DNA from: Nitrospirota bacterium
Lineage (GTDB): Bacteria; Nitrospirota; UBA9217
Direction of reading: 5' to 3'
Assembly (NCBI GenBank): GCA_963741205.1
Contig: CAVUHW010000006.1
Coordinates: forward strand, 101,206 to 165,205
DNA: 64,000 nucleotides
Shown here: positions 1 through 64,000 of the stretch, piece by piece
Position numbering within the stretch: position 1 is the stretch's first letter
How the letters are laid out: each line of letters opens with the position of its first letter
Position numbers and translations under genes: made by a program
Notes under the pieces: generated by a model
Told to the model about the DNA's origin: nothing
The model's input: the letters and a program-made list of their open reading frames with translations, nothing else
The model's database searches: none

Positions 1-64
1 GAATTACGCGAATGCCCCTGTGGGAACATACGGGGACCTGCTGACGCTCACGGTCAATTATTAA
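1..64 (+). CDS. 3' end of Csu/spore-coat-U-type pilin subunit (partial)
   Basis: Frame 2 reads NYANAPVGTYGDLLTLTVNY*, matching the G-x-Y-x-D-x-(L/V)-x-(V/L)-T-V-x-Y C-terminus of SCPU pilins; lies directly upstream of chaperone and usher. Confidence 0.7.
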   Translation, partial: NYANAPVGTYGDLLTLTVNY

Positions 65-101
65 AACATCATAAACAATTTTTCCAAACGAGGTGGATAC
101 T

Positions 102-887
102 ATGTCATCGAAGCGCTTCATTCTTCCTGTATGGGCTCTCGCTGTTCTCTCTTACCTGATTTTAATACCGCTTCAGGGTGTTGCTTCGAATTTCAACATC
201 ACGCCGACATCGTTGGAATTGTCCGGCAACGTCAAGAGCGGTGTCTTCTCGGTGGTGAACAGCGGCGACGAAAAGCTGAACTGCCAGATCGACTTAAAGG
301 AATGGAGCCAGGACGTGGAGGGCAAGGACGTCTATACGGAGGCAAAGGATATCGTGTTCTTCCCGAAGATCATGACCGTGGAACCCAATGAACAGCGGGC
401 CGTCAGGATCGGAATCAAGGGCCCGACTTCGCTCAAGGAGAAGACCTACCGGCTTTTTGTCGAAGAGATTCCGTCGCAGAAAAAGTCGTCGGAGGCCAAA
501 ACCGAAGGGAAGATATCCGCCGGGCTGACTATCGCTTTCCGGTATGCGACGCCAATTTTTGTAAAGCCCGCCAAGCCGCAGGAGAGCGGAGTTATCGACA
601 AGGTGGACATGTCGAAGGGCGTTGCCAAGGCAATCGTAAAGAACGAGGGAAATGTCCATTTCAAGCTTCTCACCGTGACCTTCCGGGGAAAAGCCGCAGA
701 CGGCAAGGAATTGTTTTCCAAGGAAGTTGCAGGCTGGTATGTTCTGCAGGGCATGTCGCGGCCGTACGAAACAACAGTCCCGCAAGAAGTCTGCGCAAAC
801 TTGTCCACGATAGAAGTGAATGCCCAAGCTGAGAATACCAAATTCAACGGGTCATTGAATGTTCAGAAAAAGATGTGCACGGAGTAA
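102..887 (+). CDS. Fimbrial periplasmic chaperone (PapD/CsuC-like)
   Basis: Signal peptide; motifs ITPTSLEL, FFPKIMTV, EKTYRLFVEEIP, NEGNVH; GAGG RBS before ATG102. Confidence 0.85.
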   Translation: MSSKRFILPVWALAVLSYLILIPLQGVASNFNITPTSLELSGNVKSGVFSVVNSGDEKLNCQIDLKEWSQDVEGKDVYTEAKDIVFFPKIMTVEPNEQRAVRIGIKGPTSLKEKTYRLFVEEIPSQKKSSEAKTEGKISAGLTIAFRYATPIFVKPAKPQESGVIDKVDMSKGVAKAIVKNEGNVHFKLLTVTFRGKAADGKELFSKEVAGWYVLQGMSRPYETTVPQEVCANLSTIEVNAQAENTKFNGSLNVQKKMCTE

Positions 888-3474
888 TACGGCCGCATCG
901 AAGAACATCCGCGTTCCGAATTGGACGCAAGGCTTGTTGATATTTTTTTTTGTCGTCTTAGCAATGTTCGGCGTTTCTATCTCCGCCAGCGCCGAACTAT
1001 CTGCCGGACAGCCTGTTGCCCCGCTTGCACCTAGGCTTGCCTCCGCGGCGTCGGGCGCATCGGCGCCGGAACCTGCCTCGAATTTTCCCCCACTCCAAAA
1101 AGAAACGACCCAGATTATCGTCGGCGTCTCCATCAACACGGAGGCCAAGGGAGATTTCTTTGTAGAACTGGACGAACAGGGCGAACTGTTCATAAGGGTA
1201 GACGACCTCATCGACCTGAAACTCGGGTTCGATCAGAACCGCACGGTGCTTATTCATAACGAAAAATACGCTCCGCTCAGCGCTGTTCGCGACATTAAAT
1301 ATACGTTCGACGAAAAAAAGCTGACCGTCGCCATCCTTGGTAAGACCACCGAAAAACGGCAAACAACCATAGACCTCTACCCGGCCCCGGCCAAGCCGCA
1401 GAATGTCTATTATCCCCGCGAAACCAGTGCCTTCGTTAATTACGGGCTCAATTATCTCTATACGAATTCCGCCGGCTTTCAGTCATTCTCCGTGACGAAC
1501 AAACTCGGGGCGAGGACCGGCGATGTTTTCTTTGTTTCCGATTCGCTTTATACGAAAACCGACTCCGGCAGTCAATTCGTGCGGCTTTCCAGCAATGCAA
1601 CCTACGAACGGCGGGACGACCTCCAATGGCTTGTCGTGGGAGACCAGTTTGCGAGTTCGGGTGATCTGGGCGGCACGGTCAATATCGGCGGCATCGGCTT
1701 TTCCAAGGTATACAAGCTGGACCCCTACTTTATCACCCAGCCGATGTTCAACCTCAGAGGGATCACGGCGTATCCTTCCCAGGCCGAGATCTACGTAGAC
1801 GGCGTCCTGGCGGGCAGACAGACGATTGCGCCGGGGTCATTCGAGCTCAAGAACATTTATTCCTACGCGGGGGCCCATAACGTCGATATTCTGCTCAAGG
1901 ATCCCTTCGGCAACGAGCAGCGCATTTTCTATCCCCTGTATTTCAACGTTCAATTGCTCAGGGAAGGTCTCCATGAATACAGTTACAACGCCGGGTTTTT
2001 GAGAGAACAGTTTGGGGTGAAGAGCAACGATTACGGGAAGCCGGCCTTTTCCGCGTTCCACCGTTACGGCGTTTCGAACTCCCTGAACATCGGGGCCCGG
2101 GCTGAAGGGACGGACGGCGTCTATAACGGCGGAGTTTCCACATCGTTTACGCTGCCCCGCACAGGTAGCTTTACCCTGGCTGCTGCCGCGAGCAGCGCGG
2201 GAAGTGAGCATGGCTCCGCGGGCTCCTTCCAACATTCCTATCAATTCGGCAGTTTCAATACGAACTTGCAAATAAGCGGCTTTTCGCGCGAATACTCTAC
2301 CGTCAGCGTCCCCGCATCCCCTGATATGACCAAATTCCTGGCGAGTCTGGGAGGAGGGTTTCTTGTATCTTCCCTGGGCGGCGTATCCGCCAATTATTTG
2401 GTTACCGAGACCTACCGAGGCGTTACTACGCGCGTCACATCAGCGTCCTATTCACGGGGGCTGACGAGAACAACCAGCCTCTTCGCGACCGCTTCGGCAA
2501 CTCGCGTCCAGGACACGACATACGGTTTTTTTATAGGCCTGAATTTCACCCCGAAAAACGATATCCACGGCGCCGTCCAGTATAACAAGACCGGCGGTAC
2601 GGATACGGAAACAGTTCAGATCCAAAAAGACACGCCCATCGGAGAGGGCGTGGGATATCGGGCCTCCCTCAGCCGCTCCGATGCGGGGGCATCGACCTCC
2701 TATGCGCTGGACCCCTCAATCCAGTATAATGCCAGGTACGGAATCTATTCTTTTGACGCCGTCCTCCAGAATTCCAGCGGCAACACGTCCGAAGCCTATA
2801 ACGTTTCCGCCGCCGGCTCGCTCGTGTACGCGGGCGGATTTTACGGCCTCTCGAGGCCGGTCAACGACAGCTTCGGCATCATCATGGTGGGCGAGGTGCC
2901 GAATGCGACGGTACTGAACAACGGCCAGGAAATCGGAAAGACTGATTCATCCGGCACGCTGGTCGTGCCGACGCTTACCTCCTACAGTCAAAATCAGATC
3001 ACGCTCGACATGAAAAATACGCCGATGGACTACAGTATTTCAGGTGTAAACGCGAAAATTGCTCCTTCGCTCTGGAGTGGTTCCTGCTTAGCGTTTGATG
3101 CGATCAAAGTGCGCTCCTTGGCGGGAAGCGTGTATGTGAAAAAAGATGATAAGAAAATCGCTCTGGAGTTCGTCGATATAACAATGAAAGTGGGTGAAAA
3201 AGAAGTGACGTTCCCAACAGGCAAGGGCGGGGAATTTTACATGGAAAATACCTTTGCGGATGATTCCAGCAAAGTCGCCGAGGATAAACTGAGCTGCCGG
3301 GCGATCGCTGAACGCAGGAAGACCGGCGGCAACTACATTCATCCCGGAAGCTATCACGCATGGGTTGACACGGAAGGCGGCAGATGCGAATTTGCCATTT
3401 CGTTCCCGGAGACGGAAGACGTGATTACCGACATTGGGGAAGTGCAGTGCATCATGAGAAAGGGAGCAAATTGA
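859..3474 (+). CDS. Fimbrial outer-membrane usher (CsuD-like); start uncertain
   Basis: About 870 aa, beta-strand rich; usher-like motifs PSQAEIYVDG, DPFGNEQ, LLREGLHEYSYNAG, GLSRPVNDSF; follows the chaperone. Confidence 0.85.
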   Translation: MFRKRCARSNTAASKNIRVPNWTQGLLIFFFVVLAMFGVSISASAELSAGQPVAPLAPRLASAASGASAPEPASNFPPLQKETTQIIVGVSINTEAKGDFFVELDEQGELFIRVDDLIDLKLGFDQNRTVLIHNEKYAPLSAVRDIKYTFDEKKLTVAILGKTTEKRQTTIDLYPAPAKPQNVYYPRETSAFVNYGLNYLYTNSAGFQSFSVTNKLGARTGDVFFVSDSLYTKTDSGSQFVRLSSNATYERRDDLQWLVVGDQFASSGDLGGTVNIGGIGFSKVYKLDPYFITQPMFNLRGITAYPSQAEIYVDGVLAGRQTIAPGSFELKNIYSYAGAHNVDILLKDPFGNEQRIFYPLYFNVQLLREGLHEYSYNAGFLREQFGVKSNDYGKPAFSAFHRYGVSNSLNIGARAEGTDGVYNGGVSTSFTLPRTGSFTLAAAASSAGSEHGSAGSFQHSYQFGSFNTNLQISGFSREYSTVSVPASPDMTKFLASLGGGFLVSSLGGVSANYLVTETYRGVTTRVTSASYSRGLTRTTSLFATASATRVQDTTYGFFIGLNFTPKNDIHGAVQYNKTGGTDTETVQIQKDTPIGEGVGYRASLSRSDAGASTSYALDPSIQYNARYGIYSFDAVLQNSSGNTSEAYNVSAAGSLVYAGGFYGLSRPVNDSFGIIMVGEVPNATVLNNGQEIGKTDSSGTLVVPTLTSYSQNQITLDMKNTPMDYSISGVNAKIAPSLWSGSCLAFDAIKVRSLAGSVYVKKDDKKIALEFVDITMKVGEKEVTFPTGKGGEFYMENTFADDSSKVAEDKLSCRAIAERRKTGGNYIHPGSYHAWVDTEGGRCEFAISFPETEDVITDIGEVQCIMRKGAN

Positions 3475-3705
3475 CGTCCTCCCCGGCCTGAAGGCCGAGC
3501 ATTCCAATGACTATCCTTGCCAGCTTCCGCTGCAAGAAAGCGGCAGAAATCCCGTAGTGTGACAGTAAGCGGCCCCTTAAGACCAGGGGAAACAATATTT
3601 CTGCCGTCTTGACTCAAAAAAGAGCTTCTCAACCTTCAGTCTCCTTAATCTCTCCATCCTTTTCAGGCGCCTCCGCTTCCCCGGGCTCATTAGCCGTATT
3701 TCTGA

Positions 3706-3735
3706 TTGACACTTCTTGAAAGTATCTGGTATAGT
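3706..3735 (+). promoter_or_regulatory. sigma70-type promoter of trp operon
   Basis: TTGACA-N18-TATAGT with extended -10 TG, 30 nt upstream of trpE ATG; AAGGAG RBS. Confidence 0.7.
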
Positions 3736-3764
3736 ACGCAATCCTCTGGTTTTCAAGGAGTTTT

Positions 3765-5254
<1,490 letters not shown>

Positions 5255-5267
5255 GAAATAACGTTGA

Positions 5268-5347
5268 AACCACGGGTTCTGCTTACCCCGCTCCGTGTCA
5301 GATGCTAATAGATGCGGACGAAGGCAGAACACACGGATAAACACGGT
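5268..5347. repeat. Degenerate copy of AACCAC-GAT-AACACGGAT intergenic repeat (family A)
   Basis: AACCACGG ... ACACGGATAAACACGG between trpE and trpG. Confidence 0.5.
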
Positions 5348-5424
5348 TGGAAAAAGCAAAATTTGAATTTAGTTTTACCGTGTGCGACGGAGTCGCCTGT
5401 GAGTTACTACTGTTTGAGGTTCTT

Positions 5425-5989
5425 ATGTTGCTGATGATCGACAATTACGACTCCTTCACGTACAACCTGGTCCAGTATTTCGGCGAACTGGGCCAGGACC
5501 TGAAGGTGTACCGCAACAACAAGATCACGATCTCCGAGATCGAGAGAGATGGCCCCGGACCGCATCGTGGTGTCGCCGGGGCCGTGCACGCCCAAGGAGG
5601 CGGGTGTCTCCATCGAAGTGATCAGACATTTCACGGGCAAGGTCCCGATCCTGGGCGTCTGCCTCGGCCATCAGGCCATCGGCGACGCCTTCGGCGGGGA
5701 CGTGATCCGCGCTCCCTACCTCATGCACGGCAAGACCTCGATGATCCACCACGACGGCAAGACCATCTTTGCCGGTCTCCAGAATCCCTTCGAGGCAACG
5801 CGCTACCATTCGCTCATTATCAAGCGTGAGACCCTGCCGCCGGTGCTCGAAGTCTCTGCCTGGACGGACGATGGCATCATCATGGGCGTGCGGCACCGGC
5901 AGCACAAGCTCGAGGGCGTGCAGTTCCATCCCGAGTCGATCCTGACCGGGGCGGGGAAGGACCTCTTGAGGAACTTTTTGAAACTGTGA
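5425..5989 (+). CDS. trpG: Anthranilate synthase component II, glutamine amidotransferase (frameshift near 5545)
   Basis: [40 protein letters not shown]. Confidence 0.95.
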
Positions 5990-5994
5990 TTACT

Positions 5995-6082
5995 AACCAC
6001 ACCCTGCACTCGCGGTTCCACTCGTAAACGCTGGGCGCAGGCAGATGAACACGGTTACGGCTATGCCGTAAACACGGATAAA
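5995..6082. repeat. Degenerate family A repeat
   Basis: TAACCAC ... CAGATGAACACGG ... TAAACACGGATAAA between trpG and trpD. Confidence 0.5.
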
Positions 6083-6173
6083 GGCAATTGGTTTTTTAAC
6101 CAAGGCCTTGCTTTCATCTGTGATGCGAAGCCCGTGTGAGCGAAGCTCCTGTGGTTCAATGTCAGAGGTTCTT

Positions 6174-7189
6174 ATGATCAAGGAAGCCATCGCCAAGGTC
6201 GTTGCAAAGACCAACCTCACCGAGGCCGAAGCCGAGGCCGTGATGCGCGAGATCATGCAGGGAGAGGCGACGGACGCCCAGATCGCCTCGTACATCACCG
6301 CGCTCCGCATGAAGGGCGAGACCGTGGATGAGATCACCGGCTCCGCCCGGGTCATGCGCGAGAAGGCCGTGCCGATCAGGATCGATGCGAAATACCAGCT
6401 CGACACCTGCGGGACCGGCGGCGACATGGCGCATACCTTCAATATTTCCACGACCGCCGCGTTCGTGGTCGCCGGCGCCGGCGTGACCGTGGCGAAGCAC
6501 GGAAACCGCTCGGTCTCGAGCAAGAGCGGCAGCGCCGACGTGCTCCAGGCCCTGGGCGTCAACATCGAGGTCCCTGCCCACCGTGTCGAAGAATGCATGC
6601 GGGAGGTGGGCATCGGTTTCCTCTTCGCTCCCCTGATGCACCAGGCCATGAAGTTCGCCATCGGGCCGCGCCGCGAGGTCGGCATCCGCACCATCTTCAA
6701 CGTGCTCGGTCCGCTCACCAATCCTGCAAGGGTCAAGTCCCAGATCATGGGCGTCTACGCGGCGGACCTGACCGGCCCCCTCGCCCGGGCGTTGGGGAAC
6801 CTCGGCACCGTCCACGCCTTCGTGGTGCATGGGATGGACGGGCTTGACGAGATCACGATCACGGACAGGACCAAGGTCTCGGAGTTCACGAACGGGACGG
6901 TGAAGGACTATTTCATCCATCCGTCGGAGTTCGGCATTACCCGCCGGCAAGGCCGAAGACCTCAAAGGGGGGGATGCAAAGGACAATGCAGCCATCTCCG
7001 TGGAGATCCTGAAAGGCCGGAAAGGCGCGCAGCCGGGACATCGTTCTCCTGAACGCGGCTGCCGGGCTCGTTGCTTCTGGCAGGGCCGCGGATTTCCCGG
7101 CGGGGATCAAACTGGCGGGGGAATCGATCGATTCCGGTTCCGCACTCAAGAAGCTGGAAGAGCTGAAGGCGTTTACGAATAAAGCGTAA
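6174..7189 (+). CDS. trpD: Anthranilate phosphoribosyltransferase (frameshifts near 6945 and 7030)
   Basis: [46 protein letters not shown]; C-terminus [15 protein letters not shown] in another frame. Confidence 0.95.
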
Positions 7190-7198
7190 AAAAATATT

Positions 7199-7290
7199 TA
7201 ACCACCGATGAACACGGATAAATAATTATGAAAGACGGTAAAACCGGAGAAGATTAAATATTGTGATGTATCCGTGTTCATCCGTGGTTA
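7199..7290. repeat. Family A palindromic element with 22-bp inverted arms
   Basis: TAACCACCGATGAACACGGATA (7199-7220) and TATCCGTGTTCATCCGTGGTTA (7269-7290) pair at 21 of 22 positions around an AT-rich spacer. Confidence 0.85.
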
Positions 7291-7302
7291 CCTGTTCAGT
7301 AC

Positions 7303-8082
7303 ATGATCTTAGACGACATCATCGCGAACAAAAAAGAAGAGTTGGCGGAGACCAAGAGCCGCGTTTCTCTCGCCGATATCAAAGCGAAGGCGGCTGATGC
7401 CGGGCCGGTGCGGGGTTTTGGTGCCGCGCTTTCAAAGGGGCCGGGGATCGGGCTCATCGCGGAGATAAAGAAGGCATCTCCGTCCAAGGGCGTGATCCGC
7501 GAAGATTTCGATCCCTTGGCAATCGCGCGGATTTATGCGGAGTCGGGTGCGTCATGTATTTCGGTCCTGACGGAACAGAGATTTTTCCAGGGGAAGATCG
7601 AGTATCTCGAGATGGTCCGGAAAGCCCAGTGGCTGCCGCTCCTTCGCAAGGATTTCATCATTGACGAGTACCAGATATTCGAGGCGCGTGCCGCGGGCGC
7701 AGACGCAATCCTGCTGATCGCGGCCTGCCTGGAGAAACGGCAGATTGAGGATTTTCTCGGCATCGCAGCCCGACTCGGCCTCGACGTCCTGGTCGAGTCC
7801 CATACGTACCGGGAGTTGGACAAGTCGCTTCTTGCCGGGGCGACACTGGTGGGGATCAATAACCGTGATCTCTCGACCTTTACGGTCAGCCTCCAAACCA
7901 CGCTCGATCTCCTGAAGGACATACCCGAAGACCGGACGGTTGTGAGCGAGAGCGGCATCAAGACGAGGGACGATGTGGTGAAGCTCGAGAAAGCGGGAGT
8001 GGACGCGATCCTCGTCGGCGAGGGCCTGATGAGGGAGAAGGACATCGGGAAAAAGGTGAAAGAACTTTTAGGAAAGGAATGA
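7303..8082 (+). CDS. trpC: Indole-3-glycerol phosphate synthase
   Basis: IAEIKKASPSKG, SVLTE, LRKDFI, GINNRDL, SESGI. Confidence 0.97.
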   Translation: MILDDIIANKKEELAETKSRVSLADIKAKAADAGPVRGFGAALSKGPGIGLIAEIKKASPSKGVIREDFDPLAIARIYAESGASCISVLTEQRFFQGKIEYLEMVRKAQWLPLLRKDFIIDEYQIFEARAAGADAILLIAACLEKRQIEDFLGIAARLGLDVLVESHTYRELDKSLLAGATLVGINNRDLSTFTVSLQTTLDLLKDIPEDRTVVSESGIKTRDDVVKLEKAGVDAILVGEGLMREKDIGKKVKELLGKE

Positions 8083-8084
8083 AA

Positions 8085-8148
8085 TAACCACAGATAAACA
8101 CAGTGAAAACAACGAACTTGGATTTGATTTGTTGTTCATCCGTGGTTA
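8085..8148. repeat. Family A palindromic element
   Basis: TAACCACAGATAAACA ... TGTTCATCCGTGGTTA between trpC and trpF. Confidence 0.8.
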
Positions 8149-8159
8149 CACAAAACCCT

Positions 8160-8781
8160 ATGATAAAAATCAAAATCTGCGGCATCACCAATCCTGGAAG
8201 ACGCACTTGCGGCGGCCGCCGCCGGGGCCGATGCGCTCGGGTTCAACTTCTACAAGAAGAGCCCGCGCTGCATCGAGCCGTCAAAAGCGGCCGAGATCAT
8301 CGACCAACTGCCTCCCTTCATCGTGCCCGTGGGCGTATTCGTGAATGAACGGGAGGACAAGATCCGTGAAATCCTGGCATCGACCGGCATTCAGGCCATC
8401 CAGTTTCACGGCGACGAGAGTCCCGAGTTCTGCCAGCGGTTCGGCGGGCGCGTCATCAAGGCGTTTCAGGTCAAGGACAAGGAAAGCCTCAAGAACATGG
8501 CGCACTACCGGGTGGGCGCATTCCTGCTCGACAGCTACAAGGACGGCATTCGCGGCGGGACCGGCGTCGCCTTCGACTGGCACCTGGCCGTGGTCGCAAA
8601 GACCTTCGGCAAGGTGATCCTCGCCGGCGGACTCACGCCCGAGAACGTGTCCGAAGCCGTGAAACTCGTTCAGCCGTACGGCGTTGACGTGACGGGCGGC
8701 GTAGAAAAGGAAAAGGGCATCAAGGACCACGCGAAGATCAAAAGATTCATTACCGAGGTCCGAAGGGCGTCACGACCATGA
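8160..8781 (+). CDS. trpF: Phosphoribosylanthranilate isomerase (frameshift near 8195)
   Basis: [40 protein letters not shown]. Confidence 0.95.
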
Positions 8782-9968
8782 ATATTCCGGATAAAAAAGG
8801 TCACTTCGGCGTCTACGGCGGGAAGTTCGCGCCCGAGACGCTGATGCCGGCGCTCGCCGAGCTTGAGGCCGCGTACCTTGCGGCAAAGAAGGACAAGGAG
8901 TTCCTGGCCGAGCTTGATTTCTACTTTCGCGAGTTCATCGGCCGTCCCACGCCTCTTTATTTCGCCAAACGCCTGACCGAGCACCTGGGCGGCGCGAAGA
9001 TCTACCTGAAGCGCGAGGACCTCTGCCACACGGGCGCGCACAAGATCAATAACTCCCTGGCGCAGGTCCTGCTCGCCCGGCGCATGGGCAAGACCCGCGT
9101 GGTCGCCGAGACCGGCGCGGGTCAGCACGGCGTGGCCACGGCCACGGCGGCGGCCATGTTCGGGCTCGACTGCGAAGTCTATATGGGCACCGACGACGTG
9201 GCGCGACAGTCCTTGAACGTCTTCCGCATGAAACTCCTGGGCACTATTGTGCGGCCCGTGGACCTGGGAAGCAAAACGCTCAAGGACGCCATCAACGAGG
9301 CCATGCGGGACTGGATCACGAACGTGGCGAACACGCACTACGTGCTGGGCACGGTCTTCGGCCCCCATCCTTTCCCCGTGATGGTGCGCGATTTTCAGTC
9401 CGTGATCGGCCGCGAGGCGAAAAAGCAGATCATGAAATTCGAAGGCAGGCTGCCGGACGCCCTGATCGCCTGCGTGGGGGGCGGGTCGAACTCCATGGGC
9501 CTGTTCTACGAATTTCTCGATGAACCCGCCGTCAAGATGTACGGCATCGAGGCCGGCGGCCTCGGGATCGAGCCGGGCAGGCACGCGGCCCGTTTCGCCG
9601 GCGGTTCGCTCGGCGTATTGCAGGGCTCCAAGACGTTCGTGCTCCAGGACAAGGACGGCCAGATCGATCTTACCCATTCGGTTTCCGCCGGTCTGGATTA
9701 TGCGGCGGTCGGGCCGGAGCACGCCTACTATCATGATACCGGCCGCATCGAGTACACCTATGCCGTCGACGAAGAGGCGATGGAGGCCTTCGACCTCCTT
9801 TCCCGCCTCGAGGGAATCATCCCGGCCTTGGAGAGCGCGCACGCAGTCGCCTATTGTCTCAAGCTGGCGCCCACACTCGGCAGGGACAAGGTCATCATCG
9901 TGAACCTCTCTGGCCGCGGGGACAAGGACGTGATGCAGGTGGCGAAGATCAAGGGCGTGGAACTTTAG
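8778..9968 (+). CDS. trpB: Tryptophan synthase beta chain
   Basis: [15 protein letters not shown] (PLP lysine), [31 protein letters not shown]. Confidence 0.98.
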
Positions 9969-10036
9969 ATCATTTCGAGAATAGCGGACTATGCGGATTG
10001 CGGAATTGAGAATCAATCCGAATCATCAGAGGATAT

Positions 10037-10849
10037 ATGTCGAGAATAAAGAATACCTTCAATCGGCTCAGGAAAAAGAACGAAACCGCGCTCATCCCTT
10101 ACATCATGGCGGGGGACCCGGACTTCGCTGCGACGAAGACGCTCATTCTCGAGATGGAAAAGGCGGGATGCGACATCATTGAACTCGGCGCGCCTTTCTC
10201 CGATCCTTTGGCCGACGGGCCCACGATCCAGAAAGCGGCCATCCGGTCGCTCAAGCACCATACGAGCATAGCCGACGTGCTCGGCCTCGTCGCCGATGTG
10301 CGGAAGGCGAGTTCGATCCCGCTCATCGTCATGACCTACTACAACCTGATCTTTCATTACGGGGAAGAGCGGTTTGTGAACGATGCCGCCGCGGCCGGGC
10401 TGGACGGCATCATTCTGCCGGACCTTCCGCCGGAAGAGGCCGGAGCGCTGATACCCTTTGCGAAAAAGGCGGGTCTCGATACGATCTTCCTGCTCGCGCC
10501 GACGAGCACGGAGGAACGGATCAAAATCGTCTGCAAGGTCTCTCAGGGATTTGTCTATTATGTGTCCCTGACCGGCGTGACCGGAGCGCGCGCGGGGATA
10601 CAGGGTTCCGTTGAGGAGTCCCTCAGGAAGATCAAGGCGGTCACGGACAAGCCGGTTGCCGTGGGGTTCGGAATATCCACGCCGGACCAGGCGGCCCAGA
10701 TAGCCCGGTGGGGAGCGGACGGCGTGATCGTCGGAAGCGCTCTCGTCAAGGTGATCGAAGAGTACGGGAGTTCCCCGGAGCTTGTCGAGAAGACTTCGGC
10801 ATTCGCAAAGGCTCTCAAACAGGCGGTCCTTGCGGGGCACGTCGCATAA
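10037..10849 (+). CDS. trpA: Tryptophan synthase alpha chain
   Basis: ELGAPFSDPLADGPTIQ, PDLPPEE, YYVSLTGVTG, VGFGIS, ADGVIVGSA. Confidence 0.98.
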   Translation: MSRIKNTFNRLRKKNETALIPYIMAGDPDFAATKTLILEMEKAGCDIIELGAPFSDPLADGPTIQKAAIRSLKHHTSIADVLGLVADVRKASSIPLIVMTYYNLIFHYGEERFVNDAAAAGLDGIILPDLPPEEAGALIPFAKKAGLDTIFLLAPTSTEERIKIVCKVSQGFVYYVSLTGVTGARAGIQGSVEESLRKIKAVTDKPVAVGFGISTPDQAAQIARWGADGVIVGSALVKVIEEYGSSPELVEKTSAFAKALKQAVLAGHVA

Positions 10850-10948
10850 CCTCCGAATGATACAGTTCAAATCCCAAATTAAATCCACATCCGGAATTCC
10901 GGCAAGGTGGCGCCTGACATGCGGAGTTTGCTCTAAGCTTACGGAGCC

Positions 10949-12847
10949 GTGATGAAGCAACAAACGGGAAAACGTGCCGGAATTACTATTGCGCTGATCG
11001 TCGCGGCCACGCTTTCGGTCCTCTATCTCGTGCATGCCTCGTTCCCCGAGGTGCTGGAGGAAAAGACGCTTGACCTCCGGTTCACGCTCAGGGGCAGGAT
11101 CGCGCCGGGACCCGAGACGGTGATCGCGGCTATCGACGAGAAGAGCATTAACAAGCTCGGACGCTTTCCCTGGCCCCGGTCGGTCTGGGGCCGCGTGGTC
11201 GATCGTTTGACGGAAGAGGGCGCAAAGGTCATCATCTTCGACGTTTTTTTCACCGAGCCGGAGAACGGGAAATCCGACGACCTGTTGCAGAGGGCCATTC
11301 GGCGGAGCGGTCGCGTGGTCCTTCCGCTGGTGTTCGATTTTTCGGAAGCTGGGTACAAGGAGTCGGGATTTACGAACAAAAAATTAGACTTCATGGCTCC
11401 TTCCGCATACGCCGTGCTCAAGAATACGGATGCCCCTTTTTCGCCGATCGAGGCGAAGATGGTGCTCCCGACCCTGCCGAGGTTTTCCGAAGTCGCAAAA
11501 TCTCTCGCGCCGATCAACATGATTCCCGACGGGGACGGGACTCTTCGGTGGGAGATGCTCGCCATCAAATACCAGGACGATTACTACGCGCCTATCGGAC
11601 TTCAGGCCGCACGCTTATACCGCGGCCTCGAAAATACCGACCTCATTTTGGACGGTTCGGGCGAAGTAGATCTTGGAGACGCCCGGATCCCCATCGACCG
11701 GTACGGAAGGATGTTGATCAATTACCGCGGACCGGCAGGGACCTTTCCCTTCTATTCCGTTTCCGATATCCTCGACCGGACGGCCCCCGCGGGCGCGTTC
11801 AAAGACAGGATTATTCTGATCGGTCCCACGGCCATGGGCATCTACGATCTCAGGGTCACGCCCTTCTCGAATAACATGCCGGGGATCGAAAAGCATGCCA
11901 GCGTCGTGGACAACATCCTGCGCGGGGATTTTCTCCGCCGCACGGAGACGGGCGTCCTGCCCCTGATCTTTGTTTTCGCCCTCGTGCTGGGCGTCATGCT
12001 CCCGCGGCTCGGCGCCGGGTACGGCGCGGCGCTGTTTCTTGCCCTCTTCACCGGCTATCTGGGCTCCGTTTATTACCTGTTCGCGGTCAAGGGGATCTGG
12101 TTCAACCTGGTCTATCCCGCGTCCGCCCTGTTCTTCGGCTATACGAGCCAGACGGCATATCGTTTCTTCATGGAAGAGCGGCGGGCCCGTGACATCCGCA
12201 AGATGTTCTCGAGTTACGTATCGAAGCGGATCGTCGATGAACTCATCAGAGACCCGAGCAAGGCAAAGCTCGGAGGGGACCGGAAGGAAATAACGGTCCT
12301 CTTTTCCGACATCCGGGGTTTTACGTCCTTCTCCGAAAAGCACCAGCCCGAGGAGGTGGTTTCCCTTCTGAACGAGTATCTCGGCGCAATGACGGAGATC
12401 GTCTTCGAGCACGAAGGCACGCTCGATAAATTTGTGGGGGACGCGATCATGGCGCTCTGGGGCGCGCCTGTGGGACAGCCCGACCATGCCGAACGCGCAG
12501 TCAGGTGCGCCCTGATGATGATCGAGAAGCTCAAGGAACTTCAGACGAAGTGGGCCGCGGAGGGGAAATACGTCATCGACATCGGGATCGGGATCAATAC
12601 CGGCGACATGGTCGTGGGCAACATGGGGGCGGAAGGCAAGAAGATGGACTACACCGTGATCGGCGACAACGTGAACCTCGGCGCGCGCCTGGAAAGCTTG
12701 ACAAGAAAGTACAATAATCATATCATCATATCGGAATATACCTACGCAAAGGTCAAGGACATCGTCCGCGCCGTTGAACTCGATTCCGTGACCGTCAAGG
12801 GGAAAGAGAAGCCCGTCGTCGTGTATGATCTCGTAGGGATGAAGTGA
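10949..12847 (+). CDS. CHASE2-domain class III adenylate cyclase
   Basis: N-terminal TM, CHASE2 (IDEKS..GRFPWPR, D.DG..R, TP...MPG.E.HA), three TMs, cyclase motifs FSDIRGFT, DKFVGDAIMA, DYTVIGDNVNLGARLE. Confidence 0.92.
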   Translation: MMKQQTGKRAGITIALIVAATLSVLYLVHASFPEVLEEKTLDLRFTLRGRIAPGPETVIAAIDEKSINKLGRFPWPRSVWGRVVDRLTEEGAKVIIFDVFFTEPENGKSDDLLQRAIRRSGRVVLPLVFDFSEAGYKESGFTNKKLDFMAPSAYAVLKNTDAPFSPIEAKMVLPTLPRFSEVAKSLAPINMIPDGDGTLRWEMLAIKYQDDYYAPIGLQAARLYRGLENTDLILDGSGEVDLGDARIPIDRYGRMLINYRGPAGTFPFYSVSDILDRTAPAGAFKDRIILIGPTAMGIYDLRVTPFSNNMPGIEKHASVVDNILRGDFLRRTETGVLPLIFVFALVLGVMLPRLGAGYGAALFLALFTGYLGSVYYLFAVKGIWFNLVYPASALFFGYTSQTAYRFFMEERRARDIRKMFSSYVSKRIVDELIRDPSKAKLGGDRKEITVLFSDIRGFTSFSEKHQPEEVVSLLNEYLGAMTEIVFEHEGTLDKFVGDAIMALWGAPVGQPDHAERAVRCALMMIEKLKELQTKWAAEGKYVIDIGIGINTGDMVVGNMGAEGKKMDYTVIGDNVNLGARLESLTRKYNNHIIISEYTYAKVKDIVRAVELDSVTVKGKEKPVVVYDLVGMK

Positions 12848-12859
12848 TGGGGAGCTCGC

Positions 12860-13628
12860 ATGAAGGTAAAAATACTGGGTTGCTCCGGTTCTGAGACGAT
12901 AGGCCATATGCCTCCGGGTTTCTTGGTCAATGATGTCATGATGCTCGATGCGGGGACGATCACCGCGGCGCTCAACATCGGGGCGCAGAGCAAAATAACG
13001 GATATTCTGATAAGCCATACTCATCTCGATCACATCAAATCGCTCCTGTTCCTTGCGGACAACATCGTCGGACGGGTCAAGAAGCCCGTCCTGATCAGGT
13101 CCGTTCCGAAGGTCCTTGACAGCGATCCGAAAACACCTGATGAACAATATCATCTGGCCCGATTTCACGAAGATCCCGACGCCGAAAAACCCGGTTCTGG
13201 CCTATGCGCCGATGCCGATGGGCAAAACGGTGAGCGTCGCCGGGCTCAAGGTCAAGGCGATCCCCATGAACCATCCCGTTCCCGCCGTGGGGTTCCTGGT
13301 GGGTGACGGCAAGTCGTCATTCCTGTACAGCGCGGACACCGGGCCGAACGAAGTGCTCTGGAAGGAGGCGTCAAGGGTCAAAAACCTCTCGGCAATCATC
13401 GTCGATACGTCTTTTCCGAACAGCCTCGACGGCATCGCCGGCGTGAGCGGCCATTTTACGCCGGCGCAACTCCATGCCGACCTCGCGAAGGCGAAGGTAG
13501 CGAACAACGTCTCCATCTATATTTATCACATCAAGCCGGTCCATCAAAAGAAGGTGATCAGCGAGCTCGCCGGCCTGGGCCGGAAAAACGTTAAGATACT
13601 GCAGGAAGGGAAGACGTACCACTTTTAA
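12860..13628 (+). CDS. Class II 3',5'-cyclic nucleotide phosphodiesterase, metallo-beta-lactamase fold (frameshift near 13120)
   Basis: LGCSGSE, LDAGT, SHTHLDHI, NNIIWPDF, HPVP, ADTGP, SFPN, GHFTP, YHIKP. Confidence 0.85.
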
Positions 13629-13673
13629 ACAAGCAAATCAGGTATAAACTTCCGACTTTCAAACAGGAGAACC

Positions 13674-14528
13674 ATGGCTTGGTTTAAGAAAGAACGTCCG
13701 GCAACAGCGGCCCAGGAAGCGCCGGCCAAGAAGGTCAAGATCCCCGAGGGGCTGTGGGTCAAGTGCGACAACTGCAAGGAGATCATCTACCGCAAAGAGG
13801 TGGACAAGAACTTCAAGGTCTGCCCCAAGTGCGACTACCACTTCCGGATTTCGGCTTCGGAGCGGCTTCCCTATCTGGTGGACGAGGGCAGCTTCCTCGA
13901 GGTGGAGGACGGCCTGTCGCCCAAGGACTTCCTTGCCTTCAAGGACTACAAGGACAAGCTCAAGAGCAGCCGCAAGAAGACGGGACTCAAGGACGCGGTC
14001 ATATCCGGGGAGGCCAGGATAGGCGGCAAGCACGTGTCGATCGTGGTCATGGATTTCGACTTCATGGGCGGCAGCATGGGTTCCGTGGTCGGCGAAAAGA
14101 TCACGCGGGCCGTCGAGCGGGCCATCGACAAGCGGGTGCCCTTCGTGTCGGTCGCCTCCTCGGGCGGGGCCCGCATGCAGGAGGGGATCCTCTCGCTCAT
14201 GCAGATGGCCAAGACCTCGGCCGCCGTGGCGCGGTTGGGAGAGGCCGGACTGCCCTTCATCTCCGTGCTCACGGACCCGACCTTCGGCGGGGTGACGGCG
14301 AGCTTCGCGATGCTCGGTGACATCATCATCGCGGAGCCGAAGAGCCTCATCGGCTTTGCCGGGCCCCGGGTGATCGAGCAGACGATCAAGCAGCAGCTCC
14401 CGCCGGGGTTCCAGCGCGCGGAGTTCCTGCTCGAACACGGCATGATCGACATGATCGTGCCGCGCAAGGACTTGCGCGCGGTCCTGGCCAAGATCCTCGA
14501 TTTTTTCTCGGAAGAGGCCAATGGGTGA
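13674..14528 (+). CDS. accD: Acetyl-CoA carboxylase carboxyltransferase beta subunit
   Basis: GLWVKC..C ... CPKC zinc finger, [39 protein letters not shown]. Confidence 0.97.
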
Positions 14529-14739
14529 GATCGCCAGAATCCTGATAATCCTCGGGGCAGTGCTGATCGTGATCGGCCTCGTGATGCTCGGCATCCAGAA
14601 GCTCCCCTTCGCGGGAAGGCTTCCGGGAGATATCATGATCAAGCGTGAAAACTTCACGTTCTATTTCCCCCTGGCCACCAGCATCATCGTGAGCATTGTG
14701 ATGAGCCTCATCCTGTATCTCATCAACAAGTTCAGGTGA
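14521..14739 (+). CDS. DUF2905 family small membrane protein
   Basis: Signature GRLPGDI ... [11 protein letters not shown] between two TMs. Confidence 0.85.
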
Positions 14740-14742
14740 TCA

Positions 14743-14805
14743 GTTGCGAGTTGCGCGTTGCGTGTTACGGGTTAAACCCGCAACTCGTAACCCGCAACCC
14801 GTAAC
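14743..14805. repeat. Palindrome built from 7-mer tandem units (family B: GTTRCGN / NCGYAAC)
   Basis: GTTGCGA GTTGCGC GTTGCGT GTTACGG GTT a AAC CCGCAAC TCGTAAC CCGCAAC CCGTAAC. Confidence 0.85.
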
Positions 14806-14874
14806 ATATCTGGTCTCGGTCAAAAGCCGCGACATGAAAAGCTGTACCGGGTGCTGTGCATGGGCATTTCAGCC

Positions 14875-16248
14875 ATGACCGACGACGCGACTTTAAAACG
14901 ATCCGCCCTCCTCATCGCCACCCTGTCGGCGTTTCTCACGCCCTTCATGGTCTCCTCCCTCAACATCGCGCTCCCCGCCATCGGCAGGGAGTTTCAGATG
15001 AGCGCGGTGCTTATGAGCTGGGTACCGACGGCGTACCTTCTGGCCGCTGCCATGTTCCTCGTACCTTTCGGCAGGCTGGCGGATATCTACGGACGGAAGC
15101 GGATCTTTTCCTACGGCATCGGGATCTTCACGGCCTCGTCGCTCCTGCTTGCGTTATCGCCGTCTGCAGCGGCGCTCATTACGTTCCGCGTATTCCAGGG
15201 GATCGGCAGCGCCATGATCTTCGGGACCGGCATGGCGATCCTGACTTCCGTGTTTCCCGCGGCGGAGCGCGGCCGCGTGCTCGGCATGAACGTGGCGGCC
15301 GTCTATCTCGGGCTTTCGCTCGGCCCGACCTTCGGCGGGTTCCTGACCCAGCAGTTCGGCTGGCGGAGCATCTTTCTCGTGAACGTGCCGCTCGGTCTGC
15401 TGGTGATCTTCTTCCTGGCGACCAGGTTGAAGGCCGAGTGGGCGGAAGCCCGGGGAGAGAAGTTCGACCTTGCAGGCTCCCTCCTGTACAGCGTTACGCT
15501 GGTCTCTCTCATGTACGGGCTCTCGCGGCTTCCGCGTGGGACAGGGGCAGCCCTGGTCGCCGTGGGCGCCGCGGGAGCGGCGCTGTTCATCGTCTGGGAA
15601 ATAAAGTCAGCGAGCCCGCTCCTCAACATGAACCTTTTCTTCCATAACGCGGCCTTCGCCTTCTCGAACCTCGCCGCGCTGATCAACTACAGCGCGACCA
15701 ATGCCGTTACGTTCCTCATGAGCCTCTACCTGCAGTACATCAAGGGCCTCACTCCCCAGAGCGCGGGCATGGTCCTCGTGGCGCAGCCCCTGGTCATGGC
15801 GATATTTTCTCCCCTGGCGGGGAGGATTTCCGACAAGATAGAACCGAGGGTCGTGGCGTCCGTCGGCATGGCCATCACCGCGTCCGGGCTCTTCCTGTTT
15901 ACTTTCGTGGACGGGGGCACCTCCGTGGCATTCATTCTGACCGGCCTGGTCCTTCTGGGGTTCGGCTTCGCCCTGTTCTCGTCGCCGAACACGAACGCCG
16001 TCATGAGCTCCATCGAAAAGAGGTTCTACGGCGTGGGCTCGGCCACGCTCGCCACCATGCGCCTCACGGGCCAGATGCTTTCCATGGGCATCGCCATGGT
16101 GATCTTCTCGCTCTCCATAGGCAGCGCCCGGATCACGCCGGAATATTACCCGCTCTTTCTGAAAAGCATGAAAACAGGTTTTGTTATATTTTCCTCCCTC
16201 TGTTTCGCCGGCATCTTCGCTTCGCTGGCAAGAGGGAAAGTGAGGTGA
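14875..16248 (+). CDS. MFS transporter, DHA2 (14-TMS)-like
   Basis: LNIALPAI, motif A GRLADIYGRKR, motif C GLSLGPTFGG, WRSIFLVNVP. Confidence 0.9.
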   Translation: MTDDATLKRSALLIATLSAFLTPFMVSSLNIALPAIGREFQMSAVLMSWVPTAYLLAAAMFLVPFGRLADIYGRKRIFSYGIGIFTASSLLLALSPSAAALITFRVFQGIGSAMIFGTGMAILTSVFPAAERGRVLGMNVAAVYLGLSLGPTFGGFLTQQFGWRSIFLVNVPLGLLVIFFLATRLKAEWAEARGEKFDLAGSLLYSVTLVSLMYGLSRLPRGTGAALVAVGAAGAALFIVWEIKSASPLLNMNLFFHNAAFAFSNLAALINYSATNAVTFLMSLYLQYIKGLTPQSAGMVLVAQPLVMAIFSPLAGRISDKIEPRVVASVGMAITASGLFLFTFVDGGTSVAFILTGLVLLGFGFALFSSPNTNAVMSSIEKRFYGVGSATLATMRLTGQMLSMGIAMVIFSLSIGSARITPEYYPLFLKSMKTGFVIFSSLCFAGIFASLARGKVR

Positions 16249-16251
16249 ACA

Positions 16252-17144
16252 ATGGACCGAAGGGATTTTCTGAAACTGGCCGCGTTGACCGGCGCTGGGA
16301 CTCTCGATGCCCTGGGGGCTGGACATGCTTGCGGGGTCCGCCGAAGCGGCGACTCGGCCCGACCTCGTTGTCGCCCACGGCGCATCTCCCGGGGAGATCG
16401 TCAAGGCGGCGATTGACGCCCTGGGCGGCATGGGCGCGTTCGTTTCCCGGGGCGATGTCGTGGTCGTTAAGCCGAACATCGGCTGGGACCGGACGCCGGA
16501 GCAGGCGGGCAACACCAACCCCGAAGTGGTTGCGGCCGTGGTCAAGCTCTGCTTCGAGGCGGGAGCAAAGAAGGTAAGGGTTTTTGACCGGCCGGTGAAC
16601 GACCCGAGACGGTGCTATGTCCAGAGCGGTATTGCGTCTGCCGCGGCCGCCCTGGGCGCGAACGTGGACTTTGTCGATGACCGGAAGTTCAAGGACATGG
16701 AGATTGGGGGCACGGCGCTCAAGTCCTGGCCGCTCTATACGGAGCTCTTCGAGGCGGACAAGGTGATCAACATCCCCATTGCCAAACACCACGGCTCGGC
16801 CAAGCTCACGATGTCCATGAAAAACTGGATGGGAGTGATGGGCGGCTCAGAGAAGGCAGATACACCAGAAGCTCGACGAAAGCCTCGTGGACCTCTCGAC
16901 GAAGATCAAGCCCACGCTCACCATCCTCGACGCCGTGCGCATCCTGACGGCGAACGGCCCCCAGGGCGGCAGCCTTGCGGACGTGAAGAAGCTCGACACC
17001 GTCATCGCGGGCGTGGACCCGGTGGCGATCGATTCCTTCGGGGCCACGCTCTTCGGCATGAAGGGGAGCGACCTCGGGTACGTGCGGCTCGGCCATGAGC
17101 GGGGGCTGGGGCAGATGGATTTGACAAGTGAAGCTAGAAGATAA
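16252..17144 (+). CDS. Tat-exported DUF362 domain protein (several frameshifts; 3' end noisy)
   Basis: MDRRDFLK twin-arginine leader; VVVKPNIGWDRTPEQAGNTNP, INIPIAKHH, MKNWMG, D.VAID. Confidence 0.85.
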
Positions 17145-17208
17145 GAGCATAAAATAAGTCGTTTCAGCCGGCAGGAATTTACGCTAGATGTTAGTGAGAC
17201 AGAAAAAT

Positions 17209-18755
17209 ATGAAAAACTATTCGCAGAATATCTCAAGGCCTGTTCCTGCTCCTCTTCCTCTTTCTGTTCATCCAGACCGAGTCAAAGGGGAATGACGAAC
17301 TCGGGTACCCGGTCCGTCTGTTTCTCGATTTCGATCCGCTCATCCTGGTGACGACGCTTCTCTCCGCCCACGCGGCTGCAAAGGCATTTGCTCTTTCCGT
17401 CATCACCATCATCGTGACCTTGATTTTCGGCAGGGTCTTTTGCGGATGGGTCTGCCCCCTGGGCACGCTCAACAACCTCGTCGGGTCGATCAGGAAAAAG
17501 CGGCCCGCGCACCTGTACGTCAAAGGATACCGCGTCAAATATTATATCCTCATCGCCATCCTTGCCTCGGCCGTCTTTACGCTCCAGCCCGTGGGCATCA
17601 TGGACCCGCTCTCGCTCTTGATCCGCTCTTTCTCCATCAGCGTCTATCCGTTGTTCAATTACGGCGTACGATCGGCATTCGACACGATCTATTCGGCAAA
17701 CCCGGCAGGTATCGTCGCAATATCCGAGCCAGTGTACACGGTCCTCAAAAAGACCGTGCTTTCCTTCGAGCAGTCGTTCTATGACCAGGGCGTTTTGATC
17801 GGCGCGATCTTTCTTCATCATCATCGGCCTGAATCTTATCGAGAAGCGGTTCTGGTGCAAGTACCTCTGCCCCTTAGGCGCGTTCCTCGGCATCCTCTCC
17901 CGGTTCTCGCTCTTGAAGCGATCGGTGAGTGAAGGGTGCACCTCGTGCGGCGTCTGCGCCACTGCGTGCCAGGGCAATGCTCAGCCCGAGACTAAAGGAC
18001 AATGGCGGGACACGGAATGCCTCGTTTGCGGGAACTGCGATGACATCTGTCCCCAGAACGCGGTGAGTTTCGGATTCAAATCGACAGGGAAGGCCGCAGC
18101 CATGGACCTTGGCAGGAGGCGCGTGATCGCGTCCGTAGTCTCCGGCATTGTCGCAGTCCCGCTTCTTCGAACAACGCCGATCTCAAAAACGGGGGCGCAG
18201 GAACCGGCGCTTCTCAGGCCGCCGGGGGCGCTCGAGGAAAGGGAATTTCTGAAACGCTGCGTCAAGTGCGGGGAGTGCATGAAGGTCTGCACCACGAACG
18301 GGCTTCAGCCGACGCTTTTCGAAGCGGGTGTGGAAGGTATCTGGTCGCCGGTGCTCGTGCCGCGCATAGGCTACTGCGAGTACCGCTGCACGCTCTGCGG
18401 GCAGGTCTGCCCCACCGGGGCGATCAAACGGCTTTCCCTCGAAGAAAAGGCAAAGGTCAGGATCGGGCTCGCCATGATCGAAAAAGGCAGGTGCCTGCCC
18501 TGGGCGCACGGCAGGCCGTGCATCGTATGCGAGGAAGTTTGCCCTACGTCAAAAAAGGCCATCTGGCTCGAAGACGCGCGGGTGCGGGACCGGCAGGGGA
18601 AGGTCGTGGTCGTCAAGCAGCCGCACGTGGACCTCGAACTCTGCATCGGCTGCGGCATCTGCGAAGCCAAATGCCCGGTGCTCGGAAGGCCGGCGATTTA
18701 CGTGTCGAACGTGGGGGAGAGCAGGTCGAAGGAAAACAGACTGCTGCTGACGTGA
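17209..18755 (+). CDS. Membrane polyferredoxin (NapH-like N-terminus fused to NapG/MauM-like 4Fe-4S C-terminus; frameshifted)
   Basis: GRVFCGWVCPLG, RFWCKYLCPLG, multiple CxxCxxCxxxC, RPPGA, CEEVCP. Confidence 0.85.
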
Positions 18756-18833
18756 AGTCTGTCCGTCATGTGACTGCCAAACGGGACAGACCTTGAATGA
18801 CGCAATGGTGCGAGCTTTGTCGAAATCGCCGTC

Positions 18834-19593
18834 CTAGGATTTTTCTCCAAGCAGATTTATCCGGTGCGCCAGAACGCCGGCGCCGAAGCCGTTGTCGATG
18901 TTCATGACGGCGACGCCTGCCGCGCAGGAGTTAAGCATCGTGAGGAGCGGCGCCAGGCCCTGGAAACCCGCGCCGTAGCCCACGCTCGTCGGAACTGCGA
19001 TCACGGGCTTGTCCACGAGCCCGCCGACGACCGAGGGCAGCGCGCCGTCCATGCCCGCGACCACCACAATCACGCGCGCTGCATCGATGATGTCGCGCTT
19101 GCTTAAAACACGGTGGATGCCCGCCACACCAACGTCATAGGTCGTCCGGACCGTGCTGCCGAGCATTCCGGCGGTGACTGCCGCCTCTTCGGCGACCGGG
19201 ATATCCGATGTCCCGGCAGTCAGAACAAGCACGATGCCTCGCGTAAGCTTCTTTTTCTTATCCTGGACGACGATGGCCCGCGACGCCTGGTGATATCTCG
19301 CGCGACGGTCGAGCTTTTTTATCGCTTTATAGATAGTTTCGTTTGCGCGAGTGGCCAGAATATCGCTTCCCGCATCGAGCATGCGTTTGGTGATGCCCAC
19401 GACCTGTTCCAGCGTTTTCCCTTCGCAGTAGATGACCTCGGGTATGCCGTGGCGGAGATGGCGGTGGTGGTCGATGTGAGCATAGGCCATGTCCTCGAAA
19501 GGCAGGTGTTTGAGCCGGCAAGAGCGCGGTCTCGACATCGGTCTTGCCCGCGCGGACGTTCAGGAGAAGTGCAGTGAGGTCTGATTTATTCAT
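18834..19593 (-). CDS. larB: Nickel-pincer cofactor biosynthesis protein LarB, PurE-like (frameshift near 19520)
   Basis: AHIDHHR..R.GIPEVIYCEGKT, AGTSDIPVAEEA, DVGVAGIHR, AGMDGALPSVVGGL, PTSVGYG, NIDNGFGA. Confidence 0.9.
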
Positions 19594-19632
19594 GGAAATA
19601 TTATCATGAGCAAATAATCATACTCTTATGCT

Positions 19633-19748
19633 GTCATTCCGGGCTCGACCCGGAATCCAGCCTGCACCCAGCGATTATGAGTGCTACGTCGCGAATGCAG
19701 GGTGTGCTTTTAGTGAAAAAAATGGATTCCTGCTTCCGCAGGAATGAC
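19633..19748. repeat. Family C double-hairpin element (GTCATTCC..GGAATCCA / TGGATTCC..GGAATGAC)
   Basis: GTCATTCCGGGCTCGACCCGGAATCCA ... TGGATTCCTGCTTCCGCAGGAATGAC. Confidence 0.85.
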
Positions 19749-19785
19749 AAACTAAGCGGCTTTACTGCTGAATCCCTTGATGTGT

Positions 19786-19816
19786 ATTCCGCAATCGGCA
19801 ATCCGCATTCCGCAAT
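19786..19816. repeat. 7-mer tandem repeat (family B variant, TCCGCAA/TCCGCAT)
   Basis: ATTCCGCAATCGGCAATCCGCATTCCGCAAT; related units at about 9984-10004 (opposite strand) and 27736-27766. Confidence 0.75.
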
Positions 19817-19819
19817 AGG

Positions 19820-20821
19820 TTACTCCGCCTTGAGTTCCCTGGTCATCAGGTCCTTGACCGCCAGCTTCGGGTCTTTTCCTTCGTACAGGAGTTGATACAC
19901 TTCATCGACGATCGGCATATCGATCTTGTATTTTTGAGCCAGGGCCCTCGCGGCCTTGGCCGTCTTCACGCCCTCGGCCACGGTCTTCGCTCCCTGCATG
20001 ATCTCGGCGAGCTTCTCTCCCTTGCCCAGACGAACGCCGAGCGTGCGGTTCCGGGACAGGCCCCCCGTGCAGGTGAGGACCAGGTCGCCCATGCCGGAGA
20101 GGCCGGAGAACGTCGCGGGCTTCCCGCCCATGGCGACGCCGAGACGCGCCATTTCAGCCAGGCCGCGCGTGAGCAGCGCCGCCATGGTGTTGTATCCGAA
20201 GCCCATGCCCTCGAGCGCGCCGGCGGCTATTGCCACGACGTTCTTGAGCGCGCCGGCGAGCTCCACGCCGATGACGTCCGGGTTGGTGTACACGCGGAAA
20301 TAGTCGGTGCTCAAGACCGTTTGCGCTTTTCCCCCGGCTGAGGGCTCATAGGAGGCAAGGGTGATTGCCGTGGGCATCTTCCGCGCGACCTCCTTTGCGA
20401 AGCTCGGTCCCGAGAGGAAACAGAGGCGGCGGTGATACTCCGCGGGGAGAACGTCCTTGAACACTTCGGAGAGGGGCATGAGCGTATCAGGCTCGATGCC
20501 CTTTGACGCGCTGATGATGATGGCGTTCTTCGTCAGAGACGGCGTGAATTGTTGTGCTACAGTACGTGCCGTGTGGGACGGCACGACGGACAGGATGAAG
20601 GGTTTGTCCTCCACCGCGGACTCAAGCGACGAAATAACCTTGATGGAGGAAGGCAGGGAGAACCCCGGGAGATAGACGCGGTTCTCCCGCGTCCGCGCCG
20701 CTTCCTCCGCCAGGTCCTTCTCGTACATCCAGAGGGTGACGTCGTGTCCCTTTTCGGCCAGAAGGATGGCCAGGGCCGTGCCCCATGCCCCTCCGCCGAT
20801 GACCCCGATCTTTTCAGCCAT
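19820..20821 (-). CDS. gpsA: NAD(P)H-dependent glycerol-3-phosphate dehydrogenase
   Basis: GGGAWGTALA, SKGIE, SGPSFAKEV, GALKNVVAIAAG, GDLVLTC, SRNR, AEGV. Confidence 0.97.
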   Translation of the reverse strand: MAEKIGVIGGGAWGTALAILLAEKGHDVTLWMYEKDLAEEAARTRENRVYLPGFSLPSSIKVISSLESAVEDKPFILSVVPSHTARTVAQQFTPSLTKNAIIISASKGIEPDTLMPLSEVFKDVLPAEYHRRLCFLSGPSFAKEVARKMPTAITLASYEPSAGGKAQTVLSTDYFRVYTNPDVIGVELAGALKNVVAIAAGALEGMGFGYNTMAALLTRGLAEMARLGVAMGGKPATFSGLSGMGDLVLTCTGGLSRNRTLGVRLGKGEKLAEIMQGAKTVAEGVKTAKAARALAQKYKIDMPIVDEVYQLLYEGKDPKLAVKDLMTRELKAE

Positions 20822-20871
20822 AGAAGCAAATTATAGAGGGAATAGGGGAAAGTGTCAAAAGAATTGTACGG

Positions 20872-20966
20872 GTAGCCGCAGGCTTTAGCCTGCGTTATTA
20901 CCGTGTCTTGAGCGATTGTCCAGGCATTGCGCCTCGAAAACATCGCACCCTAAAGGGTGCGGCTAC
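20872..20966. repeat. Inverted pair of GTAG-type REP hairpins (family D)
   Basis: GTAGCCGCAGGCTTTAGCCTGCG (20872-20894) and CGCACCCTAAAGGGTGCGGCTAC (20944-20966). Confidence 0.8.
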
Positions 20967-21101
20967 CAAATCGTACCACGTAATGAACTTGGGTCCGCAG
21001 TTAGCTGCATCCTGTCTTGAGCGATTGTCCAGCATTCGCTCACTCGCACCCTAATTGCCACCAAATCGTACCCCGTAACTGAAGCTTTCCGGGAAAGGTA
21101 A

Positions 21102-22343
21102 TCACAGGAACTCTTCGTAGTAGTCCAGGTCCTTGTGGAATGTCTCTTCCAGGGAGACCAGGGCAAAGAAAGCTGCTGTCACGCAGATGGCCCCGACCGC
21201 AAGTGCGCCGCCTTCCAGGCCGAGGTGCCGGCGGAATAATTGAAAAAGAAGGGTGATGGGGACCACCATGCCGCGCACGAAGTTGGGGACGGTTGTGGCG
21301 ACCGTCGCGCGCAGGTTCGTGCCGAACTGCTCCGCGGCAACAGTCACGAAGATGGCCCAGTAGCCGCTGGCATATCCGAGTACCAGGCACACGCCGTAGA
21401 AAAAGGCCGGGCTCCTGCTCCCCTGCAGGAAGTAGAGGGCGATCCCCCCAATGGTGAGGAGCATGAAGAGAAGGACCACCTTTTTCCTGCTCTTGAGCAG
21501 CTGGCTCAGCAGGCCGCTCGAGAGATCTCCGAAGACGAGCCCCAGGTAGCAGAACATGACCGCGTTCCCGGCGGAGACCGGTCCGGTCGTTCCGAGCGTT
21601 TTGGCGAACTCCGGCGAGAAGGTGATGAGTATCCCGACGACGAACCAGATCGGGACGCCGATCAGGATCGAGTTGAGGTAACGGAAGAAGCGTTTGCGGT
21701 CCGAAAAGAGGGCAAGCATGTTCCCGCGGCTCACGCCCGTCTTCTCGTCCATTGCCTTGAACATGCCCGATTCGGCCACGCTGATCCGGGCGATGAGCAG
21801 AAGGAGCCCGAGCACGCCGCCGATGATGAAGGCGTTCCGCCAGTCATAGGCGTTGGCGATGATGTTCGCGAGGATGGCGCCCGAGACGCCCACGGAAGCG
21901 ACGAGCATGGTGCCGTAGCCCCGGACGCTCGTGTGCAGGACCTCGGACACGAGCGTGATCCCCGCCCCGAGCTCGCCGGCAAGGCCTACGCCGGCGATGA
22001 AGCGCAGGGCCGCGTAAGCAGGGAGGGACGCGGCCATCCCGTTCGCCATGTTCGCGATGGAGTAGAGGAAGATCGAGCCGAACATGATTTTCAGCCGTCC
22101 TTTCCGGTCCCCCAGGATGCCCCAGAGGATGCCGCCGATGAGCATGCCCGCCATCTGCATATTGAGGAGAAAGACGCCGGAGTCGATCAGCTCCTGCCCG
22201 GAAAGGCCGAGCGATTTCAGGCTCGGCACCCGCACGATGCTGAAGAGCACCAGGTCGTAGATGTCGACGAAGTAGCCGAGGGCGGCCACGATGACAGGCA
22301 GGCTGAACACATGGCGGAGATGAGAGACGGTTTTCTGTTCCAC
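21102..22343 (-). CDS. MFS transporter (12-TMS, metabolite uptake-like)
   Basis: GYFVDIYD, GILGDRKGR, GLAGELGAGITLVSE, AEQFGTNLRAT. Confidence 0.9.
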   Translation of the reverse strand: MEQKTVSHLRHVFSLPVIVAALGYFVDIYDLVLFSIVRVPSLKSLGLSGQELIDSGVFLLNMQMAGMLIGGILWGILGDRKGRLKIMFGSIFLYSIANMANGMAASLPAYAALRFIAGVGLAGELGAGITLVSEVLHTSVRGYGTMLVASVGVSGAILANIIANAYDWRNAFIIGGVLGLLLLIARISVAESGMFKAMDEKTGVSRGNMLALFSDRKRFFRYLNSILIGVPIWFVVGILITFSPEFAKTLGTTGPVSAGNAVMFCYLGLVFGDLSSGLLSQLLKSRKKVVLLFMLLTIGGIALYFLQGSRSPAFFYGVCLVLGYASGYWAIFVTVAAEQFGTNLRATVATTVPNFVRGMVVPITLLFQLFRRHLGLEGGALAVGAICVTAAFFALVSLEETFHKDLDYYEEFL

Positions 22344-22400
22344 GGACGTTACCTCGGAGTAACTTTTAAGTCAAATTCATCTAAGAATGGAAAGAATATT

Positions 22401-22501
22401 TCTCGCAAAGACGCAAAGTTCGCAAAGAGAGGAAAAAATATTCTTGGGGTTTAAAACCGATGATTAAGGTTTTCTTTGCGCCTTGCGAGCTTTGCGTGAG
22501 A
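22401..22501. repeat. Family E palindrome of CGCAAAG units
   Basis: TCTCGCAAAGACGCAAAGTTCGCAAAG ... CTTTGCGCCTTGCGAGCTTTGCGTGAGA around an AT-rich spacer. Confidence 0.8.
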
Positions 22502-22534
22502 CAGCCTTTAGTTCCGGTTTATCCGGGTTAGGTA

Positions 22535-23563
22535 TTACCTGTTCGGCTCGATGATGACCTTCATGCAGCCGTCGGGCTGGGCGCCGGTCATGAATGCTTC
22601 GCCGATCCTGTCGATGCCGAACCGGTGCGTGACCATGTCGGTCACCGTGACCGTGCCGTGCCTGATGAGCTCGAGGGCCTGCATGTTGTCGAGAGGGGCC
22701 GCGCCGTAGCAGGTCTTGATCGTAATATCGTCCCGCCAGAAGGGATTGAAGTCCACGTCCACGGTCTCGCCCGGTTTCGGCACCGCGAAGAACAGGATCG
22801 TGCCGCCGCGCTCGGCCGAGATAAGCGCGGTCCGGGCGGCCGGCAAGCGCGCCTGCGCAAAGGATGACGAGATCCGCCAGCCGTCCGTCATTGACCTTTC
22901 TGATGAACGCGGGTACGTCTTCATCTGCCGGGATCGCGTGATTCGCCCCGAACTCACGCGCCTTCTCCAGACGGTAGGGGCTTACATCGGTCGCGATGAT
23001 GGTTCCCGCGCCCATGGCCCGGGCCAGCTTGATGAGGAGCAGGCCGGCAACGCCGCTCCCCGCTACGAAAACGCTCTGGGCGGGTTTCAGTCCCGCCGTC
23101 CGGAGCGCCCTGACCGCCGTTCCCAGGGGTTCGATGAAGGTCGCCTGCTCGAAACTCATCGGATTCGGGAAGCTTGAAGGTCCCTGTTTCGACGCTTCTG
23201 CCCGTTACACGCAGGAGTTGGGAAAACCCGCCGGGATCGAAATTGTTGACGGTCTGGAACGTGGTGCAGGCGGTTTCGTGCCCGGTGAGGCAGTGGTGGC
23301 AGGAATTGCAGGGAACGTGGTGGGTGACAAAGACGCGGTCTCCGGGTTTGACGGAGCGCACCAGTTTTCCGGTTTCGACAACGACGCCGGCCGGTTCGTG
23401 ACCCAATACCAGCGGCGCCCGTTTGATGCGGTACCACTCCAAAAGGTCCGATCCGCACAGGCCGCAGGCCATGACCTTGACCAGGATGTCGCGGTCGCCT
23501 GGTTGGCGCTGGGCGCTCTTCGACCCGGACATCGCTGTTACGGTAATAGACTCCGACCTTCAT
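22535..23563 (-). CDS. Zn-dependent alcohol/polyol dehydrogenase (three apparent frameshifts)
   Basis: MKVGVYY, CGLCGSD, LGHE, C..C..C.......C structural Zn site, IEP, GSGVAG, VTHRF. Confidence 0.85.
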
Positions 23564-23567
23564 CGAA

Positions 23568-23647
23568 CCCCCTCACCTCAGCCCTCTCCCACCGGGGAGA
23601 GGGGGTTGGTGTAGCCCCTCCTCGATGGGAGGGGTTGGGGAGGGTGA
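23568..23647. repeat. Family F double hairpin (CCCTCTCCC..GGGAGAGGG)
   Basis: CCCCTCACCTCAGCCCTCTCCCACCGGGGAGAGGG ... CCCCTCCTCGATGGGAGGGGTTGGGGAGGG. Confidence 0.8.
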
Positions 23648-23661
23648 CGGTGCCTGATCCT

Positions 23662-24537
23662 TCATTTCTTCTTCATGTCCTGATAATACTCGTACGCTTC
23701 CTTCACGCTCGCGCCGTCATGCACGACCTTGCGGACGGCCCCGATCATGGCGACCGGGGCATCGGACTGGAAGATGTTCCTGCCCATGTCCACGCCGGAG
23801 GCGCCCTGGTTTATCGCGTCATGCGCCATCTGCAGGGCTTCTTTTTCGGGAAGTTTTTTCCCGCCCGCAATCACGATCGGCACGGGGCAGGCCGCGGCCA
23901 CCTGCTCGAACCCCGGGACATGGTAGGTCTTTACGAAAGAGGCCCCGAGTTCCGCCAGGATGCGCGTTGCGAGGCTGATGTAGCGGATATCGCGCGTAAG
24001 CTCCTTGCCCACCGCCGTGACGCCGAGTACCGGCATGCCGTAGCGCATGCCACTGTCCACAAGCCGGGTCATATTGTTCACGGACTGGGTCTCGAATTCT
24101 CCGCCGATGAAGACCTGGACCGCGACAGCGGATACATTCATGCGGAGCGCATCTTCCATGTCCACTGCGATCTGCTCATTGGAGAGTTCCTTGAGGACGC
24201 TCGGGCCCCCGCTTGCGCGCATGACCACCGCGTTGGTCACCGACGGCTCGATGACGGAGCGCAGGATGCCGCGCGTCAGCATCAGGGCGTCCGCGTAGGG
24301 GATGAGCGGACGGATCGTGACGTCGACCCGCTCGAGCCCGGTCGTGGGACCCTGGAAATATCCGTGGTCGAACGCCAGCATCACGGTCTTCCCGGATTTT
24401 GGATTAAAAATACGGGCAAGCCTGTTTCTCATGCCCCAGTCATAGCCGTTCGATCCTTTGAGGAAAAAGGCCTCGCTCTTTTGAGGAATGTCGATATGGT
24501 AGTTTTTTTCTTTTTTCGAAAAGTCCTGCTCTGCCAT
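23662..24537 (-). CDS. lsrF: LsrF-like class I aldolase/thiolase
   Basis: [64 protein letters not shown]. Confidence 0.9.
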
Positions 24538-24874
24538 CGGAAAACCTCCTGGGGGCCGCCTGAGCTGTTGAAGGATTATAATCTAATGCAAGCATCGGGA
24601 TAAATCAAGGGGAAAATGGCAAAAGGGTGCGGCTCAGCACTTGCAAAAATCATCTAACGGGGTATTATGCACCGTGGACAAATGTGCGACGGAACAAACG
24701 GAATAAGGTCCCGGGAGATGGAGAAGAGCGAGCCGTGTTTGGTCATTGACCTGAAGCATACCAGGGTCAAGGGCATGGATTATTTTTCCAATGAAGAGAG
24801 ACGTATGCTGTCCGAAATACGTCCAAGACGCGGCGGAGATCCTGGAGGAAATGGTGAAGGACCGGCAGTGAGGT

Positions 24875-25090
24875 TCACTTCTGCAGCAGCGACACCACCG
24901 CCTTCAGAATAAGCAGAACCCAGGGCGTCGCGTGGAGCACAAGGTCGAACCAGTCGATCGGCCTGACGAGTTGACCTTTCATCAGCATCTGCAGCTTCTC
25001 CCAGATATGCGGCGGAGCAAAAGGCGCAAGCCCCAGCGTCAGGCATGCAAGGATAAGAAGACCCCATGGGAGTTTCGCTATAAATTCCAT
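24875..25090 (-). CDS. Small conserved two-TM membrane protein
   Basis: TLGLAPF..PHIWEKLQML..G.L.RPIDWFDLVLH pattern; compact ORF. Confidence 0.75.
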   Translation of the reverse strand: MEFIAKLPWGLLILACLTLGLAPFAPPHIWEKLQMLMKGQLVRPIDWFDLVLHATPWVLLILKAVVSLLQK

Positions 25091-25172
25091 ATCTTGGATC
25101 TCTTTGATGCACCATACAACCTGCCGGGGAGAATGGACGCGAGGAGGCGAGACGGCGTTGAAGCGTCATGAG

Positions 25173-25433
25173 CTACTTTTTTTCCGCTACGGATTCCTTC
25201 ATAATGATCGGGGCAAAACGCGAGCCGATCTCACGAGCCTTGTCCTGGTCGATGAAGAGGGACACTAATTTCTGGACCTTCTCACAGGCGATGGCAGCGG
25301 TGTGTTTTCCCGCAGACCAGTCATCAAGGATTACATCGACACGGTGGAGAAACAAATCACTCACGCCCTTGCCGAGAACCGAGTGGATCTCGTTTTTCAC
25401 CTGATCTACCTGCTCCTTGGGCACGGGGCTCAT
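25173..25433 (-). CDS. Hypothetical cytoplasmic protein
   Basis: 86-aa ORF overlapping the upstream gene by ATGA-type 4-nt junction. Confidence 0.65.
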   Translation of the reverse strand: MSPVPKEQVDQVKNEIHSVLGKGVSDLFLHRVDVILDDWSAGKHTAAIACEKVQKLVSLFIDQDKAREIGSRFAPIIMKESVAEKK

Positions 25434-25726
25434 AGGCCGATATCCTCAACAATCTTAAAGAACAACTTGATTACTATCACGACGAAGATCGCGCCCGCAA
25501 GAAAAATCACGCCGACAAAAACGTCTTTGATATCCGCAGGCAACAGGCGGAAGAAAGGCGTGGAAAGATACCCTACCGAGAACATCACGATCAAGGCCGC
25601 GAGAAAATTCCATGTTGATCTGACCTTGCCGCCTGGAATTTTATGCCTCAGAACGAATACGCTGTACAAGGCATAGAGCATGACCGCAATCGACGCTACG
25701 CTGAGCAGCAAAAAGAGCATTTCCAT
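25430..25726 (-). CDS. Hypothetical three-TM membrane protein
   Basis: AGGAGG RBS before ATG25726; three hydrophobic segments. Confidence 0.7.
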   Translation of the reverse strand: MEMLFLLLSVASIAVMLYALYSVFVLRHKIPGGKVRSTWNFLAALIVMFSVGYLSTPFFRLLPADIKDVFVGVIFLAGAIFVVIVIKLFFKIVEDIGL

Positions 25727-26089
25727 GAAAGCCGGCCTCCTGTCGGGAATAGCAGATATCAAGCCTTTATGTGGCTGAGAGTATAGCATTAAAATATTGC
25801 TCCGTCAATAAATTGTAACATCCCGTCATTCTATCATGCATGCAGGGACAGACTCTCAATTTCCCGCCTCAGTATCCATGTTCATGAATCTTTTTCCCAG
25901 ACGCAAAGAGTTGACGACCTTTGAGAATAGTTTTTGATTTTTTCCCGGAGGCCGCGTGACCGATCGAAAAATCCCTTTTCAAGTCAGGGGGTGTTGTGTA
26001 TACTTGCTCAAGATATATTCCGGATCCGTCAAGGTATTCTTTGTGATCACCCCCCTTGAGATACACTTCATAACCGGCCGTACAACTCC

Positions 26090-26165
26090 CCGGCACTCAA
26101 GGCAGCCCATATCGGCATAGCCATGGGAAGCCGGGGAACGACGTAGCGCGAGGTCGCCGCGCTCG
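26090..26165 (+). pseudogene. Relic of a P-type ATPase hinge region
   Basis: Translates PALKAAHIGIAMGSRGT then, with single-base shifts, DVAR and EVAAL; matches the (DA)PALK.A.IGIAMG..GTDVA.EAA motif; no flanking ATPase sequence recognised. Confidence 0.65.
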
Positions 26166-26259
26166 GCCGAGCGGCATGCTGTTCGCATTTTTCGTCCTTC
26201 AGGCGGTAGGAGGACATCGGCGCGGCCGAGGCGGACAAGGGAGCGGGAAACAAAAAATC

Positions 26260-27025
26260 ATGACGATGACGGTCTTCAGAACTCTTCAAGCGCTCATCCT
26301 TCCGCCCCGGGGCCCGCTTGCTCCTCGTAGCGGCCGGTTTCGCGGTCAAAATCATATGCCGGGGCTTCGGCAGACTGCTTATTGCCTCGGGGTTCGCTCT
26401 GCTGTACCTCGTCAGCATCAGCCCGGTGAGCGACGCATTAATCAGGCCGCTTGAAAGGGCCTACCCTCCGCTCGACGTCACACGGAAGGCAAAGAACGCT
26501 GATGCCATCATCGTGCTGGGCGGCGGCGTACGCGACCTCACCTGGCTTGGGCTTGCAGCGGAGCCGTCTGAAATGTCGCTGGAGAGGGTGGTCGCAGCAG
26601 TGCGGCTATCTCACACGGAGCATCTTCCGCTCGTGCTGGTCGGCGGGAACGGAGATGCGTCGAAGACCGGCGTCAGCGAGGCCGAATCCATGGCACGCGC
26701 AGCAGCGGGTCTCGGAGTGCCCCGCCGCGACCTGATCGTAATCGGGAAGGCGCAGAACACCCTGGAAAGCGCAACGGCCGTAAGGGACAGGCTGAAAGGA
26801 AAACGCATTATTCTCGTTACTTCGGCGTTTCACATGAGGAGGGCGGTCGGGCTTTTTAACAAAAAGGGATTTCAGGTGATCCCTGCGCCTTGCGGATATC
26901 GGGGTGAACAGAGAACGCTGACATCCCGGTCATTCATTCCCCGCGCGGATTGCCTTTCTACATCCCACGCTGCTCTCGGCGAATACCTCAGCCTCGCGTG
27001 GTATACGGCGAGCGGCGATCTGTAG
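26260..27025 (+). CDS. YdcF/ElyC (DUF218) family envelope protein (frameshift near 26310)
   Basis: LILPP N-terminus, PLE..YP, IIVLGGG, SEA, NT.E.A, LVTSAFHMRRA, E.L...WY. Confidence 0.85.
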
Positions 27026-27203
27026 CGGAGCAAGATTCGTCATCCCCGCGCACCCGCCGCCCGATCCGGGGACGGCATACCGTCTCCAAACATATGTTCA
27101 ACTCAGAGCCTTTGCCGCCGGTAGCCCTGTTGCGACGAATCTGTTAAGGTGATCTGGACTTACTGGCGTCTAAGGGTGGGATCTGTCCGGAGGACTTCCG
27201 GGA

Positions 27204-27758
27204 CTAGCCGGGAATGGGCGGCTGGCCGGTGTTGGTGCCTGCGACGAACAACCAATCACTGTACCTGCTCTTTCCGGCAAAGTCCTGATAGGCAGCCGGA
27301 AAGTTGTCCTTCTTCAGAGGTTCCTTGTCACTTCTGCTGTGGACCCCCATAATGCTGGGCGCAGCCGCCATCTGCTGGGCGGTGACGGGCACTCCGATGG
27401 TGACCGACTGAGAAGTGATGATTTCAAAGTCCTCTCCTGTCATGGGGTCCTTGTACTTTTGGCGCAGGTGGCGCTTGCCATTCGGCGTTCGCTCGTCCAT
27501 CAACAGATCATCGATATTCCTGGGATACTGGGGTCGCCCGGGAACCGCGGTATAATACCGTTCGATGGCCTGCCGGTATTGATCGCCCCGGAAGAGCAGT
27601 TCCTCCTCTTTATCCCGAAGCATGACGTTTTGCCAGTATTTGCCGGCTGCGCCGAGACTGATCCCGATGATAACGATCGCCACCAGGAGGGCGATGTAGG
27701 AAAAACCCTGAGAATTTCGGATTTTTGACCCTTTCAATCCGCATTCCGCAATCCGCAT
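27204..27758 (-). CDS. Type II secretion / type IV pilin-like pseudopilin
   Basis: Prepilin-type site QG|FSYIALL then hydrophobic helix; KEEELLFRG, AIERYY, YP, RHLRQKYKDPMTG. Confidence 0.85.
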   Translation of the reverse strand: MRIAECGLKGSKIRNSQGFSYIALLVAIVIIGISLGAAGKYWQNVMLRDKEEELLFRGDQYRQAIERYYTAVPGRPQYPRNIDDLLMDERTPNGKRHLRQKYKDPMTGEDFEIITSQSVTIGVPVTAQQMAAAPSIMGVHSRSDKEPLKKDNFPAAYQDFAGKSRYSDWLFVAGTNTGQPPIPG

Positions 27759-27781
27759 TCCGCAATAATATCTTCTGTTTT

Positions 27782-28861
27782 TCATTCTACCTTCCCGCCG
27801 CCCACCATCTTTCCGTCGCTTTCATAGAAAAGTTCCACAAGGGGCCGGTTGTTCCCTCCACCGGGCTGCTCATACAGATACTGGCGCTTCTGCGGGTACT
27901 GCTCGGCCGTGAGTTCGAAGAGAATGGTATTGTTCTTGAGTGTTCCATCCAGCGAGACGCCGAGTAGCCTGGCGCCCTGCGGCAGCGTTACGAGCAGACG
28001 CGTCCTGATGTGATCGACGGATGAGGTCACGGTGAGTTCCTCGCCGAGGACCCTCCCCTGATCGGTCCCTTCCGGCGCCGCGCTTCGGACGGCGGCGCGA
28101 AGCAGGAGGCTGTAGACGGGCGTCGTCCCGGCCTCGCGGGCCGAACGGATGATGGAAAAGGGCATGACGATAGCGCGCCCGCTGCCCACGGCATCGATCA
28201 GGACGGCCGGTTTCCGGTTGTCGCTGTAGACGGCGGCCGGCGATGCACCCGGTTTTTGCGGGAGCAGGAGGGGGCCGCTCACGGGGATGGTCCCCCCCAG
28301 GCCCAGTCCCGGGTCGCCCGTGAACGCCAGCGAGGACCCGCCTTGGCGGGAAGATCCTTCACGAATGCGGAACCCGAAGGATTCCGCGAGTAGCCGGCTT
28401 TGGTCTTCCGAACCGATGATGATGACGCTTTTCCCCCGGGAGACCTGGTCCCGCAGAACCTCGAGGTTTTCGAGACGCTCATCTGCCTCGAACATGACAA
28501 AGACATTAAAGAGGCCGCTGGCCGCCTGGTCCGAGAAGTCCGCGGAGGAAGCGGAGGTCCGGTAATAAATCCCGTCGTCCTCGAAGGCCTGCTTCACGAT
28601 GAGCTCGGCAAGGGCCTTTTCCACGGGGTTGCCGGATTTCCCGGTCCAGAGCAGGATCCGGAGGAGGGGACCGGTCCCTCTTTTCACTTCCACCGGCGTT
28701 AACGCAGAAGTCTGGTCGGCGCTACCCGCGGGCCTCGACGCAGGAACTGCCGCCGCGGAATTGTCCTGAGCGGCCTGCCCAAGCTCGAAGGCCGCTGCGG
28801 GTGCGGCGGCGAGAAGGGCCGTCGCAATAATCAAGGATATGGTTGCTCGACAAGTCATCAT
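27782..28861 (-). CDS. Hypothetical secreted protein
   Basis: Signal peptide (AAAPAAA|FE), 359-aa intact ORF within the T2SS-like cluster. Confidence 0.7.
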   Translation of the reverse strand: MMTCRATISLIIATALLAAAPAAAFELGQAAQDNSAAAVPASRPAGSADQTSALTPVEVKRGTGPLLRILLWTGKSGNPVEKALAELIVKQAFEDDGIYYRTSASSADFSDQAASGLFNVFVMFEADERLENLEVLRDQVSRGKSVIIIGSEDQSRLLAESFGFRIREGSSRQGGSSLAFTGDPGLGLGGTIPVSGPLLLPQKPGASPAAVYSDNRKPAVLIDAVGSGRAIVMPFSIIRSAREAGTTPVYSLLLRAAVRSAAPEGTDQGRVLGEELTVTSSVDHIRTRLLVTLPQGARLLGVSLDGTLKNNTILFELTAEQYPQKRQYLYEQPGGGNNRPLVELFYESDGKMVGGGKVE

Positions 28862-28931
28862 GTTGAAGTATTTCCGCGTTCATCCACGGTTATAAACACT
28901 CTCAAAATAGTCACAACATAATAATCAGGAT

Positions 28932-29014
28932 GTCATTCCCGCGACGCTTCTGAGCGGGAATCCATTTTTTATAATTGAAACAATGGATCCCCGATAGAAG
29001 CATTCGGGGATGAC
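28932..29014. repeat. Family C double-hairpin element
   Basis: GTCATTCCCG..CGGGAATCCA ... TGGATCCCCG..CGGGGATGAC. Confidence 0.85.
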
Positions 29015-29038
29015 AACCAATAATCGTTGGTATTGGGT

Positions 29039-30763
29039 TTATTCGATAAACGTCACCCGGTTGATCTCCTTGAAGGTCGTGACACCCGCAAAGACCTTGG
29101 CAAGCGCGGACTGGCGGAGGGTGGTCATCCCCTCGGCAATAGCGGCCTTCCTGAGTTCCGATGAGGGGCGTTTTTCGAGGATCATCTCCCTGATGTGGTC
29201 CGAGAGGTCGAGGAATTCGGTGATGGCCTGCCTGCCCCGGAAGCCGGTGAAGTTGCACTCCTTGCATCCGACGGCCTCGTAGAACTGGTGGTCCTTGTGA
29301 TGATCAAAGCTGACGGCCGACTCTTCCATCTCCCCGCGCGAAATTTTGACCGGCTTTTTGCACCGCGTGCATAGGATCCTGACGAGCCGCTGGGCCAGGA
29401 TGCAATTGAGCGACGACACGAAGTTGTACGGTTCAATGCCCATGTTCAGGAACCGGCCGAGCACGTCGAAGGCGTTGTTGGCGTGCACCGTAGTGAACAC
29501 CAGGTGGCCGGTAAGCGCGGACTGGACCGCGATCTGGCCCGTTTCTGCGTCGCGGATCTCGCCGACCATGATCTTGTCCGGGTCGTGCCGGAGGATCGAC
29601 CGGAGCCCGCGGGCAAAGGTGAGTCCCTTCTTTTCGTTGACCGGGATCTGCGTCACGCCCCGGAGCTGGTACTCGACGGGGTCCTCGATGGTGATGAACT
29701 TGTCCTCGCCCGTATTGATCTCCGTCAGGGCGGCGTAGAGCGTCGTGGTCTTGCCGCTCCCGGTGGGGCCGGTAACGAGGACCATGCCGTAGGGCTCGCG
29801 GATGCTCTTCCGGAACCCGCGAATATCGTCTTCGTCGAATCCGAGACTGTCGAGCCTGAGCGTGTTCACCCCCGCGGTGATGGATTCCTTGTCCAGGATA
29901 CGGATGACCACGTCCTCGCCGAAGGCGGAGGGGAGGATCGAGACGCGGAAGTCGATGGTCTTGCCGCCGGTCCTGAGCTTGAACCTGCCGTCCTGGGGCA
30001 CGCGGCGCTCGGCGATGTCCAGGTCGCTCATCACCTTGATGCGCGACACGATGGCGCTGTGGAACTTGATGTCGATCGGTTCGGTGGCGGGGTACATGAC
30101 GCCGTCGATGCGGTACTTGATCAGGACGTTTTTATCGGTGGCTTCGATGTGGATGTCGGAGGCCCGGCGCTGGATGGCGTCGAACACGGTGGTGTGCATG
30201 AGTTTGATGATGGGGCTCTCGTCCTTGTCGATGCTTTCGAGCGACAGGATCTCTTCGCCTTCGCCGTTCTCCTGCTCCTTGACGATGTGGAACTTGAAGT
30301 CCTCGGAGACCGTGTGCATCACCTGCTCCGACGAACCGCTCCGCTTCAGGACGGATTGGATGGCGGAAAAGGTGCATACGCTGATCTCGACCTGGCGGTT
30401 CAGGATCATCTCCAGTTCGTCGATGGCGGGGAGGTTGTTGGGGTCGGTCATGGCGATGATCAGTAGATCGCCGGTGTCTTCCCTCGGGATGAACTGATAG
30501 CGCTGCATCAGCTCGACCGGGATGGTTTCGAAGAATTTCGGGTTGATCCGGAAATCCGACAGATCAACATAGCTCAGGCCGCGCTGCTCCGCGAGGGACT
30601 GGGCAAGGATCTCCTCGGTGATCAGACCCTCGGCCAGGAGGAGTTCGCCGGTGCGCAGCTGGCGGGCCTCAGGCTTCATCAGGACTGCGCTGATCTGCTC
30701 CTGGGTCACGTTGCCCTTGATCACGAGAATATCGCCAAGCCGTTTTCTCCTGAATGACGTCAT
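29039..30763 (-). CDS. GspE/PilB family secretion ATPase
   Basis: N-terminal RLGDIL/MshEN-like segment, RASDIHIE, PQDGR, Walker A GPTGSGKT, TIEDPVE, LRHDPD..MVGEIRD, CxxC..CxxC. Confidence 0.95.
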   Translation of the reverse strand: MTSFRRKRLGDILVIKGNVTQEQISAVLMKPEARQLRTGELLLAEGLITEEILAQSLAEQRGLSYVDLSDFRINPKFFETIPVELMQRYQFIPREDTGDLLIIAMTDPNNLPAIDELEMILNRQVEISVCTFSAIQSVLKRSGSSEQVMHTVSEDFKFHIVKEQENGEGEEILSLESIDKDESPIIKLMHTTVFDAIQRRASDIHIEATDKNVLIKYRIDGVMYPATEPIDIKFHSAIVSRIKVMSDLDIAERRVPQDGRFKLRTGGKTIDFRVSILPSAFGEDVVIRILDKESITAGVNTLRLDSLGFDEDDIRGFRKSIREPYGMVLVTGPTGSGKTTTLYAALTEINTGEDKFITIEDPVEYQLRGVTQIPVNEKKGLTFARGLRSILRHDPDKIMVGEIRDAETGQIAVQSALTGHLVFTTVHANNAFDVLGRFLNMGIEPYNFVSSLNCILAQRLVRILCTRCKKPVKISRGEMEESAVSFDHHKDHQFYEAVGCKECNFTGFRGRQAITEFLDLSDHIREMILEKRPSSELRKAAIAEGMTTLRQSALAKVFAGVTTFKEINRVTFIE

Positions 30764-31947
30764 TTTAACCTCGATCCCATTTCGAATATCGGCAGGTAGA
30801 GCGCGATCACGATCACCGCCATCACGAGCCCCATGGTGAGCATGAGCACCGGCTCGATCATGGTCGTAATTGTCGTCAGCCTGTTCTCGACTTCCTGGTC
30901 GTAGAAGTCGGCCACATCTTCCAGCATCTCAGGAAGGTCGCCGGACGATTCCCCCACCTCGATCATCCGCACGGTCATGTCCGGCGCGAGCCGGGTCTGT
31001 TCGAAAGCGGCCGCCAGACTCACGCCCTCGGTCACGAGCGTCCTGACCTCCGACAGCCTCCTCGCCATGACCCTGTTGTTGACCACGCCCGCCGTGGTGT
31101 CCAGCGCCTGAACCAGCGGGATGCCGCCCCGGAGCACGGTCGCGAGTGTCCTCGTGACCTGGGCCATGAGATATTGCGTGACGAGAGACCGGAGAAGCGG
31201 TATCTTGAGCTTCAGGCCGTCAAGCGCGGTGCGGCCGGCATCGGTCTTCTTCCACATCGAGAGCCCGACGCCGAGGGCGACGAGGCCCGCGAGGATGAAC
31301 GGCGCAAACCTGCTGAGCATGTTGGTGAAGGAGATGAGGAGCATAGTCAGCGCGGGGAGCGAGCCGGACTGGTCGCTGTACATCTGGGTAAAGCTGGGGA
31401 TGACATAGAGGAAAAAGAGCGCGAGCACCGCAACCAGGGCGACGACGAGGAAGACCGGATAGGCGAGCGACATCTTCAGCTTGCTCATCACGGCGATCAT
31501 CTTTTTCTGGTACGCGATGAACCGCTTGAGCACGTCCACGAGGGCGCCGCTCTTTTCGCCGGCCCGGACCGTTGACGTATAGAGCGGCGTAAAGTAGGCA
31601 GGATGCTTGGCCATGGCGTCGGAGAGCGCCGTGCCCCCCTTGATGTCACTGATGATGCTTTCGAGCGTGCTCCGGAACCCCGGTTTTTCCGTTCTTTTGT
31701 GCAGGATTTCGAGGGACTGGAGGATAGGGAGCCCCGCCTTGATGAGCGTGGAGAATTCCTGGTTGAAGAGGAGGAAGTCTTTTGCGCTGGCGCCGCCGCG
31801 CAGGATCGTTTTTTTCTTCGAGAGACTCAGGACGAGATAGCCCCTGCCTTCAAGGTCCCGCCGCAGCTCCACGGCATCCGCGGCCATGGCCTCTTCGGTG
31901 ATCGACGTGCCGTCTTCCCGCATCGCCTTGTAGGTAAACAGAGGCAT
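30760..31947 (-). CDS. GspF/PilC inner-membrane platform protein
   Basis: MPLFTYKA, AGLPIL, AGEKSG.L, LAYP, VGESSGDL, IEP, LYLPIF. Confidence 0.93.
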   Translation of the reverse strand: MPLFTYKAMREDGTSITEEAMAADAVELRRDLEGRGYLVLSLSKKKTILRGGASAKDFLLFNQEFSTLIKAGLPILQSLEILHKRTEKPGFRSTLESIISDIKGGTALSDAMAKHPAYFTPLYTSTVRAGEKSGALVDVLKRFIAYQKKMIAVMSKLKMSLAYPVFLVVALVAVLALFFLYVIPSFTQMYSDQSGSLPALTMLLISFTNMLSRFAPFILAGLVALGVGLSMWKKTDAGRTALDGLKLKIPLLRSLVTQYLMAQVTRTLATVLRGGIPLVQALDTTAGVVNNRVMARRLSEVRTLVTEGVSLAAAFEQTRLAPDMTVRMIEVGESSGDLPEMLEDVADFYDQEVENRLTTITTMIEPVLMLTMGLVMAVIVIALYLPIFEMGSRLK

Positions 31948-32057
31948 GACGTGATAATACCAGATAGGCTGCGTATAAGTCAATAAGCGCTTGATTTCCG
32001 GGGCTTCGGGTATGTTCAATAAAGATGGGATGGGGAGAAGCCGGGAACCGGGCGGTC

Positions 32058-33189
32058 CTACCGCAGGTTTTTCCAGTACTGTTTTTGCACATCAACGATA
32101 CGTTGGGCCACTTGCTCTTCGGCGCGAGAAACGGTTTTTCCCGGAAGGGGGGCGGGACGGCCAAGGAGGGTATTGATTACGGCCCTGACGCCGCTCCGCA
32201 GGCCTTCGGGATTGTACCCGCCTTCGAGGGTAAGCAGTATCTTGCCGGGGCAGCTTTCGTTCGCAATATCCCTGACGATGCCCGCAAGGCCGCCGAACCC
32301 TTCACCGGTCACCGCCATGCCGCCGAGAGGGTCCTGGACATAGGGGTCGAAGCCTGCCGATACGAGGATGAGCTCCGGACGGTATTCGAGGGCAATGGGT
32401 TTTAAGATCCTGGAATAAACATGAGATATACCCGGCGTCGCTGAACCCGACGGGGAAGGGCGCGTTTACCGTGAAGCCCTCTCCTTTGCCGCTTCCCACC
32501 TCATCGACGCCGCCGGAGCCGGGATAGTAGGGATACTGGTGAGAAGAAAAGAAGAGCACGGAGGGATCGTCATAGAAGGCCCGCTGCGTGCCGTTTCCGT
32601 GATGAAGGTCCCAGTCGACGATCAGGACCCGCTTGAGCCCGTATCGTTTTTTTGCGTACTCGGCGGCGATCGCCACATTGTTGAACAGGCAGAACCCCAT
32701 GCCGCGAGCAGGCTCGGCATGATGCCCGGGGGGGCGGACAAAGGCGAATACCGATTGCGATTGTCACGTGCGGGACCACCCCTCACCCCAGCCCTCTCCC
32801 CTGATGGGAGAGGGGATGATTGGGAAGTCCTCTCCCCGGCGGAGAGGATTGAGGTGAGGGGGATTTCCGAAGATGGCATCAATACCATTGAGCAGACCGC
32901 CTACGGCGAGACGGGCCACCTCGTAGGACCTTGCGGATAACCCCGTATCGGGGTCAAGCTGCGAATGGAACTTTCCCTCGGTTTCAGCCACCTTCCGAAT
33001 ATAGGCCGGGTCGTGGACCAGGGCAAGCTCGTTCTCCCCGGCAAGGCGGGGGGGGATGACGGGGAGATTGGAGAATTCGGTCCCGATGAGGTCGTTGATA
33101 ACGCGGAGCCGGTTGGGGCTCTCGGGATGCCCTATACCGGCGTTGTGTTCCAGATATCGTTCGTCTTTGATGATCGCGAGGGATGGCAT
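32058..33189 (-). CDS. Histone deacetylase-family (AcuC/HDAC) protein with internal repeat insertion, in-frame TGA and a later frameshift
   Basis: HPESPNRL, RPPGHHA, GFCLFNNVAIAA, DWDLHHGNGTQ, YPGSG, SAGFD, LEGGY. Confidence 0.88.
32779..32862. repeat. Family F double hairpin inserted inside HDAC gene
   Basis: CCCCTCACCCCAGCCCTCTCCCCTGATGGGAGAGGG ... CCTCTCCCCGGCGGAGAGGATTGAGGTGAGGGGG; near-identical start to the 23568 copy. Confidence 0.85.
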
Positions 33190-33240
33190 TTTTCAGCGAG
33201 GAACGGGAAATCGGTGAATTCTGGCAGCGACACTTATTTC

Positions 33241-33333
33241 GTCATTCCCGAACGCCTCTATCGGGAATCCGTTTTTAAAGACAATTTCAAAATCAAAACC
33301 TCTGGATTCCGGCCAGAATCATGCCGGAATGAC
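33241..33333. repeat. Family C double-hairpin element
   Basis: GTCATTCCCGA..TCGGGAATCC ... GGATTCCGGC..GCCGGAATGAC. Confidence 0.85.
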
Positions 33334-33352
33334 GGATCTATGTCATTCGATT

Positions 33353-33880
33353 CTATTTCTGGTCCCGCAGTCTGGCAATCGGCGGCGGGGCCGCCGCAAT
33401 GTAATCTTTTACGCCGTACGACTCGATCCACTTCTGAAAAGCAGGCGGGCTCGGCAGTCGGTCCGGCATTTTTGCCTCAGGAGCGCAGACGTACATCACG
33501 GTTTTTACCAGGTCCATCACTCCGAACTCGAGCGTCGCCTGGATGTTCTTCGGCGAGGCCCCGGTGATCAAAATATTCTCGCGGTACCACCCGTCGCCCC
33601 GTGGAGTTATGGGACTACAGTCGAACCCCGCGGCCGGTCTGGTGCTGAAGCCCGCTTTCAGAGCGAACCCGGAGACATCGGCGCTCATCTGTTGCAGCCC
33701 TTTAAACGCGGGGTTCGAGCAGATACCTGCCTTGCCCCAGCAAAGGGGATCGAACCGGGTCGTATTGATGCCGCAGCAGAAGTGGTAGACGTCGGCGCCC
33801 TGCTCCGGCGCCTGGCGGATAACAATATACAGAAAGTCGTTCTTATATTCGTAGGATCGCAGTGTCTGGGCTTTTTTCAA
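33353..33880 (-). CDS. Hypothetical protein
   Basis: 175-aa ORF with TTG start and GAAGGAG RBS; no family recognised. Confidence 0.6.
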   Translation of the reverse strand: MKKAQTLRSYEYKNDFLYIVIRQAPEQGADVYHFCCGINTTRFDPLCWGKAGICSNPAFKGLQQMSADVSGFALKAGFSTRPAAGFDCSPITPRGDGWYRENILITGASPKNIQATLEFGVMDLVKTVMYVCAPEAKMPDRLPSPPAFQKWIESYGVKDYIAAAPPPIARLRDQK

Positions 33881-34003
33881 TGAAGACTCCTTCCCGGTAG
33901 GTGGCCGGGCTTAAGAGCGGCAACGTGGACGTGCCTGTCTTCGCGGCCATGAAGCGGGATTGCCAAGTTTCGTTCGCATCACATCGCGCCGATTTTTCAA
34001 GGG

Positions 34004-34348
34004 TTACTTTCGTTTCGTGGATTTTTTAGTGCTCTTGGCCGGCGCCGGCTTCTTTTTGGCCGCGGGTTTCGGCTTGGCCTTGGCCGCTGCTTCGCACTGC
34101 TGCACCTTTTTCTTGAGTTCGTCGATCTGCTGGTTCTGGTCCTTGAGAAGCTGTTCGAGCTTTGCACTGTCCTGTTTCAGGAGGTCGACTTCCTGCCTGG
34201 CCGCATCGCGCTCCGTTCGGGCCTTGTTCGCGGTGACCAGGCTCCAGATGAGGAGAATCGTCACCAGCGCTGCAAGCGAAAGAAAAATCAGTTTCATCTT
34301 CTGTGTGTCGTCTTTTTCGGTTCTTTCCGGTCTGTCCATTTTTTCCAC
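34004..34348 (-). CDS. Membrane-anchored coiled-coil protein with basic tail
   Basis: Single TM, heptad-rich segment, K/P/A-rich C-terminus; AGGAG upstream. Confidence 0.75.
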   Translation of the reverse strand: MEKMDRPERTEKDDTQKMKLIFLSLAALVTILLIWSLVTANKARTERDAARQEVDLLKQDSAKLEQLLKDQNQQIDELKKKVQQCEAAAKAKPKPAAKKKPAPAKSTKKSTKRK

Positions 34349-34435
34349 TGTTCCTCCTTGCGATGATGAATATTGAAATTATTACCTGATCAGGCTTGAT
34401 GAGATTGTATTCCCGGGGCTACCTGTGTTCGCCGG

Positions 34436-34949
34436 CTACTGCTCATACCGTTTTACTTCAAAGCGGAAAAGCTCGACCGGCGTTCCGGGTGGTATCCCCG
34501 CCTTCTGCATGGCGATGCTGATCTGGTAGTCTGCGGTATCGACGCCTTCGAGGTCTGGCAGCAGCAGGCCCCGTCTCCCTCCCGCCTGCACAATGACTCC
34601 GTAGCGCCGGGGATCGAGGTCGCTTTTCGATGCGACTTTCTCGGGAGGCGTCAGCACGTCCACGGTGTATTCGATCGCGTCCAGTTCGTCGGCGCGGACG
34701 CAGGAGAAACGGGGGTCGCAGGTGGCGGCGCTGACCGCGTTCCTTACGGCCTCGTGGGCGATGGTCGGCTCCGTCGGCTGGAACGTCCCGATGCACCCGC
34801 GAAGCTGGCCGCGGATCTTCAGACAGACGAACACGCCGGCCCGCGGTTTTCAGCTCGGCGGGGAGCTCGTCCTCCCGCACTTCATAGACCCTGCCTTCCC
34901 TGACGTAGAGCTCGACCGTGTCTTTTGCCAGACTGACGAGAGGATGCAT
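34436..34949 (-). CDS. AMMECR1-domain protein (frameshift near 34845)
   Basis: [52 protein letters not shown]. Confidence 0.9.
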
Positions 34950-35936
34950 TACATCTCCCGCTGCACGACATAATCCGCCAGAGCCATGAGGGCCTGGCGC
35001 GGCGCCGAATCGGGAAAGAGCGCAAGGGCCGCCTTGGCCTCGTTCGAAAGCGCCTGGGCGACTCCGAGCGCCTCGCCGACGGCCCCGTATTTTTCCATGA
35101 GCCCCAGGATATAGGCGAGATCGCCCTCGGCCATCGCATCGGCCTGGAGGATGTTCCCGAATGCGTCCGCGTTCCTCTTCGTCCGCGTCGCGCATGAGAT
35201 AGATGAGGGGAAGGGTGACCTTGCCCTCCTCGAGGTCCTTGCCCAGGGCTTTGCCGAGCTGTTTCTGGTCCGCCGCATAGTCGAGGGTGTCATCGGTTAT
35301 CTGGAACGCAAGGCCCAGTTTCTTTCCGTAGGCCGTCAGGGCGTCCTCCTGCGAGAGCGGCGCCTTGCTGATGATGGCGCCCAGCCGGCATGACGCCGCG
35401 ATCAGCACGCCGGTCTTGCATTCGACGAGCCGGTAATAATCCGCCTCGGTGATCTCCGAGTTTTGGATCTGCATGAGCTGCAGCACTTCGCCTTCGGACA
35501 TGGTCGTCGTGGTTTCGGACAGGACATCCATGACGCGCTGGTTGTGCAGACGGACGGCGTGGTAGAGGGCCTTGGAGTAAAGGTAATCGCCGACCAGGAT
35601 GCTTGCCTGGTTGCCCCAGAGCGAATTGGCCGAGGACCGCCCGCGGCGGAGCTTGGCCTCATCGACGACGTCATCATGGAGGAGCGACGCCGTGTGGATG
35701 TATTCGACCACGCTGCCCAGAAGGTATTCGGCGTCGTGTTCGCGGAACCCGCAGAGTCTGGCCGAGAGGAGGTGCAGCAGAGGGCGGAACCGCTTGCCGC
35801 CCGCGCCGAGGATGTATTTGCTGACCTGCTGGATGAGCGGAACGTCGGTGCCCAGGCTCTCATGGATCCTGCGCTCCATGCGTTCCATGTCGGATTTGTA
35901 TTCCTTTAATACGTCCTGGATGGTAGTGATCGTCAT
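34949..35936 (-). CDS. ispB: Long-chain polyprenyl diphosphate synthase (frameshift near 35160)
   Basis: GGKRFRP, first DDxxD (LHDDVVD..RRG), KT, second AFQITDDTLD, GKDL.EGK.TLP. Confidence 0.9.
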
Positions 35937-36002
35937 CGCGGTTTTTCCGGCCGGGCTAACGGAATAATAGGGGAGAAGCTCTGTATTGTCAAGGATTTTC
36001 AA

Positions 36003-36990
36003 CTACAGTTTCATCGCCTCATACACTTCGGCAAGCGTCTTCGCGGCCACAAGGCGGGCCTTGCGGGAGCCTTCGGCAATGATCTCGGCCACCTATCTCC
36101 GGACTCGCGGCATACTCTTTCCGGCGGTCATGGATGGGCTTGAGATAGGCGAGGAGGTGCTTGAGCAGCTCCTTTTTATCATCCACGCAGCCGATGCCCG
36201 CGCGCCGGCATTCGACGTTCACGTAGTCGCACCACTCCTTCGGCGCAAAGATCCTGTCAAGCGTGAAGAGCGGGCAGACGTCGGGGTTGCCGGGGTCCTG
36301 CCTGCGCACCCGGGCGGGGTCCGTGACCATCTGCATGACCTTTTTCGTGATCTCCTCAGGGCTGTCCGAAAGATAGAGGCAGTTGTTGTAGCTCTTGCTC
36401 ATCTTGCGGCCGTCCGTGCCCGGGACCTTGGGGTATTCGGTCAAAAGCGGCTGGGGCTCGGGGAACAGCTCTCCGTAGAACTGGTTGAAACGGCGGCAGA
36501 TCTCGCGCGACAGCTCCAGGTGGGGGATCTGGTCTATGCCGACCGGCACGAAGTCCGCCTTATAGATCAGGATGTCCGCGGCCTGGAGCACGGGGTAGCC
36601 CAGAAAACCATAGGTGTTCATTTCCTTATCCTGGATCTGCTCGATCTTTTCCTTGTACGTGGGCACGCGTTCGAGCCAGGGGAGCGGCGTGGACATGGAC
36701 AAAAGCACGTGGAGCACAGCATGCTCGGGCACGTGGGACTGCTGGAAGAGCACCGCCTTTTCGGGATCGAGACCGGCGGAGAGCCAGTCGATGACCATCT
36801 CCCTGACGTAGGTGCGGATCTGGGACGTGTCGGCATAGTTCGTGGTGAGGGCGTGCCAGTCGGCGACAAAGTAGTAGCATTCGTACTGGTCCTGCAGTTT
36901 CCTCCAGTTGTCGAGGGCGCCCATGAGGTTCCCGAGATGCAAAAGCCCGCTCGGCTGCATGCCGCTTAAGACTCGTTTTTTGTTAGTCAT
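36003..36990 (-). CDS. trpS: Tryptophanyl-tRNA synthetase (frameshift near 36095)
   Basis: SGMQPSGLLHLGN, GYPVLQAADIL, VPVG.DQ, KMSKS; C-terminus EVYEAMKL* in shifted frame. Confidence 0.96.
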
Positions 36991-37026
36991 AAAAAATCCT
37001 TTTTTGTAATTAAGCATCCCCCGTTT

Positions 37027-37102
37027 GTCGTCCCCGAGTGCCCCTATCGGGGACCCAGTATCTTTAACAAATGGATTCCCGATTATAGCATTCGGGAATG
37101 AC
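37027..37102. repeat. Family C double-hairpin element
   Basis: GTCGTCCCCGA..TCGGGGACCCA ... TGGATTCCCGA..TCGGGAATGAC. Confidence 0.8.
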
Positions 37103-37138
37103 GGAAAAAGAGAAGGATGCCGGAGAAGTTACTGCTTT

Positions 37139-37816
37139 CTACATAATATCCCCGCCCAGAAGCAGTGTGAGGATCGGACGGATAACGGGGCCCATGATGC
37201 GGCCCAGCACGCCGAGTGCGATGAGGAGCATGAGAATAAGCGTGCCGTATGGCTCCAGGCGATAGTAGGCCGCGGCCTGTTTATCGGGCAGCAGCCAGTA
37301 TGCCACCCTGCTTCCGTCGAGCGGCGGGATGGGGATCATGTTCAGCACGGCGAGGACGACGTTAATAATGACGCCGTAGCCCAGCATCAGGCTCAGGGGA
37401 AGGCCGAACAACTGCCAGGACTGCTTGGGGACGGCGCCTTCCAGCAATGGCATGACGGCACGAAGCAGGAATGCGAAGGAAACAGCCATGATTATGTTGA
37501 CGCCGGGGCCGGCGATGGACGAAAGCGCCATGCCCTTTTTCGGGTTCTTGAAGTTGTAGGGATTGATCGGCACCGGCTTGGCGTAGCCGAACACCATCTT
37601 GCCGTTCGTGAGCACGAACAGGAGCAGCGGCATGACGATCGTGCCGACGAGGTCGATGTGGGAGATCGGGTTCAGCGTGAGCCTGCCCATGTCCCGCGCA
37701 GTATGGTCGCCGAGTTTGTTCGCCACCCATCCGTGCGCTACCTCGTGGAGTACGATGGCGAAGATGAGCGGCGGGGCCATGACTACGATCTTTTGTATGG
37801 TAGAGAGTTCGTCCAT
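37139..37816 (-). CDS. Site-2 protease (M50, YwhC-like)
   Basis: HEVAH, GD.TA..GRLTLNP, AKPVP, AGP, NMIPIPPLDGS. Confidence 0.93.
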   Translation of the reverse strand: MDELSTIQKIVVMAPPLIFAIVLHEVAHGWVANKLGDHTARDMGRLTLNPISHIDLVGTIVMPLLLFVLTNGKMVFGYAKPVPINPYNFKNPKKGMALSSIAGPGVNIIMAVSFAFLLRAVMPLLEGAVPKQSWQLFGLPLSLMLGYGVIINVVLAVLNMIPIPPLDGSRVAYWLLPDKQAAAYYRLEPYGTLILMLLIALGVLGRIMGPVIRPILTLLLGGDIM

Positions 37817-37843
37817 GATCAATAATGCATCTACCTATAGTTT

Positions 37844-37963
37844 GTCATCCCCCGCTTAATCCATGCGGGGCGGGCCCCGAATCGTGCCCCCGAATGGTTC
37901 GTATCGGGGATCCATTTTGACGTGATAAAACGGATCCCCGCTCAGCAGGATTGCGGGAATGAC
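37844..37963. repeat. Family C element (compound)
   Basis: GTCATCCCCCGC..GCGGGG ... TCGGGGATCCA ... GGATCCCCGC..GCGGGAATGAC. Confidence 0.8.
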
Positions 37964-38058
37964 ATTTTGTAATGGTTTAATGCCCTTATGTCCTCGCTGT
38001 AAGGAAATTGATACTAAAAGAATCCGCGTCGCCTTGTCAAGAGAAAACCGGGAAGGCG

Positions 38059-39984
38059 CTATTTTTCTCCGGGATAGAGGACAAACTTGCCGTCCTGGAC
38101 TGTGATCAGAAAAAGCTTTTTCTGCGCCTCTCCGGCGCCCGGGAACGTGGTGGCCCCGGCGATGCCCGGGAAGTCCTTCAGGGAAAGCAGTCCGTCCCTG
38201 ACTGCCTGGGGGGTGTCTTTGCGCTCCTTGAGCAGGGAAAGCACCATAGCCGCGGCATCATAGGCCTGGGCTGCGAGGATGTCGGGTTCCTCCTGGTACG
38301 CGGAGCGGTAGGCGTCGATGACGGACTTGACCGCGGGGTCGGCGCTTTCCGGGAAGAAGCCGTCGACGAACACCGCGCCCTCTGCATAACGCCGGGCGCG
38401 ATCGATCAAGTCCTCGGAATGCCAGTTGTTCGACCCGATCAGGGCAATGCCGGAGATATTGTAAAATGCCAGTTGGGGTATCAGGAGCCCGATCCGTTCG
38501 GCGTATCCCGGCAGGTAAAGCGTATCGAAGCTCGGGATGTATTCCTGAAACAGCTTCTTTCGTTCCGCGTCATCCTCGGGGATAGGTATCTTCCGGGAGC
38601 GAAGGTCGATTTCAATCACTTTCCGTATATAAGGGCCGAAGTCCTTGACGTCGGACGGATAGGCCACCGTTGCCAGGTTTTCGGCCTTGTGGTCCAATTC
38701 CCGGGTAAAGAGCCGCGCGAGGTCCTTTCCGTAGGCGTCGTCAGGATAGAGGATCACATATCGGGTAATCTTCTGTTCAAGCGCATACTGGGCCGCGGCC
38801 GCAGCCTGGCTTGCGTTTGTGAGCGCGTTCCTGAAGAGCCAGGGGGAGAGTTTCCCGATACCCTCTCCGGACGCAGCCGGGGTAATCACCGGGACCTTTA
38901 CTTTTGCGAGGTCCGGGGCAATCGCTTCCGCCTCTTTTGTCAACAAGGGCCCGATGGCCGCGATAATGCCCTTGGACGCGAGTTCGGAGAGCGCGGCAAC
39001 GGCCTTTTCAGGAGAACCTTCGGTGTCCTTGACGAGAAGTTCCACCCGGTCTTCGGGATTCTGAAGATTATAGGAGTGCAGGGCGAGCTGAATTCCCTTG
39101 AGCACCCGGTCGCCAAAAAAGGCGAGTTGGCCCGACTGCGGCAGCAGCGCACCGAGGTAATGCCGCGGCGCGGTGAGCCCGGCCGTCGCGTCGTTCAAAA
39201 GCATTTCGGCACGCGTTTTTTCGGGGTGGTTCGGGTATTTTTCGAGGAAGTCCTTCGCTGTTCCGGCTGCGCTACGGTACTGCCGCTGCTCGAGTAAAAG
39301 AGCGGCTAGCCTCAGCCGGGCGAGATCCGCCGGATAGTCGGTCTCGGCCGAAAGGGCCTTAAGTTCGTCCTCGGTCAGGACCTTGTCGACGATCTCGCGG
39401 ACCCGTTCCCGGTACGCGGCTTTTCGCTGGCCGGTATCAGCGGTATCGGCAAGGTAGACGAGCTCCTTGATTGCCCGGGGATAATTTTTCCTGGCCTCGT
39501 AAGCGACTGCCAGCATTTCCGAGATGCGCTTCAGCTGCGCCGGATCAGTGATCTTGCGCCGATCCGCAAGGTTTGCGATGGCAAGGTCGTACTCCTTCAG
39601 CTCGAAGTAGCACTGGCCGAGCCGGTATTTCGCCGACATGATGTAGCGAGGACGCGGGAAATTCCTGGATGATTTCCTGGTAGTTGGTGAGCGCCTTGCG
39701 GTAGTCTCGCTGGGTGAAGCGGATTTCGCCCGAGAGGTAGAGCGCACGGTCCCGCTGAGAGCTCGTGGGATACTTATAGAGAAAGGCATCGACGTTCTGC
39801 GACGCAAGATCGTACAGCTTCGTCTTGAATTGGCCTTCGGCCTTGTCAAGGAGCGCTCCGGCGTCTTTCTCCCACGGTTCGAGGAGGACAGCTTGGGCGC
39901 GCAGCCTCCCTGAAACGGCAGGACAAAACAGACGAATGCGAGCAGGATGAGCACTGCTGTTGATCCGGCATGCCTGAAGGGCAT
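38059..39984 (-). CDS. LpoA/LppC-like lipoprotein: TPR repeats plus type I periplasmic binding domain (compensating shifts near N-terminus)
   Basis: Lipobox-like QGGC, TPR-like helices, GALLPQSG, IGPL, Y.D.YG, AQAYDA, F.G..G. Confidence 0.8.
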   Translation of the reverse strand: MPFRHAGSTAVLILLAFVCFVLPFQGGCAPKLSSSNRGRKTPERSLTRPKANSRRSCTILRRRTSMPFSISIPRALSGTVRSTSRAKSASPSETTARRSPTTRKSSRNFPRPRYIMSAKYRLGQCYFELKEYDLAIANLADRRKITDPAQLKRISEMLAVAYEARKNYPRAIKELVYLADTADTGQRKAAYRERVREIVDKVLTEDELKALSAETDYPADLARLRLAALLLEQRQYRSAAGTAKDFLEKYPNHPEKTRAEMLLNDATAGLTAPRHYLGALLPQSGQLAFFGDRVLKGIQLALHSYNLQNPEDRVELLVKDTEGSPEKAVAALSELASKGIIAAIGPLLTKEAEAIAPDLAKVKVPVITPAASGEGIGKLSPWLFRNALTNASQAAAAAQYALEQKITRYVILYPDDAYGKDLARLFTRELDHKAENLATVAYPSDVKDFGPYIRKVIEIDLRSRKIPIPEDDAERKKLFQEYIPSFDTLYLPGYAERIGLLIPQLAFYNISGIALIGSNNWHSEDLIDRARRYAEGAVFVDGFFPESADPAVKSVIDAYRSAYQEEPDILAAQAYDAAAMVLSLLKERKDTPQAVRDGLLSLKDFPGIAGATTFPGAGEAQKKLFLITVQDGKFVLYPGEK

Positions 39985-39988
39985 CGGT

Positions 39989-40099
39989 TTATTTTCCCTT
40001 TTTGGCCGCCGCCTCGGCGCGCGCAGTCTTGTGTCTGGCCCGAAGTACTTCTTCCCTCCGTTTACGCCTCCGGCTCAATTCTTTCTGTCTCTCACGCAT
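39989..40099 (-). CDS. Small basic protein, 36 aa (not in ORF track)
   Basis: MRERQKELSRRRKRREEVLRARHKTARAEAAAKKGK*; AAGGAG RBS upstream; stop lies 4 nt before the lipoprotein ATG. Confidence 0.65.
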   Translation of the reverse strand: MRERQKELSRRRKRREEVLRARHKTARAEAAAKKGK

Positions 40100-40229
40100 G
40101 AATGGGTCTCTCCTTTCAATTGGTTTTATGCTTCTTGAGCCTGCACACTATAGCGGAGATACGCCAATTTGTCAATATCATCCGCGTGGCGAGGCAACGT
40201 CTCACGTGCAGGGAATGCTGTTACAGCTT

Positions 40230-40245
40230 TGTGACCTTAATCACG
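40230..40245. promoter_or_regulatory. Candidate CRP/FNR-family binding site
   Basis: TGTGA-CCTTAA-TCACG, 9/10 match to TGTGA-N6-TCACA, in a divergent intergenic region. Confidence 0.5.
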
Positions 40246-40307
40246 GACTTATCTTTTGATTTATGTTCTACTACCGAAGGATGATTATTTTCCCAAGGAG
40301 GTATGTC

Positions 40308-41919
40308 ATGAGGCGTCTTATATCACGTTTGTTGATTTGCTTTAGCATGGCCGCGGTCCTGATATCTTGCGGCGGTGGGGGTGGTGGCGGATCGACGCCG
40401 CCTCCGCCGGTGCCGTCCGTGACGGCAGTGAACGGCGGTCTTGCGGGCAGCGGCACGGTGGGGAGTCTTTTCGTCCTTGACGGTTCTGGTTTCGGGACCC
40501 TTGGGGCGCCGACAGCAGGGTATTCCGTTGATTTCAAGGATGCGGTGTCAGGGAACGTCATAGCTTCCGCACCCGTCAATTACGCGGCCGGAGACTGGAC
40601 AGATGCCTTCATCAAGGCAACGGTGCCGAACGGTCTCACCACGGCGACGACCTACAAGGTCTCGGTCACCACTGCGGGCGGGACGAGCAATACCGCGGAC
40701 TTCATGGTCGTGGCGAGCGTGGCATTCAGCCCGTCTACGATCCTTTGGTCCGCAGAGACAGCCACGCTCCCCGCTGCCGCGCAGGGCTTCCCGACGGTTA
40801 TTTCCACGCTCACATCGACAGTAACCACGACGAGCTATATCTACGTCCTGGGCGGGAATATCGCATCATCGGCAACGGTGACAAATGGCAAGGCATTGAA
40901 CACGGACGCCGTTTATATGAACCGGCTCGATAACTCCACGGGCGGGCTCGCGAGCGCGTGGACCGCAACCACGGCCCTGCCGGCAAAGCGCGGCTTTTCC
41001 GCGGCCGTCTTCGCGAACAAGTTCAACTCCTTTGCAGGCGGCAACGGCCATGTCTACGTCCTCGGCGGGCTTGACAGCCAGGGAACTGCAACAACAACGG
41101 TATATCACGCGGCAGTGAATGACGACGGCGGCCTCGGCGCTTGGGCCGAGACCACGGCCCTTCCGCAGGCGCTCTTCGCCCACGGAGCGGTCATTGTCAG
41201 GGGACGCATCTACGTGGCCGGCGGGAACGACGCGGCTGGAAATCCCGTCAAGACGGTCTATACCGCCAAAGTTAAGAGCGACGGAACACTCGAGGCCTGG
41301 ACGACGCTCCCCGACTTGCCCGAGGCGCGCGCCTATCATCAGTTCGTGACCGTGGCAGGATATCTTTACGTCATTGGCGGAGACAGCACGGCGGTCGCGC
41401 CCCTCGATAACAGCCTGAGCGCATCCTCGCAGGGGAACATTTACTACTGCTCAGATCAACCTGCTGGACGGTTCGCTCGTGAAAATGCATGGACGACGAA
41501 CTCAAGCGATGGGCAAAAGCCGGGAGAAATTCACGGCAACCGTTGCCGGGAGCTACATTCTTGTGAGCGGAGGTTTGTATAACGGAGCTTCTTCCGGGGC
41601 AACCGAGCAGCAGTATGCGACGATCAATTCGGACGGTTCCCTATCTCCTTTCGGTGGTGCAACGGGGAATCATACGATTACGGATTCTGTCGGAGGTTAT
41701 AATCCCTATAACCAGGCAAACGCCAACTTTGTCGATTCACACGGCAATCCCCACGTCATCATTCTGGGTGGTGCTGACGTCAGCACGGGTACGCCGCGGT
41801 CAAATATTTCCATCTGTGTCTCAGTAGAGTGCGAGTATTCGGGACATGTCCACTTCGCGAGGACGGTGAACAGGCCGTCCTCGCGTTTTTTTCTTGATTT
41901 CTTCCGGCTGATAGATTAG
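40308..41919 (+). CDS. Lipoprotein with IPT/TIG-like domain and Kelch repeats (frameshifted; 3' end uncertain)
   Basis: Lipobox LISC then poly-Gly; GSGFG ... W ... VP; repeated (I/V)YV(L/A/I)GG ... W ... LP..R Kelch units. Confidence 0.8.
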
Positions 41920-41953
41920 ATTATACCCGCTTCCACGCCGTATACCAAGCCGT

Positions 41954-42029
<76 letters not shown>

Positions 42030-42177
42030 AATTTCAATTTCCTCTTATTCAATCAATTTGTTCTCAAAGAAGTGCGCGCCTGAGTGTTCCCCATCCCCGA
42101 AATTTCCACTGATTATGAAGAAATGCACTCCCCCGCCAAGCCAGTACAGGTCGCCGAACTGGCTTTCGAACCAACCC

Positions 42178-42206
42178 TTGACAGGTCCATCGGATTGTAG
42201 TATGAT
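42178..42206 (+). promoter_or_regulatory. sigma70-type promoter
   Basis: TTGACA-N17-TATGAT upstream of PilZ-REC gene. Confidence 0.65.
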
Positions 42207-42278
42207 TAAAAAAAATAATAGTAAATACAAATAAAAATGTTTACATTAGGTCGTGGGTTGACTGGAAAGGGGAATAAA

Positions 42279-42959
42279 ATGGAAACCGAGAAGAGAAAAC
42301 AGAATCGAGCGACCCTGAGAGAAGACGTAATGATCAACGGTTCCCTGCGGGCCAGAGGACTCAATCTCAGTACCGGAGGGATTTACCTCCATACGGGCCG
42401 AAGTTTTAAGACCGGTACGATCGTGACTGTAACGCTTCCGCTGTATAACGTTATTATCAACATCCAAGCTCGCATCCAGCACGTTCAGGAGGGTATCGGC
42501 ATGGGGCTCAGGTTCGTGGACCCGACGCAGGAACAACTGGCGTCTATCAGGACGTACCTCACGGCCGCGGCGAACTATTTCCCGACCGGAAAGAAAAAGG
42601 TCATGATCGTCGATGACAATCCATCGACCGTTCGCATGCTGAAAGGCAGGCTCGTCCTGGACGGTTATACCGTCCTGGAGGCGAATGACGGCGTGGAAGC
42701 CCTTGCACTGCTGGAAAAAGAAGGCGCACAGCTGATGATTCTCGACCTTCAAATGGAAAGGCTTGACGGTTTAAAGGTCCTTTCCATTTTACGGCAGAAA
42801 CCGGAGTGGAAGAGCATCCCGGTTATCATTTACTCGGCCCGGAGCTCTGCCGCAGATGTGGAAAAGGCCAAGAATGCCGGAGCTACGGTATTCCTGTTTA
42901 AGATGACGACCTCTCCGGTTAAAGTCAGCGAACGGGTCAAGATGCTCCTGGCGAGTTAA
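42279..42959 (+). CDS. PilZ domain plus receiver domain protein
   Basis: RKQNR (RxxxR) and NLSTGG (NxSxxG); REC residues IVDD, ILD, YSA, K. Confidence 0.88.
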   Translation: METEKRKQNRATLREDVMINGSLRARGLNLSTGGIYLHTGRSFKTGTIVTVTLPLYNVIINIQARIQHVQEGIGMGLRFVDPTQEQLASIRTYLTAAANYFPTGKKKVMIVDDNPSTVRMLKGRLVLDGYTVLEANDGVEALALLEKEGAQLMILDLQMERLDGLKVLSILRQKPEWKSIPVIIYSARSSAADVEKAKNAGATVFLFKMTTSPVKVSERVKMLLAS

Positions 42960-43137
42960 TCGACTCGGTTGGAAAAACCGCCCGCCGAGGGGCGGACTCT
43001 CATCCCTCTCGATCGCAGATTTCATTCCTTCCGTTCGATCAGCCCGTTTCCCCCACTTCCGCACGATCAAATCCGGCATACGAAGATACCAATCCATTTA
43101 ATTGAACACTATTAAAATTGGTATTATCAAAAAAAAC

Positions 43138-43166
43138 TTGACAAGCAAAGAGAATTAGAGTACACT
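43138..43166 (+). promoter_or_regulatory. sigma70-type promoter
   Basis: TTGACA-N17-TACACT upstream of diguanylate cyclase. Confidence 0.6.
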
Positions 43167-43237
43167 GGGCATGTGCTGGAAAAGGCTTCTTGCGTCAGCT
43201 TCACGTTCTCGAATGCGTTCAAGGAACGAGGCCCAGT

Positions 43238-45286
43238 ATGATTACCTTCATTAAAAAGCGGCTCGAGCTGAAGATCGCCGTCGCCCTCGTCTTAGTCCTC
43301 GGAACCATCATCGGAATATTCACCATCATCGAAATTCGCACCATGCGGGCTGATACGATCAGGGCATCGGAGGAGAGTCTGGGGTCATTGTCGCGGATGG
43401 TCAAGGGGAGCGTGACGGCGGCCATGAAAGAGGGAAACCACCAGAATGTCCAGCGCATTATCGATGAGCTCCAGGACTCCTTCGCCGTCGACCGCATCAT
43501 GATCTACGATGAACAAGGTTTAGTCAGAAGGCGCACGCGGTCAGCAGCGAACACGGCCGAACATATCATGCCGGTTCCGACGCCGATCCTGGACGCGGTA
43601 GCCGGGGGAGATCAGTTCGAGGTCCGCGTCCGGGACGGAGTGTCCTATCTCACCTATTACGCTCCGATCGCAAATCAGCCGGAATGTTTCCGGTGTCACG
43701 ACAGCCGGAACAGACTCAACGGCATCGTCGGCATTGATTTCTCCCTTCAAGGCGTCGAGGCGCTCATCAAGTCGCGCCGGGACGGCATACTCATATGGGC
43801 TGCAATCATGGTCGCCGCTCTCATGGCCTCGCTCGTCTTGCTTTTGCGAGTCCTCATCCACCGCCCGGTCGGCGAGTTGAAAAAAGCCATGGCCGGAGTG
43901 GAGGACGAGGAGGGGCAATTCGTGATCACGACAACGGGAGAGGATGAGCTCTCCGAGCTCAAGCGCAGCTTTGTCAGCATGCTGCAAAGGGTCAACGCCC
44001 TGCACCGGGAAAACCTCGAACATGAGAAGCTGCTGGCCCGCAGCCAGGAGGCCGTGCGGTTTCGCAGCGAGCTTCAGGGCATGTTCGATGCCATGCCCGA
44101 CGGGGTTCTCCTTGTTGATCCGCAGTACAGGATCGTTCACAGTAACTCCCGCGCTCATGAACTGCTGCCGGGCCTGCAGGTAACCGGCGGCGCTATTCCT
44201 TCCGACGGCCCGGCCGACGAGGCCTGTCCGCACGGCGGCATCCATGCGGCGTTTCAGGACGCGGTGGCAAGCGATCACCAGTTCAGCGTGCCGCTTCCCG
44301 GCGGACAGATGCGTCATATTCACTCCCTCTGCGCGCCGATCGTGGAAGACGGCAAGGTTGTCTATGTCGTTGCGGTTATCCGCGATATTACGGAACGGGT
44401 CAAGATCGAGCGCGAGCTTGAAAAAAAAACCAGGGAATTGACCGCGGCGAACGAGGCATTAACCCACATAGCAATTGTCGACGGCCTCACCCAGGTTTTC
44501 AACCGCCGGCATTTTGACGAGTTGTTGATAAAGGAGTTAAAGCACTTCAACCGGGGAGAATATTCAGACCTCACGCTCATGATGATCGATATCGACGAAT
44601 TCAAGGAGATCAACGACACGCACGGCCACATCGCCGGAGATGCGATACTGAAGGAAATCGCCATGCTTATCAGGGGTAATATACGGGAAACGGACACCGC
44701 CGCGCGGTACGGGGGCGATGAATTCGTCGTGGTCATGCCGGGCGCAAACAGGGACAGCGCCGTCTCCAAAGCGGAAAAGATCAGGGGCCTGGTGGCAGGC
44801 AAGGAATTTCCCGGGCCTGACGGCCCGACAAGCGCCACAGTCAGCATCGGCATCGCCGCGTATTCGGCGGGCTCCCCGCGAGACCTCCTCCAGGCGGCAG
44901 ACCTGGCGCTCTACCGGGCCAAGCATGCGGGAAGAAATGGCGTGGTCGTGGACAGGCCCGAGGGAGCGGAGACCGGCCAGATAACTGAAAAAAGAGGACT
45001 AACACGTTTTGACTGCAACGCAACTATTGATTATGTCCTGGAGAGCGGCGCTCATGAAAAGGTACAGAAGGCAGTGATGACCGACATCAGCAACATCGGA
45101 TTCGGCGCCTACATCTACGGTCCCCTGCGAGTGGGGCAGGCGATCATCATCAAGAGCGCGCTGCCCGTGGACTATCAACGAGCGATCACTCTCTGGATCA
45201 AGGAGGAAAACGAAAGATTCTACAAGGCGGGGTTTTTATTCGACGCATGCTCCGCTTCTGCTTCCAGCGATCCGGCCGAAGATTGA
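43238..45286 (+). CDS. Membrane diguanylate cyclase: periplasmic c-heme sensor, HAMP, PAS, GGDEF, C-terminal PilZ-like
   Basis: Two TMs flanking CFRCH; HAMP (DELSEL..SF); PAS (FDAMPDGVLLVD..RDITER); RETD I-site and YGGDEF; tail RGLTR ... DISNIG. Confidence 0.88.
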   Translation: MITFIKKRLELKIAVALVLVLGTIIGIFTIIEIRTMRADTIRASEESLGSLSRMVKGSVTAAMKEGNHQNVQRIIDELQDSFAVDRIMIYDEQGLVRRRTRSAANTAEHIMPVPTPILDAVAGGDQFEVRVRDGVSYLTYYAPIANQPECFRCHDSRNRLNGIVGIDFSLQGVEALIKSRRDGILIWAAIMVAALMASLVLLLRVLIHRPVGELKKAMAGVEDEEGQFVITTTGEDELSELKRSFVSMLQRVNALHRENLEHEKLLARSQEAVRFRSELQGMFDAMPDGVLLVDPQYRIVHSNSRAHELLPGLQVTGGAIPSDGPADEACPHGGIHAAFQDAVASDHQFSVPLPGGQMRHIHSLCAPIVEDGKVVYVVAVIRDITERVKIERELEKKTRELTAANEALTHIAIVDGLTQVFNRRHFDELLIKELKHFNRGEYSDLTLMMIDIDEFKEINDTHGHIAGDAILKEIAMLIRGNIRETDTAARYGGDEFVVVMPGANRDSAVSKAEKIRGLVAGKEFPGPDGPTSATVSIGIAAYSAGSPRDLLQAADLALYRAKHAGRNGVVVDRPEGAETGQITEKRGLTRFDCNATIDYVLESGAHEKVQKAVMTDISNIGFGAYIYGPLRVGQAIIIKSALPVDYQRAITLWIKEENERFYKAGFLFDACSASASSDPAED

Positions 45287-45362
45287 TTTTATGAGCTGAC
45301 TTGAATTCTTTTTATCTCCCTGCTGATGCGATGAATGACCGGAGCCGCGGCTTTCTGCCGCG

Positions 45363-46012
45363 CTATGGGTTTATCAAGAAGCCGTTTGCCGGTGTTTCAA
45401 TGCCGGTGACGACGACACGCCTTCCTTCAATCTTAAGCCTTCCCTCTGCATAAAGCTGGATCGCGCGGGAATAGATCTTGTGCTCCTGCGCGAGGATGCG
45501 CGCTGACAGGCTGTCTTCGGTGTCGCTGTCCAGGACCGGCACCACTGCCTGGATGATGATCGGGCCCGTGTCCATGCCTTCGTCCACGAAGTGCACCGTG
45601 CAGCCGGAGAATTTGACGCCGTGCTCCAGCGCCGCCTTCTGGACGTGAAGGCCGGGAAAGGCCGGCAGGAGCGCCGGGTGGATGTTCAGGATCCGGTTCG
45701 GAAAGGCCCTGATGAGCGTTGGCGTGATGATGCGCATAAAGCCGGCAAGGCAGACGAGTTCCACATCATATTTCCGCAGTTCTCTTACGAGCAGGGCGTC
45801 ATACTCGTCCCGCCTTCCTTTATATCCCTTCGCGCTCACGTGCACCGCCGCGATGTTGTGTTTGCGCGCCCGTTCAAGGGCATAGGCGTCTGCCTGGTCG
45901 CTGATCACGACGGCGATTTCCGCGGCCAGGCTGCCGTTCTCGATGTTGTCGATGATCGCCTGGAGGTTGGAGCCGCGGCCGGAGACGAGGACGCCGAGTT
46001 TGATTTTTTCAT
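45363..46012 (-). CDS. purN: Phosphoribosylglycinamide formyltransferase (start shifted by a homopolymer indel)
   Basis: [50 protein letters not shown]. Confidence 0.95.
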
Positions 46013-46123
46013 GAACACTCTTCAAAGGGGGCGATGGAAAGTAGCAGGTAGCAAATAGCACGTAGCAAGGAATGAGCGTGCAAGATTTCCTTGTCCTCCT
46101 TGACCCTACTCTGACCCTTGACC

Positions 46124-47156
46124 CTATCTTTCCTCGTACTTCACTCCCTGCTTTCCCTTTACGATCTCCCCGATCAGGTAGGACTTTTCGCCGAGCTTCG
46201 CCGCTTTTTTCATGACCGCATCGACCTGTTTCTTCGGGACTGCGAGGACCATGCCGAGGCCCATGTTGAAGTCGCGGTACATCTCGGCGTCGTCCACCTG
46301 GGCCTTTTTCTGGATGAGTTTGAAGATCGGATGGACTTCCCAGACTCCCTTTCCTGATGCGGGCCTGCGTTCCCTTCGGAAGCATGCGGGGCGTGTTCTC
46401 GGTGATGCCTCCGCCCGTGATATGGGCCATGCCTCGGATGTCGAACTCCTTCACCAGGGCCATGATGGTCTTCGCGTAGATCCGTGTGGGCGTGAGCAGA
46501 ACCTCGCCGAGCGTCGTGTGGCCCAGTTCGGTCAGGATGTCCTCCACGCCGTAGCCCGCTTTTTCAAACAGGACCTTGCGGACGAGGGAAAAACCATTGC
46601 TGTGGAGCCCCGACGAAGCGAGCCCGACGAGGAGGTCTCCGGGCTTTATCTTCTTTCCGTCGATGATCTTCTTTTTCTCGACGGCGCCCACCGCGAAACC
46701 CGCGAGATCGTATTCGTCTTCGGCGTAGAACGACGGCATTTCCGCGGTCTCGCCGCCGATGAGCGCGCAGCCCGCCTGCTTGCAGCCCGCGGCGATGCCT
46801 TTGACGATGTCTGAATGCTCCAGTGGTTTGAGCTTGCCCGTGGCGAAGTAGTCGAGAAAAAAGAGCGGCTCTGCGCCGGAGACGATGATGTCATTGACGC
46901 ACATGGCCACGAGGTCGATGCCGACCGTGTCGTGCCTCTTCATCTGAAAGGCCACTTTCAGCTTGGTGCCCACGCCGTCGGTGCCGGACACGAGCACCGG
47001 CTCCTTGTACTTCCTGAGCGCGAAAAGCCCGCCGAAACCGCCGATGTGCGTCATGACCTCGGCCCGGAACGTGGATTTAACGTAGGGTTTGATCTTTTCG
47101 ACGAAGTGGTCGCCGGCGTCGATGTCAACGCCCGCGTCTTTATAAGTTATGGCCAT
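46124..47156 (-). CDS. purM: Phosphoribosylaminoimidazole synthetase (frameshift near 46345)
   Basis: [54 protein letters not shown]; FNMGLGM C-terminus in shifted frame ending 46124. Confidence 0.96.
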
Positions 47157-47242
47157 ACCGTTTCCCTTCTGATTTTTAGGCAATAGTGTCGTACCGGCCG
47201 ATGAAATCGAGGCCTACAGGCGACTGGACTTGTCGCCAGGTG

Positions 47243-47271
47243 AGAATATGATACTTTGCGTTATCTGTCAA
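47243..47271 (-). promoter_or_regulatory. sigma70-type promoter of purMN
   Basis: Minus strand TTGACA-N17-TATTCT. Confidence 0.6.
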
Positions 47272-47406
47272 GCCCGAATACACGGGATAACTCCGGAATT
47301 TAGTGCATAATTTAGCGAGAGTTTGTCGTGAAAATCCTTAAAAATTACGGGGAAAGCGATACAAAACATTGCATGATGGACAGATTTCAATCTATCCTCT
47401 ATCATC

Positions 47407-47434
47407 TTGACAGTTCCTGATTATCGGGTAGACT
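47407..47434 (+). promoter_or_regulatory. Candidate sigma70 promoter of nap operon
   Basis: TTGACA-N16-TAGACT. Confidence 0.45.
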
Positions 47435-47479
47435 TTACTTAGATTACGAGCCATAGCCGGGCGGATTATCACGGAGTCC

Positions 47480-47502
47480 GGTTATGACATCTCCGCACAG
47501 CG
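47480..47502. promoter_or_regulatory. Candidate ModE-type operator upstream of napA
   Basis: GGTTATG-N9-CACAGCG, 11/14 match with identical spacing to the palindrome CGTTATG-N9-CATAACG at 53630. Confidence 0.4.
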
Positions 47503-47605
47503 AACTTGATGATCCCGCAGGGTATGATCCTATCATACCTCGTTGATTTCAGGAACCTTTACAATAGGCGCATTTGGACGAGTGTTATATTCGGGAGGGG
47601 CAGCC

Positions 47606-50378
47606 ATGTCACTATCGAGAAGGGAATTCATGAAGACGACGGCGGCCGTTGCTGCCGCAACGGCGGTCGGGATGGCGGTGCCGGAAAAACTGCTCGCTGC
47701 CGCAAAGGAGGCCGAGGCGGGCTGGAGATGGGACAAATCCGTGTGCCGCTTCTGCGGAACAGGGTGCGGCATCATGGTGGCGACCAGGAACGACCGAATC
47801 GTGGCCGTGAAGGGCGACCCCGCTGCGCCGGTCAACATGGGCCTGAACTGCATCAAGGGCTACTTCAACGCCAAGATCATCTACGGCGCCGACCGGCTTA
47901 CCGAGCCGCTCATGCGCGTCAACGATAAAGGCGAGTTCGACAAGAAGGGCAAGTTCAAACCCGTTACGTGGAAAAAGGCCTTCGATGAGATGGCGAAGCA
48001 GTTTAAGAAATACTACAACCAACTCGGTCCTTCCGGCGTTGCCGTCTTCGGTTCCGGCCAGTATACCATCATGGAAGGCTACGCAGCCGCGAAGCTCATG
48101 AAGGCGGGCTTCCGTTCGAACAATATCGACCCGAACGCGAGACTGTGCATGGCCAGCGCCGTGGCCGGATTCATGGAGACCTTCGGCATCGACGAACCGG
48201 CCGGAAACTACGACGACATGCACTACTCCGACACGATCGTGCTCTGGGGCGCGAACATGGCGGAGGCGCACCCCGTGCTCTGGTCTAAAATCACCGACCG
48301 GAAGCTCGCGGACGCGAAACGGGTCAAGGTGGTGAACCTCACGACCTTTTCGAACCGGTGCTCGAACATCGCGGACATCGAGATCGTCATGAAACCGAAC
48401 ACCGACCTTGCAATCCAAAACTACATCCTCCGGGAGATCGTGTACAACCGGCCCCAGTGCATCGACTGGGACTTCGTGAATCAGAACTGCGTGTTCGCCA
48501 CCGGGTACGTGGATATCGGATACGGACTGAGGCCCAAGATCGACCATCCGAAGTACAAGAAGGAAGAGCTCGATACGGCGAGCAGGGAAGCCTTCAAGAT
48601 TATTACCAAGGACGAGGCCGCTGCCATGGCCACCCTGGGCTGCCAGGAGGGCGGCAAGATGGAGATGAAAAACGCGGCCAAGGCCGGCGTTCACTGGGCC
48701 ATCAGTTTCGAGGACTTTAAGAAGGGGCTTGAACCCTATACCCTCGACTTCGTGGCCGCTCTTGCCAAAGGCGACTCCTCGGAGCCGCTCGATGAGTTCA
48801 AGAAGAAGCTCGTCGCTCTCGCCGACCTCTACACGGAGAAGGACCGGAAGGTCGTGAGCTTCTGGACCATGGGCTTCAACCAGCATGTGCGCGGTACGTG
48901 GGTAAACGAACAGAATTACGCGATCCACCTCCTTCTCGGCAAACAATCCCAGCCCGGCAACGGCGGATTCAGCCTCACGGGCCAGCCTTCGGCCTGCGGC
49001 ACGGCGCGCGAGGTGGGGACTTTCTGCCACCGTCTCCCCGCGGACATGGTCGTGGCGAACCCGAAGCACCGGGCGGTTACCGAGAAGATCTGGAAGATCC
49101 CCGAGGGGACCTTGAACCCCGTCATGGGCTCGCACTTCATGAAGATCATGCGGGACCTCGAGGACGGTACGGTCAGGTGGGCGTGGGTGCAGGTGAACAA
49201 CCCCTGGCAGAACGCGTCGAACGCCAACCACTGGATCGCCGCGGCCCGCGAGATGGACAACTTCATTGTCGTCTCCGACGCATACCCGAGTATCTCGGCC
49301 AAGGTCGCGGACCTGATCCTGCCCGCTGCGATGATTTTCGAAAAGTGGGGGGCTTATGGAAACGCCGAGCGCCGCACCCAGCACTGGCGGCAGCAGGTGA
49401 CCCCGATCGGGAACTCCATGTCGGACACGTGGCAGACGGTCGAGTTCTCGAAGCGCTTCACCCTGGCAGAGGTGTGGAAGGAATGGAAGATCGACGAAAA
49501 GACCACACTGCCGGACGTCATCGGGAAAGCCCGCGATATGGGCTACACCGAGAAGACACGCTCTTTGACGTCCTGTTTGCCAACAAGGAGGCGCAGGGAT
49601 ATAAGTGGCCGGACCCGGTAGGGGCCGGGTTCCTGAACAGCGAGGCTGCAGGGGACAAGCGGAAGGTTGAAGGCTTTAAAGGATATGGTTTTTTCCTTCA
49701 GAAATACCTGTGGGAGGAGTACCGGAAGTTCGGCCTGGGCCACGGCCACGACCTTGCTGATTTCGACACCTACCACAAGGTTAGGGGCCTTCGCTGGCCG
49801 GTCGTGGACGGGAAGGAAACGCTGCTGGCGGTTTAATGCCGAGTACGACCCCTATGCGAAGGCGGCGAACCACGGCAAATTCGCCTTCTACGGAGACGCC
49901 ATGAAGGAGATCCCGAAGGGAGACCTTACGGGACCGAAGGGTGAGGAGAAGGTCAAACTTCCGAACCAGGCCAAGATCTTCCTGCGCCACTATATCGACC
50001 CGCCGGAAATACCGAGCGCTGATTATCCGCTCTGGCTTCAGACCGGCAGGGTGCTCGAACATTGGCATACGGGGACCATGACCATGCGCGTGCCTGAATT
50101 GTACCGGGCGGTTCCCGAGGCGCAGTGCTTCATGAATCCCGAAGGACGCGCAGGAAAGCAGCGTCAAGGACGGTGATTTGGTCTGGATCGAGTCCCGGCG
50201 CGGCAAGGTGAAGGCGCGGGTAGAGACCCGCGGCAGGAACCTGCCGCCCAAGGGCCTCATCTTCGTGCCCTTCTTCGACGAGCAGGTCCTGATCAACAAA
50301 GTGACGCTCGATGCCACGTGCCCGATCTCGAAGGAACCGGATTTCAAGAAGTGCGCGGTGAAGATTTATAAGGCATAG
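47606..50378 (+). CDS. napA: Periplasmic nitrate reductase catalytic subunit (frameshifts near 49555, 49825, 50140)
   Basis: Tat [15 protein letters not shown]...C 4Fe-4[10 protein letters not shown] (Mo ligand Cys), [47 protein letters not shown]. Confidence 0.97.
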
Positions 50379-50410
50379 GGCGGCCGGAGGCCGCATACGT
50401 CACGTTGATT

Positions 50411-50493
50411 GTCATACCCGCGAACGCGGGTATCCATTGGCTTTTATAAAAAAACCTCAACATGGATTCCCGATAAAATCATTCGGGAATGAC
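50411..50493. repeat. Family C double-hairpin element between napA and napG
   Basis: GTCATACCCGCGAACGCGGGTATCCA ... TGGATTCCCGA..TCGGGAATGAC. Confidence 0.85.
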
Positions 50494-50540
50494 TGTTTGG
50501 TTATTCTTGGTACAAACAAATATTCACTTGGACCTATGAC

Positions 50541-51311
50541 GTGTTGCGGAGAAACTTCATAAAAAGCCTCGGTCTCGCTTCTCTCGGCGGCCTGATCTGG
50601 TCAAGTTTCCTGTCCAGCAGGCAGGCGTATCCCATGATCCTGAGACCGCCGGGCGCGGTTGCGGAAGAAAAGTTTCTCGCACGGTGCACGAAGTGCGGCC
50701 TCTGCGTTGATGCTTGTCCGTATCAGATCGCTTTCGCTGGCGAGGCCTGGCGACGGCCAGCCGGTTGGAACGCCATTCTTCTCCATGAGGGAAAATCCCT
50801 GCAGGATGTGCCGGGACATCCCCTGCGCAGCCGCATGCCCCACCCGCGCGCTCGATGTAAGCCTCGTGAGCGACAAGGGCGGCGACGACAGGCCGGTCTC
50901 AATATCAACAAGGCCATGATCGGGCTTGCCGTGATCGACCGGGAGACCTGCATCGCCTATTGGGGCATCCAGTGCGATGCCTGCTACCGGACATGCCCGC
51001 TCATTGACAAGGCGATCACGGTCGAGTATGCGCGAAATGACCGCACCGGAAAGCATGCCATTCTCGCTCCGGTCGTCCACAGCGAGCACTGCACAGGCTG
51101 CGGAATGTGCGAGCATGCATGCGTGACGAAGAAGGCCTCGATCCTCGTTCTTCCGCGCGGGCTCGCCCAGGGGGAATCCAGCGACCGGTACGTCAGAGGC
51201 TGGAAAGAAGAGGATGAGAAGCGGATCGGGGAGGCCCCGGAGGAGACCAGGACCGTAACACCCCGCAGTGAAAAGAACGCCCTCGATTACCTGAACCGGG
51301 AGGGTCTGTAA
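50541..51311 (+). CDS. napG: Ferredoxin-type quinol dehydrogenase subunit (two compensating shifts)
   Basis: RRNF Tat-like leader, LRPPGA, CTKCGLCVDACPY, PC.MC.DIPC...CPT (alternate frame), CDACYRTCP, CTGCGMCEHAC. Confidence 0.92.
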   Translation: MLRRNFIKSLGLASLGGLIWSSFLSSRQAYPMILRPPGAVAEEKFLARCTKCGLCVDACPYQIAFAGEAWRRPAGWNAILLHEGKSLQDVPGHPLRSRMPHPRARCKPRERQGRRRQAGLNINKAMIGLAVIDRETCIAYWGIQCDACYRTCPLIDKAITVEYARNDRTGKHAILAPVVHSEHCTGCGMCEHACVTKKASILVLPRGLAQGESSDRYVRGWKEEDEKRIGEAPEETRTVTPRSEKNALDYLNREGL

Positions 51312-51312
51312 G

Positions 51313-52149
51313 ATGCTGTGGATGCGGATGAACAGGTATCTCATCCTCAGGCGGTCAGTCCAGGTTTCGGTCCTGCTCCTGTTCATGGCGGGCCATTCTT
51401 GGGGCTGGAAGGCTCTCCAAGGGAACCTGAGCTCGTCCCGGATTCTGGGAACAATCCCGCTCGCAGACCCTTACGCCCTTCTCCAGACGGCATTTACCGG
51501 CACGCTGGTTGCCTCGGAGGCCCTGCTGGGGGGCGCTCTTGTGGTCGCTTTATTTGCACTTCTGGGCGGACGCGTGTTCTGCGGGTGGGTCTGCCCGATG
51601 AATGTTGTGACTGATTTCGCGGAGAGCGTGAGGAGAGCCGCCGGGACAAAGATTACCATGCCCTCCCCAACATTGAGCGGGAACGCGCGCTACTGGGCAT
51701 TGGGGCTGGGTCTTATCCTTTCATCCATCCTCGGCATCGCGGCCTTCGAGTGGATCAGTCCCGTTTCCGCCCTGCACCGAGGAATTATCTACGGCATGGG
51801 CGCCGGCTGGACGCTTGTTGCCGCCGTTTTCCTGTTCGATCTGTTCGTGCTCAGGCATGGGTTCTGCGGTCATCTTTGCCCGCTCGGCGGATTTTACGCT
51901 CTTATCGGCAGAGCCGGCATCTTGCGGGTCAGACATAGCGAGGAACGGTGCAGCCGCTGCATGGAGTGCGTGGAGCGCTGTCCGGAGCCGCAGGTACTGC
52001 CCATGGTCGGCAAAGAAAGCGGGTTCGTCACATCGGGGGAGTGCACCAGCTGCGGCAGATGCATCGACGTCTGCCCGGATCGTGCAATGCAATACGGCTT
52101 ACGGCTTTACAGCAGCACGCCTCGAAATGCAAAGGAGGTCAAATCATGA
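51313..52149 (+). CDS. napH: Membrane quinol dehydrogenase subunit
   Basis: GNLSSS, LADP, GGRVFCGWVCP, FEWISP, CGHLCPLG, two CxxCxxCxxxCP. Confidence 0.95.
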   Translation: MLWMRMNRYLILRRSVQVSVLLLFMAGHSWGWKALQGNLSSSRILGTIPLADPYALLQTAFTGTLVASEALLGGALVVALFALLGGRVFCGWVCPMNVVTDFAESVRRAAGTKITMPSPTLSGNARYWALGLGLILSSILGIAAFEWISPVSALHRGIIYGMGAGWTLVAAVFLFDLFVLRHGFCGHLCPLGGFYALIGRAGILRVRHSEERCSRCMECVERCPEPQVLPMVGKESGFVTSGECTSCGRCIDVCPDRAMQYGLRLYSSTPRNAKEVKS

Positions 52150-52694
52150 ACTGCCTACACATGGTCACCAGGTTGGTCTTCGGCATGGCGCTCGTGGTCG
52201 CCCTTGCCGCGGCAGGAGCGTCGGCTGCCGATAAGGCGAAAAGCGAGGATGAACTCGGCATCCGGAAGCAGTCTCTCACCGACGAGTCCAAGGTGCAGCC
52301 CGCGCATGGAGAGTACGGCAAGGCGGAGCCCGGCAAGAGCAAACCGCTCGGCAGGGCCTTCGAAAACAGCCCGCCGCTCATTCCTCACGACCTGACCGGC
52401 ATGCTGCCCATCGCCCAGACGAACAACATCTGCCTGAGCTGCCACATGCCGGAGCATGCACAAGCTCTCGGCGCGACTTCCCTGCCGAAGTCCCATTTCT
52501 TCGATATGGACACCGGCAAGGACCTTGCGGGGGTGCTGGACGGCAAACGGTACAACTGCATGCAGTGTCATGTCCCGCAGGTCAACATCCCCGAACCCAT
52601 TAAGAACACCTTCAAGGCCGATTTCCGGGCCAAAAAGTCGAAGACGAGTTCGAACCTGCTCGAAACATTGAATGAAGGAGTGAAGGCGGACTAA
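52146..52694 (+). CDS. napB: Di-heme cytochrome c subunit of Nap
   Basis: Signal peptide, RAFENSPPLIPH, CLSCH, SHF, RYNCMQCHVPQ. Confidence 0.95.
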   Translation: MNCLHMVTRLVFGMALVVALAAAGASAADKAKSEDELGIRKQSLTDESKVQPAHGEYGKAEPGKSKPLGRAFENSPPLIPHDLTGMLPIAQTNNICLSCHMPEHAQALGATSLPKSHFFDMDTGKDLAGVLDGKRYNCMQCHVPQVNIPEPIKNTFKADFRAKKSKTSSNLLETLNEGVKAD

Positions 52695-52695
52695 C

Positions 52696-52992
52696 ATGAA
52701 CGTATCGAGCCACGTGATAAAGGTCGCTCCGGAAAACCTGGAGACGGCCGTGGATTCGCTGAAGCAGTCGGGGCTGTGCGACGTCTTTTTCCACGATCCA
52801 CAGGGGACGATCGTCGTGACGATCGAAGGCAAGGACGTCGGCGAGGAGATGGACAAAATGAGGGCGATCCAGAAGCTGCCTTTTGTCCTATCAGCAGCCC
52901 TTGCTTATTGCTACAACGAAACCGAGCTGCATGAGGCGGCGGTGACGTCCCTGCGTGACGGCGCCGTGCCCGATGCCCTGAAGGGAGAGTGA
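52696..52992 (+). CDS. napD: NapA signal-peptide chaperone
   Basis: MNVSS.VI, G.IVVTIEG, I..LP.VLSA.L.Y. Confidence 0.9.
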   Translation: MNVSSHVIKVAPENLETAVDSLKQSGLCDVFFHDPQGTIVVTIEGKDVGEEMDKMRAIQKLPFVLSAALAYCYNETELHEAAVTSLRDGAVPDALKGE

Positions 52993-53999
52993 TGGACGGA
53001 CACGTTCATGAAACGGCGAGGCAGGACGGTGACAGAGCCGGGTTCGAGGACCTTCTCAGGGAATCAGCGCGTCTGCACGGGCACTTGTGCGCGGGCCAGG
53101 TGCTCGGCGCGCGTATGGCGGTCCTCGGCCTCCGGGAGGCCGGCATCAGCGATCCCCGGGGCGCCGACCGCAAGAACGTCATGGTGTTCGTCGAGATGGA
53201 CCGGTGCGCCGCCGATGCCATCCAGTCCTTAACGGGTTGCACCCTCGGAAAAAGAACACTCAAGTTCCTTGATTACGGCAAGATGGCTGCGACCTTTGTC
53301 AATCTTCAAACAGACAAAGCCGTCCGGGTCGTGGCAAGGGACGACGCGCGGGAAAAGGCCAGGCAGCACATCCCTGGCATTGAGGACAAATACGCAGCTC
53401 AAATCGAAGCGTACAAGATCATGGATGACCGGGATTTGTTCCATGTTCAGAACGTCAGCGTGCAAGTCAGGCCCGAGGACATGCCGGGCAAGCCGCTCAG
53501 GAGAACGCAATGCAGTGTCTGCCGCGAATATGTTCAGGATATGCGGGAGGTCGTCCGAAATGGTGAAGTTTTTTGCAGACCTTGCGCAGAGGGTGGCTAT
53601 TATTCGGGCCAGGATTTATTTAAACGGTCCGTTATGCAAAATAGTCATAACGCTCTGGAGGTCCGGTCCAAGGTTTGGATAGAATCAGACGGAGAGCCGG
53701 TTTTCGGCCGAGGCAGGCTTTTTCTGCTCGAAGCGATCGATACCCACGGATCGATCAACCGCGCCGCCGCTGAGGTCAACATCTCCTTTCGCAAGGCCTG
53801 GAGCCATGTCAAGGCCATGGAGGAGCGGCTCGGCATCAAACTGGTGGAGCGCCACGCAGGCGGGAAGAACGGTGGCGGCGCAGTCCTGACGAGCGACGCG
53901 CGGGAGTTCCTGAACAGGTACCGAACGATCGATGAAAGCGTCAGGCATGTTGTTGACAACAATTTCAGGAACATCTTCGGAAGCGGACAGCGTAGTTGA
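52989..53999 (+). CDS. FmdE-family domain plus Zn ribbon fused to ModE-type winged-helix domain
   Basis: HGHLCAGQVLG, DRCAADAIQ..GCTLGKR, CSVC..CRPC; then SKVWIE..GEPVFGRGR..LLEAI..GSIN.AA..SFRKAW..GG..GGGA.LT. Confidence 0.88.
   Translation: MMDGHVHETARQDGDRAGFEDLLRESARLHGHLCAGQVLGARMAVLGLREAGISDPRGADRKNVMVFVEMDRCAADAIQSLTGCTLGKRTLKFLDYGKMAATFVNLQTDKAVRVVARDDAREKARQHIPGIEDKYAAQIEAYKIMDDRDLFHVQNVSVQVRPEDMPGKPLRRTQCSVCREYVQDMREVVRNGEVFCRPCAEGGYYSGQDLFKRSVMQNSHNALEVRSKVWIESDGEPVFGRGRLFLLEAIDTHGSINRAAAEVNISFRKAWSHVKAMEERLGIKLVERHAGGKNGGGAVLTSDAREFLNRYRTIDESVRHVVDNNFRNIFGSGQRS
53630..53652. promoter_or_regulatory. ModE-box-like perfect palindrome inside fmdE-modE
   Basis: CGTTATG-CAAAATAGT-CATAACG in an AT-rich linker, overlapping an in-frame ATG at the start of the wHTH domain. 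Confidence 0.6.
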
Positions 54000-54048
54000 A
54001 ACGCCACCGGAGAATAGGATAAGTTAGGGAAAGGACGGGAGAGCTGCT

Positions 54049-55227
54049 ATGTGCGATGATTCCAGCGTTGAACGGGACGAACACGGGGTGATGATGACTG
54101 TACCAGTGGCCGATGCCGTCGGCATGGTCCTCGCCCATGACATCACAGAAATCCGCAGGGACGAGTTTAAGGGGGCCGCGTTCAAAAAGGGGCACGTCAT
54201 CCGCGTCGAAGACGTTACGCATCTGAAGCGGCTGGGCAAAGAGCGACTGTTCGTCCTCTCCATCGCCCCGGATGAGATGCATGAGGACGACGCGGCGGCG
54301 GCGCTCGCCTCGGCGCTCATGGGAAAGGGCGTCAGGGCCGAAGGGGGGCCGCGGGAAGGGAAAATAAATATCGTCGCCGAAACGGACGGGCTCCTCAGGG
54401 TAAACCGGGAGGCGCTCCTTTCCCTGAATATGCTGGGCGACGTCATGTGCGCGTCGCGCCATGGGAACACGCTGGTGAGAACGGGGCGGGTCGTGGCCGG
54501 GACGAGGGCGATCCCGCTCGTTGTGAAGCGCGAGGTGATCGCTGCTGCGGTAGCCATCTGCGAGGACGCCAGGAAATCGGGGGCCGCGGTCATCGAGGTA
54601 GCCGGTCTTCGAAAGCCCAGGGCCGGGGTCGTTATCACGGGCAACGAAGTCTATCACGGAAGAATCAAAGACGCTTTTGCGCCGGTCATCACGAAGAAGA
54701 TCGAGGCCTTCGGCGGCGAGATCGTCGGGCTCTACTATGCGCCCGATGACGCAGTGTTCATTGAACAGCGCCTGCGCGAGCTCCGGGGCGCCGGGGCTGA
54801 CCTGCTGATCACGACCGGCGGCATGTCCGTGGACCCCGACGACGTTACGAGGTTCGCCATCCGCAACCTCGGCGCCATTGACGTTACCTACGGCGCGGCA
54901 GTGCTGCCGGGGGCGATGTTTCTGGTGGGGTACCTTGAAAAAGAGCGACACGGCGACGCGGAGACGCAGAGACGCGGAGATGAAAAAATTAAAGAAGAGG
55001 ACAAAGTTGGTTTGTCGCCGCGTCCCCCCATCCCCCCCTCTCCCATTCCGATTTTAGGCATTCCCGCCTGTGGCATGTATCATGCCGTTACGGTCCTCGA
55101 CCTGGTCCTCCCGCGGGTTCTCACGGGTGAGAAGATCGGCAGGAAGGAACTGGCCGAACTTGGCTACGGCGGCCTCTGCCTCCACTGCAAGGAATGCCGC
55201 TACCCGGTCTGTCCCTTCGGAAAGTGA
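54049..55227 (+). CDS. MoeA-like molybdopterin-binding protein with in-frame repeat insertion
   Basis: AVGMVLAHDITEI, AFKKGH, EGK, TGNEVY.G.I.D.F, TGGMSVDPDD.T, YG..VLPGAMF, G.PAC, GGLCLHC..C.YP.C.FGK. Confidence 0.88.
   Translation: MCDDSSVERDEHGVMMTVPVADAVGMVLAHDITEIRRDEFKGAAFKKGHVIRVEDVTHLKRLGKERLFVLSIAPDEMHEDDAAAALASALMGKGVRAEGGPREGKINIVAETDGLLRVNREALLSLNMLGDVMCASRHGNTLVRTGRVVAGTRAIPLVVKREVIAAAVAICEDARKSGAAVIEVAGLRKPRAGVVITGNEVYHGRIKDAFAPVITKKIEAFGGEIVGLYYAPDDAVFIEQRLRELRGAGADLLITTGGMSVDPDDVTRFAIRNLGAIDVTYGAAVLPGAMFLVGYLEKERHGDAETQRRGDEKIKEEDKVGLSPRPPIPPSPIPILGIPACGMYHAVTVLDLVLPRVLTGEKIGRKELAELGYGGLCLHCKECRYPVCPFGK
54947..55044. repeat. 8-mer tandem repeat palindrome (family G) inside coding sequence
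   Basis: GACACGGC GACGCGGA GACGCAGA GACGCGGA GA ... TCGCCGCGTCCCCCCATCCCCCCCTCTCCC. Confidence 0.75.
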
Positions 55228-55250
55228 TGCTGCCCGCCCCCCGCAGACGT

Positions 55251-55278
55251 TTGACAACGGTCCGTCCGATGCTATCAT
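55251..55278 (+). promoter_or_regulatory. sigma70-type promoter
   Basis: TTGACA-N16-TATCAT with extended TG. Confidence 0.5.
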
Positions 55279-55285
55279 TAAAGAC

Positions 55286-56183
55286 ATGATGGTTCATCAG
55301 GTATGCTGCGGGATTCTCGGCTTGGTGCGGGATAATTTTCTCTGTGGATCAACGACGGTCTTGTTGTCCATCGCGATGCTTTTTACCGTGACAAGCGCCG
55401 CCCATGCCGAATGGTTTACCGAAGCTGACATCAGAGCGGTTTACGACGACAATGTCAATCTCGCTGCTAATAAGCAGAATCGTAAGAGCGACGCCTCCCT
55501 GCAGTCCTCTGCCTCGTTCGGGCATTACTCGCAGCTTGCCGATTCAACCGGTCTCGCCGTCTCTGCCGAGGCCAAGTACATCGACTTCGCCCGGTTCGGC
55601 GGACTGGACAATCTCGAAGCGGGTTTGACAGCTTCCATAAAGTATAAATGGGGACTGGGTTCGTATGCTCCATGGATCAGGGTTTTCGGATCGGCGAACG
55701 TACGCCGATTTTCGTGAAGATTTCAGGGACGGAGTATTCGGTCCGGACGGGACTTTCGCTGGGAAAGCGGATGAACGAGAGGATCTTCACGCAGATCGAA
55801 TATGAATATGACGAAAGCAGCGCCCGTAATTCGCGGTTCGACACGAGAAACAGCGCTGTTTCCGCGAGGATCGATTATCTTTTAACAGAATCGGTGCAGG
55901 TCGTGGATCGGCTATGCCTTGGGCAACGGCAAGTATGTGATATATACCCCCGTCAACCGTGCCCGCCCCACTGTTCCGGGCGCCGTCATCGTGGATACCT
56001 TTCAGGAGCCGATGCGCTCGCGTTCCAGCTGCCTGCCACTGCCCAGGTATTCTCTCTCGGCGCGAGTATAGCCCTGGCAAGGCACTGGTCCGCGGATATC
56101 AGCGCCGATTTTGCTGATATATACGGAAAGGGAGACACTATCCTGATTCAATCTATAGGGCGGGCATCGTCTATTCCTACTGA
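55286..56183 (+). CDS. Putative outer-membrane beta-barrel protein (frameshifted; start uncertain)
   Basis: Signal peptide ..SAAHA|EW, YDDNV motif, amphipathic strands; shifted C-terminus IYRAGIVYSY* ending in an aromatic residue. Confidence 0.65.
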
Positions 56184-56209
56184 TTCATGTCGGGTCGCGA
56201 GAGGGGAGA

Positions 56210-56903
56210 ATGATTTCATCACGGCATCATCGAATGTATTCTGTCAGCGTTCATGGCAATCTGCTCGCTGTTATTCGCCGGCAGCGCCTTCGCGATGAAC
56301 GTGCGCGCAATCGTGCAGGACGATGCCGGGAAGCCGGTCAAGGATGCGGTCGTCTACGCTGCTCGCCCTGGACAATACGGCGCCGGCGCCCCACCCCGTC
56401 CGGGAGGCGATCATGGACCAGCAGGATGAAGAGTTCGTTCCCTATGTGCTCCCCATTCAGGCGGGAACGACCGTGTATTTCCCGAACAAGGACAACATCC
56501 GGCATCATGTCTATTCGCTCTTTCCGCCGAAAAAATTCGAGCTGATGCTCAACAAGGGCACGCCTCCCGCGCCCGTCCTGTTCGACAAGCCGGGGGTCGT
56601 CGTGCTCGGCTGCAATATCCATGACTGGATGATCGCCTACATCCTCGTGCTGGAGACCCCCTATTTCGCCAAAACCGGCGAGGACGGCAAGGCCGAAATA
56701 CGAAATCTTCCTCAAGGAACGTATGAGGTGCGCGCGTGGCATCCGCTCATGAAAGAAACCGCGGAATCCACGGGAAAACGCGTGGCCGCGCCCTTGCGGG
56801 ACGGGGCCAGCAAGCGAGGTCGAACTCGAGTTCTCGGATTACGCTGAAACCCGAATGGAGGCCGCATCGCGTGCCGGCGTCCCCCGGAGGAGGATACCGC
56901 TGA
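56210..56903 (+). CDS. Exported cupredoxin-like protein ('methylamine utilization protein'-type; frameshifted)
   Basis: MDQ...FVP.VL....GT.V.FPN.D..RHHVYS, GCNIHDWM (C-x2-H-x2-M), followed by PYFAKT..DG beta-sandwich. Confidence 0.8.
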
Positions 56904-59275
56904 TGCCGGGATTCCGGAGCCATCAGGGACGCATCCTTTTCTTCTTTCTCGGCTTGTTCATTATTGTCCAGGCGCTTGCGTTCCTCTCCGTCAACACCGT
57001 CGTCACCCAGAATGCCCACGCGCAGATCAAAAACGAACTGCTGGCCGGCGGAAGGGTCTTCGAACGCCTCATTAAGGTCCGCACGGATCGCCTTATCCTG
57101 GCTGCCCGGACGCTGTCGGGCGATTTCGGGTTCAAGACCACCTTTGCCGACGGCGACAAGCCCACGCTGCTTTCCGCGATGCGCAATCACGTTGGCCGCA
57201 TCCAGGCCGACGTCATGCAGCTCGTCTCCCTTGACGGCGACATTATCGCGGATACGCTGCATCCGGAAGCGGCGCTGTCAAAAGTTTTACCTCCCCCGCC
57301 TGATCGCAGCCGCGGAGCAATCGGGAGAGGCGTCGGCAATGGTATTTATCGAAGACCGCCTCTATCAGGTCGTGGTCGTTCCCCTGCTTGCGCCGGTGCC
57401 CGTGGCGTGGATCTGCATGGGATTCACGATCGACGATTCCCTGGCCCGGGAACTGCAATCACTTCACACCCTGGATGTCACGCTGGTAAGGGAACGCCCT
57501 CACGAGCCCCCGGTCATTTTCGGGTCGACCTTGTCCGGCGGGCTGCGGCAGGCGTTCGCCGCGGCCGTACAATCGGCAACATGGGACCCTGAAGGGGTCG
57601 CCATCGCGGACATGGGGGGCGTTAAATATGTAAGCCTCTCCCTGGAGCTCGACCGGCAGGGTGATTCGTCCGTGAAAGTTTTCCTGCAGCGTTCCCTGGA
57701 GCAGGCCCTTCTTCCGTTCAATCGCCTCCGAAAGATCCTGATCGCGCTCTTTGCCGCAGGCGTGGTCATCACGCTGGCCGGCGAGCGTCCTCGTCTCCCG
57801 AACGGTGACAAAACCCGTGCGCCTGCTCGCGGAAAGCGCCCGCAGTATCGAGCAGGGTGATTATACGCACACCGTGCGCGTGGGCAGTCAGGATGAACTC
57901 GGCCGGTTGTCTTCGGCATTCAACAACATGATAGGGGCCATCGCCCAGCGGGAAGAGCAGATCAAATTCCAGGCTTACCACGATACCCTGACCGGCTTGC
58001 CGAACCGGGCGTATCTTCAGCTGCGCCTGGAAAAGGCGGTCGCCGCTGCCCGGCCGGGAAATGTTCCTCTTGCGCTGATCGCGATGGACATCAGCCGCTT
58101 GAGGGACGTGAATGCGGCGCTCGGCCATGCAACGGGAGATGTCATTCTGCGGAGCGTGGGTGTCCCTTCTCAGCAATTCAATCCGGGATTCGGCCGTCGT
58201 GGCGCGCATAGGCGGAGATGAATTTGCCGTGCTTCTGCCGGCGGGGCAGGGCGTCGACGGCGCGGTGGCTCCACGTGCAAAAATTATTGAAGCTGCTCGA
58301 AACGCCGATTCCGGTCGCCGGGGCCCCGATCCAGATCGAAGCGAGTTTCGGGGTCGCTGCGCATCCTGCGCACGGGGATGACGCGGACACACTCATGAGG
58401 CACGCGGAAACGGCGATGCATCTCGCGAAGAATATTCCGCGCGGTTATTCCGTGTACGTGCCCGAATCGGACCAGCAGAGGATCCGTCAATTGACCCTTC
58501 TGGCGGAACTGCGGCATGCCATAGAACATGAAGAAATGGTGCTTGTACTATCAACCCAAGGTGAGTTTTGTCACGGGCCGCATAACCGGCATGGAGGCCC
58601 TCATCCGGTGGAAACATGCCGAGCACGGTCTCATGAATCCCGATGATTTCATGCCTCTCCTGGAACAGAACGGGATTGATCAGGCCGCTGACGTACTGGT
58701 CGCTCAAGGCGGCCATAGAGCAATGCGCGCGACTGAACGAGACCGGGCTCAACCTTCGCATGGCGGTCAACCTCTCCGCGAGGATGATATCGGACCTTCA
58801 ACTCCCGGAGCAGGTGACTTCCTTCCTGGATTCCTGCGGAGTGCCGCCCGAGCAATTACCCTGGAGATCCTTGAAAGCGCAATTATGGCCTATCCGGAGC
58901 GCACCATGGACTAATGTCACGCGTCTTGACGCCACCGGGGTGCTGCTCTCCGTAGACGACTTCGGGACCGGCTATTCTTCGCTGTCGCACCTTCAGAAAC
59001 TGCCCGTGGATGAACTGAAGATCGACAAGTCGTTCGTCCAGGACATGGACACGAACGCGAACGACGCGACGATCGTGCTCTCGATGATCGAGCTGGCTCA
59101 CAATCTGGAATTAAAAGTTACCGCGGAAGGCGTCGAGACTCAACAGATCTGGGATTTACTCAAGTCTCACGGGTGCGACCTTGCCCAGGGATACTTGATG
59201 AGCAAGCCGATGACGATCGATGAGCTGATCCGGTGGGCGAAGGAATCAAGGTGGGGACTTGAGAAAGAAGGATAA
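56903..59275 (+). CDS. Membrane Cache-HAMP-GGDEF-EAL c-di-GMP enzyme (several frameshifts)
   Basis: TGATG overlap with cupredoxin; two TMs, DELGRL..AFN.M, D.LTGLPNR, IGGDEF, YQP, EAL, DDFGTGYSSL, LKIDKSF, AEGVE, QGY. Confidence 0.88.
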
Positions 59276-59403
59276 TATCCCGGAAGTCATCAGAGCTTAG
59301 CAGAAGGTGGCTTGCTGCGCTCCAAGGCTTCGGGTGGGTTCCGTGGAAAAGGCGAGGTCTTGCGGGCCGCGTTTGAAAAGGCGGGGATACCCCGTCGGAT
59401 GCT

Positions 59404-62165
59404 CTATTGATTTTTCGCTGCCAAATACTCCCTGAGATATCTCCCGGTATACGATTCTTCGGCCTTCGCCACTTCTTCCGGCGTTCCCTGTGCAACGATC
59501 CGGCCGCCCGCTTCCCCGCCTTCGGGTCCGAGGTCGATGACCCAGTCCGCAGTCTTGACCACGTCGAGGTTGTGCTCCACGACGATCACGGTGTTGCCCG
59601 CCTCTACGAGCGCGTCCAGGACGTCGAGCAGTCTTTTCACATCGTCCATGTGGAGGCCGGTCGTGGGCTCGTCAAGGATGTAAACCATGTCGTACAGTTT
59701 CCAATCGCCCAGCTCATGGGATATCTTGAGCCGCTGGCTTTCCCCGCCGGAAAGCGTCGTTGCCGGCTGCCCAAGGCGGAGGTATCCGAGCCCGACCTCC
59801 GAAAGCGAACGGAGTTTGTTCTGGATTTGGGGATGACCCTCGAAGAACGAGAGGGCCTCGCTCACCGTCATCCGGAGCACGTCGGCAATGCTTCTTCCCT
59901 TGTAGAGGACCCTGAGGACCTCCGGTTTGTAGCGCCTGCCGCCGCACCGCTCGCAGGTGACGAACATGTCCTCGAAAAAGTACATCTCGATCTTCTGGAC
60001 GCCGGCCCCGTTGCAAGCCGCGCACCTGCCGCCCGCCACGTTAAAGGAAAAATGGCCGGGACCGAACTTTTTCCGTTTCGCGTCCGGAAGGCCTGCAAAA
60101 AGCCTCCGGATGAGGTCGAAGGCCTTCACGTACGTGACCGGATTGGAGCGCGGAGTCTTGCCGATCGGCTCCTGGTCTATGAGCTTCACGCCCTTGATAT
60201 GCCCGAGCCCGAGGAGCTCCCCGTACTTGCCGGGCTTATCAGTCGAGAGGGCGAACTCGCGCGCAAGGGCCCGGTACAGCGTGTCCTGGACGAGCGTGGA
60301 CTTGCCCGAGCCCGATACGCCGGTGATGCAGGTCAGGGTCTGGAGCGGAATGCGCACGTCGATCCCTTTGAGGTTGTGTTCCGAGGCCTGGCGGACCTCC
60401 AGGAACTTTCGCTCCTGCTTTCGCCTTCTTACCGGGACCGGGATCGTCTCCTCTCCCGAGAGATACTTTGCCGTAAGACACGAACTCTTCAGGAATTCGT
60501 GTTTCGGTCCTGCGAACACGACGCGGCCTCCGCGCTCGCCTGCTCCCGGCCCCATCTCTATTACCTGATCAGCCGAACGGATGAGCGCCTGATCGTGTTC
60601 GACCATGAGCACGGTATTGCCCGCCGCGGACAGTTCCCGGATGATTGCCGAAAGCCGGTCCGTGTCGCGCGGGTGGAGGCCTATGCTCGGCTCATCGAGG
60701 ACATAGAGAGTTCCGGTCAGCTTAAGCGCAAGCTGGTTCGAGAGATTCACGCGCTGGGCCTCGCCCCCCGAAAGTGTGCGCGTCTGCCTGTCGATCGTGA
60801 GATAGCCCAGTCCCACGCGAAGAAAGAAGGCCAGTTTCATCTGGAGCTGTGAGAGGATCTCGTCTGCCGCCTGGCGTTCGAACCCGGTGAGTTCGAGACC
60901 CTGAAACCATGTCGAGAGCTCCGCGACGGGTATGGCCGACACCTGGGAGATGTTCTGCCCGCCGATCTTGACAATAAGCGCCTCGGGCTTGAGCCTGGTT
61001 CCCTTGCAGACCGGACAGGTTGCGGCGCTGCGGTATCTGCTGAGGAACACCCGCACGTGGAGTTTGTAGCGCTTGCCCTGGAGGTGTTCGAAGAAATCAT
61101 CGATCCCGTAAAAATCTTTGGTCCCCTTGAACATCATGTCACGGTCGGACTTCGGGAGCTCCCGGTACGGAATATCCGTGTTGAGCCGCGTTTTTTTCGC
61201 GCCCGAAAGCATCTGGCGCATCCACCATTTATTCGACGGCTTGGTCCAGGGCTCGATCGCGCCTTGCTTGAGGCTCAGGGACTTGTCCGGAATGATGAGG
61301 TCCTCGTCATAGCGCAGGATATTGCCGAAGCCGTTGCATTCTTTGCAGGCGCCGAGCGGATGGTTGAAGGAAAAAAGAAGGGGCTGCGGAGGCTCGAAGA
61401 TCGTCCCGCAGGAAGTGCAGGTGAGGGCCTGGCTGAAGCGCACGGTCTTTTCCCCCAACACCTCGACAAGGACCTCTCCCTTGCCCTCCCGGAGCGCGGT
61501 TTCCAGGGACTCGACAAGCCGTGCCCGGGAATCGGGAGTGACGACGAGACGGTCTAGGAGCACGAGAAGTTCGGTCAGGTCCCTTCTCGGCCGGATCGAT
61601 TGCCGAAGTCTCGACGATTTCATCTCCGAGCTTGATCCTGCCGAAGCCCTTGCTCTGGAGCTCCATCAAGAGAGCAGCCAAGCCGGCCTCGGGAACGGGG
61701 ACCTGGAACAAGACGTATATCTTTCTTCCCCGGATAGTCGCGCAGAAGATCATCGGCGATCGAGGAGGGATGAGAGCGCTTCACCTCAATTCCGCATTTC
61801 GGGCAGACGATCCTTCCGATCCTGGCAAACAGCAGCCGGAGATAATCGTATATCTCGGACACGGTCCCGACCGTCGAGCGCGACGTCCTGACCGGGTTTC
61901 GCTGCTCGAGCGCGATGGCGGGCCGCACGTTCCGGAGTTCGTCCACATCCGGGCGGTCCAGCTTTTCGAGGAACATCTGCGCGTACGTGGACAGGGACTC
62001 GATGTAGCGCCACTGCCCCTCGGCAAAGACCGTGTCAAAGGCCAAAGACGACTTGCCCGAGCCGGAAAGCCCGGTGACCACGGTCACGGCATCGTGCGGG
62101 ATCCTCACGCTCACGTTCTTGAGGTTGTTCTGCCGCGCGCCCTCTATGATAAGTTCGGATTTCAT
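59404..62165 (-). CDS. uvrA: Excinuclease ABC subunit A (frameshifts near 61740 and 61600)
   Basis: [70 protein letters not shown]. Confidence 0.95.
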
Positions 62166-62503
62166 GGGTAGAATTTTGTATTGTAACACGGCGGGGCGGA
62201 GGAGGGAAGGGGGAGGGGTGCAAAAAAATCGCGCTCCTGCCCCGAACGATGTTCTTGGGAGGAGTATATTTCACTTACAAGTGCGGCATGTTAGAGCGCC
62301 CTCTGGATGGCGTTTGTGATCCAAACCCTGTTTTGATGCGAGTTACTATATCCATCAGTGGGATTTTTGGGCACTTTGTTTTTATATTATGACTTTCGAA
62401 TTTAAAGGAAGTCAACATTAGTAGCAACGTTATATATGGGTAGAGCACGAGATTAGACTTCCCCAGCAAAGCATAGAATAAATCATCTTCAAGACTACCC
62501 AAA

Positions 62504-62568
62504 ATAGAAACCTCCTGCTAAGAATTAGTTTATGACGGAACTAAATTCAAGAGACAGGAGGTTTCTAT
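62504..62568 (+). promoter_or_regulatory. Hairpin sequestering the transposase RBS and start codon
   Basis: ATAGAAACCTCCTG (62504-62517) is the exact reverse complement of CAGGAGGTTTCTAT (62555-62568); inner GAATTAGTT/AACTAAATTC extends the stem. Confidence 0.8.
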
Positions 62569-63860
62569 GGAACGACTTAAATGGTATCAGACTTGGGGAG
62601 TTCCGGCAAGTCAGAAATGAGATTCGCGGCTCAACGGAGCATTTGATCGTAGGGCTGGATATCGCCAAGGAACGGCACAACGCTTTCTTCGGCACTGCAA
62701 CCGGCAAGACGCTGCACAAAGGAATGTTCTTTGAGAATACCTATGAGGGTTTTCAGAAGCTTTTGATGCAGACGGACGCGCTCAAGGTGCAGCATGGCCT
62801 GCGCAAAGTGGTTTTCGGCCTGGAGCCCACCGCCAATTACCATAAGCCCCTGGGAGAGTATTTGATCAAGGGCGGTCACCTGGTCGTCTTGGTGTCCGCG
62901 GCGGCAACATCGAAGAATCGGGAGCTTCTGGACGGCCGATGGGACAAGCACAACACCAAGGATTCCGCGAACGTGGCCGATTTGATAGCTCAGGGCAAAT
63001 GCCTGTACTACGACTGTCCGGGAGAGGAGCTGCGGTCCCTGCGGGGCCTGCTGTCCTTAAAGAAACGGCTCAAGAAAGAGGAGCACGGCCTTCGGGTCCG
63101 CATCCGCAATCAGCTTCTGGCCCAGTACTTCCCGGAGATGGACCAGCACTTCGGTTCGATGGCGAGTCTGAACGTGGTAAGCCGCTGTCTGGATCCATCG
63201 CTGATCTCCCTCATGGAATATCACGAATTCTGCCGGACAGTATCGCCCGGCAAGGTGAACCTGGCGCAGCAGAGGCGTCTTACGCAGATATGGCGGGCGG
63301 CCAAGCAGTCCATAGGCTGCATCGTCGGAGAAGCGGTGTCCGTAGAGGCCCAGATCATGGTGGCGGCTCTTAACCGAGTCCGGGAAACGATCAAGACCCT
63401 TGAGGACAAGATCGAGGACATTTGCCTGAAGTTTCCGGAGTACTAGTTTCTGCTCACGATCCCCGGGTTCGGTCCGGACGTGTCAGCCAAGGCTCTTGCC
63501 GCCATTGGAGACCCCGATCGCTTTACGAGCGGCAAGCAGGTCTTGAAGATGGCCGGTTTCGATCTGTGCGCGAACCGAAGCGGAAAGACGTCACAGAGCG
63601 CCACGCCGGTGATCTCCAAGCATGGGAAATCCGATCTCCGTTATGCGCTGTATCAGGCTGCAATGATTTCGTCACTCACGAACAGGCATTTCATGGCTTA
63701 TTACACCAATAAGCTCAGGGGCCGGGAGCGAGAGAAAGGGATCGGTATCAAAATGCGGGTGAAGCTGGCAGCGAAGCTTTTGATCATCGCCTGGACGCTG
63801 ATGAAGAAGAAGGAGCCGTTCGACCCGAAATACCTTAACCAGGGGGGTAGTAAGGTATAG
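62567..63860 (+). pseudogene. IS110-family recombinase/transposase with in-frame TAG at 63444-63446 and a +1 shift just after the ATG
   Basis: VGLDIAK, GLEPTANY, KHNTKDS (RuvC-like DEDD region); same frame resumes after the stop with LTIPGFG, IGDPDRF, AG...RSG, ISK.G...LRYALYQAA, AAKLL. Confidence 0.9.
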
Positions 63861-64000
63861 GCTGGCCCGACAGAACTCAACTACGGGCTTCTTGCGCATC
63901 CATTTTTCAAGCAAGAAGCCTCATAAACTAAATTTCGACGTAGAGAGCCCGAGACACAACGTTGAGGCGTATGACCTCGGTGGAGACAATAGAGGGCCTC

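Follow-up and report, generated by a model that had tools for sequence, protein, structure and literature searches.

A fused FmdE–zinc finger–ModE winged-helix protein encoded behind a nap operon is a candidate molybdenum- or metal-responsive regulator

What FmdE proteins do, and how ModE domains that lack TOBE domains sense molybdenum, are questions some two decades old. In the window (the whole stretch of 64,000 nucleotides of Nitrospirota DNA analyzed here) a single open reading frame (ORF) appears to join an FmdE module to a ModE-type winged helix-turn-helix (wHTH), which raises the question of whether this gene is genuine and what its product might sense and control. The molybdenum-sensing mechanism of single-domain ModE proteins is called 'not clear' where Rodionov et al. 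(2004, PMC545781) discuss them, and FmdE structures are of structural-genomics origin only in the account given in PMC2954224. Where an archaeal fusion/fission survey (PMC11237513) treats FmdE, it reports that the solved structure of the formylmethanofuran dehydrogenase complex does not contain the protein, and its authors suggest a regulatory role.

The fused ORF runs over 336 codons on the plus strand, from a GTG at 52989 to a stop at 53999 in the ORF listing, and this GTG overlaps the napD stop codon (TGA, 52990-52992). The true start is likelier to be the ATG at 52992, as in a 335-aa database form of the same protein, with GGAGAG just 5' of it. Upstream, the genes are ordered napAGHBD, with napA first, and a MoeA-like gene follows:

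47543..50378, plus strand: napA, periplasmic nitrate reductase catalytic subunit (ORFs 47543-49621, 49667-50176 and 50178-50378; tblastn with NapA of locus L017)
50541..51311, plus strand: napG-like 4Fe-4S ferredoxin (Fer4 families in Pfam; one-frame tblastn match to NapG of locus L012, 56% over 259 aa)
51313..52149, plus strand: napH-like membrane 4Fe-4S protein (Fer4_5, E 4.8e-18, plus dicluster domains)
52146..52694, plus strand: napB, dihaem cytochrome c (NapB PF03892, E 2.3e-32, aa 95-223 of ORF 51948-52694)
52696..52992, plus strand: napD, chaperone (NapD PF03927, E 2.8e-20; stop overlapping the fused-gene start)
52989..53999, plus strand: fused FmdE-ModE gene (ORF listing, Pfam, NCBIfam and metagenome homologues; probable start ATG 52992)
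54049..55227, plus strand: MoeA-like protein of 392 aa with a MoCF_biosynth domain (Pfam, NCBIfam, alignment, model and synteny)

Translation of napA likely begins at an ATG at 47606, preceding a twin-arginine signal, and the assembly interrupts its frame in at least three places (near 49504-49546, 49811-49923 and 50139-50224; tblastn with NapA of L017 matches in frames 2, 1, 2 and 3). From a signal-peptide-like stretch we infer that napB starts near 52146 and not at the listed GTG 51948. No riboswitch was found in the window.

Frame breaks of this kind, which also affect the cassettes on contig C32 and at the start of contig C6, would be expected if an indel in an error-prone assembly had joined two separate genes. 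Split forms outnumber fused ones in the organism's own genus, and public contigs from four runs cover parts of the fused gene without indels, none of them spanning the A-run of the linker (CAAAAT, 53637-53642). However, the linker is in frame, and it is identical throughout in P0001, a JGI metagenome protein that is 96% identical overall to the fused protein; moreover, a single 90% cluster contains P0001, P0274 (both from JGI metagenome contigs) and the protein of the window. Fused frames are also uninterrupted in 11 of 32 species-level loci and in seven other genomes of the phylum, and on our reading of the sequence one extra base would leave the wHTH with no usable start. We therefore consider an assembly artefact highly improbable: given the same linker in metagenome proteins and single ORFs in 11/32 loci, the fusion is, on sequence comparison, genuine, and the product of 52989..53999 is an uncharacterized predicted DNA-binding protein. 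The stop codon that the first-pass annotation had feared in the linker is seen neither in the assembled sequence nor in P0001, and its concern that homologues might always be separate genes held only in part, as they are often separate (21/32) yet fused in the remaining 11. A split paralogue on contig C5 was briefly considered a homopolymer error; this was dropped, since the same overlap ('..RYAEK*' over 'VMQK..') occurs in five other genomes.

The domains of the fused protein follow one another in the order FmdE core, four-Cys zinc finger, flexible linker and ModE-type wHTH:

53073..53441, plus strand: FmdE alpha+beta core, aa 29-151 (Pfam PF02663; metal site His30-x-His32-x-Cys34 ... Cys73)
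53505..53594, plus strand: treble-clef zinc finger with four Cys (C175, C178, C196 and C199), of the long FmdE type (Pfam, homologue alignment)
53595..53669, plus strand: flexible linker, aa 203-227 (pLDDT below 50 over these residues in the model)
53670..53984, plus strand: ModE-type wHTH, aa 228-332, without TOBE (TIGR00637, PDB alignments, Foldseek)

The FmdE core is matched well above its Pfam cut-off (aa 29-151, E 1.6e-34, 119.3 bits vs 22.9), and its predicted fold finds 2gvi (E 5.2e-12), 2glz and 3d00 in Foldseek. His30, His32, Cys34 and Cys73 align onto His16, His18, Cys20 and Cys61, the Zn ligands of 2GVI as described in PMC2954224, and these four residues together with D71, D76 and C84 show no variation in alignments of 17 and of 81 homologues. 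The finger matches zf-dskA_traR slightly below cut-off (aa 173-202, E 6.6e-5, 23.3 bits vs 24.9); its four cysteines are invariant among the 81 homologues and align to the 2GVI finger. The protein thus resembles FmdE proteins with a zinc finger (2GVI and 3D00; 2GLZ for the core only) in core fold, His2Cys2 site and C-terminal treble clef. Unlike them, it carries an additional DNA-binding domain and has no link to formylmethanofuran dehydrogenase: no Fmd/Fwd subunit was found among the scanned genes of 32 related loci, and its neighbours in the window are napAGHBD and the MoeA-like gene.

For the wHTH, Pfam reports HTH_1 (PF00126, aa 244-304, E 2.9e-10, 40.4 bits vs a cut-off of 26.6) and NCBIfam reports ModE_repress (TIGR00637, aa 240-326, E 1.3e-23), the latter at 82.9 bits, below the curated cut-off of 98.5. 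The full-length ModE model NF007957 aligns over positions 21-93 of 263 only (46.1 bits vs a cut-off of 369). In the PDB, the best sequence match is 2IJL (E 2e-10), with 1B9M/1O7L at E 1.7e-8, and Foldseek retrieves 1b9m (E 3.2e-6) and 2ijl (E 4.2e-5, TM 0.80 on the target). The DNA-reading helix region, 'ISFRKAW...LVER..GGKNGGGAVLT', aligns to 'ISYKSAW...LVERATGGKGGGGAVLT' of E. coli ModE and is kept across the 81 homologues. No Pfam match to TOBE at E <= 0.01 was found in the fused protein. HTH_1 is shared with LysR-type regulators, but the LysR C-terminal substrate-binding domain is not, as Pfam gives no match to it and the HTH itself sits at the C-terminus. Thus, the first-pass claim of a single ORF that overlaps napD, lies 5' of a MoeA-like gene and joins FmdE to a ModE DNA-binding domain without TOBE agrees with Pfam, NCBIfam and Foldseek.

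Like E. coli ModE (1B9M, 1O7L), the protein has a wHTH of the same kind, with the 'SY(K/R)xAW' helix and the 'GGxxGGGAxLT' wing, and a connection to molybdenum through gene context. Unlike E. coli ModE, its wHTH is C-terminal and not N-terminal, it has no TOBE/Mop domains, and a ModE box of the E. coli type (PMC545781 gives ATCGNTATATA-N6-TATATANCGAT) is absent from the window. In having a wHTH without a covalent TOBE it resembles the single-domain ModE proteins (2IJL of A. tumefaciens and the Desulfovibrio genes for a DNA-binding domain only), from which it differs in that here, as in split relatives, fusion or translational coupling joins the wHTH to FmdE-Zn and a MoeA-like gene, which offers a candidate sensing partner. 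Judged by its predicted domains, the protein would be an uncharacterized regulator in which a metal-binding FmdE module takes the place of the usual molybdate sensor TOBE.

The same architecture occurs in other genomes, where fusion, fission and permutation of the modules recur. FmdE and wHTH form one ORF in 11/32 species-level loci holding both parts, and seven further uninterrupted full-length fused matches were found among 201 genomes of the phylum. Adjacent, often overlapping, separate genes are commoner (21/32), and in these the start codon of the wHTH gene (the methionine of 'VMQ') aligns with Met216 of the linker. On a tree of 39 rows with weak resolution, fused and split states are intermingled, and at least six changes between them are required. 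In family f1 of the phylum, 41/44 sampled genomes carry the FmdE part. In other lineages the order is reversed, with wHTH-FmdE fusions in P0153 and P0182 (the P0182 cluster includes a Thermoplasmatota archaeon) and adjacent wHTH and FmdE genes in L039. The MoeA-like module joins in as well, being fused to the wHTH in L035 and forming FmdE-wHTH-MoeA-like triple fusions in L014, P0121, G163 and G184 (open frames of 698 and 647 aa in G163 and G184, respectively); P0257, a candidate FmdE-MoeA-like fusion, was rejected. The recurrent fusion, the reverse-order fusion and the adjacency when split are good Rosetta-stone evidence for a joint function of FmdE-Zn and the ModE wHTH.

The most constant neighbour of the cassette is the MoeA-like gene, found 3' of it in 29/32 loci, with less than 400 nt of contig left in two of the three misses. 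MoaA comes next in seven loci; in two, a MOT1 molybdate transporter intervenes. A MoeA-like gene also follows FmdE-Zn in 14/48 other loci (one with a wHTH upstream, 13/47 without an adjacent wHTH), which suggests that FmdE and MoeA-like were paired before the link to DNA binding arose. The MoeA-like protein of the window begins with Met-Cys and ends in a Cys-rich tail (C341, C377, C380, C383 and C388 in an alignment of 32 homologues) in place of the MoeA C-terminus. Its model (pLDDT 83.8) finds gephyrin E, Cnx1E and E. coli MoeA (1g8l) in Foldseek at E 2e-7 to 1e-6 over ~400 columns, with TM ~0.3. Unlike MoeA molybdopterin molybdotransferase, it does not reach family cut-offs for the four-domain architecture: Pfam finds MoCF_biosynth alone, and NCBIfam MoeA models score 30-36 bits vs cut-offs of 440-560.

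This constancy, together with the MoeA-like fusions to the wHTH in L035, L014 and P0121, means that the MoeA-like protein may be the sensing part. In the strong form of this idea it would be the real sensor, binding molybdopterin or a Mo/W-pterin, and FmdE-Zn would only be a zinc-stabilized scaffold for dimerization or docking that replaces the dimerizing role of TOBE. FmdE proteins with zinc fingers are indeed described as tightly intertwined dimers with Zn in the core site of the crystals (PMC2954224), and the MoeA-like gene accompanies FmdE-Zn at the other loci as well. However, the reverse-order fusions P0153 and P0182 lack a MoeA-like domain, and the invariance of the His2Cys2 site and the further Asp and Cys residues across 81 homologues goes beyond the needs of a scaffold. 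We consider the strong form unlikely. The earlier proposal that FmdE replaces TOBE as the sensor stands in part: the recurrent FmdE/wHTH fusion and the failure to find a canonical ModE among the 201 genomes speak for the replacement, whereas the more constant MoeA-like partner weighs against assigning the sensor role to FmdE.

In about half of the 32 loci the cassette closes a molybdoenzyme operon of the Nap, Fdh or DMSO-reductase type at its 3' end, where it may directly follow the gene for a dedicated chaperone (NapD here, TorD-like Nitrate_red_del in six loci, FdhE in two). Four paralogous cassettes are present in this genome, where several molybdoenzyme operons have one apiece. FmdE fusions to MobB (12/28 proteins scanned) and to a MobA-like domain (1/28) occur elsewhere, and cassette-bearing DMSO-reductase-type operons are already under their own sigma-54 two-component control. 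All of this would suit a device mainly for cofactor maturation, in which the enzyme encoded upstream would receive its Mo/W-bis-MGD, by insertion or delivery, from FmdE and the MoeA-like protein. The wHTH would then serve only for autoregulation or as an anchor of the complex, and would not regulate nap or other enzyme genes in response to metal. In contrast, 17/32 loci have no molybdoenzyme operon upstream, and the conserved ModE-type recognition helix survives repeated fusion and fission, which argues that DNA binding is under selection. Overall, we regard a role mainly in maturation as distinctly unlikely.

We instead favor, at about even chances, a ModE-type regulator whose signal arrives via FmdE, the MoeA-like partner or both; its DNA binding, ligand, target genes and demand-coupling logic are what we infer. 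It would be a dimeric transcription regulator of the ModE family, its winged helix tethered through a flexible linker of ~25 residues to an FmdE module (His2Cys2 metal site and zinc finger) that stands in place of the two molybdate-binding TOBE domains. Regulator and MoeA-like protein, encoded in adjacent genes, would act as one unit, in which FmdE, its MoeA-like partner or both report the state of Mo/W or of the pterin cofactor and thereby alter DNA binding by the winged helix. The near-constant presence of a MoeA-like cofactor gene suggests that the fused protein probably ties gene expression to Mo/W cofactor supply. As the cassette would share the transcript of the molybdoenzyme operon that it ends (napAGHBD in the window), enzyme induction would also raise the regulator and its cofactor-handling partner, and so couple cofactor supply to demand. 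As there are four paralogous cassettes in one genome, a local, enzyme-specific role fits at least as well as that of a global sensor.

Searches for an operator gave signals at or barely above shuffled controls, which, like the missing ModE box in the window and the TIGR00637 score below its curated cut-off, counts against the favored account. Exact dyad enumeration over 30 promoter sets yielded none above shuffled controls. Palindromic EM scored 135.8 and 140.5 on 20 cassette promoters (shuffled 124-134), and 96.7 and 104.7 on 12 operon promoters (shuffled 93-108). An inverted repeat in the napA leader (GGTATGAT-CCT-ATCATACC, 47521-47539) was rejected, as it is not conserved in related loci. 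The sole clearly conserved palindrome, intergenic GTTAC-N6-GTAAC pairs from the EM on the 12 operon promoters, was also rejected as a ModE operator: each pair precedes a sigma-54 -24/-12 element, NtrC-type activators are encoded alongside in 3/3 loci scanned, and an enhancer for a sigma-54 activator explains the pairs better. Thus, the link to nap expression proposed in the first-pass annotation found no support, the cassette lying behind Nap, Fdh or DMSO-reductase-type operons or alone, and no operator emerging upstream of napA or elsewhere.

His2Cys2 sites usually bind zinc or nickel. The site of the fused protein might accordingly sense a signal other than Mo/W (for example zinc, nickel, iron, thiol/redox or sulfide) and relay it to molybdoenzyme or cofactor genes. 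The zinc in FmdE crystals and the fusions of FmdE to TrmO_N, HIT and DUF364 domains (among the 28 proteins scanned) both indicate that the metal of the FmdE site may not be Mo or W, and an unknown ligand is reported on a conserved Cys in 2GVI (PMC2954224). The context of the clade is, however, uniformly related to Mo/W (MoeA-like, MoaA, MOT1, MobB and molybdoenzymes), and we think a non-Mo/W signal improbable.

The only ModE-type wHTH domains found in this genome (84% complete) are the four linked to FmdE; no canonical ModE with wHTH and TOBE was found in it, and TOBE occurs there only in a Mop-like ORF and a ModC-like tail. Likewise, among 201 genomes of the phylum no canonical ModE scored above cut-off and no uninterrupted match extended across wHTH and TOBE. 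The FmdE-linked wHTH, as the sole ModE-type regulator found there, is therefore the best candidate for control of Mo/W enzymes in the phylum. These Nitrospirota (Thermodesulfovibrionia) are anaerobes that cycle sulfur and nitrogen.

The repeated joining, splitting and reordering of FmdE-Zn, the ModE wHTH and the MoeA-like module connects the two long-standing questions in a system that is small, soluble and testable. A bolder and rather doubtful extension would make FmdE-Zn the missing sensor partner of TOBE-less ModE domains, forming with the Cys-rich MoeA-like protein a three-part switch whose input is Mo/W-pterin cofactor flux or occupancy rather than free molybdate, and which is supplied in cis with each molybdoenzyme operon to match enzyme induction to cofactor supply. 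If true, FmdE-Zn as the missing partner would be the first defined function of FmdE and would account for signal sensing by single-domain ModE proteins. A term search of the 2010 FmdE structure paper (PMC2954224) returned neither 'HTH' nor 'fusion', and no mention of ModE among the listed matches to 'mode'. In the literature searched, which lay mostly outside subscription journals, we found no study of, or experimental work on, an FmdE-ModE fusion and one catalogue mention (PMC11237513). That entry, covering three Methanosaeta assemblies, lists archaeal fusions in which FmdE is likewise joined to a transcriptional regulator.

The ORF overlapping napD was compared with domain, structure and sequence databases, and the features below were identified on the + strand of the window.

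5' of the regulator, +: napA (frame-broken), napG, napH, napB and napD (ORF calls, Pfam, NapA/NapG matches)
52989-53999, +: regulator ORF, 336 codons, GTG to stop, its start overlapping the stop of napD
Regulator aa 29-151, +: FmdE (Pfam, E 1.6e-34)
Regulator aa 173-202, +: dksA/traR-type zinc finger (Pfam, 23.3 bits, slightly below cut-off)
Regulator aa 244-304, +: HTH_1 (Pfam, E 2.9e-10)
54049-55227, +: MoeA-like protein, 392 aa, MoCF_biosynth (Pfam), 49 bases 3' of the regulator

Translation more likely begins at the ATG at 52992, which forms a TGATG overlap preceded by GGAGAG and would give the 335 aa that the same protein has in the database. Canonical ModE consists of a winged helix (wHTH) and two TOBE domains; a Pfam search of the regulator protein found no TOBE. 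Residues 240-326 matched the ModE repressor domain (NCBIfam, E 1.3e-23; 82.9 bits, below the 98.5 cut-off), and the full ModE model aligned within its first 93 positions only. Among PDB sequences the regulator matched 2IJL, a protein consisting of the ModE N domain only (E 2e-10), 2GVI, which has FmdE plus a finger (E 2.8e-10), and also E. coli ModE (E 1.7e-8). An AlphaFold model built with 81 homologues (pLDDT 77.7) showed two well-folded parts separated by a disordered stretch (aa 203-227); Foldseek matched the first to 2gvi, 2glz and 3d00, and the second to 1b9m, 2ijl and LysR-type DNA-binding domains. Thus Pfam, NCBIfam, PDB and Foldseek bear out the first-pass annotation of an FmdE-zinc ribbon-ModE wHTH ORF without TOBE, overlapping napD and 5' of a MoeA-like gene.

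The window's assembly contains many frame breaks, with napA matched in frames 2, 1, 2 and 3, and two of the own genome's other cassettes (FmdE-Zn, ModE wHTH and MoeA-like gene, fused or separate) are fragmented, so it was fair to suspect that the fusion might be an assembly artefact. Public contigs covering parts of the regulator gene showed no indels and left the A-run in the linker unbridged. Against an artefact, the JGI metagenome protein P0001 is 96% identical to the regulator overall and identical throughout the linker; the regulator and two JGI metagenome proteins form one 90% cluster. Both Pfam domains were present in 120/120 best matches from a 5.8-billion-protein collection, a ranking biased to full-length matches in which only proteins of 184-588 aa were searched. 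A less biased count, taking one genome per species, gave 80 loci: FmdE and wHTH shared a single ORF in 11, were neighbouring genes in 21 and neighbours in reverse order in 1, while FmdE-Zn had no neighbouring wHTH in 47. Matches to the regulator occurred in 101 of 201 sampled phylum genomes, with an unbroken full-length frame in 7 beyond the window's own genome, one or two internal stops in 5 and a split in more than 30. The architecture therefore recurs as a single ORF elsewhere, and homologues are not always separate genes, though split forms are commoner. On this sequence evidence, the fusion is genuine, yet a minority state. Within napA itself, a NapA query crossed at least three frame changes at 49500-50230, reflecting either a pseudogene catalytic subunit or assembly indel errors.

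The split forms, judged by their sequences, are not noise either. In five genomes and in a paralogue on the own genome's contig C5, the FmdE gene ends in '..RYAEK' and a stop a few codons past the ATG of the wHTH gene, and this ATG is the 'VMQ' methionine corresponding to Met216 of the fused protein. In other split loci the two parts are separated by a short spacer, by an in-frame TAG (locus L017) or by a spacer of 260-400 nt. In L017, from a Nitrospirae MAG, one TAG (8622-8624) separates the FmdE-Zn and wHTH frames, and the cassette likewise lies 3' of a nap operon. In four loci with the 260-400 nt spacer, a conserved ORF of ~100 aa lies within it, between the FmdE-Zn and wHTH genes:

L019, 1248-1625: spacer ORF
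L025, 3463-3837: spacer ORF
L037, 5651-5983: spacer ORF
L040, 8518-8862: spacer ORF

It has the motif '..VPLNxFTQNYI..KGVLSPLKGIFW..' and matched no Pfam family in these four loci. The wHTH is joined to the MoeA-like protein in one ORF in L035, triple FmdE/wHTH/MoeA-like fusions occur in L014, database protein P0121 and two phylum genomes, and proteins P0153 and P0182 have the reverse order, ModE wHTH then FmdE-Zn; a Thermoplasmatota archaeon protein belongs to P0182's cluster. A fast maximum-likelihood tree was built from 39 rows of joined FmdE and wHTH sequence; it is weakly resolved (6/36 inner branches starred). On it the fused or split state required at least 6 changes, and fused-split sister pairs had SH-aLRT values of 86 and 91. 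The domain make-up of the parts and their co-evolution are shown by these comparisons. Such recurrent fusion, fission and permutation is a classic signature of parts working in one complex, which suggests that FmdE-Zn, wHTH and MoeA-like protein do so.

The MoeA-like gene lies 3' of the cassette's other parts in 29/32 loci holding both FmdE and wHTH; it is missing in L024, L030 and L059, the contig remainder being <400 nt in the latter two. MoaA comes next after it in 7 loci, and a MOT1 molybdate transporter intervenes in 2. The MoeA-like gene also lies 3' of FmdE-Zn in 14/48 other loci. The modelled protein is similar to MoeA, gephyrin E and Cnx1E along ~400 columns, with a TM of only ~0.3. 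The window copy and 31 homologues (alignment A3) share a nearly invariant N-terminal Met-Cys and a conserved Cys-rich C-terminal tail, 'GIPACGMY...GHGGLCxxCxxCxYPVCPFGK', with five invariant cysteines that may form an Fe-S or Mo/W-thiolate site; the MoeA-like protein could on a rival reading be the sensor. The window's copy has a poorly modelled Pro-rich insert at aa ~300-330.

A same-strand molybdopterin-oxidoreductase operon lies upstream of the cassette in 15/32 loci (Nap in 3 plus the window, FdhE-containing in 2, DMSO-reductase type with a TorD-like chaperone in 6, other in 4), with unrelated genes in the rest. Among 28 other FmdE architectures scanned, FmdE was fused to MobB (12), TrmO_N (2), MobA-like (1), HIT (1) and DUF364/DUF4213 (1). 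Four cassettes, at four separate places, and one divergent lone FmdE occur in the own genome, including:

C5, 59958-60915, with C6, 2-1010: FmdE/cassette
C3, 17550-18807: FmdE/cassette
C32, 13407-15420: FmdE/cassette
C20, 284466-284732: FmdE/cassette

Contig C5 may continue, at its end, into the start of C6. Three frames are needed to read through the C32 cassette, and three again for the MoeA-like gene at the beginning of C6. Several copies per genome would also fit a cassette serving as an enzyme-specific maturation device. The cassettes supply the only ModE-type wHTH domains found in this genome, and TOBE occurs only in a ModC-like tail and in a Mop-like ORF beside MoaD-MoaE:

C10, 157377-157730 (L089, 1435-1788): single-TOBE (Mop-like) ORF, 117 aa, immediately 3' of a MoaD-MoaE fusion gene

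Across the 201 phylum genomes there was no match at the ModE cut-off and no stop-free match covering wHTH and TOBE. Many free-standing ModE-wHTH-only ORFs (~120-160 aa), outscoring the FmdE-linked wHTHs, and free-standing di-TOBE ORFs were present. Together with the lack of canonical ModE, these suggest that in this phylum sensing normally takes place in trans.

The Zn ligands reported for 2GVI are His16, His18, Cys20 and Cys61 (PMC2954224); they align with His30, His32, Cys34 and Cys73 of the regulator. None of these four regulator residues varies among 81 homologues, and the same holds for D71, D76, C84 and the four finger cysteines. Conservation extends to the ModE motifs of the recognition helix and wing and, taken with the metal ligands, leads us to read the regulator as ModE-type. 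Its input would arrive at the FmdE site, through the MoeA-like partner, or by both routes, and co-expression of the cassette with molybdoenzyme operons would let cofactor supply track demand; we infer its DNA binding, ligand, targets and demand coupling. FmdE is plausible, though unproven, as the sensor replacing TOBE; alternatively, Zn or a different metal may occupy the site, which may report another signal.

A 2004 study recorded ModE genes of a single domain in Desulfovibrio and called their sensing mechanism unclear (PMC545781), and FmdE structures were solved in 2010, with no function assigned in the accessible part of that report (PMC2954224). Fusions of FmdE with 'a transcriptional regulator' in three Methanosaeta assemblies appear in a 2024 catalogue whose authors suggest a regulatory role for FmdE (PMC11237513). 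The literature searched contained no experimental study of an FmdE-ModE fusion. Database names of members include 'FmdE family protein', 'LysR family transcriptional regulator' and 'ModE-like', and an ESM Atlas cluster of 126 members has both domains. Unlike ModE, the regulator lacks the defining TOBE feature, and unlike FmdE it lacks that family's operon context, and so belongs to neither family as defined; it is a real, conserved variant of the ModE kind.

Searches of the napA leader, dyad/palindromic EM searches of promoters and a scan of the window for E. coli-type ModE boxes found no operator for the regulator, leaving a specific tie to nap expression, proposed initially, unsupported. In the napA leader, perfectly matching 8-bp inverted arms flank 3 nt (47520-47540), and sigma-70-like promoter matches lie 5' of them (47377-47434). 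This repeat showed no conservation among related loci and might form an RNA hairpin or serve as a local operator.

Pairs of TGTTAC-N6-GTAACA palindromes, spaced 77-92 bp (125 bp in L037), lie, in five loci and on the own contig C5, 5' of DMSO-reductase-type operons with the cassette at their end:

L009, 3048/3125: palindrome pair
L010, 3588/3673: palindrome pair
L020, 342/434: palindrome pair
L040, 1927/2014: palindrome pair
L037, 212/337: palindrome pair
C5, 55662/55745: palindrome pair

Exact matches in 1.01 Mb of loci were intergenic in 5/5 cases, against an intergenic share of bases of 9.3%. A sigma-54-type -24/-12 element follows 3' of every pair, and NtrC-type activators with HTH_8 are encoded beside the pairs in 3/3 loci scanned. 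These two features led us to reject the palindromes as ModE operators; the best interpretation is that the NtrC-type activator uses them as enhancer sites, probably within an undescribed two-component sigma-54 regulon for DMSO-reductase-type enzymes. A Cache-domain histidine kinase is also encoded beside the pairs.
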